In this document: positions 1-64,000 of the stretch, in pieces
How positions within the stretch are numbered: the stretch's first letter is position 1
How the letters are laid out: every line of letters begins with the position of its first letter
Virus record (IMG/VR): IMGVR_UViG_3300042901_002340
From: a virus
Taxonomy: Duplodnaviria > Heunggongvirae > Uroviricota > Caudoviricetes
DNA: 64,000 nt
Direction: 5' to 3' (one strand)
Position numbers and translations under genes: made by a program
The notes under the pieces: generated by a model
Told to the model about the DNA's origin: nothing
Database searches by the model: none
The model's input: the letters and a program-made list of their open reading frames with translations, nothing else

Positions 1-329
1 ACCTCATCAGGATCAGATGATTCAACATTATCGTTCAATTTTAAAAGATTCAATGCAAAGACTGGTCCAGCATTCAAACAAGTTAATATTGATCTATGGA
101 AGAAAGATCCCTTATTTTCAAGAGACGCGTCAATGTCACCAAAGATTGATATCATTGTTGTTACATCAGGAATATAAACAGGAGTATTAAAAGGTCCCTT
201 ATTAGAGAAACCTATAACAAGCCTAATTGTTTGTGATGTAAGTATGACGTTTTGTGATGCGTCAAATTCAAGCGTATAGACACCAGATGCTCTAAATTGA
301 GAATAGTCTATTTTTACCTTATTTGCCAT
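1..329 (-). CDS. Tail sheath protein, N-terminal part (runs off window)
   Basis: Manual translation MANKVKIDYSQFRASGVYTLEFD...LVIGFSNKGPFNTPVYI...IFG matches the T4 gp18-like sheath N-terminus; follows terminase. Confidence 0.85.
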   Translation of the reverse strand, partial: MANKVKIDYSQFRASGVYTLEFDASQNVILTSQTIRLVIGFSNKGPFNTPVYIPDVTTMISIFGDIDASLENKGSFFHRSILTCLNAGPVFALNLLKLNDNVESSDPDE

Positions 330-391
330 TATTTTTCAATATATTTTTACTTCTGTACTATATATCAAAAAAGAAATGAGAATTATTGATG

Positions 392-2218
392 CTACATTAA
401 GTTATTGAAGTCGCTATAAGATTTACCTTCCTTAGTGGATGGTCCCTTCCTATCGTCATCCATAATTTGATCTCCCTCAAGTTTTCTTATTATGATATCC
501 TTATATTCACTTTCCTCCATCTCGTCAAAAACTTCACCAACTAAATGGTTGAAGTCATATCCATCCATTAACCCAGGAAGATTTACCAAAGTCATTGCTA
601 CGTCGTCATGCCCACTCTGGCTAGAGTAAGTACCTCTATTATTAAGACCAAAAGTGAACAATTCAGGTATGGTCCATTTTTTTTCATTTACCAATATCCG
701 ATTTTCTCTTATAAGGCTTCTTAATAATTCGCAATATTTCATTTTATTCTTCTCGTTGTACTTTATTCCGGGTTTTAGACTTCTAGCACTCTCCGAATGT
801 TTAGTGAAAAGAAACATTTCATCGAAAAAATTATCTCTGGATATCAACTTATCGTATAATAATTCACCCTTGAAATTCATCTCCAATGCTATTTTTACCC
901 TGTCAACAGTAAAAACATTCTCGCACAATACTTGCAGAAGCTTAACCACGTCCTCTAGTTTTATCTCATTATCCCTAAATACCCCAATTTGAATGAGTCC
1001 AAAAAAATCAGATTCATCCTCAAATTCTTCCTTACTATTTATAATAGCCTTAGGTAATGGTGTAACTTTAAAAATATTAATAACAGTAAAATCACCCTTA
1101 CCTCCACCACTGAGATCTATGGAAAGTACAAATTTCTTTCCTGGTTCATTACATCGATCAATATCAAATTTAGGATGCCATCTGAAATTCTCATAATTTA
1201 TATTATTATTATGAAGCTCACTTATCTCTTTCCATTCATACTCAGTCTCGTTTTTCTTGATTCTCTTTAATTCATCAGATCCTAGTAACAAACTCGAGGA
1301 ACTTAAAAATTGATTACCATACTCCTGATTAAAAAGCTCCTCACTTCCAAGGTTACCTATCTCCCTCTGCTTCCATGCTTCATCTCTTCCAGGTACTTGC
1401 CACCAATCTACCCTTATTGGATTGAAGCTATTATCTCCATCAAGAGCTCCCTGATATAACTCATAGAACTTATTCATCCCGTTTGGTGTCGATGTTATTA
1501 TAATTCTAGAAACCTTGGAAGATGATACTGTAGGATAAGTTGATCTAAAGAAAGCCTCCATAAAGTTTTCGTTAATATGAGCAAACTCGTCCATGTATAG
1601 AAAATGAATAGTAAATCCAATACCAGATGTCTTTGTTGTTGTTTTAGCCAAGACCCTACATCCATTATCAAAACGCATCGACATCACATTATTTATGAGC
1701 ATCCCAGGTTTAAGAAAGAACGGAAGCCCTTTTATAATTGACTTTATTTTATCCATCAATTCCTCCGCAGTATCACCAACGTTGGCAAGTATCATGGCAT
1801 TTTTATCGTGATTGAAAAGTAGATACCAAACTAAAATTATGGAGGATGTTATAGATTTACCAACCTGTCTGGGAGCTAGAAATATATTGAATCTATTCGA
1901 TTGATATTCTCTAAGCACGGATTCCTGGTAATCCCTAAGGTTTATGTACTCCAGACCAATATCAGTCATTACCTTACAATATTTTGCAAAATAAGAAACG
2001 TCCTCAGCACACTTCTTCATTTCGAAAATTTCATCCCTAGTATATTCCCATTGAAGATTTGGCTTCTTTAATTCTGGGTCCTGCTCATAAAAGGGGTTAT
2101 CGACATCCTTATAATCCAATCCCTCCTCATCTATTCTTCTCAGAAGTTCATTTACTCTCTCAGTGTTCCATAAGGAGGTTTCTATTTGTTCCTGCTTCTT
2201 TTGTACTAATTCTCCCAT
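392..2218 (-). CDS. terL: Terminase large subunit (T4 gp17-like)
   Basis: LRDYQ Q motif, APRQVGKS Walker A, YMDEFAH Walker B, ITSTPNG, FNQEY, C-terminal HDDVAM nuclease motif. Confidence 0.96.
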   Translation of the reverse strand: MGELVQKKQEQIETSLWNTERVNELLRRIDEEGLDYKDVDNPFYEQDPELKKPNLQWEYTRDEIFEMKKCAEDVSYFAKYCKVMTDIGLEYINLRDYQESVLREYQSNRFNIFLAPRQVGKSITSSIILVWYLLFNHDKNAMILANVGDTAEELMDKIKSIIKGLPFFLKPGMLINNVMSMRFDNGCRVLAKTTTKTSGIGFTIHFLYMDEFAHINENFMEAFFRSTYPTVSSSKVSRIIITSTPNGMNKFYELYQGALDGDNSFNPIRVDWWQVPGRDEAWKQREIGNLGSEELFNQEYGNQFLSSSSLLLGSDELKRIKKNETEYEWKEISELHNNNINYENFRWHPKFDIDRCNEPGKKFVLSIDLSGGGKGDFTVINIFKVTPLPKAIINSKEEFEDESDFFGLIQIGVFRDNEIKLEDVVKLLQVLCENVFTVDRVKIALEMNFKGELLYDKLISRDNFFDEMFLFTKHSESARSLKPGIKYNEKNKMKYCELLRSLIRENRILVNEKKWTIPELFTFGLNNRGTYSSQSGHDDVAMTLVNLPGLMDGYDFNHLVGEVFDEMEESEYKDIIIRKLEGDQIMDDDRKGPSTKEGKSYSDFNNLM

Positions 2219-2220
2219 TT

Positions 2221-3015
2221 TTAATATAGTTCATCCTCAATAACAAAAGCATCGGAAGCATCGGAATCATTATCTATTCTTGAAACATTTGGATTATCAA
2301 GATCCATTATTTTTTTATGCTTAGCATTTACTACAGCATTAGGTTCAACAACTTCAGGAGTTATATCGACAACTTCCGATCCTATTAGATCCCTAAGTCC
2401 CTCCATTATTCCTCTGGTACCTCTGGATTTAATTCCACCATTTTCAGTAATTGTTGAGGGGGTGCTATACGAATCACTGTTTATATCCTGATTCATAACA
2501 ACCCTATTGTTTTGTTTTTTCTCATCTATTTCTATTCTAGACTTCTTGTAATTTTGCTCCATTTTCTCCAGATAGGCCTGATAATCTTTAGGCATCTGCA
2601 TAATCTGGGATTGCATTTGTGCTAAAACCTCAAAAAGTCTAGGATTTGTATTACCCAAATCTATTTCCTCAAGTATTTTAGTTATGGTATGCTGAGCGGT
2701 TTTAAGTTGAAACATCATGGCGGAAACGTTCATTGTATCCATCTTCTTCTTATGTTCAACGTGATATGCTGATTGATTTTCAGTAGTTAGATCCACATAG
2801 AATTCAGCTAATGAATCCATAAGAACTTTAGCATCCGCTGCTGCTGAGGATTGCGCTCCTGCGAAATCCATTAAATCCGTGGTTTTTATTCTAGGGAGAT
2901 CAATAGAATCAGCAGAAAAAGAAACATTGAATCCCTCGTCCATTAATATGGAATCTAAATTTTCTTTTATTCTTTCCTCTATTACCTTCTCTGGTTTTGG
3001 TTTTCTTCTTGGCAT
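2221..3015 (-). CDS. Putative terminase small subunit / hypothetical helical protein
   Basis: Immediately upstream of terL; helical core with NPRLFEV resembling the gp16 PR-x-x-EV motif. Confidence 0.5.
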   Translation of the reverse strand: MPRRKPKPEKVIEERIKENLDSILMDEGFNVSFSADSIDLPRIKTTDLMDFAGAQSSAAADAKVLMDSLAEFYVDLTTENQSAYHVEHKKKMDTMNVSAMMFQLKTAQHTITKILEEIDLGNTNPRLFEVLAQMQSQIMQMPKDYQAYLEKMEQNYKKSRIEIDEKKQNNRVVMNQDINSDSYSTPSTITENGGIKSRGTRGIMEGLRDLIGSEVVDITPEVVEPNAVVNAKHKKIMDLDNPNVSRIDNDSDASDAFVIEDELY

Positions 3016-3018
3016 AAT

Positions 3019-5511
3019 TTATTTATTTCTTGCAAATTTTGGGATATTTAGCAAAGGTTTAGCATTATCTATTATATGTGCTAGTTGAGAATCTCTAACA
3101 ATATTCTGATTAAGCACTGTTGATTGGTTATCTATATCTATCATATTCTTAAATAGTCTTACATTACTAATGTATATTGGACCGGTGTATATCTTGTAAG
3201 AGTTATTATCGGTACCGTAATATGGACTAAACTTATTGGTAACTATATTTGAAGGAGCGCTGAAAACTATATGATCAGTAAACATTCTAGAATCCTCTTG
3301 TAATTTCTCAAGCTTACTAGATTGATCGGGCGAACTGTTTGTTGGATCGTAAGTAATTCCCCATATTATTGACGATATTTGTTTATAAACATTCGAGAAG
3401 TTTATAACTATACCATACCATTCGTCTATGACTGGTACAAATTGTAGAGTTGAATTTATTGTAAGATCATTGAATCTAACAACAAGACTTCCGGTTTCTA
3501 AAAACCTATTAGTTAAATCATCGGTAATACCTGAATGTATAATATCTGCTCTAAATCCTTTAATGTCCCCATTTTGATCCTCATAAAGTCCACTTATTAA
3601 ATTTCTAGATTGTGCTTTTTGCATTATCCATGTTGTTGGCTGGAGAGAAAAATTTTGGGATTTATTTATAACAGTAAATCTATATTCATCTATCACAGAC
3701 TCAACCTTATATCCGCCACTATGTGTAAAATCACCTTTTATCGCTACATACCCCTCAGGATTACTGTCATATGATTCCCATCTTTGGAGATTATGCTTTC
3801 TTGGGTACGAATTAAAGACAAGGAGATCATCATCATATGATTCCAAAGTGATATTTACAACAGGATATGGTCTTTTGGACAATTGCTGATTATTATAAAG
3901 ATTTCTAATACTGAACCATGATGTGAATGCTAATTCTTCACCTATACTAATTTTTGGTAGCATCTTGTATCTTATTGCCTGTCTATATTGCTTGGTTGCA
4001 TAGGTAAAATCTGAATCATCAGCAAAAGCTGAATAAAGATCATAATAATCGTTAAATACTATTGTCCAGTTATTATTGAGATCATACCCAATTATTTCTA
4101 GATCCTTATAAACATAGGATCTTATAGGATCCTGCGACATTTGTGTTATCGTCGTTGCATACTGTTGGGGATTTGTTATTTTAAGTTCCTCGTTCTCAAC
4201 CTCGGTTCCAAATAAATCACTAGTAGTAAGACTTATACCATCAAGTTCCTCTTTGTATGCAGGATCTCTAAAATATGTGTTACTTTTAGGGTTATATTTC
4301 TTAAGCTCCATTTTAAAATAAACAGGAGCATTCATAAAGTCTCTAAATAAATAGGTCGAATTTATTTCATATATTCTATTTGTTATTGGAAAATATATAA
4401 TGTCCCTCTTTCTTGGCTGTGATCCTCTACCAAATATTGACTCAAAATATCTTTTATCCATCTGAACCTCAAATGGATCTTCATAATTTAATCCAAAAGG
4501 ATCAAAATTTATTTTATTGTCAGGAAATTGATTCTGATTAACCATTAATTTAACACATTTCTCGGAGACAACATTAAATATTGTGTATTCTCTAAGAACA
4601 ACGTCCCTACCCCTAGCCTGTGGCTGAACAGAATAATAATTTGCATCAAGTCCAAACATCTTATTGACCATAAGACTTAAATCCTGGTATATGTTTAGTG
4701 CTTTATTGACAGCATAAGGTTTAAATGTAAACCCACAATCGGAAAATACCACAGGTCTATTCGAACTCTCAGGAGAACAAACTGGTGCGGGTCTTATCTG
4801 AACCTTCTCCGGTCCTACCACGAAATCAAGATCAAGATCGAAGCTAACAATAACCACCGATGGATCTATAGGTTCATTAGAATTATAAATTATACCACCA
4901 TCCGAGCCTATTAAAACAGAGGTAAATCTAAACTCCGGATAAAATTTATTGGCAGGATCCAGATTTATAGGAAAAACATCAGAAAAATTATTTGTTAACC
5001 CATTAAGAGCTGTTCCAACATTAGTCCATAACGACCATGTTTTTCCATCTATGCTGTACCTAAAATCTATTACTATATCATCGGAATTAAGTATTGGCCC
5101 ATTATTATTCGAATAGAAAGTATCTATTATCCATCCGTTAAATTTTGTTACATTCTCGAAAGGTTTATCCCAAGATAATACCCTATAACTACCTATATAC
5201 GTGAAGTTTAAGGCACTTTCGAGTTGTTCCATTCTTAAACCATAGTATTCAGGAGTTTCGCACGGCATATACATTGTATTACCGTTTACCACAATTTCAT
5301 GGAACCCACCACAACCTATCTGTTTAGCTCTAGCCATTGCGGCTCCCTCGGTACTAAATATATTATCAACGGAGGATTCCAGAACCTTCTCCGTATTTTC
5401 TAGTCCATCGTGATATGAATATCTAGGATCAGAAATACTATATTGCTCGCCCTCGGTATTATACACAGGCGTACCTTTTTTTGGAAATCTATTCTCTGGG
5501 TAAAAGCTCAT
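3019..5511 (-). CDS. Virion structural protein with neck (gp14-like) region
   Basis: 830 aa; FDPFGL...FESIFG...PRKRDIIYFPITNRIYEI resembles T4 gp14 neck protein; GATATATA motif upstream. Confidence 0.55.
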   Translation of the reverse strand: MSFYPENRFPKKGTPVYNTEGEQYSISDPRYSYHDGLENTEKVLESSVDNIFSTEGAAMARAKQIGCGGFHEIVVNGNTMYMPCETPEYYGLRMEQLESALNFTYIGSYRVLSWDKPFENVTKFNGWIIDTFYSNNNGPILNSDDIVIDFRYSIDGKTWSLWTNVGTALNGLTNNFSDVFPINLDPANKFYPEFRFTSVLIGSDGGIIYNSNEPIDPSVVIVSFDLDLDFVVGPEKVQIRPAPVCSPESSNRPVVFSDCGFTFKPYAVNKALNIYQDLSLMVNKMFGLDANYYSVQPQARGRDVVLREYTIFNVVSEKCVKLMVNQNQFPDNKINFDPFGLNYEDPFEVQMDKRYFESIFGRGSQPRKRDIIYFPITNRIYEINSTYLFRDFMNAPVYFKMELKKYNPKSNTYFRDPAYKEELDGISLTTSDLFGTEVENEELKITNPQQYATTITQMSQDPIRSYVYKDLEIIGYDLNNNWTIVFNDYYDLYSAFADDSDFTYATKQYRQAIRYKMLPKISIGEELAFTSWFSIRNLYNNQQLSKRPYPVVNITLESYDDDLLVFNSYPRKHNLQRWESYDSNPEGYVAIKGDFTHSGGYKVESVIDEYRFTVINKSQNFSLQPTTWIMQKAQSRNLISGLYEDQNGDIKGFRADIIHSGITDDLTNRFLETGSLVVRFNDLTINSTLQFVPVIDEWYGIVINFSNVYKQISSIIWGITYDPTNSSPDQSSKLEKLQEDSRMFTDHIVFSAPSNIVTNKFSPYYGTDNNSYKIYTGPIYISNVRLFKNMIDIDNQSTVLNQNIVRDSQLAHIIDNAKPLLNIPKFARNK

Positions 5512-5559
5512 TCTTATTTGTACTTTTTCTTATATATCAAAAATTCCTAGACTACAAAC

Positions 5560-5588
5560 AAAAAAAGAGGATCTTACGATCCTCTTTA
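5560..5588 (-). terminator. Intrinsic terminator
   Basis: Inverted repeat aaagaggatc/gatcctcttt with A run on plus strand (U tract on minus). Confidence 0.8.
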
Positions 5589-5611
5589 TAATTCTATAAG
5601 TTACTTTTAGA

Positions 5612-5884
5612 TTACGATTTCTTATAAATACCACTAACAAGGTCAAGTTTACCTTCACCATGCTCAGCAACAACTTTAGCTTGTAGTTCCTCTTCTCTGA
5701 TATTTATTTTAGCTGCCTCTTCATAAAGGTATTCAAGTTCCTGATTCATCATTTCCAGATCTCTTTTATAAAAAGAAACTTGGACATTCAATCTACCTAT
5801 CTTTACCACGTTTTCGGTAAGCTCATCCTTTAGAGTTTGAACCTCTAATAGTAACTCATCATTTAGTTTAATTTCCTGACTCAT
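5612..5884 (-). CDS. Small coiled-coil hypothetical protein
   Basis: 90 aa ORF ending YG/HG-x-G-x-L-D-L-x-x-G type motif common in T4-like phages. Confidence 0.7.
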   Translation of the reverse strand: MSQEIKLNDELLLEVQTLKDELTENVVKIGRLNVQVSFYKRDLEMMNQELEYLYEEAAKINIREEELQAKVVAEHGEGKLDLVSGIYKKS

Positions 5885-5928
5885 TTTAATTTTTTAATTT
5901 ATACTAATTTTATTAGATATTGTTTCGA

Positions 5929-6219
5929 TTATATTCCACTTCTTCTAGTAGGAAAAACCCCACCTATTATAGGTGCAATGAATTGTGAAACACCCTTCCT
6001 TGAATCTCCACCGTCCAGGATGTCACTAAAGTCCTTACCCACGGGATTGGGATTCGAATAGAAATTACCAGAAGCCTTAACTTCCATTATCTCCTCGCTG
6101 TCATTTTTTCTAACATAATTGTTTCCTGTACCTACAAAATATAACTGATCTCTCGTTTCACTGTCACTTCCATCAATTATCATATTTTCAATTGATAATA
6201 TTCTATCGTCTATTGCCAT
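5929..6219 (-). CDS. Hypothetical protein
   Basis: 96 aa ORF in operon. Confidence 0.65.
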   Translation of the reverse strand: MAIDDRILSIENMIIDGSDSETRDQLYFVGTGNNYVRKNDSEEIMEVKASGNFYSNPNPVGKDFSDILDGGDSRKGVSQFIAPIIGGVFPTRRSGI

Positions 6220-6233
6220 GTCTATTAGTTTTT

Positions 6234-6980
6234 TTATAATATCTCTCTGTTTCGAGGAGGATTTGTATTTTTTGATATAATCTGTTTAGCTTTAAGTCCA
6301 GCTTGCATAAGGTTACCTCTAAATCTCTCGGTCGAAAGGTCCTTATCAGGGAAATATGTTTCAAGAGCTATTGAAAAATTGAATGTTATATATTCCTGAT
6401 TTCCGTATGTGAATTCATATTGCTTTGTAGACTCATAATCCTCAGGAAACCCCACGGTTGCAGGAATTCTTATTCCTTCGTATTCAAAACTATAACTATA
6501 AGTTTTATAGAATGTTCTGATAACACTTTGATACATCTTGAAAGAATCAAGAAGTGTATCTATTTTCATAGCTATGTTAAAAGTAATATTAAGGGGTATG
6601 GATGTAGTGTGTGAGGAAAGGGTTTTCATTTCACCCTTTACGTCTTCAACCGCATAGGACATTCTAACATATTTATTAGTTAATGCTTGAGTATCAATCA
6701 TACTCGATTGATAAGAAACTACACCTCTCGGCAGAATATCGTAATTACCCTCAGCATGTGGTTTATCAGTAACACAATCCTGATACTCTATAAAGGAGTC
6801 CTGAAGGAAAGCTTCATCCCCTGTAAGGGAAAAAAAGAATGGAACATACACCTCTATTTTTTCCTGCTGATCATTCACTTGAAAGTATGTTACTTTCTCA
6901 TTTAACGATCTAAGCAAACCTATTATTAGATTTCTTAGATATACGTCATCCATATTAAACTTCTCCAAAAATCCGGACAT
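6234..6980 (-). CDS. Tail sheath stabiliser / tail completion protein (gp15-like)
   Basis: YLRNLIIGLL, IEVYVP, ILPRG, IPLNITFNI pattern resembles T4 gp15. Confidence 0.65.
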   Translation of the reverse strand: MSGFLEKFNMDDVYLRNLIIGLLRSLNEKVTYFQVNDQQEKIEVYVPFFFSLTGDEAFLQDSFIEYQDCVTDKPHAEGNYDILPRGVVSYQSSMIDTQALTNKYVRMSYAVEDVKGEMKTLSSHTTSIPLNITFNIAMKIDTLLDSFKMYQSVIRTFYKTYSYSFEYEGIRIPATVGFPEDYESTKQYEFTYGNQEYITFNFSIALETYFPDKDLSTERFRGNLMQAGLKAKQIISKNTNPPRNREIL

Positions 6981-6992
6981 ATAATTCTATTT

Positions 6993-8219
6993 TTATGTTA
7001 CTATTACAAAATTTGTTTTACTTTTTACTGAAGATCCCGCTGCATTGGATGCAGTCATTGTTACAGTATAAATACCAGGGTTATTATATATAACGGTTGG
7101 ATTTCTACCAGTACTTCCTGTTGGAGATGCTGAAGGTCCAAATACCCAATTCCACCCGGTCGGTGCAAATTGCCAAGGATTACTAACACTCGAATCTATA
7201 AATTTTACGCTACCACCAGTAGCTACTCCAGCGGGTAGATATCCAGTAATTACATTTTTTGTTCCACTTAACGCAACAATAGGTGAAGGCGAAACCGTAA
7301 ATTGCCTATTATTAATTACAATTATAACCTTAGCATTTGGAGATAATTCACCAATATCCGTGGTTTTGAGAGAAATATACATACCAGCGGTTAATCCAAC
7401 AGTACTTGTAACATTTATAATAGAAGCAGAGCTTGTCGCTCCTGCTGCTGAAGTGTATATTGGGGGTTGACCTTCCCATATAAAATCAGGATATGGTGGG
7501 GTTGGCACAGGTCCTTGTCTCGTAATAACCCCATCAGGCGTACTGTCAAAATCAGGGTATCCTAAAGGTATATTATCAAGTCTTCCTGGTGTTTTTTGTT
7601 TTATGATAGGAATCTCAGCATATCTTATTTGTAAGGGAAACCCTGAATCATCACAATATTTAGGATGTTCAAAAAATCCGGTTAGATAATCAGATTCAGA
7701 TATTGCTGTAATATTGGTATAATTTAATCTAAGCATCTCCGAACAATCCCTAACTGTACACTGGCTCAATGTCTTAATAACTGCAAATGACTTAACCGTA
7801 CTTTCTATAGTAATTCTTGCTATATTTGGGTTGTCATAAATTATAAAGAAATAATTACTAGTTGTAATTTTTGAGATTATTGGTATATTTCTAGGGGAAA
7901 CTACATTTGTTAAATACTCATTAGGAATATTTGTTCTAGGAGCAAGCAAACCAACACCAAATATACCCATTTGTTTGGCTGACGAAGGAAGGACTTCCAT
8001 ATCCTCTATAGAAGAAAACCTTAAACCATCCACCTTATTCTTCGTGCTCTTTATAAGCATATTTTTTTGAGCCTCTGATGGTGGAATTTCGAAGCTAGTA
8101 ACAGGAATACCTCTCAATTCAGGAATTTTATCCTTGTTGTTCTTTATTAAAGCATTTTCCTGCTTTGGACTTAATTCCTTTGGTTCCTGATTTACCCTTA
8201 TGGATTGTCTAGATCTCAA
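6993..8219 (-). CDS. PKD-domain protein, probably virion associated
   Basis: C-terminal VKFIDSS...WNWVFG...NPTVIYNNPGIYTVTMTASN PKD signature; TTG start uncertain. Confidence 0.75.
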   Translation of the reverse strand: MRSRQSIRVNQEPKELSPKQENALIKNNKDKIPELRGIPVTSFEIPPSEAQKNMLIKSTKNKVDGLRFSSIEDMEVLPSSAKQMGIFGVGLLAPRTNIPNEYLTNVVSPRNIPIISKITTSNYFFIIYDNPNIARITIESTVKSFAVIKTLSQCTVRDCSEMLRLNYTNITAISESDYLTGFFEHPKYCDDSGFPLQIRYAEIPIIKQKTPGRLDNIPLGYPDFDSTPDGVITRQGPVPTPPYPDFIWEGQPPIYTSAAGATSSASIINVTSTVGLTAGMYISLKTTDIGELSPNAKVIIVINNRQFTVSPSPIVALSGTKNVITGYLPAGVATGGSVKFIDSSVSNPWQFAPTGWNWVFGPSASPTGSTGRNPTVIYNNPGIYTVTMTASNAAGSSVKSKTNFVIVT

Positions 8220-8258
8220 TTTAGTTTTTTTATTCTATATATTCGAAAGATCAACTTA

Positions 8259-9923
8259 TTAAAATTGATCAATCGTCATAGAAGAAAAACTATTTGTCTT
8301 TTTTATGTCTATTTTCCAATCAAATATCTCATGTGGCATAGGAGCATGATTTATAACAAATATATTAAGTCCCATCTCTCTAGAATTTTTTTGTAAAACT
8401 CTAAGTATAGATGTCACACCGTCAGGATCCACAGAACTGAATAATTCATCCAGAAATAAAAGATTAATCGTACTAAATTTTAATTTCATCAGTTTCATTA
8501 TAGCGATGAGAACAACAAAATCAACTTTTTTCATCTCGCCAGTACTTAAAGTTTGAACTGGTATTTCTATACCCATCTGGTATATAGAAGCTTTAAATTC
8601 ATCATCGAAAACAACCTGATAATCCAAATGTAATGCTTCTAATAAATCCATTATCTCTGAATTTAATGATGGTAATATAGTTTTTATTGCCATCTGTTTA
8701 ACCCCCTTCTCGCTTAGAATATCGTCCAGTGTCTTAACCCAAGCATTCTTTTCTGCTGATTTAAAAACATCACCCTTTATTTTGTCTCTCTCGGTTTCAA
8801 GATTTTTGATAATTTTTTCGAGAGATCTAACCTGAGCGTCATTTTTCTTATCATCAAGCAATTCAATATCTCTAAGAATATCCCTTATTCTTTGGGATAT
8901 TTTATTGTTCTTATCCTGAAGATCAATCTTAGTTTTTTTCATCTCAGATTCTTTCTCGCGTAATTTAATGATTACCAATTCTGCTTCATCAAGTTTATCT
9001 TTAGACGAATCAAGATCAGTTTCCATTATTGATTTTTTATGCTCGTGGAATTCTCCCGTGAGCGGGCTCTCGCACGTGGGACACATGTCTGACTCGTATA
9101 ATTTTAGACCCTTTCCCAATGATTCAACCTTACCCTTTATTTCAAGAAGTTCCTTGGTTGATGTGTATATAAGATCGGCTAATTTTGTTTCCTCCTCTTT
9201 AAAAGCATCAATTTTTCCAGAATGAAGCACTTGCAATTTTTGGAAAGATTCCAGGGATTTGTTAAGTTCAGATGTTTGGTTTTTAATATCTTCATCCATC
9301 TGACCCAGAAGATTCTCCATTTCCTCCGTTGATTTATTAATGGTTGATTCAGTTGCAGATAGACTTCCGGAGAGAGTATCAAGAGATTCCTTTATTTTTC
9401 TAATCTCACCCTTTAATAATTCTCTCATCTGGTTCAGTATATTAAATCCGAAGATCTTATCTATGATTGCTCTCTTGTCCTGAGGTGACATTTTTATAAA
9501 TGATTTAAAGTCATTTATGGAAAGGGATATCGTATTATTAAACACATAATACGGTATTCCTATCAAATCATCGGCAAGATATGTCTGGACATTTACATTC
9601 CCTGCTTGATCGTAGGGTATACCGTTTATAGACAATGTAAAAACAGAGGGCTCAAGTCCTCTCTCCACAGTTATTATTTTACCATTATTCTCAAATTCAA
9701 TTCTAACCCAAGCATGTCCATTTATTCTATTTGGTATATCACCTAGTTTTTTACCCTCAACCTTTCCATAAAGTGCAAATGCTATTACCTGAGATATTGT
9801 GGTTTTACCCGCACCGTTTTCACCAACAATCTGAAAAAGACAAGCTTCATTCGGAAATTCTAAAGTCTGTAACCTATTACCATACGAGGAGAAATTTCTC
9901 CATTCAATTTTTAATATCTTCAT
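8259..9923 (-). CDS. Recombination nuclease ATPase subunit (gp46/SbcC/Rad50-like)
   Basis: GENGAGKTT Walker A, CPTC zinc hook, LSTGE signature, LFLDE Walker B. Confidence 0.95.
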   Translation of the reverse strand: MKILKIEWRNFSSYGNRLQTLEFPNEACLFQIVGENGAGKTTISQVIAFALYGKVEGKKLGDIPNRINGHAWVRIEFENNGKIITVERGLEPSVFTLSINGIPYDQAGNVNVQTYLADDLIGIPYYVFNNTISLSINDFKSFIKMSPQDKRAIIDKIFGFNILNQMRELLKGEIRKIKESLDTLSGSLSATESTINKSTEEMENLLGQMDEDIKNQTSELNKSLESFQKLQVLHSGKIDAFKEEETKLADLIYTSTKELLEIKGKVESLGKGLKLYESDMCPTCESPLTGEFHEHKKSIMETDLDSSKDKLDEAELVIIKLREKESEMKKTKIDLQDKNNKISQRIRDILRDIELLDDKKNDAQVRSLEKIIKNLETERDKIKGDVFKSAEKNAWVKTLDDILSEKGVKQMAIKTILPSLNSEIMDLLEALHLDYQVVFDDEFKASIYQMGIEIPVQTLSTGEMKKVDFVVLIAIMKLMKLKFSTINLLFLDELFSSVDPDGVTSILRVLQKNSREMGLNIFVINHAPMPHEIFDWKIDIKKTNSFSSMTIDQF

Positions 9924-11044
9924 TATAATTTCTTCTCCTGCTCCTGATTTACCACCATAGTATGGAGTTTAAATAAACTTGTAATTATTTTTTTCTTAAC
10001 GTCATCATCAGAGTCCATGGAATCAACATAAGCTTTTATGAAATCAAGAACATTAAACTGTGTATCACTATCTGAATCAACCATCTGATCAGTTAAGGTT
10101 GTTGACTTATCCGGATCGTATGGGTGAAATTTAAGGAATCTTTGTGTGGTTATCATATCGGTAAGCATACTCAGAGGTGCCTTAAGAGCCATAACCGGAT
10201 CTATCATAATATCAACAAAATTATTTCTGAATTTAGGCTCAAGCTCATCCGGGGTAGATTCCAAGATATCACCAAAATAGAACTTTTTAAATCTAGGAGA
10301 AAAAGTATTTATGTGAACCATTTCAATCATATCCTCTAGATTTAATACAGTAATAGATTTTGGATTGTCCATATCAGATCTAGTTAGTTCATAGGGAGAT
10401 CCAAGCATGGTTATATTTTCATACTTTTGAGAATAATGAATATGACCGGAATAAACCTTGGTAAATTTTTTAAATTTGGTTACATCCGCACCAGATTCAA
10501 CATTAACATATTTGTTAAATTTTAATCCTCTAATATCAGCATGACAGCAAAGAACATCATGCGGTTCCACATATTCTAAAGTTTCAGTTTCTGCGTTATG
10601 GTCCTTCCTCCATGGCATAAGGAAGAAATTCTTATCCATCAGCTTTAGCGTAACTGGATCCTCAAATATGTTTATACCCGGGACCCATTTTATGGATTTG
10701 AGCGAATTTACCTCGTTTGTATTTTTTCCAAATATATCATGATTACCAACAATAACATAAACACCATCAGTAAATATGGAAGATAATTCCTCGGCAATGG
10801 ATATACCTAGATTAAGTACCTTAAGATTTATACTCTGTCTGGAATCAAAAAAATCGCCGAGATGAATAAGCACATCACCCGGCTGATAATTTTTTCTTAC
10901 TAGAGGGAAAAACCAATCAAAGAAATATTCCCTTGTTTGGTCTATCCATTCATTCGAATTGTTTCTTACCCCTAAATGAGTATCCGTTATAAACCAAACT
11001 CTTCTTGCTTTATCGTTTACCAATTTTATAGGTCCTTCATTCAT
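9923..11044 (-). CDS. Recombination nuclease subunit (gp47/SbcD/Mre11-like)
   Basis: DTHLG, GDFFD, GNHD, SGHIH metallophosphoesterase motifs; adjacent to gp46-like gene. Confidence 0.95.
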   Translation of the reverse strand: MNEGPIKLVNDKARRVWFITDTHLGVRNNSNEWIDQTREYFFDWFFPLVRKNYQPGDVLIHLGDFFDSRQSINLKVLNLGISIAEELSSIFTDGVYVIVGNHDIFGKNTNEVNSLKSIKWVPGINIFEDPVTLKLMDKNFFLMPWRKDHNAETETLEYVEPHDVLCCHADIRGLKFNKYVNVESGADVTKFKKFTKVYSGHIHYSQKYENITMLGSPYELTRSDMDNPKSITVLNLEDMIEMVHINTFSPRFKKFYFGDILESTPDELEPKFRNNFVDIMIDPVMALKAPLSMLTDMITTQRFLKFHPYDPDKSTTLTDQMVDSDSDTQFNVLDFIKAYVDSMDSDDDVKKKIITSLFKLHTMVVNQEQEKKL

Positions 11045-11045
11045 G

Positions 11046-11534
11046 CTAAAACAATTTTCTAATTTTTCTTTTTGATAAAATGCTGTATTTTACTTCCAGC
11101 TCATTTATGATAATCTCCTTATATTTTATGGGAGTTATTTCATAAGCTTTAGCGTATGGTATTTGAACATAATCACAGATCGAGACAAATTTTTCAGAAA
11201 ATGAATATTCGGTATCCTCTAATTTTTCAAGTATTTCCTGAAATAGGTGCGGAACCAGATCTTTCGGTATCTTTTTTTTGTAGCTTAATGGAAACCATCT
11301 AGAAGTTTGAAATGCTTCATAAACTAATTCCTCTAATCTTTTTTTATGTAGGTAATCCTCCTCATCGTAGGATTCACTTAATATGTTATGGCTTTGATCT
11401 ATATCAAAGCTATCATTATAATCGTTATCCTTTGTGGGATTATTATGAGCTCCAAATATCTTATCACCAAGCTGTTTTTTTGCAACATCAGGGGTTTCGT
11501 TTCCGTTCCCTTCTGTCTCTTGGATTTCTTCCAT
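11046..11534 (-). CDS. Hypothetical protein
   Basis: 162 aa ORF in replication operon. Confidence 0.7.
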   Translation of the reverse strand: MEEIQETEGNGNETPDVAKKQLGDKIFGAHNNPTKDNDYNDSFDIDQSHNILSESYDEEDYLHKKRLEELVYEAFQTSRWFPLSYKKKIPKDLVPHLFQEILEKLEDTEYSFSEKFVSICDYVQIPYAKAYEITPIKYKEIIINELEVKYSILSKRKIRKLF

Positions 11535-11550
11535 TTTTTAATGGTTATTT

Positions 11551-12849
11551 TTACTCTACGTGCATAGGTACATTAACGTCTTCAGTAATTCTCATATACT
11601 TATAATCAACGCTAAATACCTTGTAGGCATTTTTATAGCCATCATCTCTATTTGCTAGAATTTTCAATTTATATTCCTTATTAGCATACATAATTGGATC
11701 TTGTATGATACCAAACATTCCGTCAACAGTAGCAACAAGACCTGATGATTCGGCTGCGGAGTTAATACTTAAATCAGAAGCATCAAAATCACCTTGCTTT
11801 GTTTGAGTAGCTGTAATAATTGACCAATTGTTTTGCATGGCCATACCCCTTAAATCCTCAGCAATTTGTTTAATCTTCATATAAGTATTCTCCGAATTTG
11901 CATTCCTCCAGTTCTTCATAATATTAATATAATCCACCACAATCACCTTAAATTTAATTCCCTTAATTTCCTCCATCTTCTTCAAATACCTTTCGATGTC
12001 ATTAACGGATGCTTGAGAAGTTGGAAACTCCTTTATCGTTAAATGACCAGGAACCTTCAGATTGTCGTACATCATCGATCCCAATTTTTTCTTCATTGCT
12101 TGTTCATCGTCAGCAATTTTATTATATTCAGATACAGGAACACCGAGTATATTTGCTCCCATTCTCTTAACATATTTACGATCACTCATCTCCAGAGATA
12201 ATACTGCAACATTATGGCCAGTTTTAACTGCCTGTGCTGCTATATTACCAAGCCATAATGATTTACCAACTTTAGGCATACCCATGAACACATAAAGTGC
12301 TTTAGCAGAAAATCCCCCACCAAGAACAGTATCTATAAATGGGAATCCGCTCGAGAATGTGTTTTGAGTTAGCTGCTTGTGATTCTCAGGATTGAAGAAA
12401 TCCAGACCCTCATCAAAGCTAAAGTTTATACTATTTCTTTCAACTATTATATTCTTGAAAGTATCAATAACAGTTTTTATATTCTCCGAAGAAACAGGAG
12501 TTGATTGGATATACTTTAATCCATCAACAGCAGATTTTGTTAGATTTTTATATTCAACAAAAAATTCAGTTGTCTCCTTTAACCAAACATCCTCATATTT
12601 GGAGAGATCTATGGAATATATCGATCTTATTTCCGAGTGATCAACCATATTACCACCCTTCATTTTGAAAGCTTCAACCATCTGTTCAGCCGAAGGCATT
12701 TCGTGATACTTATCCCAAAATTCCTTAACCCCAGTAAAAATGATACCTAATGATTCATTCTTAAAGAAATCGGGTTTACATGTATCTAGATATGGTGAAT
12801 TTTGAAGTATATACCTAAGTATTACGTTTTCAGAGTGTGTTAAATCCAT
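11551..12849 (-). CDS. Replicative helicase (gp41/DnaB-like)
   Basis: GMPKVGKS Walker A, SLEMS, IVVDYIN, TATQT motifs. Confidence 0.93.
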   Translation of the reverse strand: MDLTHSENVILRYILQNSPYLDTCKPDFFKNESLGIIFTGVKEFWDKYHEMPSAEQMVEAFKMKGGNMVDHSEIRSIYSIDLSKYEDVWLKETTEFFVEYKNLTKSAVDGLKYIQSTPVSSENIKTVIDTFKNIIVERNSINFSFDEGLDFFNPENHKQLTQNTFSSGFPFIDTVLGGGFSAKALYVFMGMPKVGKSLWLGNIAAQAVKTGHNVAVLSLEMSDRKYVKRMGANILGVPVSEYNKIADDEQAMKKKLGSMMYDNLKVPGHLTIKEFPTSQASVNDIERYLKKMEEIKGIKFKVIVVDYINIMKNWRNANSENTYMKIKQIAEDLRGMAMQNNWSIITATQTKQGDFDASDLSINSAAESSGLVATVDGMFGIIQDPIMYANKEYKLKILANRDDGYKNAYKVFSVDYKYMRITEDVNVPMHVE

Positions 12850-12852
12850 TTT

Positions 12853-13152
12853 TTAATTTTTATAATATGGGTTATTGTTTATCTTATACCATATCTTACT
12901 TGCAGTGCTTTTTTTTGTTTCTATAAAATCCCCATCTTCAATCATTTTTTTGATTATCTGGCCGTGGGAATCGCTTTCCCATCTGGAACCAAATATTGAA
13001 TTAAATGTTTGCGGTGAGAATTCCCCATTGGGTCTCTTATCTTTAAGAAGATATAGACTAATCTCGTAGACTATATCTTCCTTAGTTGGATAATTGGGTA
13101 GGGTCTTCCAAACACCCATAAGATATTTGAATTTTATATTATTCTTCTCCAT
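12853..13152 (-). CDS. Hypothetical protein
   Basis: 99 aa ORF between UvsX and helicase. Confidence 0.7.
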   Translation of the reverse strand: MEKNNIKFKYLMGVWKTLPNYPTKEDIVYEISLYLLKDKRPNGEFSPQTFNSIFGSRWESDSHGQIIKKMIEDGDFIETKKSTASKIWYKINNNPYYKN

Positions 13153-14338
13153 CAGAATCTAAATCTTCATCATCAAGATCATCTCCCAATGTACCGAGTA
13201 ATTCAGAATGGTCTGCAAGATCGGGAAATTTGAATTTATCCTGTATAACTTTATTATCGAGCATCTCTAAAACCTCCTGCGTAAATACTTTCTCGGTAAA
13301 TAGTTCAGTAGAAGCAACGGTTTTACCCAGATGTCTAACCCCCCATCTTGTTGAGGATGCGCTTGGTTTAAATACCATCTCTTTTTTACCCTCTAGATTC
13401 TTAACTTCCTCGAATTTACCTCTTTCTATACCACAAACTTCCCAAGAAACATAATCTTGTAAACCAACATACGGATTCATACCATTGGAAAATGAAATAT
13501 GAAATTTTATAGGTTCGGGTATAGTAAATCTACTTTTCTTAAGTGTTGAAGTACAAACAATACCTGTTTTTGTACCAGCTCCGTCTTTCAATTGCGCTTT
13601 CGATAAAAATGCAACAACAGACATAGCGAAGATAGGTCCATCGCCACCAGAACTTTCCTTAGTCGGTATATAAGCACCGCCACCTGCATAAACGTGATTC
13701 GTACAGATAAGTGGGACTTTAGCAGCAGTAAGATCAAGAGTGATCACACGGAATAACTTTCTAAGCTCCTTAGCTTTAGCACCCATATCGGATGCATTAT
13801 GTCCTTTCATAGCATCAGCAAGTTCTTTGTCTGTGCTTAACATCCCAAGTGAATCCAAAACAATAAGAATTTTTGGACTTTCACCATTAGCTTTGGACTT
13901 CTTAACCATGTCAAGAACGTTTGAAACAAACGTTTGAAACTGAGACACAGTCTGTATTGGTTGATAACGGATCTTATTCATATCGATACCAAATTTAACA
14001 GCTCCTGATTTATCAATAGCTCCTTCAGTATCACAATAGATAACATCATATCCGATCTTTTGTGCTTCTCTAACCACATTTAGACAGAAGAATGATTTGC
14101 CTGTACCGGGATCACCCATTACTCCGAAAGATCTTGAATTAGGAACTCCTCCAAATAAGGATCCAGAAATTTGTGCATTCAATAAATAATTACCGGTGGG
14201 TATCCATTCATCGACTTCACTAAAAGTATTGGTTGCTAGTATCGATCCAGTTTCGAATCCTGAGATTTTAGATAATGCTTTGTCCATGTTCATAAAGGAG
14301 AAACCAGACGATGATTTTGTTGTTGTAGCTTTAGCCAT
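13139..14338 (-). CDS. uvsX: RecA-like recombinase (UvsX)
   Basis: GDPGTGKS Walker A, DTEGA, VLDSLGML, TNHVY, SGGDG. Confidence 0.93.
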   Translation of the reverse strand: MAKATTTKSSSGFSFMNMDKALSKISGFETGSILATNTFSEVDEWIPTGNYLLNAQISGSLFGGVPNSRSFGVMGDPGTGKSFFCLNVVREAQKIGYDVIYCDTEGAIDKSGAVKFGIDMNKIRYQPIQTVSQFQTFVSNVLDMVKKSKANGESPKILIVLDSLGMLSTDKELADAMKGHNASDMGAKAKELRKLFRVITLDLTAAKVPLICTNHVYAGGGAYIPTKESSGGDGPIFAMSVVAFLSKAQLKDGAGTKTGIVCTSTLKKSRFTIPEPIKFHISFSNGMNPYVGLQDYVSWEVCGIERGKFEEVKNLEGKKEMVFKPSASSTRWGVRHLGKTVASTELFTEKVFTQEVLEMLDNKVIQDKFKFPDLADHSELLGTLGDDLDDEDLDSDGEE

Positions 14339-14611
14339 ATTACATTAATATTTTTATCTATTATAATATGGAAAATCTTATCTTTTGTTTCTTTTTTAAA
14401 TGAATTATTAAGATTAGGGTTCTTATTCTATTTAAAAATTGGGACCTATGATTAGGGGTTTGTAGATATAATAAAATTAAAGTTTGGGCTCTAAGATGTA
14501 TTAGATAAGTAATAGATTCTTCACCAGGGGGAAAATTAAGATAATTATCTTACGGGGTATTTTCTTTTTTGTTTCTTTTTTTTAACTCTTTAACAAAACT
14601 TTAACGTTTAC

Positions 14612-15625
14612 CTAAATCTTTAGAGGTTTTACTGGTAATAATAATTCTTTTATCTTTTTTTGGTTTTTTACCATTCTATCAGTATCCCTTTGTAATTCTT
14701 TAAATCCCTCCTTTGTTTTTACCTGGTATTTCTTTTTTGTTACTGCTCTAACGACCTCTGCAGCTTCCTCTGCACACGGATCATCCTTTTCGGACCAAAT
14801 ATCCTCCGTTGACGTTTCAATCTGTAATTTTCTTAGATCTTTCCTGAATTTCTGAACTACTGCGGGTAAGTTTTTTTCTGCCTCTCTATCTATTAGTTGT
14901 TCTTGCTCACCTCCTGGTTTGGGTAATCTGATCTCTTCTGTGTCTGCTTCTCCATTAACATATTTTCCAAGTTGTTTTAAACCTCTTCTGAGAACCTTAT
15001 CTACATCCTTTTCAGCTATTTTTCTATCCATTTCATCGGCTTTTGAAATTTCACTTAATATTGCTGTTGCTTTGATTACTAACTGATTACCAGTTGAAAG
15101 ATATTCATTTGATTCGAATCCTTCGTTATGTTTTCCTAAAAACTCCCTGCACCATTTATCAAGAACACCCCCACCTCCTACTGGTATTATCTGCTTCAAC
15201 TTTTCTGATATCTCGTCTAGTTGTTTCTTTCTTCCTGCTGACAATCCGCCATCTTTTTCATAGTTCGACTTATTTGTCATATCTCCACCTCCAGCTTCAC
15301 TAATTATCGACTGTACAGTTTTTATCGACTGTTGTAGGAATGATATCATATCGCTACCTGATTCTAAAGCCCTTTTACGTAAATCTGTTCCTTCGAGACT
15401 TCTAAGAACACTGTCTATCGTATTTGCTGCATCAAAAATCATGCTTTGTAATATTTCAGCTCTATATAATTGATCCTGAACCTGTGTATTATATGCTGGA
15501 TCTTCTTTCTTGCCTAGTACTGTTCCGCTAAGAGCACCTTTACCAACACCACCTGTCCATTGTCTTGCTCTATTTAACCAAGATCCGAAGCTTTCGTTTA
15601 TTATATTTTCTCTATTATTAGACAT
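14612..15625 (-). CDS. Hypothetical, probable internal head protein
   Basis: Charged helical protein with N-terminal IINESF motif. Confidence 0.55.
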   Translation of the reverse strand: MSNNRENIINESFGSWLNRARQWTGGVGKGALSGTVLGKKEDPAYNTQVQDQLYRAEILQSMIFDAANTIDSVLRSLEGTDLRKRALESGSDMISFLQQSIKTVQSIISEAGGGDMTNKSNYEKDGGLSAGRKKQLDEISEKLKQIIPVGGGGVLDKWCREFLGKHNEGFESNEYLSTGNQLVIKATAILSEISKADEMDRKIAEKDVDKVLRRGLKQLGKYVNGEADTEEIRLPKPGGEQEQLIDREAEKNLPAVVQKFRKDLRKLQIETSTEDIWSEKDDPCAEEAAEVVRAVTKKKYQVKTKEGFKELQRDTDRMVKNQKKIKELLLPVKPLKI

Positions 15626-16348
15626 TTACTTTTTACCTAGTATGTTTTTAGCGCTATCTGTTATAATGTCCAGATATTTTTTAGCTGTTGTTTTATTTTC
15701 GTCAGATTCTGATTCCATGTTTTGTAAGCATAATAATGCTCCCTGCTTATAAACTTTTATCGCCTGCATATAATAATCAAGAACTTGACCAATCTTCATG
15801 TAATATAAACCCCTGGATTTGTCTAGCTGTGAATTTACTTCCATTCTCAACTGTTTAGCCTCCTCCTCATATTGGGAATCTGTTATCTTTTTGGTGTCTT
15901 GTTTTGATTTTAATTCCTGCATATTTTTTTTAAATGCATCAAGTACCACGCCTTCGGGATCAAATGCATTCAATGATGATAGTTGGCCCTTGGATGAATT
16001 TTTCCAATCCCCACCAACGTAGTCACTTATCTTTTCAATCTCGTTCCACAATTTCTTATGTGATTCGTATGTTGGTTTTATATTTCCAATTAGAGCAACT
16101 ATTCTATTTGCTGCAGTACTTCCTTTATCTGGATTTATAGGAGCTACATTGGTAGACATACTATTTAGTACCGTTGATGCCTGTGTTAAAAATATGGTAT
16201 ACAATCCAGCTGAGTCGTCACCTGTATCTTGTTTAGGTATATCCATATTATCCCTATAAGGATCTCCTGTTTTTGACGGGGTGTTCTGTTCTACTGGATC
16301 TCCTTTTTTCTCATAGATTCTAAAATCGTGAAAGCTTTTTATTTTCAT
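15626..16348 (-). CDS. Hypothetical, probable internal head protein
   Basis: N-terminal [13 protein letters not shown] motif. Confidence 0.55.
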   Translation of the reverse strand: MKIKSFHDFRIYEKKGDPVEQNTPSKTGDPYRDNMDIPKQDTGDDSAGLYTIFLTQASTVLNSMSTNVAPINPDKGSTAANRIVALIGNIKPTYESHKKLWNEIEKISDYVGGDWKNSSKGQLSSLNAFDPEGVVLDAFKKNMQELKSKQDTKKITDSQYEEEAKQLRMEVNSQLDKSRGLYYMKIGQVLDYYMQAIKVYKQGALLCLQNMESESDENKTTAKKYLDIITDSAKNILGKK

Positions 16349-17772
16349 TATTTTACCTTTCCGCTAACTATATCTTGTATTTTAGCTTGTATTTTTGGGT
16401 CTGTCCAGTTTTTTACCATTGTTTGAAATTCAGAAGTTAGTTTTTTACCATCTTCCGTTGATTTAATAAGATCATCGCCAGTGCTTCCACCGATTATTTT
16501 TGCAGTTCTTCTTATTGCCTCTTCTGTATTCTTACCATATCCTCCATCAGCTTTTATTTTCTGACCCTCCGGAAGTATTTTATTTAATTCGTTTTGAAAA
16601 TCCTTAATTGTCTGATAATTAGGTCCGCTTTTTTTAAGATTTTCCTTCTCAACATTACCAGATTTTATTTCTTTAGGACCTTCTCCCTCTTTTTCTTCTG
16701 GTTTTTTCTCTTCCTCTTTCTTCTTAGCTTCGTCCTCTTTCTTCTTAGCTTCAGCAGCAGCTTGTTTATTAACAAGTTCCATTGCTTTTGTTTTAATCTC
16801 TTTAGCCTTACCTTCGACAGAAGTAAGACTATCTGTTACTTCCTTATCGATTTTAAGCTGGGCTGTAAATTTACCAGTTGCATCATTCATTGCTACTTGG
16901 ATCTTGTCAACTTCTCCGGGAATAGCTTCTAATCTATCCTTTCTTTCTCTCCTCTTCATTTTATCCCATGTATCATCTTTAGATAACTCATCGGCTAATT
17001 TATTCATTGAAGCATAAGCTGTTTGAGCTGCTTGCTTATAACTGCTATCCATTGTTGTGTCTGCAATTGTTTTAAATTGTGACATTTTTGGGGTTATAAT
17101 TGTGCTAAGTAACTCAGCTCTTCTTTCTGGGAATAGATTCTTGTCAAATAATCCTTCGTTTATTCTCTTATTTGAATTTACCCAATCTTGAAAAGATTCT
17201 CTAACAGGGGCTTTTGCTTTTTTAAGTTCAGCAGCAAGCTCAGTTACATATTTATTAATAGAAGCATCTATTCTTTTATTGATTCCATCTAATGATTTTT
17301 TACCCTCCTCTGATGTCACCAATGTGGTGTAAGCTTTCTTTAGATCGTCGCTAAATCCTTTAACATCACCTCCTATTTGTCCTTTATAGTCACCATTAAG
17401 TTTTTGTGATACTTTATTAAGAACCTCGGCCATAGTGTCGCCTTTTTTAGTTGCATCAGTTTGTTGTGATACACTTTGAAGATCTGCAACTACATCGGAA
17501 TAACCACCATCTATACCAGAAACTAATATAAAGTAGATATCAACAAAAGCATTATATAATTGGTCAGCTACAGAAGTTGCAGCTGTTGGTTTCGTTGAAT
17601 CCTCTTTCTTTTCCGCTGGTGCAGGTGTAGTTGGAGCTGGTGTGCTTCCCGCAGCTGGTGCAGGTGTAGTTGGAGCTGGTGTGCTTCCCGCAGCTGGTGC
17701 AGGTGTAGTTGGAGCTGGTGGATCTGCTTCGAATATTTTACTATATCCACTAAAATCTAATACTCTTTTCAT
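16348..17772 (-). CDS. Probable virion protein with Pro/Thr/Ala repeats and C-terminal peptidoglycan-binding-like motif
   Basis: [13 protein letters not shown] repeats; IKDFQNELN...[13 protein letters not shown] resembles PG_binding_1. Confidence 0.65.
17615..17720. repeat. 39-nt tandem repeat (about 2.7 copies)
   Basis: gctggtgcaggtgtagttggagctggtgtgcttcccgca repeated; encodes [13 protein letters not shown]. Confidence 0.9.
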
Positions 17773-17859
17773 ATTGTTTTGATATAAATTTTATTGTATA
17801 TATCAAACAAAAAAACCATAACTAGAAGCTATGGTAATAATTGGAATATTATGCTGATT

Positions 17860-18843
17860 TTATTTGGAATAGTGGGATATCCAATGATCTATCATCTCAT
17901 CCAGCATGGATTCAAAAGTGTATTTAGGTTGCCATCCGGTTTCTTTTCTAAGCTTTGTTGAGTCTCCTTTTAGATCCTCCAGTTCTTCAGGTCTTAGAAA
18001 TTTAGGATCCGTTTCTATAAACTCATTCCAATCAAGATTGAGTTTTCTGAATACGTACTCCACAAGATCTTGAACTGAATGGGATACACCGGTTGAACAA
18101 ACATAATCTCCGGATTTCCCCTGTTGTAACATAATCCACATTGCTTCAACATAATCCTTTGCATGTCCCCAATCTCTAGTCGCATTTAGATTGCCTAAAA
18201 CGAGCTTTTTTTCCAAACCCATATAAATCCTTACCGCGGTCTTGACAACCTTGTTTGTGACAAAATTCGTGCCTCTACGGGGTGATTCGTGATTGAATAG
18301 AATACCATTGCTTATGAACATTCCGTATGAATTTCTATAATTCCTGCATATGTTGTAGGAGAAAACTTTCGCGCACCCGTAAGGAGAAACTGGATTCATT
18401 GGGGTTGTCTCCCTTTGGTATCCATCTTCGTCTATAGAATTACCAAACATCTCCGATGAGGAAGCTTGATATATTTTTATTTTTGAATTGTGTAGCCTTA
18501 TGGCTTCTAATAGATTTAATGTGCCTATACCTGTTGCCTGTGCAGTATAAACTGGTTGATCGAATGATATTCTAACATGAGATTGTGCAGCTAAATTATA
18601 AACCTCCGAGGGATCGGATATTTTTAATGCATGTAACAAGGACGGCACATCCAAAAGATCTGCATATATCAGATTATCTTTTATCTTATTGTATATCGAA
18701 TCAAGTCTTGCTGTTTGGTTTTCTGATACTGAGTTTCTTTTGATAGTTCCAAATACCTCGTAACCTTTTTCTATTAGAAATTCCGCAAGATAACTACCAT
18801 CCTGGCCATTAATTCCCGTTATTAGTGCTCTTCTTTTTTCCAT
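17860..18843 (-). CDS. gmd: GDP-mannose 4,6-dehydratase
   Basis: ALITGINGQDGSYLAE, NLAAQSHV, YQASSSEMFG, SPYGCAK, RDWGHAKDYV. Confidence 0.97.
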   Translation of the reverse strand: MEKRRALITGINGQDGSYLAEFLIEKGYEVFGTIKRNSVSENQTARLDSIYNKIKDNLIYADLLDVPSLLHALKISDPSEVYNLAAQSHVRISFDQPVYTAQATGIGTLNLLEAIRLHNSKIKIYQASSSEMFGNSIDEDGYQRETTPMNPVSPYGCAKVFSYNICRNYRNSYGMFISNGILFNHESPRRGTNFVTNKVVKTAVRIYMGLEKKLVLGNLNATRDWGHAKDYVEAMWIMLQQGKSGDYVCSTGVSHSVQDLVEYVFRKLNLDWNEFIETDPKFLRPEELEDLKGDSTKLRKETGWQPKYTFESMLDEMIDHWISHYSK

Positions 18844-18848
18844 GTATA

Positions 18849-19775
18849 TTATAGTCTAACTTTTGGATAGTTTTCATTAAACCAAGAGATTGATTTTTTA
18901 AGTCCATCCCTTATTGGTGTGAATTCAAAATCAGGAAACATTTCTCTAATTACTGAATTGTCGCTTGGTTTTCTATACTGACCATCTGGTTTGGTTTTAT
19001 CAAATATAATATTCCCATCATATTCCATTAAATCAGCAATGATTTCAACTACTGCACCTATTGATATTTCTTCAGATGTAGATAAAATTACTGGATCGGA
19101 TCCATCATAATTATCATATAAGAGCCTTGTTAATTTTGCAACATCTTCAGAAAATATAAATTCCCTTAGTGGTGTACCTGATCCCCATACTTTAAATTCT
19201 GTATTATTCTTTTTAGCTAGATACATTTTATGTATTAGCATAGGTATAACGTGTCCGGATTCTAAGTTATAATTATCCGCTGGTCCATATATGTTGCACG
19301 GTATTACACTAAAGTAATTTACTCCGTATTGCTCCTTATATGCTCTTATTTGAACTTCTGCCATTCTTTTCGCGTATGCGTATGCGTAATTAGATGGATG
19401 TGGTGGACCAAGATGTATTTTATCCGGTGTTAATGGGTATTCCACATTGTCTGGAAAAACACAGGTTGAAAGGAATGCAACAAATTTGTTTATTCCGAAT
19501 TTTCTTGCTGATTCTATTATTGCGGTATTCATGGATATATTTTCATAGAAGAATTTACCCTGTCCGTTCATATTACCCTGTATTCCACCAACCCTTGCTG
19601 CACAATGTATAATACCATCTGATAATTCTCCATTTTTCTCCGACCATTTAAAATGATCATCTATGTATTTTTGATTGATAAGATTTAGATCTGCTGATCC
19701 TAGTCTCTCGTATTCCTCCCCCTTAAATTGAGAACCAACCAGACCATAAGCACCTGTTACTAATATCTTTTTCAT
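18849..19775 (-). CDS. fcl: GDP-L-fucose synthase
   Basis: GAYGLVG, AARVGGI, LSTCVFP, YAYAKR, GHVIP, WGSGTPLREF, KPDG. Confidence 0.95.
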   Translation of the reverse strand: MKKILVTGAYGLVGSQFKGEEYERLGSADLNLINQKYIDDHFKWSEKNGELSDGIIHCAARVGGIQGNMNGQGKFFYENISMNTAIIESARKFGINKFVAFLSTCVFPDNVEYPLTPDKIHLGPPHPSNYAYAYAKRMAEVQIRAYKEQYGVNYFSVIPCNIYGPADNYNLESGHVIPMLIHKMYLAKKNNTEFKVWGSGTPLREFIFSEDVAKLTRLLYDNYDGSDPVILSTSEEISIGAVVEIIADLMEYDGNIIFDKTKPDGQYRKPSDNSVIREMFPDFEFTPIRDGLKKSISWFNENYPKVRL

Positions 19776-20590
19776 TATATCATGTTTTTATATTTTTTTA
19801 CATATTCCTGGTTATTATAATATTCCAAGGTTTCATGTGTACTCAATGTCTCTAGATGGTTATAAATGTCCCAATTTTCTCTGAAAAAATTATTAGCAGG
19901 ACTGCTGTCATCCCCTCTATGATGTTCCAAATGGTAAACCATAAAACTATCAATCCATCTAACATTCAGCCCAAGTTTAACAAATCTCTTTCCTCTTTCT
20001 TTATCTTCAGGACCATAAGATACAAAATTCTCATTTTCCCCTCCGTATGCTCTATATGATTTTGTGTTAAAGAATATACAATGCCCATATTCTGTGTAAT
20101 AATCAGAAAACAGTGAAGGGTCCGAATCTATATAATTAAGATCCAAATTATTATCGAATAGATTGGAATGTATATTTGATGTCTGTAAAACCGTTCTCTG
20201 AGTCATTCCACCAAAAGAATATGGATATAAAACATCAACCCCCTCATCTAATATCATTCTTACAGATTCTGTATAAACATCGGGCTTCATTATAACATCT
20301 ACATCGTAATTAGCAACGACTGGAGTTTTAACTTCATCCAACATTATGTTTAGATACTTTGTCCTATGAAATGCTTCTTCAGGTTTTTCTACCCAATGCT
20401 TTATTTCTATATTTTTTAGATCATCCAGAAAATCTAGTTTAGATTCACCCTCGGATATTTCATATATAAAAACATTTGTTGCGAAATTTTTATTTATGTA
20501 ACTCAATACTGTTTTTGCGTTATTATACCTGTCCGGATGTTCTACTAAAACAGGTATAATGATTGTGCAATTTTTTAAATCTCTAACCAT
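19775..20590 (-). CDS. GT-A glycosyltransferase with GT7 C-terminal-like motif
   Basis: FHRTKYLN, YDVD, GGENENFVSYGPED, HLEH. Confidence 0.75.
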   Translation of the reverse strand: MVRDLKNCTIIIPVLVEHPDRYNNAKTVLSYINKNFATNVFIYEISEGESKLDFLDDLKNIEIKHWVEKPEEAFHRTKYLNIMLDEVKTPVVANYDVDVIMKPDVYTESVRMILDEGVDVLYPYSFGGMTQRTVLQTSNIHSNLFDNNLDLNYIDSDPSLFSDYYTEYGHCIFFNTKSYRAYGGENENFVSYGPEDKERGKRFVKLGLNVRWIDSFMVYHLEHHRGDDSSPANNFFRENWDIYNHLETLSTHETLEYYNNQEYVKKYKNMI

Positions 20591-21302
20591 TTCTTAATTC
20601 TCTTTTTTTATCCTCCCCGCCTTTATCTAGAAAAACTATCGTTGGACTAGCTATGTCTTCATATTCGCTGGGGCAAGAAAACCCAACACCTAATATCGAG
20701 TCTGGCGGGTTGTCCATGAAATATCTATTTATGTGTGATTCGTCATGCCAGATTGCTATTATCCCGTCATTAAGATCCAGATCTATGTTTTCTTTAATTT
20801 TTTCTGACATTGTTATAAATGAATTGGAGTCAGCTCCAAAAAATCCTCCGCAAAAATAATGTTTATTTTTTCCCCTTTCTATAAATGCTCTTGATCTTGG
20901 ATTTAATTCTGGTGTTCCTAGTGGATTCCATTTTTCTATAAGTACAAATCCTGGATGTAATGTTCCTATTAATCCAAAATCTCTTTTTATTATATTTGAT
21001 AAGGGAAGTGGTTTTCTAAATATGCTATCGACATCTATATAGAATGAAAAATCAGATTCCAATATTTCTTTTTTTGCGGATAGGAAATAATGGAATCTTT
21101 TAAGTGTTGGCATAGGCCATGGTTCATTATCTATATGTACTTTTTTAATATCCGATGAATCAAAATCCTGGTCTGAATTGGTATACACTATAAAGATTAA
21201 TTCACAGTCATTAACAAACATATTTCTTGCTGATTCTATTATATCATCCAGAAATACTGTGTAATTATTAGTTGCTATGAGGTTTAATGTAACTTTTTTC
21301 AT
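20583..21302 (-). CDS. Family 6 glycosyltransferase (ABO/alpha-1,3-Gal or GalNAc transferase-like)
   Basis: IATNNY, WPMPTLKRF, DVD, GTLHPGF, YFCGGFFG, WHDESHINRYF are GT6 signatures. Confidence 0.9.
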   Translation of the reverse strand: MKKVTLNLIATNNYTVFLDDIIESARNMFVNDCELIFIVYTNSDQDFDSSDIKKVHIDNEPWPMPTLKRFHYFLSAKKEILESDFSFYIDVDSIFRKPLPLSNIIKRDFGLIGTLHPGFVLIEKWNPLGTPELNPRSRAFIERGKNKHYFCGGFFGADSNSFITMSEKIKENIDLDLNDGIIAIWHDESHINRYFMDNPPDSILGVGFSCPSEYEDIASPTIVFLDKGGEDKKRELRNG

Positions 21303-21350
21303 TCACTTTTTAATTTTATAGTAAGAAACACTTTAATTATTTCCCGACCG

Positions 21351-21785
21351 TTAATATTTAGCTATAAAATCACTACATATACCAATACATAGATTTAATT
21401 GGTCGTCGTTTATTTCCGGCATAACTGCAATACTTTTATCTATTGGTTGCTTTCCTGGATATGCCCATATATAATTTGTCGAAGTTAGAGTGATTGTATC
21501 TGTTTCGTGCCAAAAATAATTAAAATCATATTGTGTGATTTTAAAAAAAATAACAGCATCCATATTTTTACAATGTATCCATAATTTGGTCAATCTGTCT
21601 CTAAACCATCTAAAATCTACACCATATTGAGGTTTATCGTGACCTAGATATAAAACACCGTCAACATACCACACATCAACTTCAACATCAAAACCTTTAT
21701 TTATTGCTAAATCAATATATGTTGGTTCATTTTCCCATGATTCCATTGGACCATTCGTGTTTCCTCTGTGTGCAATCAGTATCAT
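21351..21785 (-). CDS. GDPD/PLC-like phosphodiesterase-fold protein
   Basis: IAHRGN, DVEVDVW, LGHD, WIHCKN, GICSD. Confidence 0.75.
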   Translation of the reverse strand: MILIAHRGNTNGPMESWENEPTYIDLAINKGFDVEVDVWYVDGVLYLGHDKPQYGVDFRWFRDRLTKLWIHCKNMDAVIFFKITQYDFNYFWHETDTITLTSTNYIWAYPGKQPIDKSIAVMPEINDDQLNLCIGICSDFIAKY

Positions 21786-22753
21786 ATCTTGTCGATTAAA
21801 TTTATTTTATAGTAACTCTCTACCTCCTTTTGGTGTGTTCTATCTGGCGTGTTTATTGTGTTGTATGCCATATGTAAACAAAATCCATTCCTTATAAAAA
21901 CCATATGAAGATCGTTTTTTTCCATGTATAAATTGAGTGGAACCTCGTCATAAGAATCCCTAAATAAGCTGGAATCCTCTATTATTTTTTTCCACGTTTC
22001 TGTTTTTATGAAATAGAAGCTATTACAGAAGTATGGAAATTTTAAAATCTCCATTCTGTATTCATTTTTTTCAAGTAATCTTTTTGGGTTTTTACAGATA
22101 TATTCTGCTAATTTATTATGAGCATCTATAGAAACTCTAACTGGATGTATCCCTTTGTAATGATGATTTATTTTTTTAACATCATTATAGAAATCTATTC
22201 CCCAAGTTTTTCTTTCTTTGTTCAGTACCTCATAATTTGCACCCCATAAATTCTCTATTCTAGTATCAATAAAAGTGGAATGTAGAGATTCTTTTTCATC
22301 CGTTGTACAAAAGTCTTCTATGAAAAGATCCACCGAAGGTATACCATTAGAAATAAGTGGTGCTATAAATAAATTTTTTTCGTTATTTAATATTTCTAAA
22401 TTATCTATTACATAATCCCACAAATATGAGGATATTAATATATCATCATCCATTGAGCATGAATATCTATATTCAGAATTTATTAGATATTTTATTTTAT
22501 TCAGATAATTTGTTCCGGTCTCGTCATTTTTATCCAAACATACATCTATTGAGGATAAACCGGAACTGATAAGTTCGGATGATTTTTCCTTCCATATTGA
22601 TGCTTCGTGATTATTAGAAAAACAAATAACTATAATAACTCCTGTCTTATTTTTTATTTTTTTTATTTCGTCTATTGCTCTAGTAGTGAAATCGAGACGA
22701 TCAGTATTATGTACTAGAATGTTTACTTGTAGAATTTTTTCTTCGTTAACCAT
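21782..22753 (-). CDS. Putative GT-A glycosyltransferase
   Basis: MDDDI DxD motif; paralogue of next gene (GIPSV, YKGIHP, DEVP). Confidence 0.6.
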   Translation of the reverse strand: MVNEEKILQVNILVHNTDRLDFTTRAIDEIKKIKNKTGVIIVICFSNNHEASIWKEKSSELISSGLSSIDVCLDKNDETGTNYLNKIKYLINSEYRYSCSMDDDILISSYLWDYVIDNLEILNNEKNLFIAPLISNGIPSVDLFIEDFCTTDEKESLHSTFIDTRIENLWGANYEVLNKERKTWGIDFYNDVKKINHHYKGIHPVRVSIDAHNKLAEYICKNPKRLLEKNEYRMEILKFPYFCNSFYFIKTETWKKIIEDSSLFRDSYDEVPLNLYMEKNDLHMVFIRNGFCLHMAYNTINTPDRTHQKEVESYYKINLIDKI

Positions 22754-23786
22754 AAAGTGAATTTATAAAATTTAACTCATATTCAGCAAGAGTTAAATCA
22801 GGCTTATCTATGTTACTCCCACCATTTATATTGTTTAGACACCATCTCCAATTATATGTTATATGTATTGCATAACCACCCATTATCACTAAGTGCGGAA
22901 GATTATTATCCCATGAATATCTATTAATTGGTACCTCGTCACATCCATCTATGATAAGATTTTCTACGTTTATTATTCTATCATAATTATCAGTTTTTAT
23001 AACAAAACACATATCGCAGAGATATGTCGAGGGATCCAATTTACTAATACTGCATTCTTTCTCTTCGAAGAATTTTTCCCTGTTATTTATTATGCCTTCA
23101 TTTATTAGAGAATTACCGAATCCATGTCTTATCGGATGGATTCCTTTATAGAACTTACAGTAATTATTCCCCGTTCTACCATTTCCCATATCTGGGAGTC
23201 CATCTGCATAAGAGTTTAGGTACGTGTAATAATTTTTATAATCCCAATCATTTTCATTATTAACAGATTGACAATTTAATGGTGTGTAATCCATTACGCC
23301 CTCTTGTATATGAAATAGACATTTTTTAAATTCTGATCTTATACGTGTTGCATCATCCTCGTTGAAGAAATCATCTATGAAATATTCTACCGATGGTATA
23401 CCTGTTGATATAGTTGGGGATAAAGTTAAAACAGAATCGTCATCAAGAACATTAAGATTAGATATAATATGATTTATTGTATATGCAGGGATAAGTACAT
23501 CATTATCCAATTTCAATATGTATTTATATCCATTGGTTTTTGAATATTCTATAGCATATCTGACTTTTGGTAGATAATTGCTCTGCGGACAATCGACGTA
23601 TGCGCACTCGAAGTCTATTCCGGAATCGGTGAGATTTTCTGTGTAGTAAGAAGAATCGGGATCAGAATTTACTATCAGTAACTTGATCTCTTTTATTTGC
23701 CCACATTTTTCTATTTCTTTTTTAATTTTATCAAAAACAAAATATCTATCGTTGCTCGTTAGATAAAATATTAATAGTTTATTCAT
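22746..23786 (-). CDS. Putative GT-A glycosyltransferase
   Basis: KLDNDV DxD motif; shares GIPSV, YKGIHP, DEVP with previous gene. Confidence 0.6.
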   Translation of the reverse strand: MNKLLIFYLTSNDRYFVFDKIKKEIEKCGQIKEIKLLIVNSDPDSSYYTENLTDSGIDFECAYVDCPQSNYLPKVRYAIEYSKTNGYKYILKLDNDVLIPAYTINHIISNLNVLDDDSVLTLSPTISTGIPSVEYFIDDFFNEDDATRIRSEFKKCLFHIQEGVMDYTPLNCQSVNNENDWDYKNYYTYLNSYADGLPDMGNGRTGNNYCKFYKGIHPIRHGFGNSLINEGIINNREKFFEEKECSISKLDPSTYLCDMCFVIKTDNYDRIINVENLIIDGCDEVPINRYSWDNNLPHLVIMGGYAIHITYNWRWCLNNINGGSNIDKPDLTLAEYELNFINSLYG

Positions 23787-23848
23787 TTTTATTTTTTATA
23801 TTGTTGTATATTTCAGTCTTTTAAATGATATGCTGGTAAAATGTGATT

Positions 23849-25204
23849 TCATTCCTTATGATTTTCTAGATAGTGTCCTAAATCTTCAGGAGTTCCCAAC
23901 CCCCACATTCCTGTTGAATTGAATGTCCTTATTTTTAATCCTCTTTTTATAGCTTGATTAAATACAGGGCAAACATAGAATTCATTATTATTTCTTATAT
24001 TTAGATCTATCATTTCTTCTGCACATTCTACAAAATCTGATCCTCTTTTCCAGTAATAATATCCAACAGTTGCAATATCAGAGATTGGATTTTTCTCTGC
24101 AACTTCGGTCACCAATCCCATATCGTCAACTTTTGCAAATGACCATTTTGGGTGAGTTGCAGTAAAAGTTACTATTCCTCCATCCGCATTTGTCTCATTC
24201 ATTTTATACATAAACTCGTTGGAATCCCATTCTACAAACTGATCGGAGTTTGCAAAAAATAAAGGTGAATTATTATTTATATGTTCTTTTGCTAGCAAAC
24301 TGGTACAAGCTGCTCCCTCTGTTATACCATCTGTCTCGACTATTTTACATCCTGGTGTTATTAAGTTTAGGAGTGTATCCAAATTATATTTTTCCCTGTG
24401 TGATTTTTGTACTATATAGATATAGTTTGCATCGATGTTTAAATTTTCTACCACCAATTGGATCATTGGTTTTTTGTTAACCTCTATTAAAGGTTTAGGG
24501 AAAGTATAACCTGCTTTTTCGAATCTACTCCCCGCTCCCGCCATGGGAATTAATATATTTAGCTTTTCGTCTTTCCATTTAGGTATTAAATTCATAATTT
24601 TTTTGTTTATTTTATTTTTTATATTTATATAGGTTACATCTGCTGGCGAATCTACTCTTAATATATCGGCTCTACTCCTTGAAGCTGCCAGAAGCCCGTA
24701 GGGCGAATCCTCTATTATTAATGTTTCCTCTGGGATAAATCCTAATCTAGACATTGCTTTCCAATATATTTCAGGGTGTGGCTTGCTATTGATTACATCT
24801 TCATTAGATAATATAAGATCAAAATTTTGGATTATTCCCAATTTGGATAGAACTATTAATACTGTTTTTTTGATGCTATTTGAACAAACTGCAAGTTTGT
24901 AACCTTCGTCGGAAAGTCTTTGCATGCATATTTTTAGATTCTCTGATTCAACTATATTTAATAGTTCAGCTGATGTATATTTTTGTTTATCCTCCCATAT
25001 TTTTTTGTATGATTCCTTTGGTAATCCTTTTCTTTCTGTTAGAATCTCAAGTTTTTGGTTTGTTTTCAATCCATCATATATGGATAAATGTTCATCCCAA
25101 TTTATTGTATATTCTTCACCTAAAGCCCTATTTAGTGCATCATAGTGTATATTTTTAGCTTCTACTAGAACACCATCTAAATCAAATATTATCAATTTTT
25201 TCAT
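23849..25204 (-). CDS. HAD phosphatase fused to sugar nucleotidyltransferase
   Basis: N-terminal FDLDGVL, KPHP, IEDS; C-terminal IPMAGAGSRF...PKPLI, AEKNPIS, GLGTPEDL. Confidence 0.9.
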   Translation of the reverse strand: MKKLIIFDLDGVLVEAKNIHYDALNRALGEEYTINWDEHLSIYDGLKTNQKLEILTERKGLPKESYKKIWEDKQKYTSAELLNIVESENLKICMQRLSDEGYKLAVCSNSIKKTVLIVLSKLGIIQNFDLILSNEDVINSKPHPEIYWKAMSRLGFIPEETLIIEDSPYGLLAASRSRADILRVDSPADVTYINIKNKINKKIMNLIPKWKDEKLNILIPMAGAGSRFEKAGYTFPKPLIEVNKKPMIQLVVENLNIDANYIYIVQKSHREKYNLDTLLNLITPGCKIVETDGITEGAACTSLLAKEHINNNSPLFFANSDQFVEWDSNEFMYKMNETNADGGIVTFTATHPKWSFAKVDDMGLVTEVAEKNPISDIATVGYYYWKRGSDFVECAEEMIDLNIRNNNEFYVCPVFNQAIKRGLKIRTFNSTGMWGLGTPEDLGHYLENHKE

Positions 25205-25983
25205 TATCTATATCCTAAATATTTATAATTTTCTGGAGTTGACGATAAAGGTCTTGCTTCATTTCCGCTATGTGAATCATATTCTCTAAAAAAATCGGAG
25301 GAAAATTGTTTATCTTTTAATGATTTAACTATTGAAAACTCATTCATTACATATTTATGTTTTTTTACTAATGCCCTTCCTTCCCTAAAATCATTTATAT
25401 TCTTCAACCATACCGGAGGAAATCCTCCTAAGACTCTTTTACTCCATTCTATATCTTCTCCTTCACCCCACACGAAATTCTCATCCAATGGAAATTCATC
25501 CATTACCTTTTTCTTACCTATCCAAAAATTTCCTGGAATGTACATTCCTTCGGATCCTATGTAATCATACGGTAATATCACGTTTCCATATATCCTATCA
25601 TCTGGTAGTCCTATCCAATCTATTGATCTTTTCCCATCCGAGTTTAATATTCTATTCATACATAAATCCCAATCATCGCCGAATTTCAGAAAATTAAGAT
25701 ACCAATTTTCATCTAAAATAAGATAATCGTGCATATAAACTATGATATCGAATTTAGATTCCTTTGTTATTAAATTCTTTTTTTTCGTTATCCATAAATT
25801 TCTTATGGTCTCATCAAATGGTATGACTCTTATTTGCTCAGATTCTTCTAATGAACAATTACCTATTATCAATATCTCGTATAAATTTTTATCAATATTT
25901 TGGCCTTCTATGCTTAATATGACTGAATCTATATAACTGTTGGTGTTTTCGGAAGTTATTATACCGAATGTTATTCCTTTCAT
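25204..25983 (-). CDS. GT-A (GT2-like) glycosyltransferase
   Basis: ITFGIIT, YEILII, MHDY, WGEGEDIEWS. Confidence 0.7.
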   Translation of the reverse strand: MKGITFGIITSENTNSYIDSVILSIEGQNIDKNLYEILIIGNCSLEESEQIRVIPFDETIRNLWITKKKNLITKESKFDIIVYMHDYLILDENWYLNFLKFGDDWDLCMNRILNSDGKRSIDWIGLPDDRIYGNVILPYDYIGSEGMYIPGNFWIGKKKVMDEFPLDENFVWGEGEDIEWSKRVLGGFPPVWLKNINDFREGRALVKKHKYVMNEFSIVKSLKDKQFSSDFFREYDSHSGNEARPLSSTPENYKYLGYR

Positions 25984-25988
25984 ATTTT

Positions 25989-26702
25989 TTATCTTGTTAA
26001 TTTTACAAGTGTATGTGGGAGATTTTTATTTTTATACATCGATAATTTTTCTAAATAATTGGAATATTCGATTTCATTATTTTCTAATATTGCTTTTTTC
26101 TCTACCCCAAATCCAGTGAGGGATTTGCACTTTACGTTATACATTTTTTTATACGAAAATCCAAATTCTTTAGCTCTAAAACTTAAATCACCGTCGCAAT
26201 AATAGTATTTATATGACGTATCATACATTCCTATTTCTCTAAATATTTTTTTATTATAGATACCATAATTTAGAACCAATTCTTTTTCGTCATCATAAAT
26301 CACATATTCTTTATCATTTTTTCCCCTCCATGAGAAAATATAAAAATCTTCATTTGCTTCTTTTGATATCTCCTGAATTACTAGATCCCAATGGGTTTCC
26401 ATTATAACATCATCGTTCCATTGGCATACCCATTCATGAGAGGAATTTTCTATCCCCAGATTCATATAATGCCAATAATAGCTTCTTTTTCCACATTCTA
26501 TAAATTTAATTCTATCGTGATTTAAACTTTTTATGTATTCTATGGTACCATCGGTAGACCCACCATCAACTAAAACTAATTCTAAATATTTGTTAGAATT
26601 TACTGTGTTGTCGATTACCATTTTTAAATAATCTAATCTATCTAAAGTCCCAGTTACTATACTTATCATTTCTATTTTCTTATATAAAATGCATCTCCCC
26701 AT
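25989..26702 (-). CDS. GT2 glycosyltransferase
   Basis: LVDGGSTDGT, NDD, IGMYD, DGDLSFR; true start probably MISIV. Confidence 0.85.
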   Translation of the reverse strand: MGRCILYKKIEMISIVTGTLDRLDYLKMVIDNTVNSNKYLELVLVDGGSTDGTIEYIKSLNHDRIKFIECGKRSYYWHYMNLGIENSSHEWVCQWNDDVIMETHWDLVIQEISKEANEDFYIFSWRGKNDKEYVIYDDEKELVLNYGIYNKKIFREIGMYDTSYKYYYCDGDLSFRAKEFGFSYKKMYNVKCKSLTGFGVEKKAILENNEIEYSNYLEKLSMYKNKNLPHTLVKLTR

Positions 26703-27295
26703 TCGAAAGGAGTAATTTCTGTTTCTACCCTTTCAAACCCATGCGAATTTAGAAAATCGTCCATTTCTTTTAATGTGTTATTTTCCTTATAAACTTCTCC
26801 TGTGTTTATTTCGGTGTATATGTATTTAATATTTTTAATATAATCACCAAGTCCCTTCAATGCTTTTAATTCCACCCCTTGTATGTCAAGATTTATAAAA
26901 TTGAATTCCTCCGGTGATATATTCTCTCTATCCATAAGACTTCTGATGGTTGATGTTTTCATTTTAATTTTATGTGTAAACTCAACATGTGGGTGGTATT
27001 CCAGATGTTTACCAAATTCTAATATTGATGACGATTGAAGATTATTTGTTATATTAAAATCCAATTCAATTCCATCCTCATCGTAAATTAGAGCATTAAA
27101 AAGTTTTTGATTTGAATCTTTTATTTTTTTACATCCATCCTCTATTAAAGAGGGATTTCCCTCTATCCATATTATATTATTTACCCCCATTCCCATGTAA
27201 TCGCTAATTTCTTCGAGCTCATGAGCCCCTACATGAATAATACCTGATGGTATAAATTGATATTTTTCACAGATATCTTTAAATTTTATTAGCAT
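26672..27295 (-). CDS. FkbM family methyltransferase
   Basis: IIHVGAH, SSSIL, NLDIQGVELKALKG, YTE, WGDAFY. Confidence 0.9.
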   Translation of the reverse strand: MLIKFKDICEKYQFIPSGIIHVGAHELEEISDYMGMGVNNIIWIEGNPSLIEDGCKKIKDSNQKLFNALIYDEDGIELDFNITNNLQSSSILEFGKHLEYHPHVEFTHKIKMKTSTIRSLMDRENISPEEFNFINLDIQGVELKALKGLGDYIKNIKYIYTEINTGEVYKENNTLKEMDDFLNSHGFERVETEITPFEWGDAFYIRK

Positions 27296-27302
27296 AGCTT
27301 AT

Positions 27303-28004
27303 TTATTTTATATTATTTTTAGTTAATATATCATGTACAGTAAATGGTAGTTTCTTTGCATTAAAATTACTTCCTGTATGAATTCTATGAGAAACTAGAA
27401 TTTTTTGTATATTATGGAATGTTTTGTTTTGTTTGTATAATCTTATCCAAAAGTCAAAATCTTCCATTCCCTCTACATCCTCGTCCCATCCCCCTATTTC
27501 TATTGCATCGGAGGTTCTAAATAAAGATGATGAATTTACTATCTGATTATGGCCAGCGAGAAATCCACTCTTTATGTCAATATCATTTTGATCTAAATTT
27601 AGAATGTTTGTTTTATTGTTATTTTTATCTATATAATATGCTAGTGTACCAATTACATCAAAATTTTTACAAATAGCTACCTGTTCAGATAATTTATTTA
27701 TTTCCCATATATCATCTCCGTCTATCAGTGAGATATATTCGGTATCTATTATTTTTAGTAGCTTATTAAGAGTTTTTGCCTTACCTTTATCATCACCATA
27801 GTCAACTATCGTGAATCTCTGATCTGTCTCTATTAGTGATTTTGCTATTTCTTTGCTAGAATCCACCGTCCCGTTGAATGCTATTATACATTTGAAGTCT
27901 TTGAATTTCTGAGCTAGTATACTTTCTATTGTGTATCCAAGGTATGCCTCATCATTATATACGGGCAGAAGTATTGTTACGCTATCCATCATATAATAAT
28001 CCAA
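27303..28004 (-). CDS. GT2 glycosyltransferase
   Basis: LLPVYN, SILAQ, DGDD, EDFDFWIR. Confidence 0.9.
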   Translation of the reverse strand: MDYYMMDSVTILLPVYNDEAYLGYTIESILAQKFKDFKCIIAFNGTVDSSKEIAKSLIETDQRFTIVDYGDDKGKAKTLNKLLKIIDTEYISLIDGDDIWEINKLSEQVAICKNFDVIGTLAYYIDKNNNKTNILNLDQNDIDIKSGFLAGHNQIVNSSSLFRTSDAIEIGGWDEDVEGMEDFDFWIRLYKQNKTFHNIQKILVSHRIHTGSNFNAKKLPFTVHDILTKNNIK

Positions 28005-28783
28005 TTTTCACAATATACATCACTTGGATTCTTTTGCATATAAGGTCCAAACCAATTTGAAGGTGCTATCGTTTTTTTACTGTTAGCTAACCAAGAACCC
28101 CACCAACTGAATGAACTATTTGCTATTATATGACCATGGCATAATGACATTAAATACATATCAATATAGGGGCTTCCTGATTCAACTATTGTTGAATTAT
28201 TGATGTGTAGGTTCTGTCTGCACCATTCTGGATCATCGGAAAATATATAAAAATTTGAATTTGTATCGAAGTGTCCTGCTGCCTTCATATAATATTCTAC
28301 GCTCTGAGTTGGATGATGTCCAGGTGAAGTTAGGTAATCTCCTCTTCTAACATGAACAGAAACACCGTTTTCTATATCTATATGACTCTTTGAATCATCT
28401 ATAATATCATCTCTGAATGTGAATATTTCTCTTATTTCTGAATCTATGAACTTGAAGTACTTTTCGGTTTGAAAGTATCCCGATAATGAAGTCGAATCTG
28501 GTAGTGTTCCCGTTTGTGTATTAAATCCGAAATCTGTTTCGTAATATATGTGATTTATCGGTATTTCACCGCTTGTCTTTATTAGATTTTTTGGTATATT
28601 AAAACATTCCAATAATTTGCATCCATCATATGAATTCGGATCTGAACCCTGCTGAAATCTTTCAGCGGGAAAAACTGGATCAAATCCAAGTTTTCTAGCT
28701 ATTCCTATGGTTGAAGCAAATTGAAACATTTGATTACCAAATCTTCCCATGTGTCCAATATTATTAAAAGTTATCATAATCAA
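27989..28783 (-). CDS. Family 11 alpha-1,2-fucosyltransferase
   Basis: GRFGNQMFQFA, GYFQTEKYF, HVRRGDY, FSDDPEWC, IIANSSFSWWG. Confidence 0.93.
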   Translation of the reverse strand: MIMITFNNIGHMGRFGNQMFQFASTIGIARKLGFDPVFPAERFQQGSDPNSYDGCKLLECFNIPKNLIKTSGEIPINHIYYETDFGFNTQTGTLPDSTSLSGYFQTEKYFKFIDSEIREIFTFRDDIIDDSKSHIDIENGVSVHVRRGDYLTSPGHHPTQSVEYYMKAAGHFDTNSNFYIFSDDPEWCRQNLHINNSTIVESGSPYIDMYLMSLCHGHIIANSSFSWWGSWLANSKKTIAPSNWFGPYMQKNPSDVYCENWIII

Positions 28784-28873
28784 TTATTTATAATTTTACT
28801 GCTTTTTTACATTTTAGTTCCGTTTCATAGGAACAAAAAGTAACAAATAATCTAAAAATATAAAAGTGAACTT

Positions 28874-29530
28874 ATGAAAAAATTATCGGTTGTTGTGCCA
28901 TATAGAGATAGGGAGGAACACCTTAAGCAATTTGTGCCATATATGGAGAAATGGTTAAAGGATGAAGAAATACCATTTGAGATAATAATAGTAAACCAGA
29001 CGGAAGGAAAGGGATTCAATAGAGCAAAGCTTTTAAATATAGGATTCAAGGAAACTGAAAATTGCGATTATCACGTTTTTCATGATGTTGATATGTTACC
29101 TACTGATTCGGATTATGATTATACTAAAGGTCCAACACATCTTGCCTCGCAAGCTGAACAGTTTGGATATAAACTTCCCTATGATGGGTACTTTGGTGGT
29201 GTTACCATCTTTGATAAACCTAGCTTTCTTAAGATAAATGGCTATTCTAATGATTATTGGGGATGGGGTGCGGAAGATGATGACGTTCTATATAGATGCT
29301 CGATAATGGAAATACCTATATATAGAAAACAGTGCAGATATAAATCATTGGATCACGAAAGAAACATAGAAAGAGAACCGTATATAAAAAACATACACAG
29401 ACTCAATAAATTTATAACTAACGCTTCGGAGAATTCCGTAATGGGGGACGGTTTATCTAATTTAGAATACACAAAAATCGAGGATAAGATGCTAACAGAG
29501 CATACAAGATTTATAACTGTTGAGATTTAA
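28874..29530 (+). CDS. Family 7 beta-1,4-galactosyltransferase-like protein
   Basis: VPYRDR, FNRAKLLNIG, FHDVD, YFGGV, NGYSNDYWGWGAEDDD; only credible plus-strand gene. Confidence 0.93.
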   Translation: MKKLSVVVPYRDREEHLKQFVPYMEKWLKDEEIPFEIIIVNQTEGKGFNRAKLLNIGFKETENCDYHVFHDVDMLPTDSDYDYTKGPTHLASQAEQFGYKLPYDGYFGGVTIFDKPSFLKINGYSNDYWGWGAEDDDVLYRCSIMEIPIYRKQCRYKSLDHERNIEREPYIKNIHRLNKFITNASENSVMGDGLSNLEYTKIEDKMLTEHTRFITVEI

Positions 29531-29739
29531 GATTCTCTTTTAAGATCACAGAGTACCCTATCGACAGTATTTATTAGATGTTCCATATTTTTACTTAGAG
29601 TATCAGGATCATCATTTTTTAGAAGATAGCTTATGGTCTCTAAAGATCCTAATGAATATGCTATTTTATTTTTAAGTATATAGTTCTCCCTTAGAAGATT
29701 GTTTGGTTCTGCTGAATTGTCGTCTGGTAAAATTCCCAT
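29527..29739 (-). CDS. Small hypothetical protein
   Basis: 70 aa ORF with A-rich leader. Confidence 0.55.
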   Translation of the reverse strand: MGILPDDNSAEPNNLLRENYILKNKIAYSLGSLETISYLLKNDDPDTLSKNMEHLINTVDRVLCDLKRES

Positions 29740-29788
29740 TTCTTTTCTTTTTATAATATATAACTAAAACAAAAAAAAAGTACAAAAC

Positions 29789-29828
29789 AAAAAAAAAGCC
29801 TAGATTTTTTGGAATCTAGGCTTTTTTT
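29789..29828. terminator. Intrinsic terminator after ClpC (bidirectional form)
   Basis: A run, gcctagatt/aatctaggc stem, T run. Confidence 0.85.
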
Positions 29829-29829
29829 A

Positions 29830-31923
29830 TTATTTTTTTGGTTTAGTTATCTTGACCTTTATTGGTGGCTGAATTCCTCCATCCTTTGTTTTATCGAATG
29901 CTAATGTTATTGTATCTCCCTCTGATACTTTAGTCTGTACCATCAAATCAGCTAAGGTGTCCTCAATATATTTTTGTATGATTCTTTTTAATGGTCTTGC
30001 TCCAAATTTTGGATTGAATCCTTCCTCGCATATCTTTTCCTTAAGGTCAGATGAAATTTTTATTTTGTAACCCAATGACTCTATTCTAGGTAAAGTTTTA
30101 TTTAATTCGACTTCAAGAATATCCAACATGTTTTCTTTACCTAATTCTTTAAAGTAAACGATGTCGTCCAATCTATTAATAAACTCGGGCGAGAATTTTT
30201 TTTCTAATTCTTTCTTTAGTAAAGCTTCGTTCTCAAATTCTTTATTATTTGATTTGGTTGATGTTACAAATCCGCTGCTTGTCCCAAATTCCGATAGTTT
30301 TCTTTGACCAACATTAGAGGTTAGTATAATCAAGGTGTTTTTGAAATTTATCTTTCTACCCTGTCCGTCTGTTAAATGACCTTCGTCAAGAATCTGTAGA
30401 AGTGTATTAAAGATTTCTGGATGTGCTTTTTCAATCTCATCAAAAAGAACTATTGAGTATGGCTTTCTTCTAACTTTTTCTGTTAGCTGTCCGCCATCTT
30501 CGTGACCAACGTATCCTGGAGGTGCTCCGAACATTTTAGTAGCATCAAACTTTTCACCATATTCACTCATGTCGATTCTTATTAGTGAATCACTTTCACC
30601 AAACATATACTTAGCAAGTTCTTTAGCTAATTGAGTTTTACCAACTCCTGTTGGACCAAGAAATAGAAATGTACCGATGGGTTTGTTTGGATCTTTTATT
30701 CCCATCCGATTTCTTAGAACTGCTCTGGATACTTTTTCTATGACATGATCCTGACCGATAACCTTACCTTTAAGCTCTGTGCTCATGTTAGCTAGCTTGA
30801 AGTTTTCGTCTTGATTTACTTTCTTAAGCGGAACCCCTGACATCATAGCTACAACCTCTGCAACCTTCTCTCCGTCTACTGTTTTCTTTTTTCCTTTTAA
30901 CCTTGTCTCCCAAAGTTTTATTTCCGATTCCAGCGACACCTCAGTGTGTCTTTGTAGATCTCTAAATTTTGCTGCACCTTCATAATCCTGTCTTTTTACA
31001 GCGAGTTGTTTGTCAATTGCTATTTGAGCTAAATTCTTTTCCAGCTTGGTTATGGTATCCGGTACTTTAACGTCGCTTAGCTGTGTTCTACTGCCCGCTT
31101 CGTCTAAAGCATCTAAAGCCTTGTCCGGAAAGTTTCGGTCCGTTATATAGCGTTCTGTGAGCTTTACGCAGTTGATTATGGCATCGTCTGTATACTTTAC
31201 GTTGTGATGATCCTCATATTTGGATTTTACACTGTTTAGTATATCTATTGTGGTTTCCATATCGGGTGGATTCACAAGTACCTTCTGGAATCTTCTTTCT
31301 AGAGCTCCGTCTTTTTCTATATGCTGACGGTATTCATTTAGTGTTGTTGCACCAATACATTGGATTTCACCTCTAGCTAAAGCAGGCTTGAACATATTTG
31401 AAGCATCTAAAGATCCCGAAGATCCTCCAGCCCCGATTATGGTGTGTAGCTCATCGATAAAAATTATGATGTCTCTATTCTTCTTAAGTTCGTCTATGAT
31501 TGATTTAATTCTTTCCTCGAATTGTCCTCTGTATTTTGTTCCAGCCACAAGAGAACCCATATCCAGAGTTAGAATTCTTTTGTTTAGTAGGGTCTGTGAA
31601 ACTTTTCTTTGTACTATCTTTAGCGCTAATCCCTCAGCTATTGCAGATTTACCAACTCCTGGTTCACCGATAAGAACCGGATTATTCTTCTTTCTCCTGG
31701 AGAGAATCTGGGAGATTCTCTCTATCTCAGGATCTCTGCCTATAATAGGATCGAGTTCACCTCTTGATGCGAGATCAGTTAAATCCGTTGAATGGGAATC
31801 AAGCACTGGGGTTTTACCTGTTCCTTTTTTGGACTTATACTCGCTTTGGTGGTCGTCCTCGTTCCCATCCGTGTATTGATCCATGGATGGTGAAATTTTC
31901 TTTTTGTAGTCTCCTCTTTTCAT
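29830..31923 (-). CDS. clpC: ClpC-type AAA+ chaperone lacking the N-terminal domain
   Basis: GEPGVGKS and GPTGVGKT Walker A motifs, UVR-like middle domain, GARPLKR. Confidence 0.93.
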   Translation of the reverse strand: MKRGDYKKKISPSMDQYTDGNEDDHQSEYKSKKGTGKTPVLDSHSTDLTDLASRGELDPIIGRDPEIERISQILSRRKKNNPVLIGEPGVGKSAIAEGLALKIVQRKVSQTLLNKRILTLDMGSLVAGTKYRGQFEERIKSIIDELKKNRDIIIFIDELHTIIGAGGSSGSLDASNMFKPALARGEIQCIGATTLNEYRQHIEKDGALERRFQKVLVNPPDMETTIDILNSVKSKYEDHHNVKYTDDAIINCVKLTERYITDRNFPDKALDALDEAGSRTQLSDVKVPDTITKLEKNLAQIAIDKQLAVKRQDYEGAAKFRDLQRHTEVSLESEIKLWETRLKGKKKTVDGEKVAEVVAMMSGVPLKKVNQDENFKLANMSTELKGKVIGQDHVIEKVSRAVLRNRMGIKDPNKPIGTFLFLGPTGVGKTQLAKELAKYMFGESDSLIRIDMSEYGEKFDATKMFGAPPGYVGHEDGGQLTEKVRRKPYSIVLFDEIEKAHPEIFNTLLQILDEGHLTDGQGRKINFKNTLIILTSNVGQRKLSEFGTSSGFVTSTKSNNKEFENEALLKKELEKKFSPEFINRLDDIVYFKELGKENMLDILEVELNKTLPRIESLGYKIKISSDLKEKICEEGFNPKFGARPLKRIIQKYIEDTLADLMVQTKVSEGDTITLAFDKTKDGGIQPPIKVKITKPKK

Positions 31924-31946
31924 AAAAAATTTTATCCTTTATTTTA

Positions 31947-31980
31947 TGCAAATATAGGATAAAATTTCGAAATATAAAAA
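31947..31980 (-). promoter_or_regulatory. Bacteroidota-type promoter (TAnnTTTG) upstream of clpC
   Basis: Minus strand TATATTTGCA (31947-31956) with upstream TTTCGAAA block shared with other sites. Confidence 0.7.
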
Positions 31981-32070
31981 ATAAATCATGATTATTTTTT
32001 AATCCATTATTTTTTATAAAATTTATTATGACGTATATGACATGAGATTTACCTCCCTATTTTAAACGAA

Positions 32071-33402
32071 TTACTTTACGAAGGTTTGATTTAGATTATT
32101 ATATCCTGTACCTGCTTCCCATGTGCCCACATTGGATAATCTTATAGAATATTCAGGTCTTGTTGATAAGGTTACATTATTATCAGGCAACCAAATATAT
32201 GAATTATAAGAACCACTTGGTAGTCCAGATATATCAAATGTTTGGTTTAATGTCACAGTAGAGTACCACGAATTAACATCAGTTGTTATTTGAAATGGAT
32301 ATGTGATTCCACTTGAAGTGTTTTTAAACACGATATGAGCATTTCTACTTTTAAAAGAATTAGCATATCCTATATTTTCTATATTAATAACAACATTCAT
32401 GCTATTGCCATTTCTTAAAAATCTGCTTGAATTTAATTTTAGTCTATAACCAATATTCTTTTTTATAATATCGTAATCCCCGCTTGTAACCCAACTCTCT
32501 ATCACAGCTGGAAAATAATCCCAGCTTATCAAACTCCAATTATAAAAGTCTAGCTCAATTTTAGCATTAGCACCGTCTGTTCTGGTGGGAACTGCGGTAT
32601 TTAATCCATTACTTTCACCCGAGATAGGTGCATTGCTTGCCCCATTTTGAAATATAGCAATTTGTGTTGCATTAGGTGTTCCCCCTTCGCCAGTAACTAA
32701 AAATGTTCCGCCATCACCATCCTTATTTAAAAAGGCATCATTATAAAAACCAATTCTGGTATTACCTAACGGATACAGCGTTTGTTTATAATAAACAGCT
32801 CTTATTTGTACGGGAATGTCTGAATCAAATTGATTAAGTGCATGATCAACTACTTCTTTCCTATTGTCCCATTGAGTTTGTGTCCATAACAGGTAATTGT
32901 CGTCTCCAAATTCTGCAGATCCTGTATAGTACCATTCCCCATACTTACCTATGAATCCAATTTGGATTGATGAAATAACATCCTTATTAGTGTTTATTAC
33001 AGGGGCAAGTTGCGTGATATGTGCTTTTATTTGTGCTTTTGTTGGTTGATATACTGCTGCGTTCTGAGATGTATATGTAAATCTAGCCAGTACTTTTAAC
33101 CCAGCAGCCCTAATCCTATTAAAATCGGTCTGCATATTTTCTAGATATGTAGTTGTGATTGGTGATCCATCAATAAATAGGAATAGAAAGAATTGTCTTT
33201 GTATCACAGTCAATCCATCATTTACTCTATAATCTGTTAACGTTGATTGATTTAACAGATTATATACTGTTTCCGATGAACCTGTTGTAGTTAACTCGTA
33301 TAATCCCCTCTCTGGGTTGTTAATAATGTTATCATCCAACGCGTATTCTCTAAATGAAGATTTTTGTAAGCTGTTTAAAAACCCTATCGATGGTGAAATC
33401 AT
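32071..33402 (-). CDS. DUF4874/DUF4832-like putative carbohydrate-active protein
   Basis: NPERG, RAAGLK..RFTY, GFIGKYGEW, RIGFYND, IGYR, YSIRLSN..WE..TGYN. Confidence 0.75.
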   Translation of the reverse strand: MISPSIGFLNSLQKSSFREYALDDNIINNPERGLYELTTTGSSETVYNLLNQSTLTDYRVNDGLTVIQRQFFLFLFIDGSPITTTYLENMQTDFNRIRAAGLKVLARFTYTSQNAAVYQPTKAQIKAHITQLAPVINTNKDVISSIQIGFIGKYGEWYYTGSAEFGDDNYLLWTQTQWDNRKEVVDHALNQFDSDIPVQIRAVYYKQTLYPLGNTRIGFYNDAFLNKDGDGGTFLVTGEGGTPNATQIAIFQNGASNAPISGESNGLNTAVPTRTDGANAKIELDFYNWSLISWDYFPAVIESWVTSGDYDIIKKNIGYRLKLNSSRFLRNGNSMNVVINIENIGYANSFKSRNAHIVFKNTSSGITYPFQITTDVNSWYSTVTLNQTFDISGLPSGSYNSYIWLPDNNVTLSTRPEYSIRLSNVGTWEAGTGYNNLNQTFVK

Positions 33403-33404
33403 AA

Positions 33405-36400
33405 TTAATAATTATTTAATTGTAAAAAGTACTCATTGCTATTTCTTGTTAATAGAGCGGAACTTCCAGTTGCACCATTTAGTATGGCTGGTAACCCTCC
33501 CATAACAGTAAGAGTTATTCCTGCTCCTGCTAAAAACGTAATCGCTGCACTTCCTATTTTTGTATAACTTCCTATAAAATCAGCATCTGATGTGCTAAGA
33601 CATGTCAAATTAATTGCAGTGACCCCATTATTTATTTTCGTGTTTCTTCCATGCTGTCCCAATCCACCAGAACTTGTAGTATTTGTATCAATTGGGGAGG
33701 TTGAAGAAATTGTAATATTTGGGATCGATAGAAAATCTGCTCCTGTAGCACCAGTTGCCCCGGCTGGACCAATTAATCCAGTAGCTCCAGTAGCTCCGGT
33801 AGCTCCAGTGGCACCAGTAGCTCCAGTGGCACCAGTAGCTCCAGTGGCACCTTGTTGGATATCGCTTAACATCGCAAAAGTACCGTTTTTATTAGGTAGG
33901 ACCCACGTGTAATTACCATTTAAAAGTTCACCTGATAGCTGTCCGGTAATAGGTCCTAATGAACCTTCATTTCTTTGCGAAAAAACAATTACATTTCTAT
34001 TAGGTTCTATACTAATGTATCTTTGCGTAATACCAGGTTCTGGATCATTTTTTGTGGCAATTACTCTGAGTCCCTGTAATATATCAGTGGACGATATATT
34101 TCCATTTACCGTTTGATTACCATAGAATTGGTTTGGTCCTGTTATAGCAAACGAATTTGTATCTGGTATATCATCTAGCATCGCAAATGTACCACTCTTA
34201 TCTGGCAATTGCTGTTCTAAATTACTTGTAGTGATTAAATCTGTTTTAATAGATGTATCACCACTTGATGTAGTTAATCTAATCATAGGGTTGGCAACCG
34301 ATGATAATTCTAACATTTCTGGTGATATATTTGCAACACCACCAGTTGCTTCACTAAATTGTACACCAGTAGGGTATATTATAGCATATCCTGTATCACT
34401 AGCTAATTGTATAACTGATTCCGATGTTGTGGAACCATTTTGAGCGGCTAAAATTACAGAAGCGGTACCATCTGTCACAGTAATTTGACTACTATCAAAT
34501 TGTGATGCGATAAGAATATCAGTGCCAGTTGCACCAGTAACAATTATATCATTTGTAGTTACATTACCATTATCGGTTACTTGTTGTAGTGTAGGAGTAC
34601 CCACATCGCCACCATCAACTCTAATAATGTTTAAGTTATCATCAACAGCTAAAATTCTTCTATTGTCTGGTGTAATTTTACTAACATTATTTGTCAATCT
34701 ATTAGGTGTATAAATATTACCTGATGAATCTATAGTTATACCACGTGGTTCATTACCTGTTGTACCTAAAATTGTTGATACCCCTGAAGGAGTTATTTTA
34801 CTAATGTTATTTGAATTTGAATTAGCCGTATAAATATTGCCTGACGAGTCTATGACTATACCACGAGGACCATTTCCTGTTGTACCTAAAATTGTTGACA
34901 CTCCTGAAGGAGTTATTTTACTAACGTTATTTGAACCATAATTAGCCGTATAAATATTGCCTAACGAGTCTATGGTTATACTAATTGGAGTACTACCTGT
35001 AGTTCCTAAAATTGTTGACACTCCTGCAGGTGTAATTTTACTAACGTTATTTGAAATACCATTAGCTATATAAATATTGCCTGACGAGTCTATGGCTATA
35101 TCATAAGGACCACTACCTGTAGTGCCAAAAATGCTTGATACTCCCGCAGGTGTAATTTTACTAACGTTATTTGAATCATAATTAGCCGTATATACATTAC
35201 CTGATGAATCCACATTTATTCCAAAAGGACTAATTCCTGTAGTGCCTAAAATGCTTGATACCCCTGCAGGTGTAATTTTACTAACGTTATTTGAATCAGA
35301 ATTAGCCGTATATACATTACCTGATGAATCTATAGTTATAGCGGTAGGAAAACTTCCTGTTGTACCTAAAATTGTTGACACTCCTGAAGGAGTTATTTTA
35401 CTAACGTTATTTGAACCATAATTAGCCGTATAAATATTGCCTAACGAGTCTATGGTTATACTGTGAGGACCAATACTTGTAGTACCAAAAATAATACTTG
35501 TATTTACAATAGGTGGTATATCTACATCTATTTCATTTGAGGTAATGGTAATGTTTTGGCCTGCGGATAAAACTGGTGGAAAGGTTTCTAATGAACCATC
35601 CCCTCTAATGTACTGACCAGTAGTCCCATTTATATATGATATTGTTCCTCCTGTTGCTGAAAACCTTACAATCCCTGTATCTGATAATGCTGCTATTGTA
35701 CCATCTGTATCTGGTAGTTGCCAAGTTCTTGTCTCTGTTAATAAATCCGACCTTAAAACTCCTAAACCTACTCCTATACTTGAATCTTGATAAAGATTAA
35801 TTCCAGTATTCGATCCATCACCTATGTATAATCCCACAAATGGTGTGTACATAAAATTATAAATTCCACCGGAATCACTTACAGTAACTGTATATCCATC
35901 TGCAACAAAATTACCAGCAGTAATACCACCTACTTGTATTGCATCTGTAGTAATTGCTCCAGCAGTAACTACTTCTTGAAGCGTTGGAATAGTACCAATA
36001 TCACTTAAAAAAGCAATAGTGCCATCTGCATCTTGTAAAGTATATTTTCTACTTGCTGTTAATTCAGTAGTTGAAATTCTAGCCATAATAGTACCATCTT
36101 TTGATAGTACCGTTTGACCGTTTTCATCGGCTGTTGCATTGTATCCTAATAATTGAACGTGGTCAAAAGTATTTTCGCTACCAGCTGAAAATCCTATTGC
36201 ATTTACATAATCTCCTAGATTACCAGTAGAAGCATTATTTCCTAAACCATTAACGTAATTTCCCTCGTTTAAAAAACAAGCTAAATTACCAAAAGCGTTT
36301 ATGTCAATTCCAGAATTACTTCCTGCTGCAAGTTCTCCTAAAGCGTTTACAATATTTCCAGAATTACTAGAAGCAGCATTTACTCCTATTGCAATTACAG

Positions 36401-37334
36401 TATTTCCAGTATTAGCATCTCCAGCTCCAGTCCCCGCAAAGAAATTGCCATCAACTAAATCGTGATTATTGTCTAATACTTGTTGAAGTGTAGGAGTTGC
36501 ACCTCCAGTTGCACTTATAATAAGGTTTAAAGGGTCTGTATCATCAATATCTATATTTGTACCAGCTGTTAATGTAGGTATATCATCTAAGGTGGCAATT
36601 TCCTTTATATCATTACCCGCATCCCTAAAATTATATGTTCCATTTCCCGTAGGGTTTGAAAATGTTATAGAGGTGTTAATTCCTAATCCAACTTTTCCGT
36701 AGACTAATTTATTAGACTCTATAAAAAAATATTCGTTTGAATTTAAAATAGACGCACCTCCAATACCAAAAATAGAGTATGTATTAAACGCTGTGGTGTC
36801 AACAAAAGATATTGAACCAGGATTTATAAAGCTTGTTATATTAGCATACTTAATTTCTAATCCAGCATCAACATCATTAGGCACTTCAACTATTATTGAA
36901 TTAGTAGTTACATTTCCTTCGTCTGTTACTTGTTGAAGTGTTGATGTTCCTATAGGGCCAGTAGGGCCAGTTACTCCCTGGATCCCCTGTCCTCCAGTTG
37001 CTCCAGTTCCTCCAGTTGCTCCAGTTCCTCCAACAGGACCAGTAGGACCAACAGGACCAGTAGGACCAGAAGAAGGACCGGCGGGACCAACAGGACCGGT
37101 TACTCCTTGTTCCCCAGTTGCTCCAACAGGACCAGTAACACCACTTGCTCCTGTTGCTCCAGTAGAACCTGTTGCGCCATAGTAATAGGGAAGATCCGAC
37201 CATCTGGTTATGCCGTCTCCAATTTTAAGTTTTTCGCTATCAGTTTCATAAGCGGGCTCACCCGATAATAGAACTGGATTATTTGCTTGCCAGTTTTCTA
37301 AGGTGTCTCTTCTTAATAATATTCTATACGCCAT
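33405..37334 (-). CDS. Tail fibre/adhesin: Mtd N-terminal domain, collagen-like repeats, 7 NHL-like repeats
   Basis: [10 protein letters not shown]...NPVL..GEP.YETD..KLKIGDG...W..LPY; G-x-T triplets; TLQQV motifs; 40-aa repeats. Confidence 0.85.
34668..35500. repeat. Seven 120-nt tandem repeats (NHL-like beta-propeller blades)
   Basis: Period of 120 nt visible in sequence; [31 protein letters not shown]. Confidence 0.92.
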
Positions 37335-37379
37335 TGTTTTTGTTTATATTTACGATTGAAAATAAAGGTTGATTATTTT

Positions 37380-38420
37380 TTAATCTGTTCTTTTTGTGAA
37401 ATCTATTGTGACGAAAATATCAACTTGGAGCGGTGTTGATGTATTATTATTATAGACTCTAACACCAAATGCAGCACCGAGTGTTGTCGATCCGGAGTAG
37501 GGTATGGTCATAATTTGATTAAGACCACCTAATGTAGACTCTTTAGATGTTTGGTAGTATCCCGATCCGAATGTGTCTTTTACTAGCACATTCATCGATA
37601 TGAAACTTTTTAGATCTAAACTTGTATGTAGATTTGTTTGATCATAAACACCACCGGTTGCAGTTCCCTCGTAACATTTTCTATAAATGGGCTTACCGTC
37701 TATCCACGTACCGACAACAATTTCGGGTGATGCTGGATTCGGGTATGTATTAGTTGTTCCAGTAGGTCCAGTAGCACCTATTGTTCCAGTAGATCCGGTA
37801 GCACCTGTTGCTCCGGTAGGACCAGATGCGGCAGGTATGGTAACATTACCAGTAGCGTCTGCATAATTGGTACCATTAATGGAGGTAATTAAAGTTCTAG
37901 GTGTACTACCGCATCTAGGAAATTCTAATAAATTTAATCCGGTAAGATTATTGGTGTTTATAGTCATTCCATTATTCCCACTCCTACTAAAAGATAATGA
38001 ATCCTTTGAAAAATAACTTGCTATAAAACTTGGGGAATTAGTTGAAGAAACGGAAAAATACTCACCATTAGTAAAAGCCACTGTATTGTCGCTAACATTT
38101 CTTATTCTAATTTGTTGACCTGGATTACCAATTCCACTTACAGCTAGAACCTGTGGAAGTCCTGGAATGGCTCCAGTAGGACCAGTTGCTCCAACAGGAC
38201 CAGTAACGCCAGTTGCTCCAGTTGCTCCAACAGAACCAGTAACGCCAGTTGCTCCAGTTGCTCCATAGTAATAAGGAAGATCTAACCATCTGCTTATACC
38301 GTTACCAACTTTAAGTTTTCCACTATCAGTTTCATAAGCTGGTTCACCCGATAATAGGACCGGATTATTTGCTTGCCAATTTTCTAGGGTGTCCCTTCTT
38401 AATAATATTCTATACGCCAT
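37380..38420 (-). CDS. Tail fibre-like protein with Mtd N-terminal domain and collagen repeats
   Basis: Same N-terminus as 33405..37334; GTWIDGKPIYRK fibre motif. Confidence 0.85.
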   Translation of the reverse strand: MAYRILLRRDTLENWQANNPVLLSGEPAYETDSGKLKVGNGISRWLDLPYYYGATGATGVTGSVGATGATGVTGPVGATGPTGAIPGLPQVLAVSGIGNPGQQIRIRNVSDNTVAFTNGEYFSVSSTNSPSFIASYFSKDSLSFSRSGNNGMTINTNNLTGLNLLEFPRCGSTPRTLITSINGTNYADATGNVTIPAASGPTGATGATGSTGTIGATGPTGTTNTYPNPASPEIVVGTWIDGKPIYRKCYEGTATGGVYDQTNLHTSLDLKSFISMNVLVKDTFGSGYYQTSKESTLGGLNQIMTIPYSGSTTLGAAFGVRVYNNNTSTPLQVDIFVTIDFTKRTD

Positions 38421-38429
38421 TGTTTTTAT

Positions 38430-39125
38430 TTATGTTTGCGATTGAAAATATTTTTCAATTCTTTTACTTAATCTAACTCTAGGGTCTGTTATTTTTCTGT
38501 TTACCTCTTCATATGTCAACACAAAACCAAAACTTAAAAAAATTCTTCTGGAATTAAATTCATTGGTCCAATGTTTGTATAGTGAAGCTTCGAAGCAATA
38601 TAAATCAGTTTCTTCTATGTTAACCACTTCTTCACCAACATAAAAATCATAATCTTCAGATAAAACACTTATATTACATTTATAGTTGACATAACCATCC
38701 AATGATGCATCATAATGTGGATTTATCTTACCACCCTTGTTCATGTCAACCGCTTGAAGAAAAATATTTTCTTTTGATATGTTTAACTCATTTGAAATTC
38801 TACCTATAATCACATGGATAAAATCTGGCAACGGGTCATTTGACACGTCAGATATTGACTGAAACTTTGTTATATAGTTTGTCAATGTTGTGTTAGATAT
38901 ATCGAAAATACAGGATTTACCTTTTAGTGTTTTGGATAACTCTGATAAATGATAATTGCTATCATCACCAGTATGGTTAACAGAATCTATCCATTGAACT
39001 ATTTGGTTTGCTTCATCTTTTGTGATGAAGTTTTTTCTAATCTTATATGTTTCCAAATCCACCATATTTTCCAATTTTTTTAAGGTTATGTTTTTCCAAA
39101 AATTCTTTTGGTCCCATAACTTCAA
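38430..39125 (-). CDS. 2OG-Fe(II) oxygenase-like protein
   Basis: NFIT.DE, PHYD, distal H, RIFLSFG; start probably MVDLE. Confidence 0.7.
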   Translation of the reverse strand: MKLWDQKNFWKNITLKKLENMVDLETYKIRKNFITKDEANQIVQWIDSVNHTGDDSNYHLSELSKTLKGKSCIFDISNTTLTNYITKFQSISDVSNDPLPDFIHVIIGRISNELNISKENIFLQAVDMNKGGKINPHYDASLDGYVNYKCNISVLSEDYDFYVGEEVVNIEETDLYCFEASLYKHWTNEFNSRRIFLSFGFVLTYEEVNRKITDPRVRLSKRIEKYFQSQT

Positions 39126-39312
39126 TAATTGTTAATTCTGCTGAATCCATAAGAGATTTTGCTTTTTCTTCAGTAACAGCCATAACACATAGTTTATGCG
39201 TTGCTGGTAACTCTCCAGTTGGGGATAAATCTATTTTTAAGATGTTATCATTTTTCATTTTTTCTCTTGCTTGAAGAACTTTGCTTTCTTCACATAATAT
39301 ACAGATTCTCAT
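39043..39312 (-). CDS. Hypothetical protein
   Basis: 89 aa ORF with A-rich leader. Confidence 0.65.
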   Translation of the reverse strand: MRICILCEESKVLQAREKMKNDNILKIDLSPTGELPATHKLCVMAVTEEKAKSLMDSAELTIIEVMGPKEFLEKHNLKKIGKYGGFGNI

Positions 39313-39335
39313 ATTTGTTGTTTTGTTTGTGTTTG

Positions 39336-39944
39336 TTAGTTATAAACTCTGATTTCTATTGGGGTTCTGATTAAATATTCTGAAGATACCACATCGTTAT
39401 TAAAATCCTTAGTTTTTATATATGCGACAGATTCTGTGTCAAATCCTGAAGCAACATAACCATTACCTGTCTCCCAATAAGCATTACCTATTACAATTGT
39501 TGATTTATTATAAGTAAATAATCCATTTGACTGACCAGCATAACTTCCAATTGCTTCGTAAGTAAACCAAATATTTCCAATAGTGTTTTCTAACACTGTT
39601 ACTACTGGAGCACCTGTGTTGTAGCTTAAGTTACCTCCACTATAATTATTAGGCACTTCATTATTAGTCGCAACAAATATAGTATTTACATTATTATTAG
39701 GAGCACCTACATTACTAAAGTCTCCTGTAGTAGTTTCCTTAATTTTATAAGTAACTCCTTTTGTCACAGCTCCTGAACTTAAAGTTAATGGGTCATCCCC
39801 ACCGCTCTGTGTTAATAAAGCTGTATACACTTTATATGGTCTTGTATTTGTTGTACCTGTTACTGTAAAGTTACCATCTATGGTGAAATCCCCACCTATA
39901 GTTTGTTCCTCTAAGTTATCTATTATGTATTTTGTTGTGCTCAT
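39336..39944 (-). CDS. Fibre-associated hypothetical protein
   Basis: YKVYTALLTQSG...VLENTIG...IEIRVYN module shared with 43634..44305. Confidence 0.7.
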   Translation of the reverse strand: MSTTKYIIDNLEEQTIGGDFTIDGNFTVTGTTNTRPYKVYTALLTQSGGDDPLTLSSGAVTKGVTYKIKETTTGDFSNVGAPNNNVNTIFVATNNEVPNNYSGGNLSYNTGAPVVTVLENTIGNIWFTYEAIGSYAGQSNGLFTYNKSTIVIGNAYWETGNGYVASGFDTESVAYIKTKDFNNDVVSSEYLIRTPIEIRVYN

Positions 39945-40045
39945 CTTGTTGGTTTTTTTTCATTATTTATGAAGCTTATATGGATCTTAACGGGTTGCAT
40001 ATTTATGATCCTGATGGTTTATTCGCTGCTGTTTTTGAGTGTGTT

Positions 40046-43000
40046 CTAATCGTTGATATCAGTTATTGTCAGAATCCCATTTCCATCATAGAAAGATAAT
40101 TTTTTATTGGTACCCTCCGCTAATTGTTTTTTTTCAAAAATCTGGCACGTATATGGTTCATACACGGAAGGATTTGGACTTACCCCAGTAACCCCAATTG
40201 TTATATCGTCGGAATATAATGCGGTTACTTCTATTGTTATATCATCACTCCCACTAGTTCCACCAAACACATCACCTGATATTACTAAGAGATCTCCATT
40301 TTTATATCCACCCCCTCCTGTGTTTAGATCTATAGCGCTAACTTGGCTTGACGTAACTGTGATATTAAATGATGCATTTTCACCACCACCTGTTCCTCCT
40401 GCGAAGACGTTGTCATAATTCCCATTCTCCCCGGTTTTGCCTATAGCGTCGCTTGTAAATAAATCGATAACCCCGGTAACCCCACCAATGGCTGTTCCAA
40501 GTATTGTTAAAGTATCACCTATCTGATATAATTTACCCTGGTTGTCCTCGTTAACCTCGGTTACTATACCACTTGTTACCAGGACTTCAAAAGTTGCACC
40601 TGTACCTTTGCCATCTGTCGTGGCGGTTAATCCTACATAAAGATCGTCGGATGCACTAGTTCCACCTGCAGTATAACTAAATCCTGTGATATTTCCATAA
40701 TTAGTTGTAAAATCTGTTGAGCCTATAGCGGTATTTATTATGTTCCATTGGAAATAGTCGCCAATAGTATTATTATTAAAATTATCAGGAATGGAATTAT
40801 TATAGAAATATTCACTTATAATGTTGTCTTGGAAATTATTTCCTATTTTGTTTCCTTGCGGATCATTATTACCAAAACCAAAACCGTCACCTATGAGATT
40901 ATCTTGAAATCCGTTGCCTATTTCATTGTTTTGAAAATCATCCGCTATGGTGTTATTATAAACACCACCACCAAAAGTGTTATTGGAAAAATTTAATCCT
41001 ATCACATTACTATCAAAATCGCTTATCCATTTATTACCGCTAACCATACCTAAAAAGTCATTGCCAGTTGTAACAGTACCAATTTGATTACTATAAACTG
41101 GACCAAAAAATTGATTAGAATCAATATAAGGACCAACATTGTTACCTGCAAATATATCAAATATTAAATTACCTTTAAATAATCCAGCTATTATATTATC
41201 TCGAAAATTACTACCATTATTATTATCCTGTGTATAAATCGAATTCCATTCAGTGCCTACTGGAGATACATTAGAATTCCAATTGTTTTCGTCTGCTATG
41301 TTGTATATAGCACCGCCATTATTGCTTCTTGCTATCTCTAAGCTACCTTCAACAATGACATCTACAATATCCTCGTAATTTTTCTTTGTGAAATATACAG
41401 TAGGTTCTTCGGTTGGCCAAACTTTTGTTCTTTCGTATGAAAAACCGCTACCATTTCCATTTTGTGTCCATTGAGTAAATTTAACTTTATGATATTGATT
41501 GTTAACTGTATCGTGCATTATTAGCTCTTTACCTAATATAACATTTCCAACGGCCTCACCATCATCACCATACAATGCATTATAAAAATTATCATAATCT
41601 CGGCTATCTAAATTTTCAATACCAGTGTTGTCCCAATTAAAATAATCGTCGTTGCCTAGATTGTTATTCTCAAAAGTGCTACCGATTTGGTTATTTTTAA
41701 AATTATATGAAATGCTATTAGAATAGAAATCATTTCCAATGTGATTATTCTGGAAATAATCTCCAATCAATTCATTATTGTTAAAATTATTTCCAATGTG
41801 ATTGTCTCTAAAAGCATATCCAATGTTTACGTTTTGATAAAAATCATTCCCGATTACATTACCTTCAAAATCACCATTAGCAATATTATAAGTAAACGAA
41901 TTACTGATTTGATTATCATCAAAATCTTGTCGGATAGTGTTATATTCAAAGATGTGACCGATTCTATTTAGACCAAAAGTGAAATTAGTCGTATTTCCGG
42001 AATCTCCTATCGTATTCCCTCTAAAATAATTACCTATCTCATTTTCATAGAAACCTGAATGTATCGCATTATCATAAAAATCAATGCCTATAATATTTTC
42101 TCCAAATGGCGAATAGATTCTATTATTATAACATTGTTCACCAATTTGATTGTTGTAAAAACTATCTTCTACTAAATTATCATAGAAACCGGTAAGGGTA
42201 TTTTTACTAAATCGATCAAGTATGATGTTATTGTAAAAACTTCCTTTGATTGTGTTATAATAAAAATCACCTGCACCTGTATAGAAATTTTGATAGAAAC
42301 TACCATCTATAGTATTAAAACTGAATTCATCGCCATCGTCATCCCCAAAATTGTTTTCATAAAAACTTCCAGTGATTGTGTTACTATTAAAATCACAATC
42401 TATTATATTGTCACGAAAAGTATTATTGATTGTATTGTGGTCAAAATCGCTATTAATAATATTGTTGTAAAAATCATCTCTAATAATATTAGAATCGCAA
42501 TCATCATTGAATGTGTTGTTTCTAAAATCAGTTCCGAATAAATTATCTGTATAAACGTTTGGAAATTCTAAATCTTCGTTTCTAAAAACATTATTTGGTA
42601 ATAAGAATATTTTTTCTCGGAATTCAGTATATGATGTAGTGTTTATCGATACGTTATTAAAAGCTGTCGCATGATTTTCGAATGTGTAATATTCATACTC
42701 ATTAGTATTAGAGATGATAGTGTTCTTTTTCCACGACATTCCCAATAATACTCTAGCGTCAACCAAACGACCATTTACAATTTCACTAATTGCCTTACCA
42801 GTCACAACCATATTAGTGTTATCTTCGATAGATACAATTTGATAATACGTTATAAGTTCAGATCCTTCTGTATTGTTTTTAAGTATTCCGATGATATCAC
42901 CGGCATTAAAATTTTCAAAAAATGTTCCATTGCCTTCAATGTTACCATTACTTGAAGTACCGCCAGCTGGAGCAATAGAAACTAGTCCATCATAAACCGT

Positions 43001-43615
43001 CTCAGAAAAATATGCATCGTATCTTTTGAAAAGAACTTCTCTAAAATCATAATCAAAAGCGTTTCCTTGATCGTCTTTTCTGTATGTTATTCTACCAAAT
43101 GCAGGACCACCGGTCACTTCGGTTTGATCAAATGAAACATCATATTTAATATCATCGTTGGGCCATTCCGGTTGATATGCATCGGATGCTAATGAATTCG
43201 AACTTAACGCAAGCACGATTATGGGTGAAACTCCACCTTCTTTATAAGTGCCAGTCTGGATCTCTTCCCCATTAAAATTATAATCCGGTTGATCATAACA
43301 AGTTTTAAAATCCGTTATTAAATAGCTACTATTCTGTATTAATCCATCGGTGTCAATTAAATTGGTTAACCCACTGTATGTAACAGAAATTAAAGAACCA
43401 CCACCTGGCGCTCCAGTTGCTCCTTGTGCTCCAGTTGCTCCAGTTGCTCCAGTTATGCCTGAATAATACGGAAGCTGTGACCATGGGGTTTGCCCATCGC
43501 CCATCTTGAATTTTCTGGTGTCCATCTCGTAGCCAGGTTCACCCGACATAAGAACCGGATCATTATAGTTCCAATTCTGTGATAAATCTCTTCTTAGTAA
43601 TATTCTATAAGGCAT
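40046..43615 (-). CDS. Tail fibre/spike with Mtd N-terminal domain and Asn-rich beta-helix repeats
   Basis: Mtd-N start; many F..N.IG..F..N repeats. Confidence 0.8.
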   Translation of the reverse strand: MPYRILLRRDLSQNWNYNDPVLMSGEPGYEMDTRKFKMGDGQTPWSQLPYYSGITGATGATGAQGATGAPGGGSLISVTYSGLTNLIDTDGLIQNSSYLITDFKTCYDQPDYNFNGEEIQTGTYKEGGVSPIIVLALSSNSLASDAYQPEWPNDDIKYDVSFDQTEVTGGPAFGRITYRKDDQGNAFDYDFREVLFKRYDAYFSETVYDGLVSIAPAGGTSSNGNIEGNGTFFENFNAGDIIGILKNNTEGSELITYYQIVSIEDNTNMVVTGKAISEIVNGRLVDARVLLGMSWKKNTIISNTNEYEYYTFENHATAFNNVSINTTSYTEFREKIFLLPNNVFRNEDLEFPNVYTDNLFGTDFRNNTFNDDCDSNIIRDDFYNNIINSDFDHNTINNTFRDNIIDCDFNSNTITGSFYENNFGDDDGDEFSFNTIDGSFYQNFYTGAGDFYYNTIKGSFYNNIILDRFSKNTLTGFYDNLVEDSFYNNQIGEQCYNNRIYSPFGENIIGIDFYDNAIHSGFYENEIGNYFRGNTIGDSGNTTNFTFGLNRIGHIFEYNTIRQDFDDNQISNSFTYNIANGDFEGNVIGNDFYQNVNIGYAFRDNHIGNNFNNNELIGDYFQNNHIGNDFYSNSISYNFKNNQIGSTFENNNLGNDDYFNWDNTGIENLDSRDYDNFYNALYGDDGEAVGNVILGKELIMHDTVNNQYHKVKFTQWTQNGNGSGFSYERTKVWPTEEPTVYFTKKNYEDIVDVIVEGSLEIARSNNGGAIYNIADENNWNSNVSPVGTEWNSIYTQDNNNGSNFRDNIIAGLFKGNLIFDIFAGNNVGPYIDSNQFFGPVYSNQIGTVTTGNDFLGMVSGNKWISDFDSNVIGLNFSNNTFGGGVYNNTIADDFQNNEIGNGFQDNLIGDGFGFGNNDPQGNKIGNNFQDNIISEYFYNNSIPDNFNNNTIGDYFQWNIINTAIGSTDFTTNYGNITGFSYTAGGTSASDDLYVGLTATTDGKGTGATFEVLVTSGIVTEVNEDNQGKLYQIGDTLTILGTAIGGVTGVIDLFTSDAIGKTGENGNYDNVFAGGTGGGENASFNITVTSSQVSAIDLNTGGGGYKNGDLLVISGDVFGGTSGSDDITIEVTALYSDDITIGVTGVSPNPSVYEPYTCQIFEKKQLAEGTNKKLSFYDGNGILTITDIND

Positions 43616-43633
43616 TGTTATTTCTTTATATTT

Positions 43634-44305
43634 TTAATTATATACTTTGATTTCCAGGGGGTAAGGTCTATAAGTACCCAGTGGATTTGCTGATAAAATT
43701 AGAGTTGTATCATTCAATCTTCCCACTCCTCTCTCCTGTGCAACGTAAGCATTATTCATAAATGCATCGGGTACAATAATTGTTTTATCCTCCAAAAATA
43801 CGGGTAAATCACTTGTTAGTCTAAATTGTGAAAATGTATTACCGTAATCCGAAGTTAATGTTATTCCTAAAGTATTTTCTAGCACATTAAATGTAGGAAA
43901 CACATTGGGTGTAATTATTTTTACCGGTGAATTACTTGTCCAGTTTGTTGGTGTTGTTCCAGTAGCAATAAAGGGCACGCCGATACTAACAAACCCAATA
44001 TTAGTAAAATTATCCTCTGTTCCCTGATTATACACCTGTTCAACAACATATTTTTGACCGATTATAAAATTGGGTCCTGGTGTTAATGAGGCATAAGATC
44101 CGGTTTGCGTTACTAATGCACTATAAACTTTATAATCCCCTCGTGGACCGGACCAGTAGGGTAAATAGTTCCATGGAGTGACACCATCGCCTATCTTCAT
44201 ATATGTTGTGTCTGTCTCGTAACCAAATTCACCACTCAATAGTATTGGGTTATTCACCAACCATTTACCTGATGGATCTCTTCTTATCTGAACTCTAAAT
44301 GCCAT
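43634..44305 (-). CDS. Mtd N-terminal domain protein
   Basis: RVQIRRD...NPILLSGEFGYETD...KIGDG..W..LPY plus YKVYSALVTQ module. Confidence 0.8.
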   Translation of the reverse strand: MAFRVQIRRDPSGKWLVNNPILLSGEFGYETDTTYMKIGDGVTPWNYLPYWSGPRGDYKVYSALVTQTGSYASLTPGPNFIIGQKYVVEQVYNQGTEDNFTNIGFVSIGVPFIATGTTPTNWTSNSPVKIITPNVFPTFNVLENTLGITLTSDYGNTFSQFRLTSDLPVFLEDKTIIVPDAFMNNAYVAQERGVGRLNDTTLILSANPLGTYRPYPLEIKVYN

Positions 44306-44328
44306 TTCTATTTAATTTTTTATGTTAA

Positions 44329-52561: not shown

Positions 52562-54142
52562 TTAGATCACAATGGCTTCGATTTCTCTCAAAATTGCTTT
52601 TGGATCAACCTCAGCTTTTTTGATCATCTCGTAGATATCAGCAGAGTAACCAAAAAGTTGAACTAATTTGTTACCTGGTTTGAACATGGTTGTACCATAT
52701 CCTTGAATATCCACCGTGTAGATGAACGGCTCACCGTGTTTAGATTTGTAAGATTGGAAAGAACTGTTTGTAACGATTCTATCACCACCTTGTAAATCCG
52801 ATATGATGAAGACGCGGTCATATTTACCGCTTGATTGTAAAGTTGAGAAGATTGAACCGAAGTCCGTACCGTGTCCAACCCTACCTTGTAAGCTTAAACA
52901 TGTGTTTTTGATAGTGTTTATGCTATCACCTGGATTGTATCTAATATCCTCAGTTGTTGTTGCAAATTGATATAAATCAGCACCAATACCTTTTGCTAGG
53001 GTTGCTCCGATAAGAGCAGCTTTATCGATACAGTGTTTATTGATAGCTTTACCATTCATTTTAACACCTTGACCCATTCCGTGCATAGATCCTGACGTAT
53101 CTATAACAACAGCAGTTCTACCATGTGAGAATAATTCAACCAAGTTTGGTATTGCTAACTCGTAAGCTTTATTTAAAGCAGTAACGAATGGTCTAGATGC
53201 AGAAGCACTAGTTTCTTGTAAAAGAATCTCCAAAGCAATATCTATTTGGTGTGGGAAAACCAATGATTTTCTGATTAATTTCTCATCGATTAAAAGCTCA
53301 CATGCTCCACTAACTAATTCAGAGTTTGCGCTTGTGTTGATGATGTTTCTTAAGTTACGAAGCAATGCCAAGTAACCAATTTTTCTTGTTTTAATCAATT
53401 CAGCATAGTTGCTTTCTTTAGCCTGTGTTAATTCAACTTCAGCTTGAGCCTTGGTGATTTCCCCAGATTTAACTTTTGCAGCAACATCTTGTCCAGCTTT
53501 TGAGTTTTTATCCTCAACTGTATTGAACTGTTTTAATTTACCGGTCATAAGATCTTTAAAAACACCTTCCATTTGTGTGGTTGCTGGTTTTGGACGAACC
53601 AAGTTAACAACATCCACAAGAGAAACTGATTTTCCTTTACCTTGATATTTAGCTAATTCGTAGGTATCTGCTGATTCCAAAGCTGCTTTAAAACCTTTCT
53701 TCATTGAGTTAGGTAATGGTTTACCTGGATTGAAGTGTTGGTAAGCTGCAATGATCTCTAATACGTCATCTAAACGGTTTACAATACCCCCGGTTTTAGC
53801 ATTCTTATCTCTTTTTGAGAAGAATCTTTTACCTATGGCTGAACCAGATAAATGTTTAACTAATGACACAGATCCAAAGTGTGTTACAGATCTTTGTCCA
53901 ACAACTGTTCTCGCGTACACGAGCGCTTTCGCGACGAATTCAATATCTTTTTTAGATAATTCGTCGATGAGTTGAATGAGTCTATTCTCTCTATCTGATA
54001 ATTTTTCGTAGTATGAATTGTCTAATCCAGTGGTAAGAATTGCAATTAATTCCAATTTTGGATCATACTTCACACCAGTACCACCTTGGTGGTTTGTAAC
54101 TGTCTCTACAGTTCTTTTTACTTTTTGGTTGTAACGTGACAT
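52562..54142 (-). CDS. Ro60/Rsr TROVE-vWA RNA-binding protein
   Basis: TNHQGG N-terminus, YELAKYQ, LVDVVNLVRP, YLALLRNLRNI, vWA DTSGSM, GTDF, IISDLQ, GYS. Confidence 0.92.
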   Translation of the reverse strand: MSRYNQKVKRTVETVTNHQGGTGVKYDPKLELIAILTTGLDNSYYEKLSDRENRLIQLIDELSKKDIEFVAKALVYARTVVGQRSVTHFGSVSLVKHLSGSAIGKRFFSKRDKNAKTGGIVNRLDDVLEIIAAYQHFNPGKPLPNSMKKGFKAALESADTYELAKYQGKGKSVSLVDVVNLVRPKPATTQMEGVFKDLMTGKLKQFNTVEDKNSKAGQDVAAKVKSGEITKAQAEVELTQAKESNYAELIKTRKIGYLALLRNLRNIINTSANSELVSGACELLIDEKLIRKSLVFPHQIDIALEILLQETSASASRPFVTALNKAYELAIPNLVELFSHGRTAVVIDTSGSMHGMGQGVKMNGKAINKHCIDKAALIGATLAKGIGADLYQFATTTEDIRYNPGDSINTIKNTCLSLQGRVGHGTDFGSIFSTLQSSGKYDRVFIISDLQGGDRIVTNSSFQSYKSKHGEPFIYTVDIQGYGTTMFKPGNKLVQLFGYSADIYEMIKKAEVDPKAILREIEAIVI

Positions 54143-54557
54143 GATTATAATTGTTTATTCGTTTATATTATAAAATTGAGTTATCGAAAAGATAAAGCAT
54201 ATAGACCAGGTCAAATGCAAGATCAATGTCAAAGACCTTCCTCTATCGCAAAGGCAAGGACAAAAACTAAGTCTCGTTAGTTAGCCAATTATCTGCCTAG
54301 TGGTAAAGAGGTATCTTTCTCTATGGCTTTCAGTAACTTGTCTAACAATTGAGTTCTATCTCAGTTTTGTTTATTTTTATAGAAGAAGCGGAGTTTTGAG
54401 GCTCCCGAAGGAACCTCACAATTGCTGTATATGATTAATAGTCATTTATCTTATAAGATAATGGCTTGACGCCATTAATTAAAGGACCTTATCTCTCCGA
54501 ATCAAAGCATCAGGGGAATCGGCTTTTGCTTACCCCATCAGCACCTCAATTTATTTT

Positions 54558-55481
54558 TTATTTTTCTAGTTGTTTCAGAAACTCATCAACAACTGGTTGG
54601 AATCTAGCATCAACCTCGATTTTAAGGTTTACCGCTTCCGTGATTTTATTCTGACGCTCAGTTTCGAAATCTAGCTGAGCTTTTTTATAATCAGCTAGCC
54701 AAGATTCTCTCTTTTTGCTGTACTCGTTCATAGAAAGAGCATTTTTCTCGTTTACCTCAGCTTGCGCATCGGCATTCAATTTAGAGATTCTTGCATTCTC
54801 CTTGGTTACTGAATTCTTAACCTTCGATTTGAAGTAGTTAACTCTTTGTTCATAGCCTCTATGAAGAGCTGCCAACTCCTCGTGTGTTTTTAATAGTTCC
54901 TCAGACTTGTGATGCACGTTAACCTTGATAGGTGTTTTCTTACCCACCTCGACCTCCATAAACTCAAGGAGCTGAATCTTAGGCAATTCAGATCTTAAAC
55001 GATCTAACGTTCCACCTTTATGTATGAATTGACCTATGTGTGAAGCATAAGCCTCAGCCTCGATGAATTCATTATATTCTTCCATTGAGAGTTGTTCCCA
55101 ACCCCAATCCTCACTAACTTGAGAAAGAACTTCAGGTTGAACACTAGGTTCCCTCGTCGGTGCCGGATTTTCATTCTCGTAATCGAAATACTCGGTTTTG
55201 ATCCCGTTTATCATCACATCCTTAGCTTTTATATTCTCCATTAGGAAAGCCTGGGTTGCATGCAATCTCGCCTTTGATTTAAGAAGTTCTACAACATCAG
55301 TAGGCATAGGTTTTGCAGCGGTTAACTTATGATCCTCCTTAGAGATCTTTATCGTTTTTGATGCGTTATTGATATCAGCTAAAGCTGCAGTGATATCTTT
55401 TGATCTTTGGTTACAAAGATTTGATACTGATTGAGCTTGAGACATTGATAATCCTTTTGATGCTAATGAATTTCTTTTCAT
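54558..55481 (-). CDS. Coiled-coil hypothetical protein upstream of Ro60
   Basis: 307 aa clean ORF. Confidence 0.8.
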   Translation of the reverse strand: MKRNSLASKGLSMSQAQSVSNLCNQRSKDITAALADINNASKTIKISKEDHKLTAAKPMPTDVVELLKSKARLHATQAFLMENIKAKDVMINGIKTEYFDYENENPAPTREPSVQPEVLSQVSEDWGWEQLSMEEYNEFIEAEAYASHIGQFIHKGGTLDRLRSELPKIQLLEFMEVEVGKKTPIKVNVHHKSEELLKTHEELAALHRGYEQRVNYFKSKVKNSVTKENARISKLNADAQAEVNEKNALSMNEYSKKRESWLADYKKAQLDFETERQNKITEAVNLKIEVDARFQPVVDEFLKQLEK

Positions 55482-55528
55482 GATGTTCTAATTTTTGTTT
55501 TTATATTTTACTTTTAAATTTCTACAAT

Positions 55529-55566
55529 AAAAAAGGGATTAAGTCGCTTGGCGTCCTAATCCCTTT
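55529..55566 (-). terminator. Intrinsic terminator after Y-like RNA array
   Basis: aaagggatta/taatcccttt inverted repeat. Confidence 0.7.
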
Positions 55567-55575
55567 ATAAAACTA

Positions 55576-55716
55576 ACAGAGAATGATGTAAGAAGTGTGA
55601 ACAATTTAATGTCTGATTTACTGTCAGATGACTTAACCACTTGTCTAAATTTCCATTTTGGCGGAAACTATCGGAGTCGAACCGATGTGCGATGTAACTT
55701 CTATACTTACTACTGT
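55576..55716 (-). ncRNA. Y-RNA-like element A (circularly permuted tRNA opened at variable loop)
   Basis: Order: helix 5' strand, T arm atcgg-ttcgact-ccgat, acceptor agtttcc-gcca, aaat, ggaaatt, D arm, tctga-cagtaaa-tcaga, helix 3' strand. Confidence 0.75.
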
Positions 55717-55725
55717 CGTATGTTT

Positions 55726-55880
55726 TATAAGGGAATGATGTAAATAGCGTTTTTTCTAACGTGCTCTACCAACTGAGCTATTCCCCCAAATTTTTAATTT
55801 GTTTGGTGGGGGAAGATGGATTCGAACCACCGACACCGTGCTTTCAATGCGCGAAGTAACTATTTTACTGACCACTTATA
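55726..55880 (-). ncRNA. Y-RNA-like element B (YrlA-like, permuted tRNA opened at anticodon arm)
   Basis: Helix 5' strand, gcacg, T arm ggtgg-ttcgaat-ccatc, ttccccc-acca, linker, gggggaa, D arm gctc-agttggta-gagc, cgt, helix 3' strand. Confidence 0.8.
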
Positions 55881-55890
55881 ATATGTTTTT

Positions 55891-56020
55891 TGTAAGGGAA
55901 TGACAGGACGAAAGAAATGATGTTTTTGTGGGAGTTGAACCCACTACCTTAAATACCAAAAATTTACGATCTACCAAATGATCTAAAAAACGATGAATTT
56001 CGTTACCTTTACCACTTACA
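55891..56020 (-). ncRNA. Y-RNA-like element C (unpermuted tRNA body, helix continues acceptor stem)
   Basis: tgtaag/cttaca terminal helix; gttttt/aaaaac, D arm gatc, taaat-ttttggt-attta, T arm gtggg-ttcaact-cccac. Confidence 0.72.
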
Positions 56021-56097
56021 ATAATACTTTTCAATGAACGTTTTTGTGATTATTATATAAGAGAAAATCCTCTTTGTTTCATAAAAAATCAACATTT

Positions 56098-56712
56098 TTA
56101 TTTTTTTCTTTGTGTTTTTCCGAATTTCCATCCATCTGGTGGAATTTCTTCCTTACTCAATCTTGCATTCTCTGTCCCGTTTGTTATCCAACCGAGACCT
56201 TTCAATTTATTTTGTATTGCTCCTAATTTCCAACCTTCTGGTATGGAGACATCACTTTTAATTTTTTTTGAATTTGTACCATCGTTAATCCATCTGGTTC
56301 CAAATTGTGAATTTTTATTTCCCTGTTGATTCCCTAGATTCCTCGATGAGATATGCTTTAATTCACCGCTTAGATATCTTGGATCATCGACTCTTACATT
56401 TATAAAATTTCCATCGTTGTCAATTACTGTTGAGAATCCATTTGTATGAAAACTTTTTCCTGGAACATGATAATTTCTATTTAGTTGATTCCTTATATTT
56501 TTATAGATCTCTATAGATTCAAATTCAATTGCTTCCTCTCTATTACTAAAACCTTCACTTAGTATCATTTTTCTAAGTTTTGTTTTATCAGGATTCCATG
56601 TTTTCATTGATCCTAGATATGAATCTATTGATGGGTGAACCTTACTGCTTCTGCTTCCTATATAATATTCACCAGTCTCTATATGCTCAACCTTATAAAC
56701 GTAATGATACAT
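56098..56712 (-). CDS. GIY-YIG (Seg-like) homing endonuclease
   Basis: HYVYKVEH..TGEYYIGSR, YLGS, repeated WI(N/T).GT and GWK.G modules. Confidence 0.85.
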   Translation of the reverse strand: MYHYVYKVEHIETGEYYIGSRSSKVHPSIDSYLGSMKTWNPDKTKLRKMILSEGFSNREEAIEFESIEIYKNIRNQLNRNYHVPGKSFHTNGFSTVIDNDGNFINVRVDDPRYLSGELKHISSRNLGNQQGNKNSQFGTRWINDGTNSKKIKSDVSIPEGWKLGAIQNKLKGLGWITNGTENARLSKEEIPPDGWKFGKTQRKK

Positions 56713-56771
56713 AATTTTTTCATTTATATATCATTACTTCGTTTTTATTTCGGAAACGAAGTAACTTTTTG

Positions 56772-56845
56772 TCGGTAGAGGAGGACTCGAACCTCCGGCC
56801 TTCGAAGTATCAGTTCGACGCTCTAACCAACTGAGCTACCTACCG
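56772..56845 (-). tRNA. tRNA-Ile(GAT)
   Basis: Cloverleaf, loop CTGATAC, unusual C1-G72. Confidence 0.88.
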
Positions 56846-56886
56846 TGGATTGGGTTTTTGAAAGAAACCCTTATGTAAAACTTTTG

Positions 56887-56957
56887 AGATCCCAGAGGGA
56901 TTCGAACCCCCGTCTTCAGATCCGTATTCTGAAATTCTTCCGCTGAACTATGGGACC
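56887..56957 (-). tRNA. tRNA-Arg(ACG)
   Basis: Cloverleaf, loop ATACGGA. Confidence 0.88.
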
Positions 56958-57139
56958 AGTTAAAAATTAATTCTCCTTGCCTCCATCTACAAGTAGCAAT
57001 AAATGTGTTTCCCCTTTCGTTGAATCGCCCTATAGACTCAGTTGCAACTAATTGGCACTTAGATACCGCCTTCTGTTCTCACGTATTAAGGTTACACTTT
57101 AGAAATTTACCTCTACGGACACCAGGAGAATCAATTATA

Positions 57140-57313
57140 TTATAATTTTGCTTGGAGAATTACAATATCCCTTTTTATCCTTTTAACATCAGCATCGGTT
57201 AAATCAGCCTTAACGTCTCTCGTACCCTTTACTGTTTTAAGCCCACTTGCTAATTGGTTTTCCAACATTGATAATGCTCTTGCTTGTCTAGATCTTTTTG
57301 GTGCTGTAGCCAT
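57140..57313 (-). CDS. Small basic hypothetical protein (57 aa, not in ORF track)
   Basis: MATAPKRSRQARALSMLENQLASG...; directly after TATATTTGCA promoter at 57341-57350. Confidence 0.65.
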   Translation of the reverse strand: MATAPKRSRQARALSMLENQLASGLKTVKGTRDVKADLTDADVKRIKRDIVILQAKL

Positions 57314-57374
57314 CTTTTTATTTATTGTTAATTATTATGTTGCAAATATATGACATCCTTTCGGGATAAAAAAA

Positions 57375-57836
57375 TTAATTTGTAATTTTTTCAACAATAA
57401 TTTCCTTCACTTTAACCGGACTTGCCATACCAGGAAACTTTTTATTGAAAGCTCCGATAACTTTACCAGTAAGAGCTTGAGAGTTTAGGTTTGCACCATC
57501 AAATTCTGCTATAAGCTCAAGAACTGCTGAAGATATTTCTGAATCTTCCATTTGTTTAGGTAGATAAGACTCTATTGGTTTTAATTCTAGAGTTTCTTGT
57601 TCAACAAGATCCATTCTACCAGCTTTAGTAAATTCATCAACTGATTGTTTTCTTTGTTTGATTGTGCTTATGACAATCTTTAAAACATCAGCATCACTAA
57701 GCTCTGTACCAGCAGGTCCAGCTTTCTCAGCTTCCAAAATTTTTGACTTTAGCCCACTTAATGAGCTTTTACCTATTGTGTCCTTTGCCTTAAATGCTGC
57801 AATATAATCAGCATTGATTTTCTCTTTTAGTGTCAT
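57375..57836 (-). CDS. GatB/YqeY domain protein
   Basis: MTLKEKINAD..AAFKAKD, KQRKQS..EF.KAGR.DL..QE..E...IESYLPKQM; start moved to MTLK. Confidence 0.9.
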   Translation of the reverse strand: MTLKEKINADYIAAFKAKDTIGKSSLSGLKSKILEAEKAGPAGTELSDADVLKIVISTIKQRKQSVDEFTKAGRMDLVEQETLELKPIESYLPKQMEDSEISSAVLELIAEFDGANLNSQALTGKVIGAFNKKFPGMASPVKVKEIIVEKITN

Positions 57837-57851
57837 GTTTTCAATTTTTAG

Positions 57852-57920
57852 TGGAATATTGGGGCTCGAACCCTGCCTCCCGCTGTTTAGCGATTGCACA
57901 TCCGCTTGTGCTTTTATCCC
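57852..57920 (-). pseudogene. tRNA-like element lacking a 7-nt anticodon loop
   Basis: Acceptor, D arm gcac/gtgc and GGTTCGAGCC T loop present; anticodon arm tcgct-aaac-agcgg. Confidence 0.55.
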
Positions 57921-57984
57921 GTGGCCGGGGTTTATGGGTATTTATTAATCACCCCCAATGGGCCGACCCTTGGTGACATGCCAT

Positions 57985-58374
57985 TTAGATAGCTCCTTCT
58001 CCACCGCCTATGAAATATAAAACTGATCTGATATTTCTTTGTTCGTTACCGAGAGCTTCTATTTTGATTCTTTTCTCCTGCATGGATCTTTGTGTTTTAG
58101 CAAGATCCGTTTTAGCAACGATTAGCTCGTAATTATCTGCGGTTTTTTCGACGAAAGCAGCATCTCTTGCTTCTGCATTACTATAAGCTTTTTTACCAGC
58201 TCCGTCAACTGTTGCACTTATTTCTGTTTTAATTACAGATTCGATCTGTGTGATCTTATCTGATTGGGATTGCGAAGTTTCAGTTAATGTTAATAATTCT
58301 AATTGTGCTTCAACAACCTTTGCGGGAATCTCCAATAGTCTATTAGCTAATGATTCCAATCTTTCCCTTTCCAT
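57985..58374 (-). CDS. Coiled-coil hypothetical protein
   Basis: GKKAYSNAEAR.AA motif. Confidence 0.75.
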   Translation of the reverse strand: MERERLESLANRLLEIPAKVVEAQLELLTLTETSQSQSDKITQIESVIKTEISATVDGAGKKAYSNAEARDAAFVEKTADNYELIVAKTDLAKTQRSMQEKRIKIEALGNEQRNIRSVLYFIGGGEGAI

Positions 58375-58395
58375 TTCGAAATGTTTAAAAATTAG

Positions 58396-58485
58396 TGATC
58401 AGAACAGGAATCGAACCTGTGCACGACTGAAGATACCCTACTCCCGTAGATCGACTGCCTATACTGCCCTTTATATTACCCGATC
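58396..58485 (-). ncRNA. tRNA-like element with acceptor and T arm, irregular centre
   Basis: gatcggg/tctgatc and acagg-ttcgatt-cctgt. Confidence 0.55.
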
Positions 58486-58781
58486 AATTTTATCAATTTG
58501 AAGCTCACAATGGACCCAACTTTAAGCTCAAAAATGCTCGAAATTGAGATACAAATGAGGGGCTTTGTGAGCTTCATTTCCTATTGAGATCCAATTCAGA
58601 CTTTAGACCGCTACTAACACCATTTATCCATACTCTTGAAATGAAATGTGAAGGAATCGAACCTCCCTAGAGCCGTCGCCCCATACTCAGAATAACACCT
58701 ATTTTCTACCCTTTGGTGATGACTTTCGTCTGTTCATCTTATTCCTCCTTTTTTGCTCTTTCGAACTAATTGGATCTCTTG

Positions 58782-58856
58782 TGATTCCTATACGATTCGA
58801 ACGTATGACCCCCTGCTTGTAAAACAGGTGCTCTGAACCAACTGAGCTAAGGAACC
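58782..58856 (-). tRNA. tRNA-Val(TAC)
   Basis: Cloverleaf, loop TTTACAA. Confidence 0.93.
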
Positions 58857-58873
58857 GGCTGCTGATATTGCTA

Positions 58874-59455
58874 TCAGCCTATTTTATTTACTTTTGACTT
58901 CTTCTTCGCCTTCTGTTCTTCAATCTTAGCTGAGAATATCTCTTTTACTCTACCATCATGGTAGAATATTCTAGCATCAGGAGATGTCCAACCGTATTGG
59001 TCAGCTACTATCTGTGCATAATCTTCTATGCTATTAAGCTTAACCAATCCCTCTATTATTGGTGATCCATATTTTTCACCCAGAGATGGTTCCTTTACCC
59101 ATTCGAATGCGGAATATCTGACTTTCAATAGGTCCAATGCCTCCTCAGGAGAAGATTCTCTATGAACCCATTCCTCCACCGGATAAGACCCATCTTTTTC
59201 CTTGGTCATCGATTCTAAATTAATAGCTGAATATGCACCATACCAACGATCTCCACAGCATGGACAATCGGATCCTTCATCAACACCATTCCAATAACAT
59301 CCGAGACCTTCAGCAATCGAATCTGCTTCATCCGAACTATTTGCTTCTATGAATAATCTGTGACATAGGTTATCGTCTGTTGCAAACGAACCACCAGTGT
59401 TGTTTTGAGAATACTCGTAAAATTTTAAACCTGCTTCTTCTTTTTTTCTTGTCAT
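58874..59455 (-). CDS. Phage hypothetical protein
   Basis: FYEYSQNNTGG, DCPCCGDRW motifs. Confidence 0.8.
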   Translation of the reverse strand: MTRKKEEAGLKFYEYSQNNTGGSFATDDNLCHRLFIEANSSDEADSIAEGLGCYWNGVDEGSDCPCCGDRWYGAYSAINLESMTKEKDGSYPVEEWVHRESSPEEALDLLKVRYSAFEWVKEPSLGEKYGSPIIEGLVKLNSIEDYAQIVADQYGWTSPDARIFYHDGRVKEIFSAKIEEQKAKKKSKVNKIG

Positions 59456-59465
59456 CTTTTTTGTT

Positions 59466-59696
59466 TTAAAAATAAATCCATCCTGCGCATCTCTTAGGAT
59501 ACTTGGGTGTGAAATCTATGCAATCTGGATCTCCACCTCTGATGAATTCGAACATTGATACTTTTTCTTTTGTCCTGTTTGCTTTGTTGAATTGTCTAAC
59601 GAAGTCTCTTGGAACATTATTCCAATAATGATATCTGCCAGGCGTGTGGCGTCTTCTTTGTGCTTCGGTCCAAGACCAGCTCTTTTTTGTTTTCAT
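59466..59696 (-). CDS. Small basic hypothetical protein
   Basis: 76 aa ORF; start codon lies in a hairpin. Confidence 0.65.
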   Translation of the reverse strand: MKTKKSWSWTEAQRRRHTPGRYHYWNNVPRDFVRQFNKANRTKEKVSMFEFIRGGDPDCIDFTPKYPKRCAGWIYF

Positions 59697-59760
59697 GTTG
59701 TATTAGGTTATTTTACCTAATACATGTCGAATTTCTTTTTCATTGTTAAAAATATTTTTG

Positions 59761-59833
59761 TGGACCTGAAGGGATTTGAACCCTCATCCTCCTCCGTGCA
59801 AGGGAGGCGCTCAGCCAGTTGAGCTACAGGCCC
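59761..59833 (-). tRNA. tRNA-Ala(TGC)
   Basis: Cloverleaf, G3-U70, loop CTTGCAC. Confidence 0.95.
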
Positions 59834-59841
59834 GGTTTTAG

Positions 59842-59914
59842 TAGCGTGTGCGGGGATCGAACCTGCGACCTAGAGTTTATGATTCTCTCGCTCTGCCAAC
59901 TGAGCTAACACGCC
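59842..59914 (-). tRNA. tRNA-Met(CAT), elongator-like
   Basis: GGCGTGT acceptor, loop ATCATAA. Confidence 0.88.
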
Positions 59915-59955
59915 AATTCATAGGTTTTTAATTGAACCTATGAAAACAATCACTT

Positions 59956-60189
59956 CTACTGGTGATGTTTGACATATCTGCCAAATCGATCAACTCTAAC
60001 CTCCATTTTAGTAAGGTTAAAATTCCAGTTTTGAAACACACCCAAGCCAGATCTTTGTCTTGCTTGTTTGTTCGCAGATTGCTCTGCCTTCTCACGTCCT
60101 TCTTCCGTAGTTTCTACGAAAAAAGTGGGAGCCTGAACACCAGTCTTACTGGTAGGAACTACTCTCCAAATTCTCAATTTCTGAGTCAT
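59956..60189 (-). CDS. Hypothetical protein
   Basis: 77 aa ORF. Confidence 0.65.
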   Translation of the reverse strand: MTQKLRIWRVVPTSKTGVQAPTFFVETTEEGREKAEQSANKQARQRSGLGVFQNWNFNLTKMEVRVDRFGRYVKHHQ

Positions 60190-60256
60190 AATTGTTTATC
60201 TAACAATTATGATCTACGAGCTGTCTTCGATTGCTTTCATTTGTTCTATTATATTT

Positions 60257-60544
60257 TTAAAATAACTTGTTTCCTTTATTAGCATATTTTACTAATATTT
60301 CTCCGTGACATCTTTTTGGTTTACACCAACACCCTAGAGTTTTTCCTTTAATCTCATGTAGAGAATTCATTAGCTCGTTGTTCTGAAGAAGATATTCCTC
60401 ATACTTATCAATTGCTTCTTTTCTCGAAGCAACTTTAAACTCTGCTAATGTGTCTTCCTTATGTGAATATGGATTACCCCATTTTGAGGGTCTTCCTATA
60501 TAGACATCATATGGGTCGGTCTTAATGTTTACTACTTTAGACAT
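60257..60544 (-). CDS. DUF4326 family protein
   Basis: DVYIGRPSKWGNPY, LGCWCKP..CHG. Confidence 0.9.
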   Translation of the reverse strand: MSKVVNIKTDPYDVYIGRPSKWGNPYSHKEDTLAEFKVASRKEAIDKYEEYLLQNNELMNSLHEIKGKTLGCWCKPKRCHGEILVKYANKGNKLF

Positions 60545-60557
60545 CTGTTTATTTTTG

Positions 60558-60629
60558 AGCAGGTGGAGGGAATCGAACCCTCATATCCAGCTTGGAAGGC
60601 TGGCATACTAACCGTTGTACTACACCTGC
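60558..60629 (-). tRNA. tRNA-Gly(TCC)
   Basis: Cloverleaf, loop CTTCCAA, U73. Confidence 0.93.
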
Positions 60630-60678
60630 TTATTGGAGCCGGCACGATGATTCAATCGTGGATCACCCGGCATGTTTT

Positions 60679-61338
60679 TTAAAATTTCATTTTTCTTCCC
60701 AGTTTCCATCCTTCTGTAATATAATTTTCAATATCAGAGGCTTCAACAGACATGGATTTTTTAATATTTTCATTGTAGATCCATTTCTTTCCAAAATTTG
60801 AATTTCCATTACCTTTTTGATGTATAGAATTTGATGTACCAATTCTTTTTTTTGTTTCTTCCGTGTGTTCTTTATTTAAAAATGATTTTGCTCCAGCTTC
60901 TCTTAATATTGCTGATTTCTCTGGATCTTCCCATAGCCTTTTAAGATTTTCTGATGATACTACCGCCATTTTTTCTCTATATCCTTGAGTGTTCCAATTT
61001 TTTTTATTTGATACCGATGCTCCTTTTTTTTGCCATTCCAACAACCATCCTCCTTCTCCACCTTTATTAATATTCATACACATTGGATCTTTTAAAAGAT
61101 CCTCATTAACTATTGCAATTTCACGTTGTCTTAATGATTCTCTATCATCGAAATATTCTAAAATTTCTTTAGTGTGTGCTTCCTTACCGTGTTTCCTTAT
61201 GGAATTTCTTATTCTTTTTCCTCCGCCCATATAGTCATCATCCAAATTATGTGTTGAATGCATGCCTATATAATATTTACCATTTTTTATGTTTATTATC
61301 TTATAAAGATAATGAAACTGCTTTTCTTTTCTTGCCAT
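60679..61338 (-). CDS. GIY-YIG (Seg-like) homing endonuclease
   Basis: Third MARKEK paralogue. Confidence 0.88.
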   Translation of the reverse strand: MARKEKQFHYLYKIINIKNGKYYIGMHSTHNLDDDYMGGGKRIRNSIRKHGKEAHTKEILEYFDDRESLRQREIAIVNEDLLKDPMCMNINKGGEGGWLLEWQKKGASVSNKKNWNTQGYREKMAVVSSENLKRLWEDPEKSAILREAGAKSFLNKEHTEETKKRIGTSNSIHQKGNGNSNFGKKWIYNENIKKSMSVEASDIENYITEGWKLGRKMKF

Positions 61339-61392
61339 TTCTATACTTTAGTTTAGATTATATATCTAAACTAAAGTACGAAAAAGCGCCAG

Positions 61393-64000: not shown

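What the first reader, a model, noticed from the sequence alone, without database searches (positions are those of the whole stretch)
55576..56020. Tandem array of three Y-RNA-like genes with one conserved helix grafted onto tRNA at three different junctions
Seen: three adjacent 130-155 nt elements share an interrupted terminal helix with 5' AG-T(G/A)GT-(A/C)A and 3' (A/G)TCATTC(C/T)CT strands, with covarying outer pairs (acag/ctgt, tataag/cttata, tgtaag/cttaca). In A the tRNA is circularly permuted at the variable loop and keeps a GTA anticodon arm. In B it is permuted at the anticodon arm. In C it is unpermuted and attached through the acceptor stem. A and B have an internal NCCA in the loop closing the acceptor stem. 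Established: bacterial Ro60 (Rsr) genes lie next to Y RNAs, and YrlA RNAs are permuted tRNA mimics like B. Inference: these are Ro60 partners. The A and C topologies look new and may act as decoys or adaptors for tRNA-targeting enzymes.
Basis: partly seen in the sequence, partly recalled or inferred. Interest (0 to 1): 0.85.

Follow-up and report, generated by a model that had tools for sequence, protein, structure and literature searches.

The report
Phage Ro60 partner RNAs carrying tRNA mimics
A 430-kb phage carries, just upstream of its Ro60 gene, three small RNA genes that share one conserved "handle" helix but hold a tRNA look-alike joined in three different ways; two of them display real anticodon loops that change unusually fast between near-identical phages, which offers a way to test what the tRNA-like part of bacterial Y RNAs is for.

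Summary
On the minus strand, three adjacent elements (C 56020-55891, B 55880-55726, A 55718-55574) share a bulged terminal helix followed by a UAC(U/A)UCG motif. An intrinsic terminator closes the array, about 1.4 kb upstream of a genuine Ro60/TROVE gene.

- **Association with Ro60.** The handle occurs 158 times on the Ro60 strand in 99 related Ro60 loci, once on the other strand and never in shuffles. In this 430-kb genome the full handle occurs only here.
- **Reverse test.** A pattern search of viral contigs found Ro60 beside 19 of 33 well-paired hits and 1 of 47 poorly paired ones.
- **Structures.** Covariation supports all three: B is a divergent YrlA. A is a class-II-like tRNA with the handle in its variable region and a full anticodon arm. 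C is an unpermuted tRNA-like body.
- **Anticodon loops.** They are mutation hot spots among near-identical relatives.
- **Corrections.** The loop NCCA is not conserved. C's orientation has a partial precedent in Deinococcus Yrn1.

Ro60 binding and function are untested. My best reading is Ro60-tethered tRNA mimics acting as baits or adaptors for tRNA-binding proteins. This scan has already noted shared-handle RNAs beside phage Ro60 genes on other DNA. I found no paper describing types A or C.

The parts
55891..56020 (-). Element C: handle enclosing an unpermuted tRNA-like body
   Evidence: The MFE fold closes the handle. Handle model R1 scores 29.9 bits, E 1.9e-6. In the C-type alignment of 22 sequences, 22 of 29 pairs show compensatory changes.
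55920..55992 (-). tRNA-like payload of C (anticodon UUG, loop UUUUGGU, AU-rich acceptor stem with a C1xA72 mismatch, no encoded CCA)
   Evidence: Rfam tRNA 55.2 bits; ARAGORN tRNA-Gln at 55919-55992. It is unlike the phage's own GC-rich tRNA-Gln at 62925-62996.
55726..55880 (-). Element B: handle plus YrlA-type permuted tRNA mimic. T arm 55815-55831, closed acceptor hairpin 55781-55814, D arm 55763-55778.
   Evidence: Rfam YrlA 33.8 bits, E 1.9e-5, below the gathering score. R1 38.9 bits. In the B-type alignment, 22 of 31 pairs are compensatory.
55574..55718 (-). Element A: handle joined at the variable region of a permuted, class-II-like tRNA mimic. T arm 55670-55686, closed acceptor hairpin with GCCA 55648-55669, D arm 55630-55645.
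   Evidence: R1 38.2 bits, E 1.7e-6. In the A-type alignment of 18 sequences, 29 of 35 pairs are compensatory.
55612..55628 (-). Anticodon-like arm of A (5-bp stem UCUGA/UCAGA, loop CAGUAAA)
   Evidence: All 24 detected A-type copies have 5 of 5 stem pairs and a 7-nt loop, usually CU-NNN-AA. The loop is a substitution hot spot.
55526..55566 (-). Intrinsic terminator closing the array
   Evidence: 15-bp hairpin followed by a U run; -18.5 kcal/mol, z -4.4.
52562..54142 (-). Ro60/TROVE gene, the presumed protein partner
   Evidence: Pfam TROVE E 8.3e-11. The family profile matches phage phiLo Ro60 (9KOP/9L5Y) at E 4.9e-29, D. radiodurans Rsr at 2.3e-9 and Xenopus Ro60 at 6.5e-8. phrog_850 E 4.6e-31.

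Best explanation
The three elements are Y-type non-coding RNAs of a phage Ro60 ribonucleoprotein.

Shown here:
- Each RNA is closed by the same handle: outer stem, bulged U, R-G/C-Y step, internal loop, second stem, then UAC(U/A)UCG.
- That handle recurs beside phage Ro60 genes from very distant lineages.

Inferred:
- The handle docks on Ro60, as the bulged helix of Y RNAs does.
- The other end of each RNA is an exchangeable payload that imitates tRNA. B imitates the elbow only, as YrlA does. A imitates a whole class-II tRNA, with the handle taking the place of the long variable arm. C is a whole unpermuted tRNA body.
- Because the ends are locked in the handle (C) or the acceptor is a closed hairpin (A, B), the payloads are probably kept out of translation. 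They would instead present tRNA shapes, including true anticodon stem-loops, to tRNA-binding proteins.
- My preferred mechanism is that they act as baits or competitive inhibitors for host tRNA-targeting enzymes such as anticodon nucleases, or as adaptors that bring such proteins or damaged tRNAs to Ro60. On this reading, loop sequences are retuned quickly.
For: - **A true Ro60 gene lies 1.4 kb downstream on the same strand**.
- **Handle frequency.** 158 full handles lie on the Ro60 strand in 99 Ro60 loci, against 1 on the opposite strand and 0 in shuffles. The own 430-kb genome has the full handle (helix plus motif) only in this array.
- **Handle position.** 139 lie upstream and 19 downstream of the gene, median 545 nt upstream, with equal amounts of sequence searched on each side.
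- **Motif-first scan of viral contigs.** Ro60 lay in the locus for 19 of 33 hits with a paired outer stem, all 9 with 6/6 pairs, and 1 of 47 poorly paired hits.
- **Reach of the handle model.** R1 finds handles next to Ro60 genes only 24-36% identical, and in Bacillus phage G.
- **Covariation.** It supports every helix. GG/CC and AG/CU covary perfectly in the viral-locus set.
- **Anticodon loops as hot spots.** In A-type pairs at least 90% identical outside the loop, 17 of 49 loop sites differ against 13 of 963 other sites. Further cases are D (UUG/UUA) and C2 (CAA/UGA).
- **A's loop is poorly suited to decoding.** It has A33.
- **Phage tRNA-repair genes.** The phage encodes Rnl1- and Rnl2-type RNA ligases and a CCA-adding-type enzyme.
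- **Published support.** Phage phiLo Ro60 binds two upstream Y-like RNAs (PMC12135203). YrlA has been proposed as a competitive inhibitor of an anticodon nuclease (PMC7790460).
Against: - There is no transcript, binding or processing data.
- The bacterial GNCGAA Ro60 motif is not at the expected place in the handle.
- B scores below Rfam's YrlA threshold.
- C (C1 subtype) keeps a 7-position acceptor stem and scores as a good tRNA, so it could be matured into a working tRNA.
- The loop hot spot is strongest in one clade. Other clades keep UGU or UGA unchanged, and the pairs compared are not independent.
- No host or host nuclease is known.
Confidence: 0.62

Rival explanations
1. C, and perhaps A, are precursors of working tRNAs. 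On this reading the handle is a conserved leader-trailer duplex that times or controls maturation, with or without Ro60. RNase P would cut after UACUUC and release a tRNA whose anticodon can be swapped on a common chassis, for example to replace tRNAs destroyed by the host or to supply suppressors.
For: - C scores 55.2 bits as tRNA, within the range of the phage's own tRNAs (50.9-72.2 bits).
- C1-type elements keep a 7-position acceptor stem whose first G is the G of the UUCG motif.
- U33 and a purine at position 37 are usual.
- Payload anticodons include UUA and UCA.
- M. smegmatis YrlA is cut by RNase P and receives CCA (PMC4201824).
Against: - The same handle closes B-type RNAs, T-arm-only RNAs and 80 short RNAs (66-90 nt) that cannot yield a tRNA.
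- The C2 subtype lacks the 5' strand of the acceptor stem.
- A has A33 and, in many lineages, a 4-5 nt acceptor loop without CCA.
- Anticodons change on an otherwise unchanged body.
- C duplicates a normal tRNA-Gln UUG already present in the window.
Confidence: 0.2
2. The handle binds a protein other than Ro60, or none at all. On this reading it lies near TROVE genes only because both sit in phage tRNA islands.
For: - Binding is untested.
- The bacterial GNCGAA motif is missing from the handle.
- An unknown 307-aa ORF lies between the array and the Ro60 gene.
- 14 of 33 well-paired motif-first hits had no Ro60 in the fetched stretch.
Against: - The window's tRNA island spans about 16 kb, yet all three full handles sit just upstream of Ro60.
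- The median distance to the gene is 545 nt.
- The 307-aa ORF is absent in L006, where the array abuts Ro60.
- The association holds down to Ro60 genes 24-36% identical.
Confidence: 0.1
3. A and B are circularly permuted tRNA genes of the algal/archaeal kind. On this reading the terminal helix is cut out, the ends are joined by the phage RNA ligases, and the acceptor loop is opened to give a normal tRNA.
For: - The 3' half precedes the 5' half.
- NCCA lies in the acceptor loop of A and B in this window.
- The phage encodes Rnl1- and Rnl2-type ligases.
Against: - B has no anticodon arm.
- NCCA is not conserved.
- The handle is not a bulge-helix-bulge motif (3-nt bulge, 4-bp helix, 3-nt bulge; definition recalled from memory) and also closes RNAs with no tRNA payload.
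Confidence: 0.05

Closest known systems
YrlA (Y RNA-like A; Rfam RF02553; Chen et al. 2014, PMC4201824; Wang et al. 2018, 10.1101/312249)
   Same: - It is encoded next to Ro60.
- A terminal stem is formed by the 5' and 3' ends.
- A YUAY motif (here UUAC) follows the stem.
- The order is T arm, closed acceptor stem-loop, D arm.
- The D-arm sequence is nearly invariant (B matches it).
- Phage examples, including Bacillus phage G, share this handle.
   Different: - The handle sequence is AGU(R)GU(R)A ... UUC(Y)CU rather than GNCGAA.
- B and its relatives score 31-36 bits against a gathering score of 69.
- YrlA lacks an anticodon loop. A has a full anticodon arm with the handle in the variable region, and C is not permuted.
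Deinococcus radiodurans Yrn1 (Y RNA of Rsr)
   Same: The tRNA-like part is in normal order (D-like, anticodon-like arm, T arm), with the Ro60-binding stem at the acceptor end, as in C and especially the C2 subtype (PMC4201824).
   Different: Yrn1 has only a partial D arm, a 6-nt loop and no variable arm. C is a complete cloverleaf that tRNA finders call as a tRNA.
Thermus phage phiLo Ro60 with Yrl1/Yrl2 (PMC12135203)
   Same: It is a phage Ro60 with tandem Y-like RNAs just upstream, and binding has been shown experimentally. The Ro60 family here matches phiLo Ro60 best (E 4.9e-29).
   Different: The phiLo Yrls are described as simple stem-bulge-stem RNAs with a CGAA motif. No tRNA payloads or anticodon arms are reported.
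Circularly permuted tRNA genes and two-piece tmRNA
   Same: The T-arm half precedes the D-arm half, and the acceptor end is closed by a loop.
   Different: Those are processed into functional tRNA or tmRNA. Here the same handle also closes RNAs with no tRNA part, and the link is to Ro60.

Membership tests
Y RNA / YrlA | Encoded adjacent to a Ro60 (Rsr/TROVE) gene | tested here: met
   The array ends 1.4 kb upstream of the TROVE gene on the same strand. The same arrangement is seen in related loci, with a median distance of 545 nt.
Y RNA / YrlA | Long terminal stem formed by the 5' and 3' ends, containing a conserved bulged helix | tested here: met
   The handle is supported by covariation and by model R1.
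Y RNA / YrlA | 5'-strand Ro60 motif GNCGAA(N)G (bacterial) or GGUCCGA (metazoan) | tested here: not met
   The handle's 5' strand reads AGU(G/A)GU(A/C)A. UCG, often UCGAA in short relatives, lies after the second stem and not in the bacterial position (PMC4201824).
Y RNA / YrlA | Physical binding to Ro60 | not testable with these tools
   Only genomic association is available.
YrlA (RF02553) | Order T arm, closed acceptor stem-loop, D arm, with no anticodon loop | tested here: met
   Met for B. A has the same order plus a full anticodon arm. C does not have it.
YrlA (RF02553) | Rfam gathering score (69 bits) | tested here: not met
   B scores 33.8 bits. B-type relatives and the phage G element score 31-36 bits.
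tRNA (RF00005) | Cloverleaf scoring above the gathering score (29 bits) | tested here: met
   C's payload scores 55.2 bits. A gives only a partial 21.7-bit hit because it is permuted.
tRNA (RF00005) | Free, processed 5' end and CCA 3' end; aminoacylation | not testable with these tools
   C encodes no CCA and its ends run into the handle. A and B have closed acceptor hairpins.

The most novel reading that the evidence does not exclude
Phage Ro60 particles carry a set of interchangeable RNA baits. One protein-binding handle displays complete anticodon stem-loops that copy particular tRNAs; in this clade they resemble Tyr with U33A, Phe with C32A, Met, Gln and Lys. These baits would trap, inhibit or report host anticodon nucleases, and single loop mutations would retarget them in an arms race.
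Probability: 0.22. Interest if true: 0.88.

Novelty: new variant of a known kind. Interest (0 to 1): 0.68.

Why it matters
The role of the tRNA-like domain of bacterial Y RNAs has been open since 2014, and its protein partner is unknown. This phage family offers a natural series on a single handle: no payload, T arm only, elbow only, whole tRNA with an anticodon arm, and unpermuted tRNA. The anticodon loops also change between near-identical phages. Together these point to recognition of the anticodon end by some partner. They give direct experiments: which proteins bind each payload, whether anticodon nucleases cut or are blocked, and whether Ro60 is needed. The results would also add a large RNA family, not captured by Rfam, to phage tRNA islands.

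Tried and rejected
- **Rfam at gathering thresholds** finds only tRNAs in the window. YrlA appears only below threshold.
- **A freshwater-1-like hit in L069** is a separate RNA, not the handle.
- **ARAGORN on rotated sequences** recognised only 4 permuted elements as tRNAs, one of them a B-type false call. I replaced it with an explicit D-arm/anticodon-arm search.
- **Handle model R1 with default filters** missed C. With filters off it scored 29.9 bits.
- **The 415-nt gap at 54143-54557** has no handle.
- **The R1 hit at 47214-47300** has a good 5' half but no clean 3' half.
- **Own-tRNA comparison.** The payloads are not recent copies of the phage's own tRNAs.
- **Diversity-generating retroelement reading.** I considered it for the loop hot spot and rejected it, because the changes are not limited to A positions.
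- **Bulge-helix-bulge reading of the handle.** Rejected on geometry.
- **Papers not held.** Two Wolin-lab reviews and what I recall as Burroughs and Aravind 2016 were not in the library.
- **Genome-contig scan.** It gave only 9 loci, all MAG contigs, mostly binned as Bacteroidota and plausibly phage-derived.

Full report
**Setting.** The window is part of a 430,120-bp virus record with direct terminal repeats. All 26 tRNA genes in the window lie on the minus strand, and so does the finding. ORF 52562-54142 (minus) is a true Ro60. Pfam TROVE gives E 8.3e-11. A profile of it and eight relatives matches Thermus phage phiLo Ro60 over its full length (9KOP/9L5Y, E 4.9e-29), D. radiodurans Rsr (2.3e-9) and Xenopus/human Ro60.

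**Check of the observation.** Reading the minus strand shows three adjacent elements:
- C at 56020-55891
- B at 55880-55726
- A at 55718-55574

A strong hairpin plus U-run terminator follows at 55566-55526 (-18.5 kcal/mol, z -4.4). Each element is closed by the same interrupted helix, read 5' to 3':
- a 5-6 bp outer stem that differs between elements (tgtaag/cttaca, tataag/cttata, gacag/ctgtt)
- a bulged U
- a two-pair step (GG/CC in C and B, AG/CU in A)
- an internal loop
- a second stem

MFE folds recover the handle in each.

- **B** has the YrlA order: V hairpin, T arm, closed acceptor, D arm. It is the only sub-threshold YrlA hit, at 33.8 bits, E 1.9e-5.
- **C** encloses a cloverleaf that Rfam scores at 55.2 bits and ARAGORN calls tRNA-Gln UUG.
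- **A** has a T arm, a closed 7-bp acceptor hairpin with GCCA in its loop, a 3-bp D arm, one linker nucleotide, then a 5-bp stem with a 7-nt loop. The handle leaves from the variable region.

**Is it more than chance?** I fetched 19 viral and 80 metagenomic loci encoding relatives of this Ro60, at 28-98% identity.
- **Strict detector.** It required the handle helix plus the UAC(W)UC motif. It found 158 copies on the Ro60 strand, 1 on the opposite strand and 0 in shuffled sequence. In the phage's own 430 kb the full handle occurs only in this array.
- **Position.** 139 copies lie upstream of the gene and 19 downstream, none inside it. The median is 545 nt upstream, with equal amounts of flank searched on each side.
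- **Reverse test.** A sequence pattern for short handles, which does not require outer-stem pairing, was scanned over viral contigs. Of the 80 loci returned:
  - 19 of the 33 with at least 5/6 outer pairs carry a Ro60 homologue in the few kb fetched
  - all 9 with 6/6 pairs do
  - only 1 of the 47 poorly paired hits does
- **Independent model.** Covariance model R1 was built only from 51 short relatives:
  - It matches A at 38.2 bits, B at 38.9 bits (default filters) and C at 29.9 bits (filters off), each over its full length.
  - It finds handles beside Ro60 genes only 24-36% identical to this one, and in Bacillus phage G.

**Structures.**
- **A type.** RNAalifold on 18 sequences gives 35 pairs, 29 with compensatory changes. 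These cover the handle, second stem, T arm, acceptor, D arm and anticodon arm.
- **C type.** 22 of 29 pairs are compensatory in 22 sequences.
- **B type.** 22 of 31 pairs are compensatory in 8 sequences.
- **Short handle-only class.** 12 of 14 pairs are compensatory in 51 sequences.
- **The two-pair step.** GG/CC and AG/CU covary without exception in the viral-locus set, apart from G-U variants in L014.

**The family is modular.** One handle carries several payload classes:

| Payload class | Copies detected |
|---|---|
| None (66-90 nt) | 80 |
| T arm only (about 112 nt) | 18 by the first-pass classifier, which also swept in several mis-sized or C2-like elements |
| B (YrlA-like) | About 10 |
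| A | 24 |
| C (called as tRNA by ARAGORN) | 26 |

- Type C splits into C1, with a 7-position acceptor stem, and C2, without the 5' acceptor strand.
- A's D arm is class-II-like (3-bp stem, loop AAGUGGUUAA). Many copies have G73 and a GG start, which from memory resembles tRNA-Ser. The long variable arm of a class II tRNA would be a natural place for the handle.
- B's D arm is the class-I sequence that is nearly invariant in YrlA.
- Each type keeps its own outer-stem sequence across phages, so the types are old.
- Arrays reach 7 handles per locus.
- A fourth cassette (D) is cleanly present in L003, L004 and L005 and absent in this window, L023 and L024.

**Anticodon loops.**
- All 24 detected A-type copies have 5/5 stem pairs. 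Loops are mostly CU-NNN-AA, with at least 12 different triplets.
- C-type payloads carry at least 15 triplets, including UUA and UCA.
- Among A-type pairs at least 90% identical outside the loop, 17 of 49 loop sites differ against 13 of 963 other sites (odds ratio 39). These pairs are not independent. They reflect about two events in this clade: CAGUAAA, AUGAAAA and CUCAUAA on an otherwise almost unchanged RNA.
- Separate cases are cassette D (UUG versus UUA) and C2 elements (CAA versus UGA, with 2 loop changes against 1 elsewhere).
- Other clades keep UGU or UGA unchanged.
- This clade's loops look like the phage's own Tyr, Phe and Met anticodon loops, with position 33 or 32 altered in two of them.

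- The NCCA in the acceptor loop is present in only about a third of A lineages. In B's nearest relatives it reads ACUA. Opening and charging of the loop is therefore not a general property.
- M. smegmatis YrlA shows that RNase P can cut such a hairpin (PMC4201824).
- C's orientation has a partial precedent in D. radiodurans Yrn1.

**What is known.**
- Y RNAs with tRNA-like domains next to Ro60, including in phages such as Bacillus phage G, were described in 2014 (PMC4201824). Phage G's element shares this handle and lies 2 kb upstream of its TROVE gene.
- YrlA is stated to lack an anticodon loop (10.1101/312249).
- Phage phiLo Ro60 binds two upstream Y-like RNAs and host PNPase (PMC12135203).
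- A jumbo-phage survey notes TROVE proteins with a tRNA-like partner in RNA repair (PMC7824862).
- Hughes et al. suggested that YrlA might competitively inhibit an anticodon nuclease (PMC7790460).
- My searches found no description of handle-closed RNAs with a full anticodon arm, of the variable-arm junction, or of loop hypervariability.
- Earlier notes of this scan report shared-handle RNAs with exchangeable bodies beside Ro60-like genes in other phages. These are unchecked AI notes, and I used them only as leads.

**Mechanism.**
- Shown: the structures, the modular handle, and the association with Ro60.
- Inferred: the handle docks on Ro60. The payloads present tRNA shapes to tRNA-binding proteins while being kept out of translation.
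- The phage also encodes Rnl1- and Rnl2-type RNA ligases and a CCA-adding-type enzyme, but no RtcB. This places the system in a setting of tRNA damage and repair.
- I favour baits or adaptors for tRNA-targeting enzymes.
- The main rival is that C1-type elements, and possibly A, are conditional tRNA precursors.

Noticed in passing
window 46965-47300 (-): Handle model R1 hits 47214-47300 (25.9 bits, E 1.4e-3). There is a near-perfect 5' handle half at 47300-47270 but no clean 3' half. It is followed by four T-arm-like hairpins, a sub-threshold tRNA-like element (CAU) at 47002-47071 (27.7 bits), and a terminator. This may be a degenerate or compound fourth handle RNA at the end of tRNA block 1.
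   Followed up: partly
L003:3881-4003; also in L004 and L005; absent in the window, L023 and L024: A fourth handle-plus-tRNA cassette (anticodon UUG; UUA in L005) is present or cleanly absent between tRNA-Ile and element C among near-identical phages. The empty junction reads AGAAATAT|CTCTAAG. In the window, a GIY-YIG homing-endonuclease-like ORF (56098-56712) occupies that interval.
   Followed up: partly
L069:4606-4667: A match to the orphan Rfam motif freshwater-1 (45.9 bits, below the gathering score of 72; E 8e-10) lies directly upstream of A- and B-type handle RNAs and a Ro60 gene. That motif may belong to phage tRNA/Ro60 islands.
   Followed up: no
window 54143-54557 (-): A 415-nt ORF-free gap lies between the unknown 307-aa ORF (54558-55481) and Ro60. 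It has no handle match and no Rfam hit at gathering score, and could be another non-coding RNA or a long leader.
   Followed up: partly
G000:C1:10319-10846, 32821-33360 and 37712-38128: The phage encodes a T4 Rnl1-type RNA ligase (66 bits), an Rnl2-type RNA ligase (84 bits) and a CCA-adding/PolyA_pol-type nucleotidyltransferase (73 bits). It has no RtcB.
   Followed up: partly
L022 (Bacillus phage G) 6667-6750: A second, short handle match (27.3 bits) lies in the roughly 1-kb unannotated gap just upstream of TROVE gp540, in addition to the YrlA-like element at about 4985-5140.
   Followed up: no
window tRNA genes: Only 1 of 25 ordinary tRNA genes (Asp) encodes CCA, and all have GC-rich acceptor stems. 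The payload of C has an almost all-AU acceptor stem, and A and B carry NCCA inside their closing loops.
   Followed up: yes
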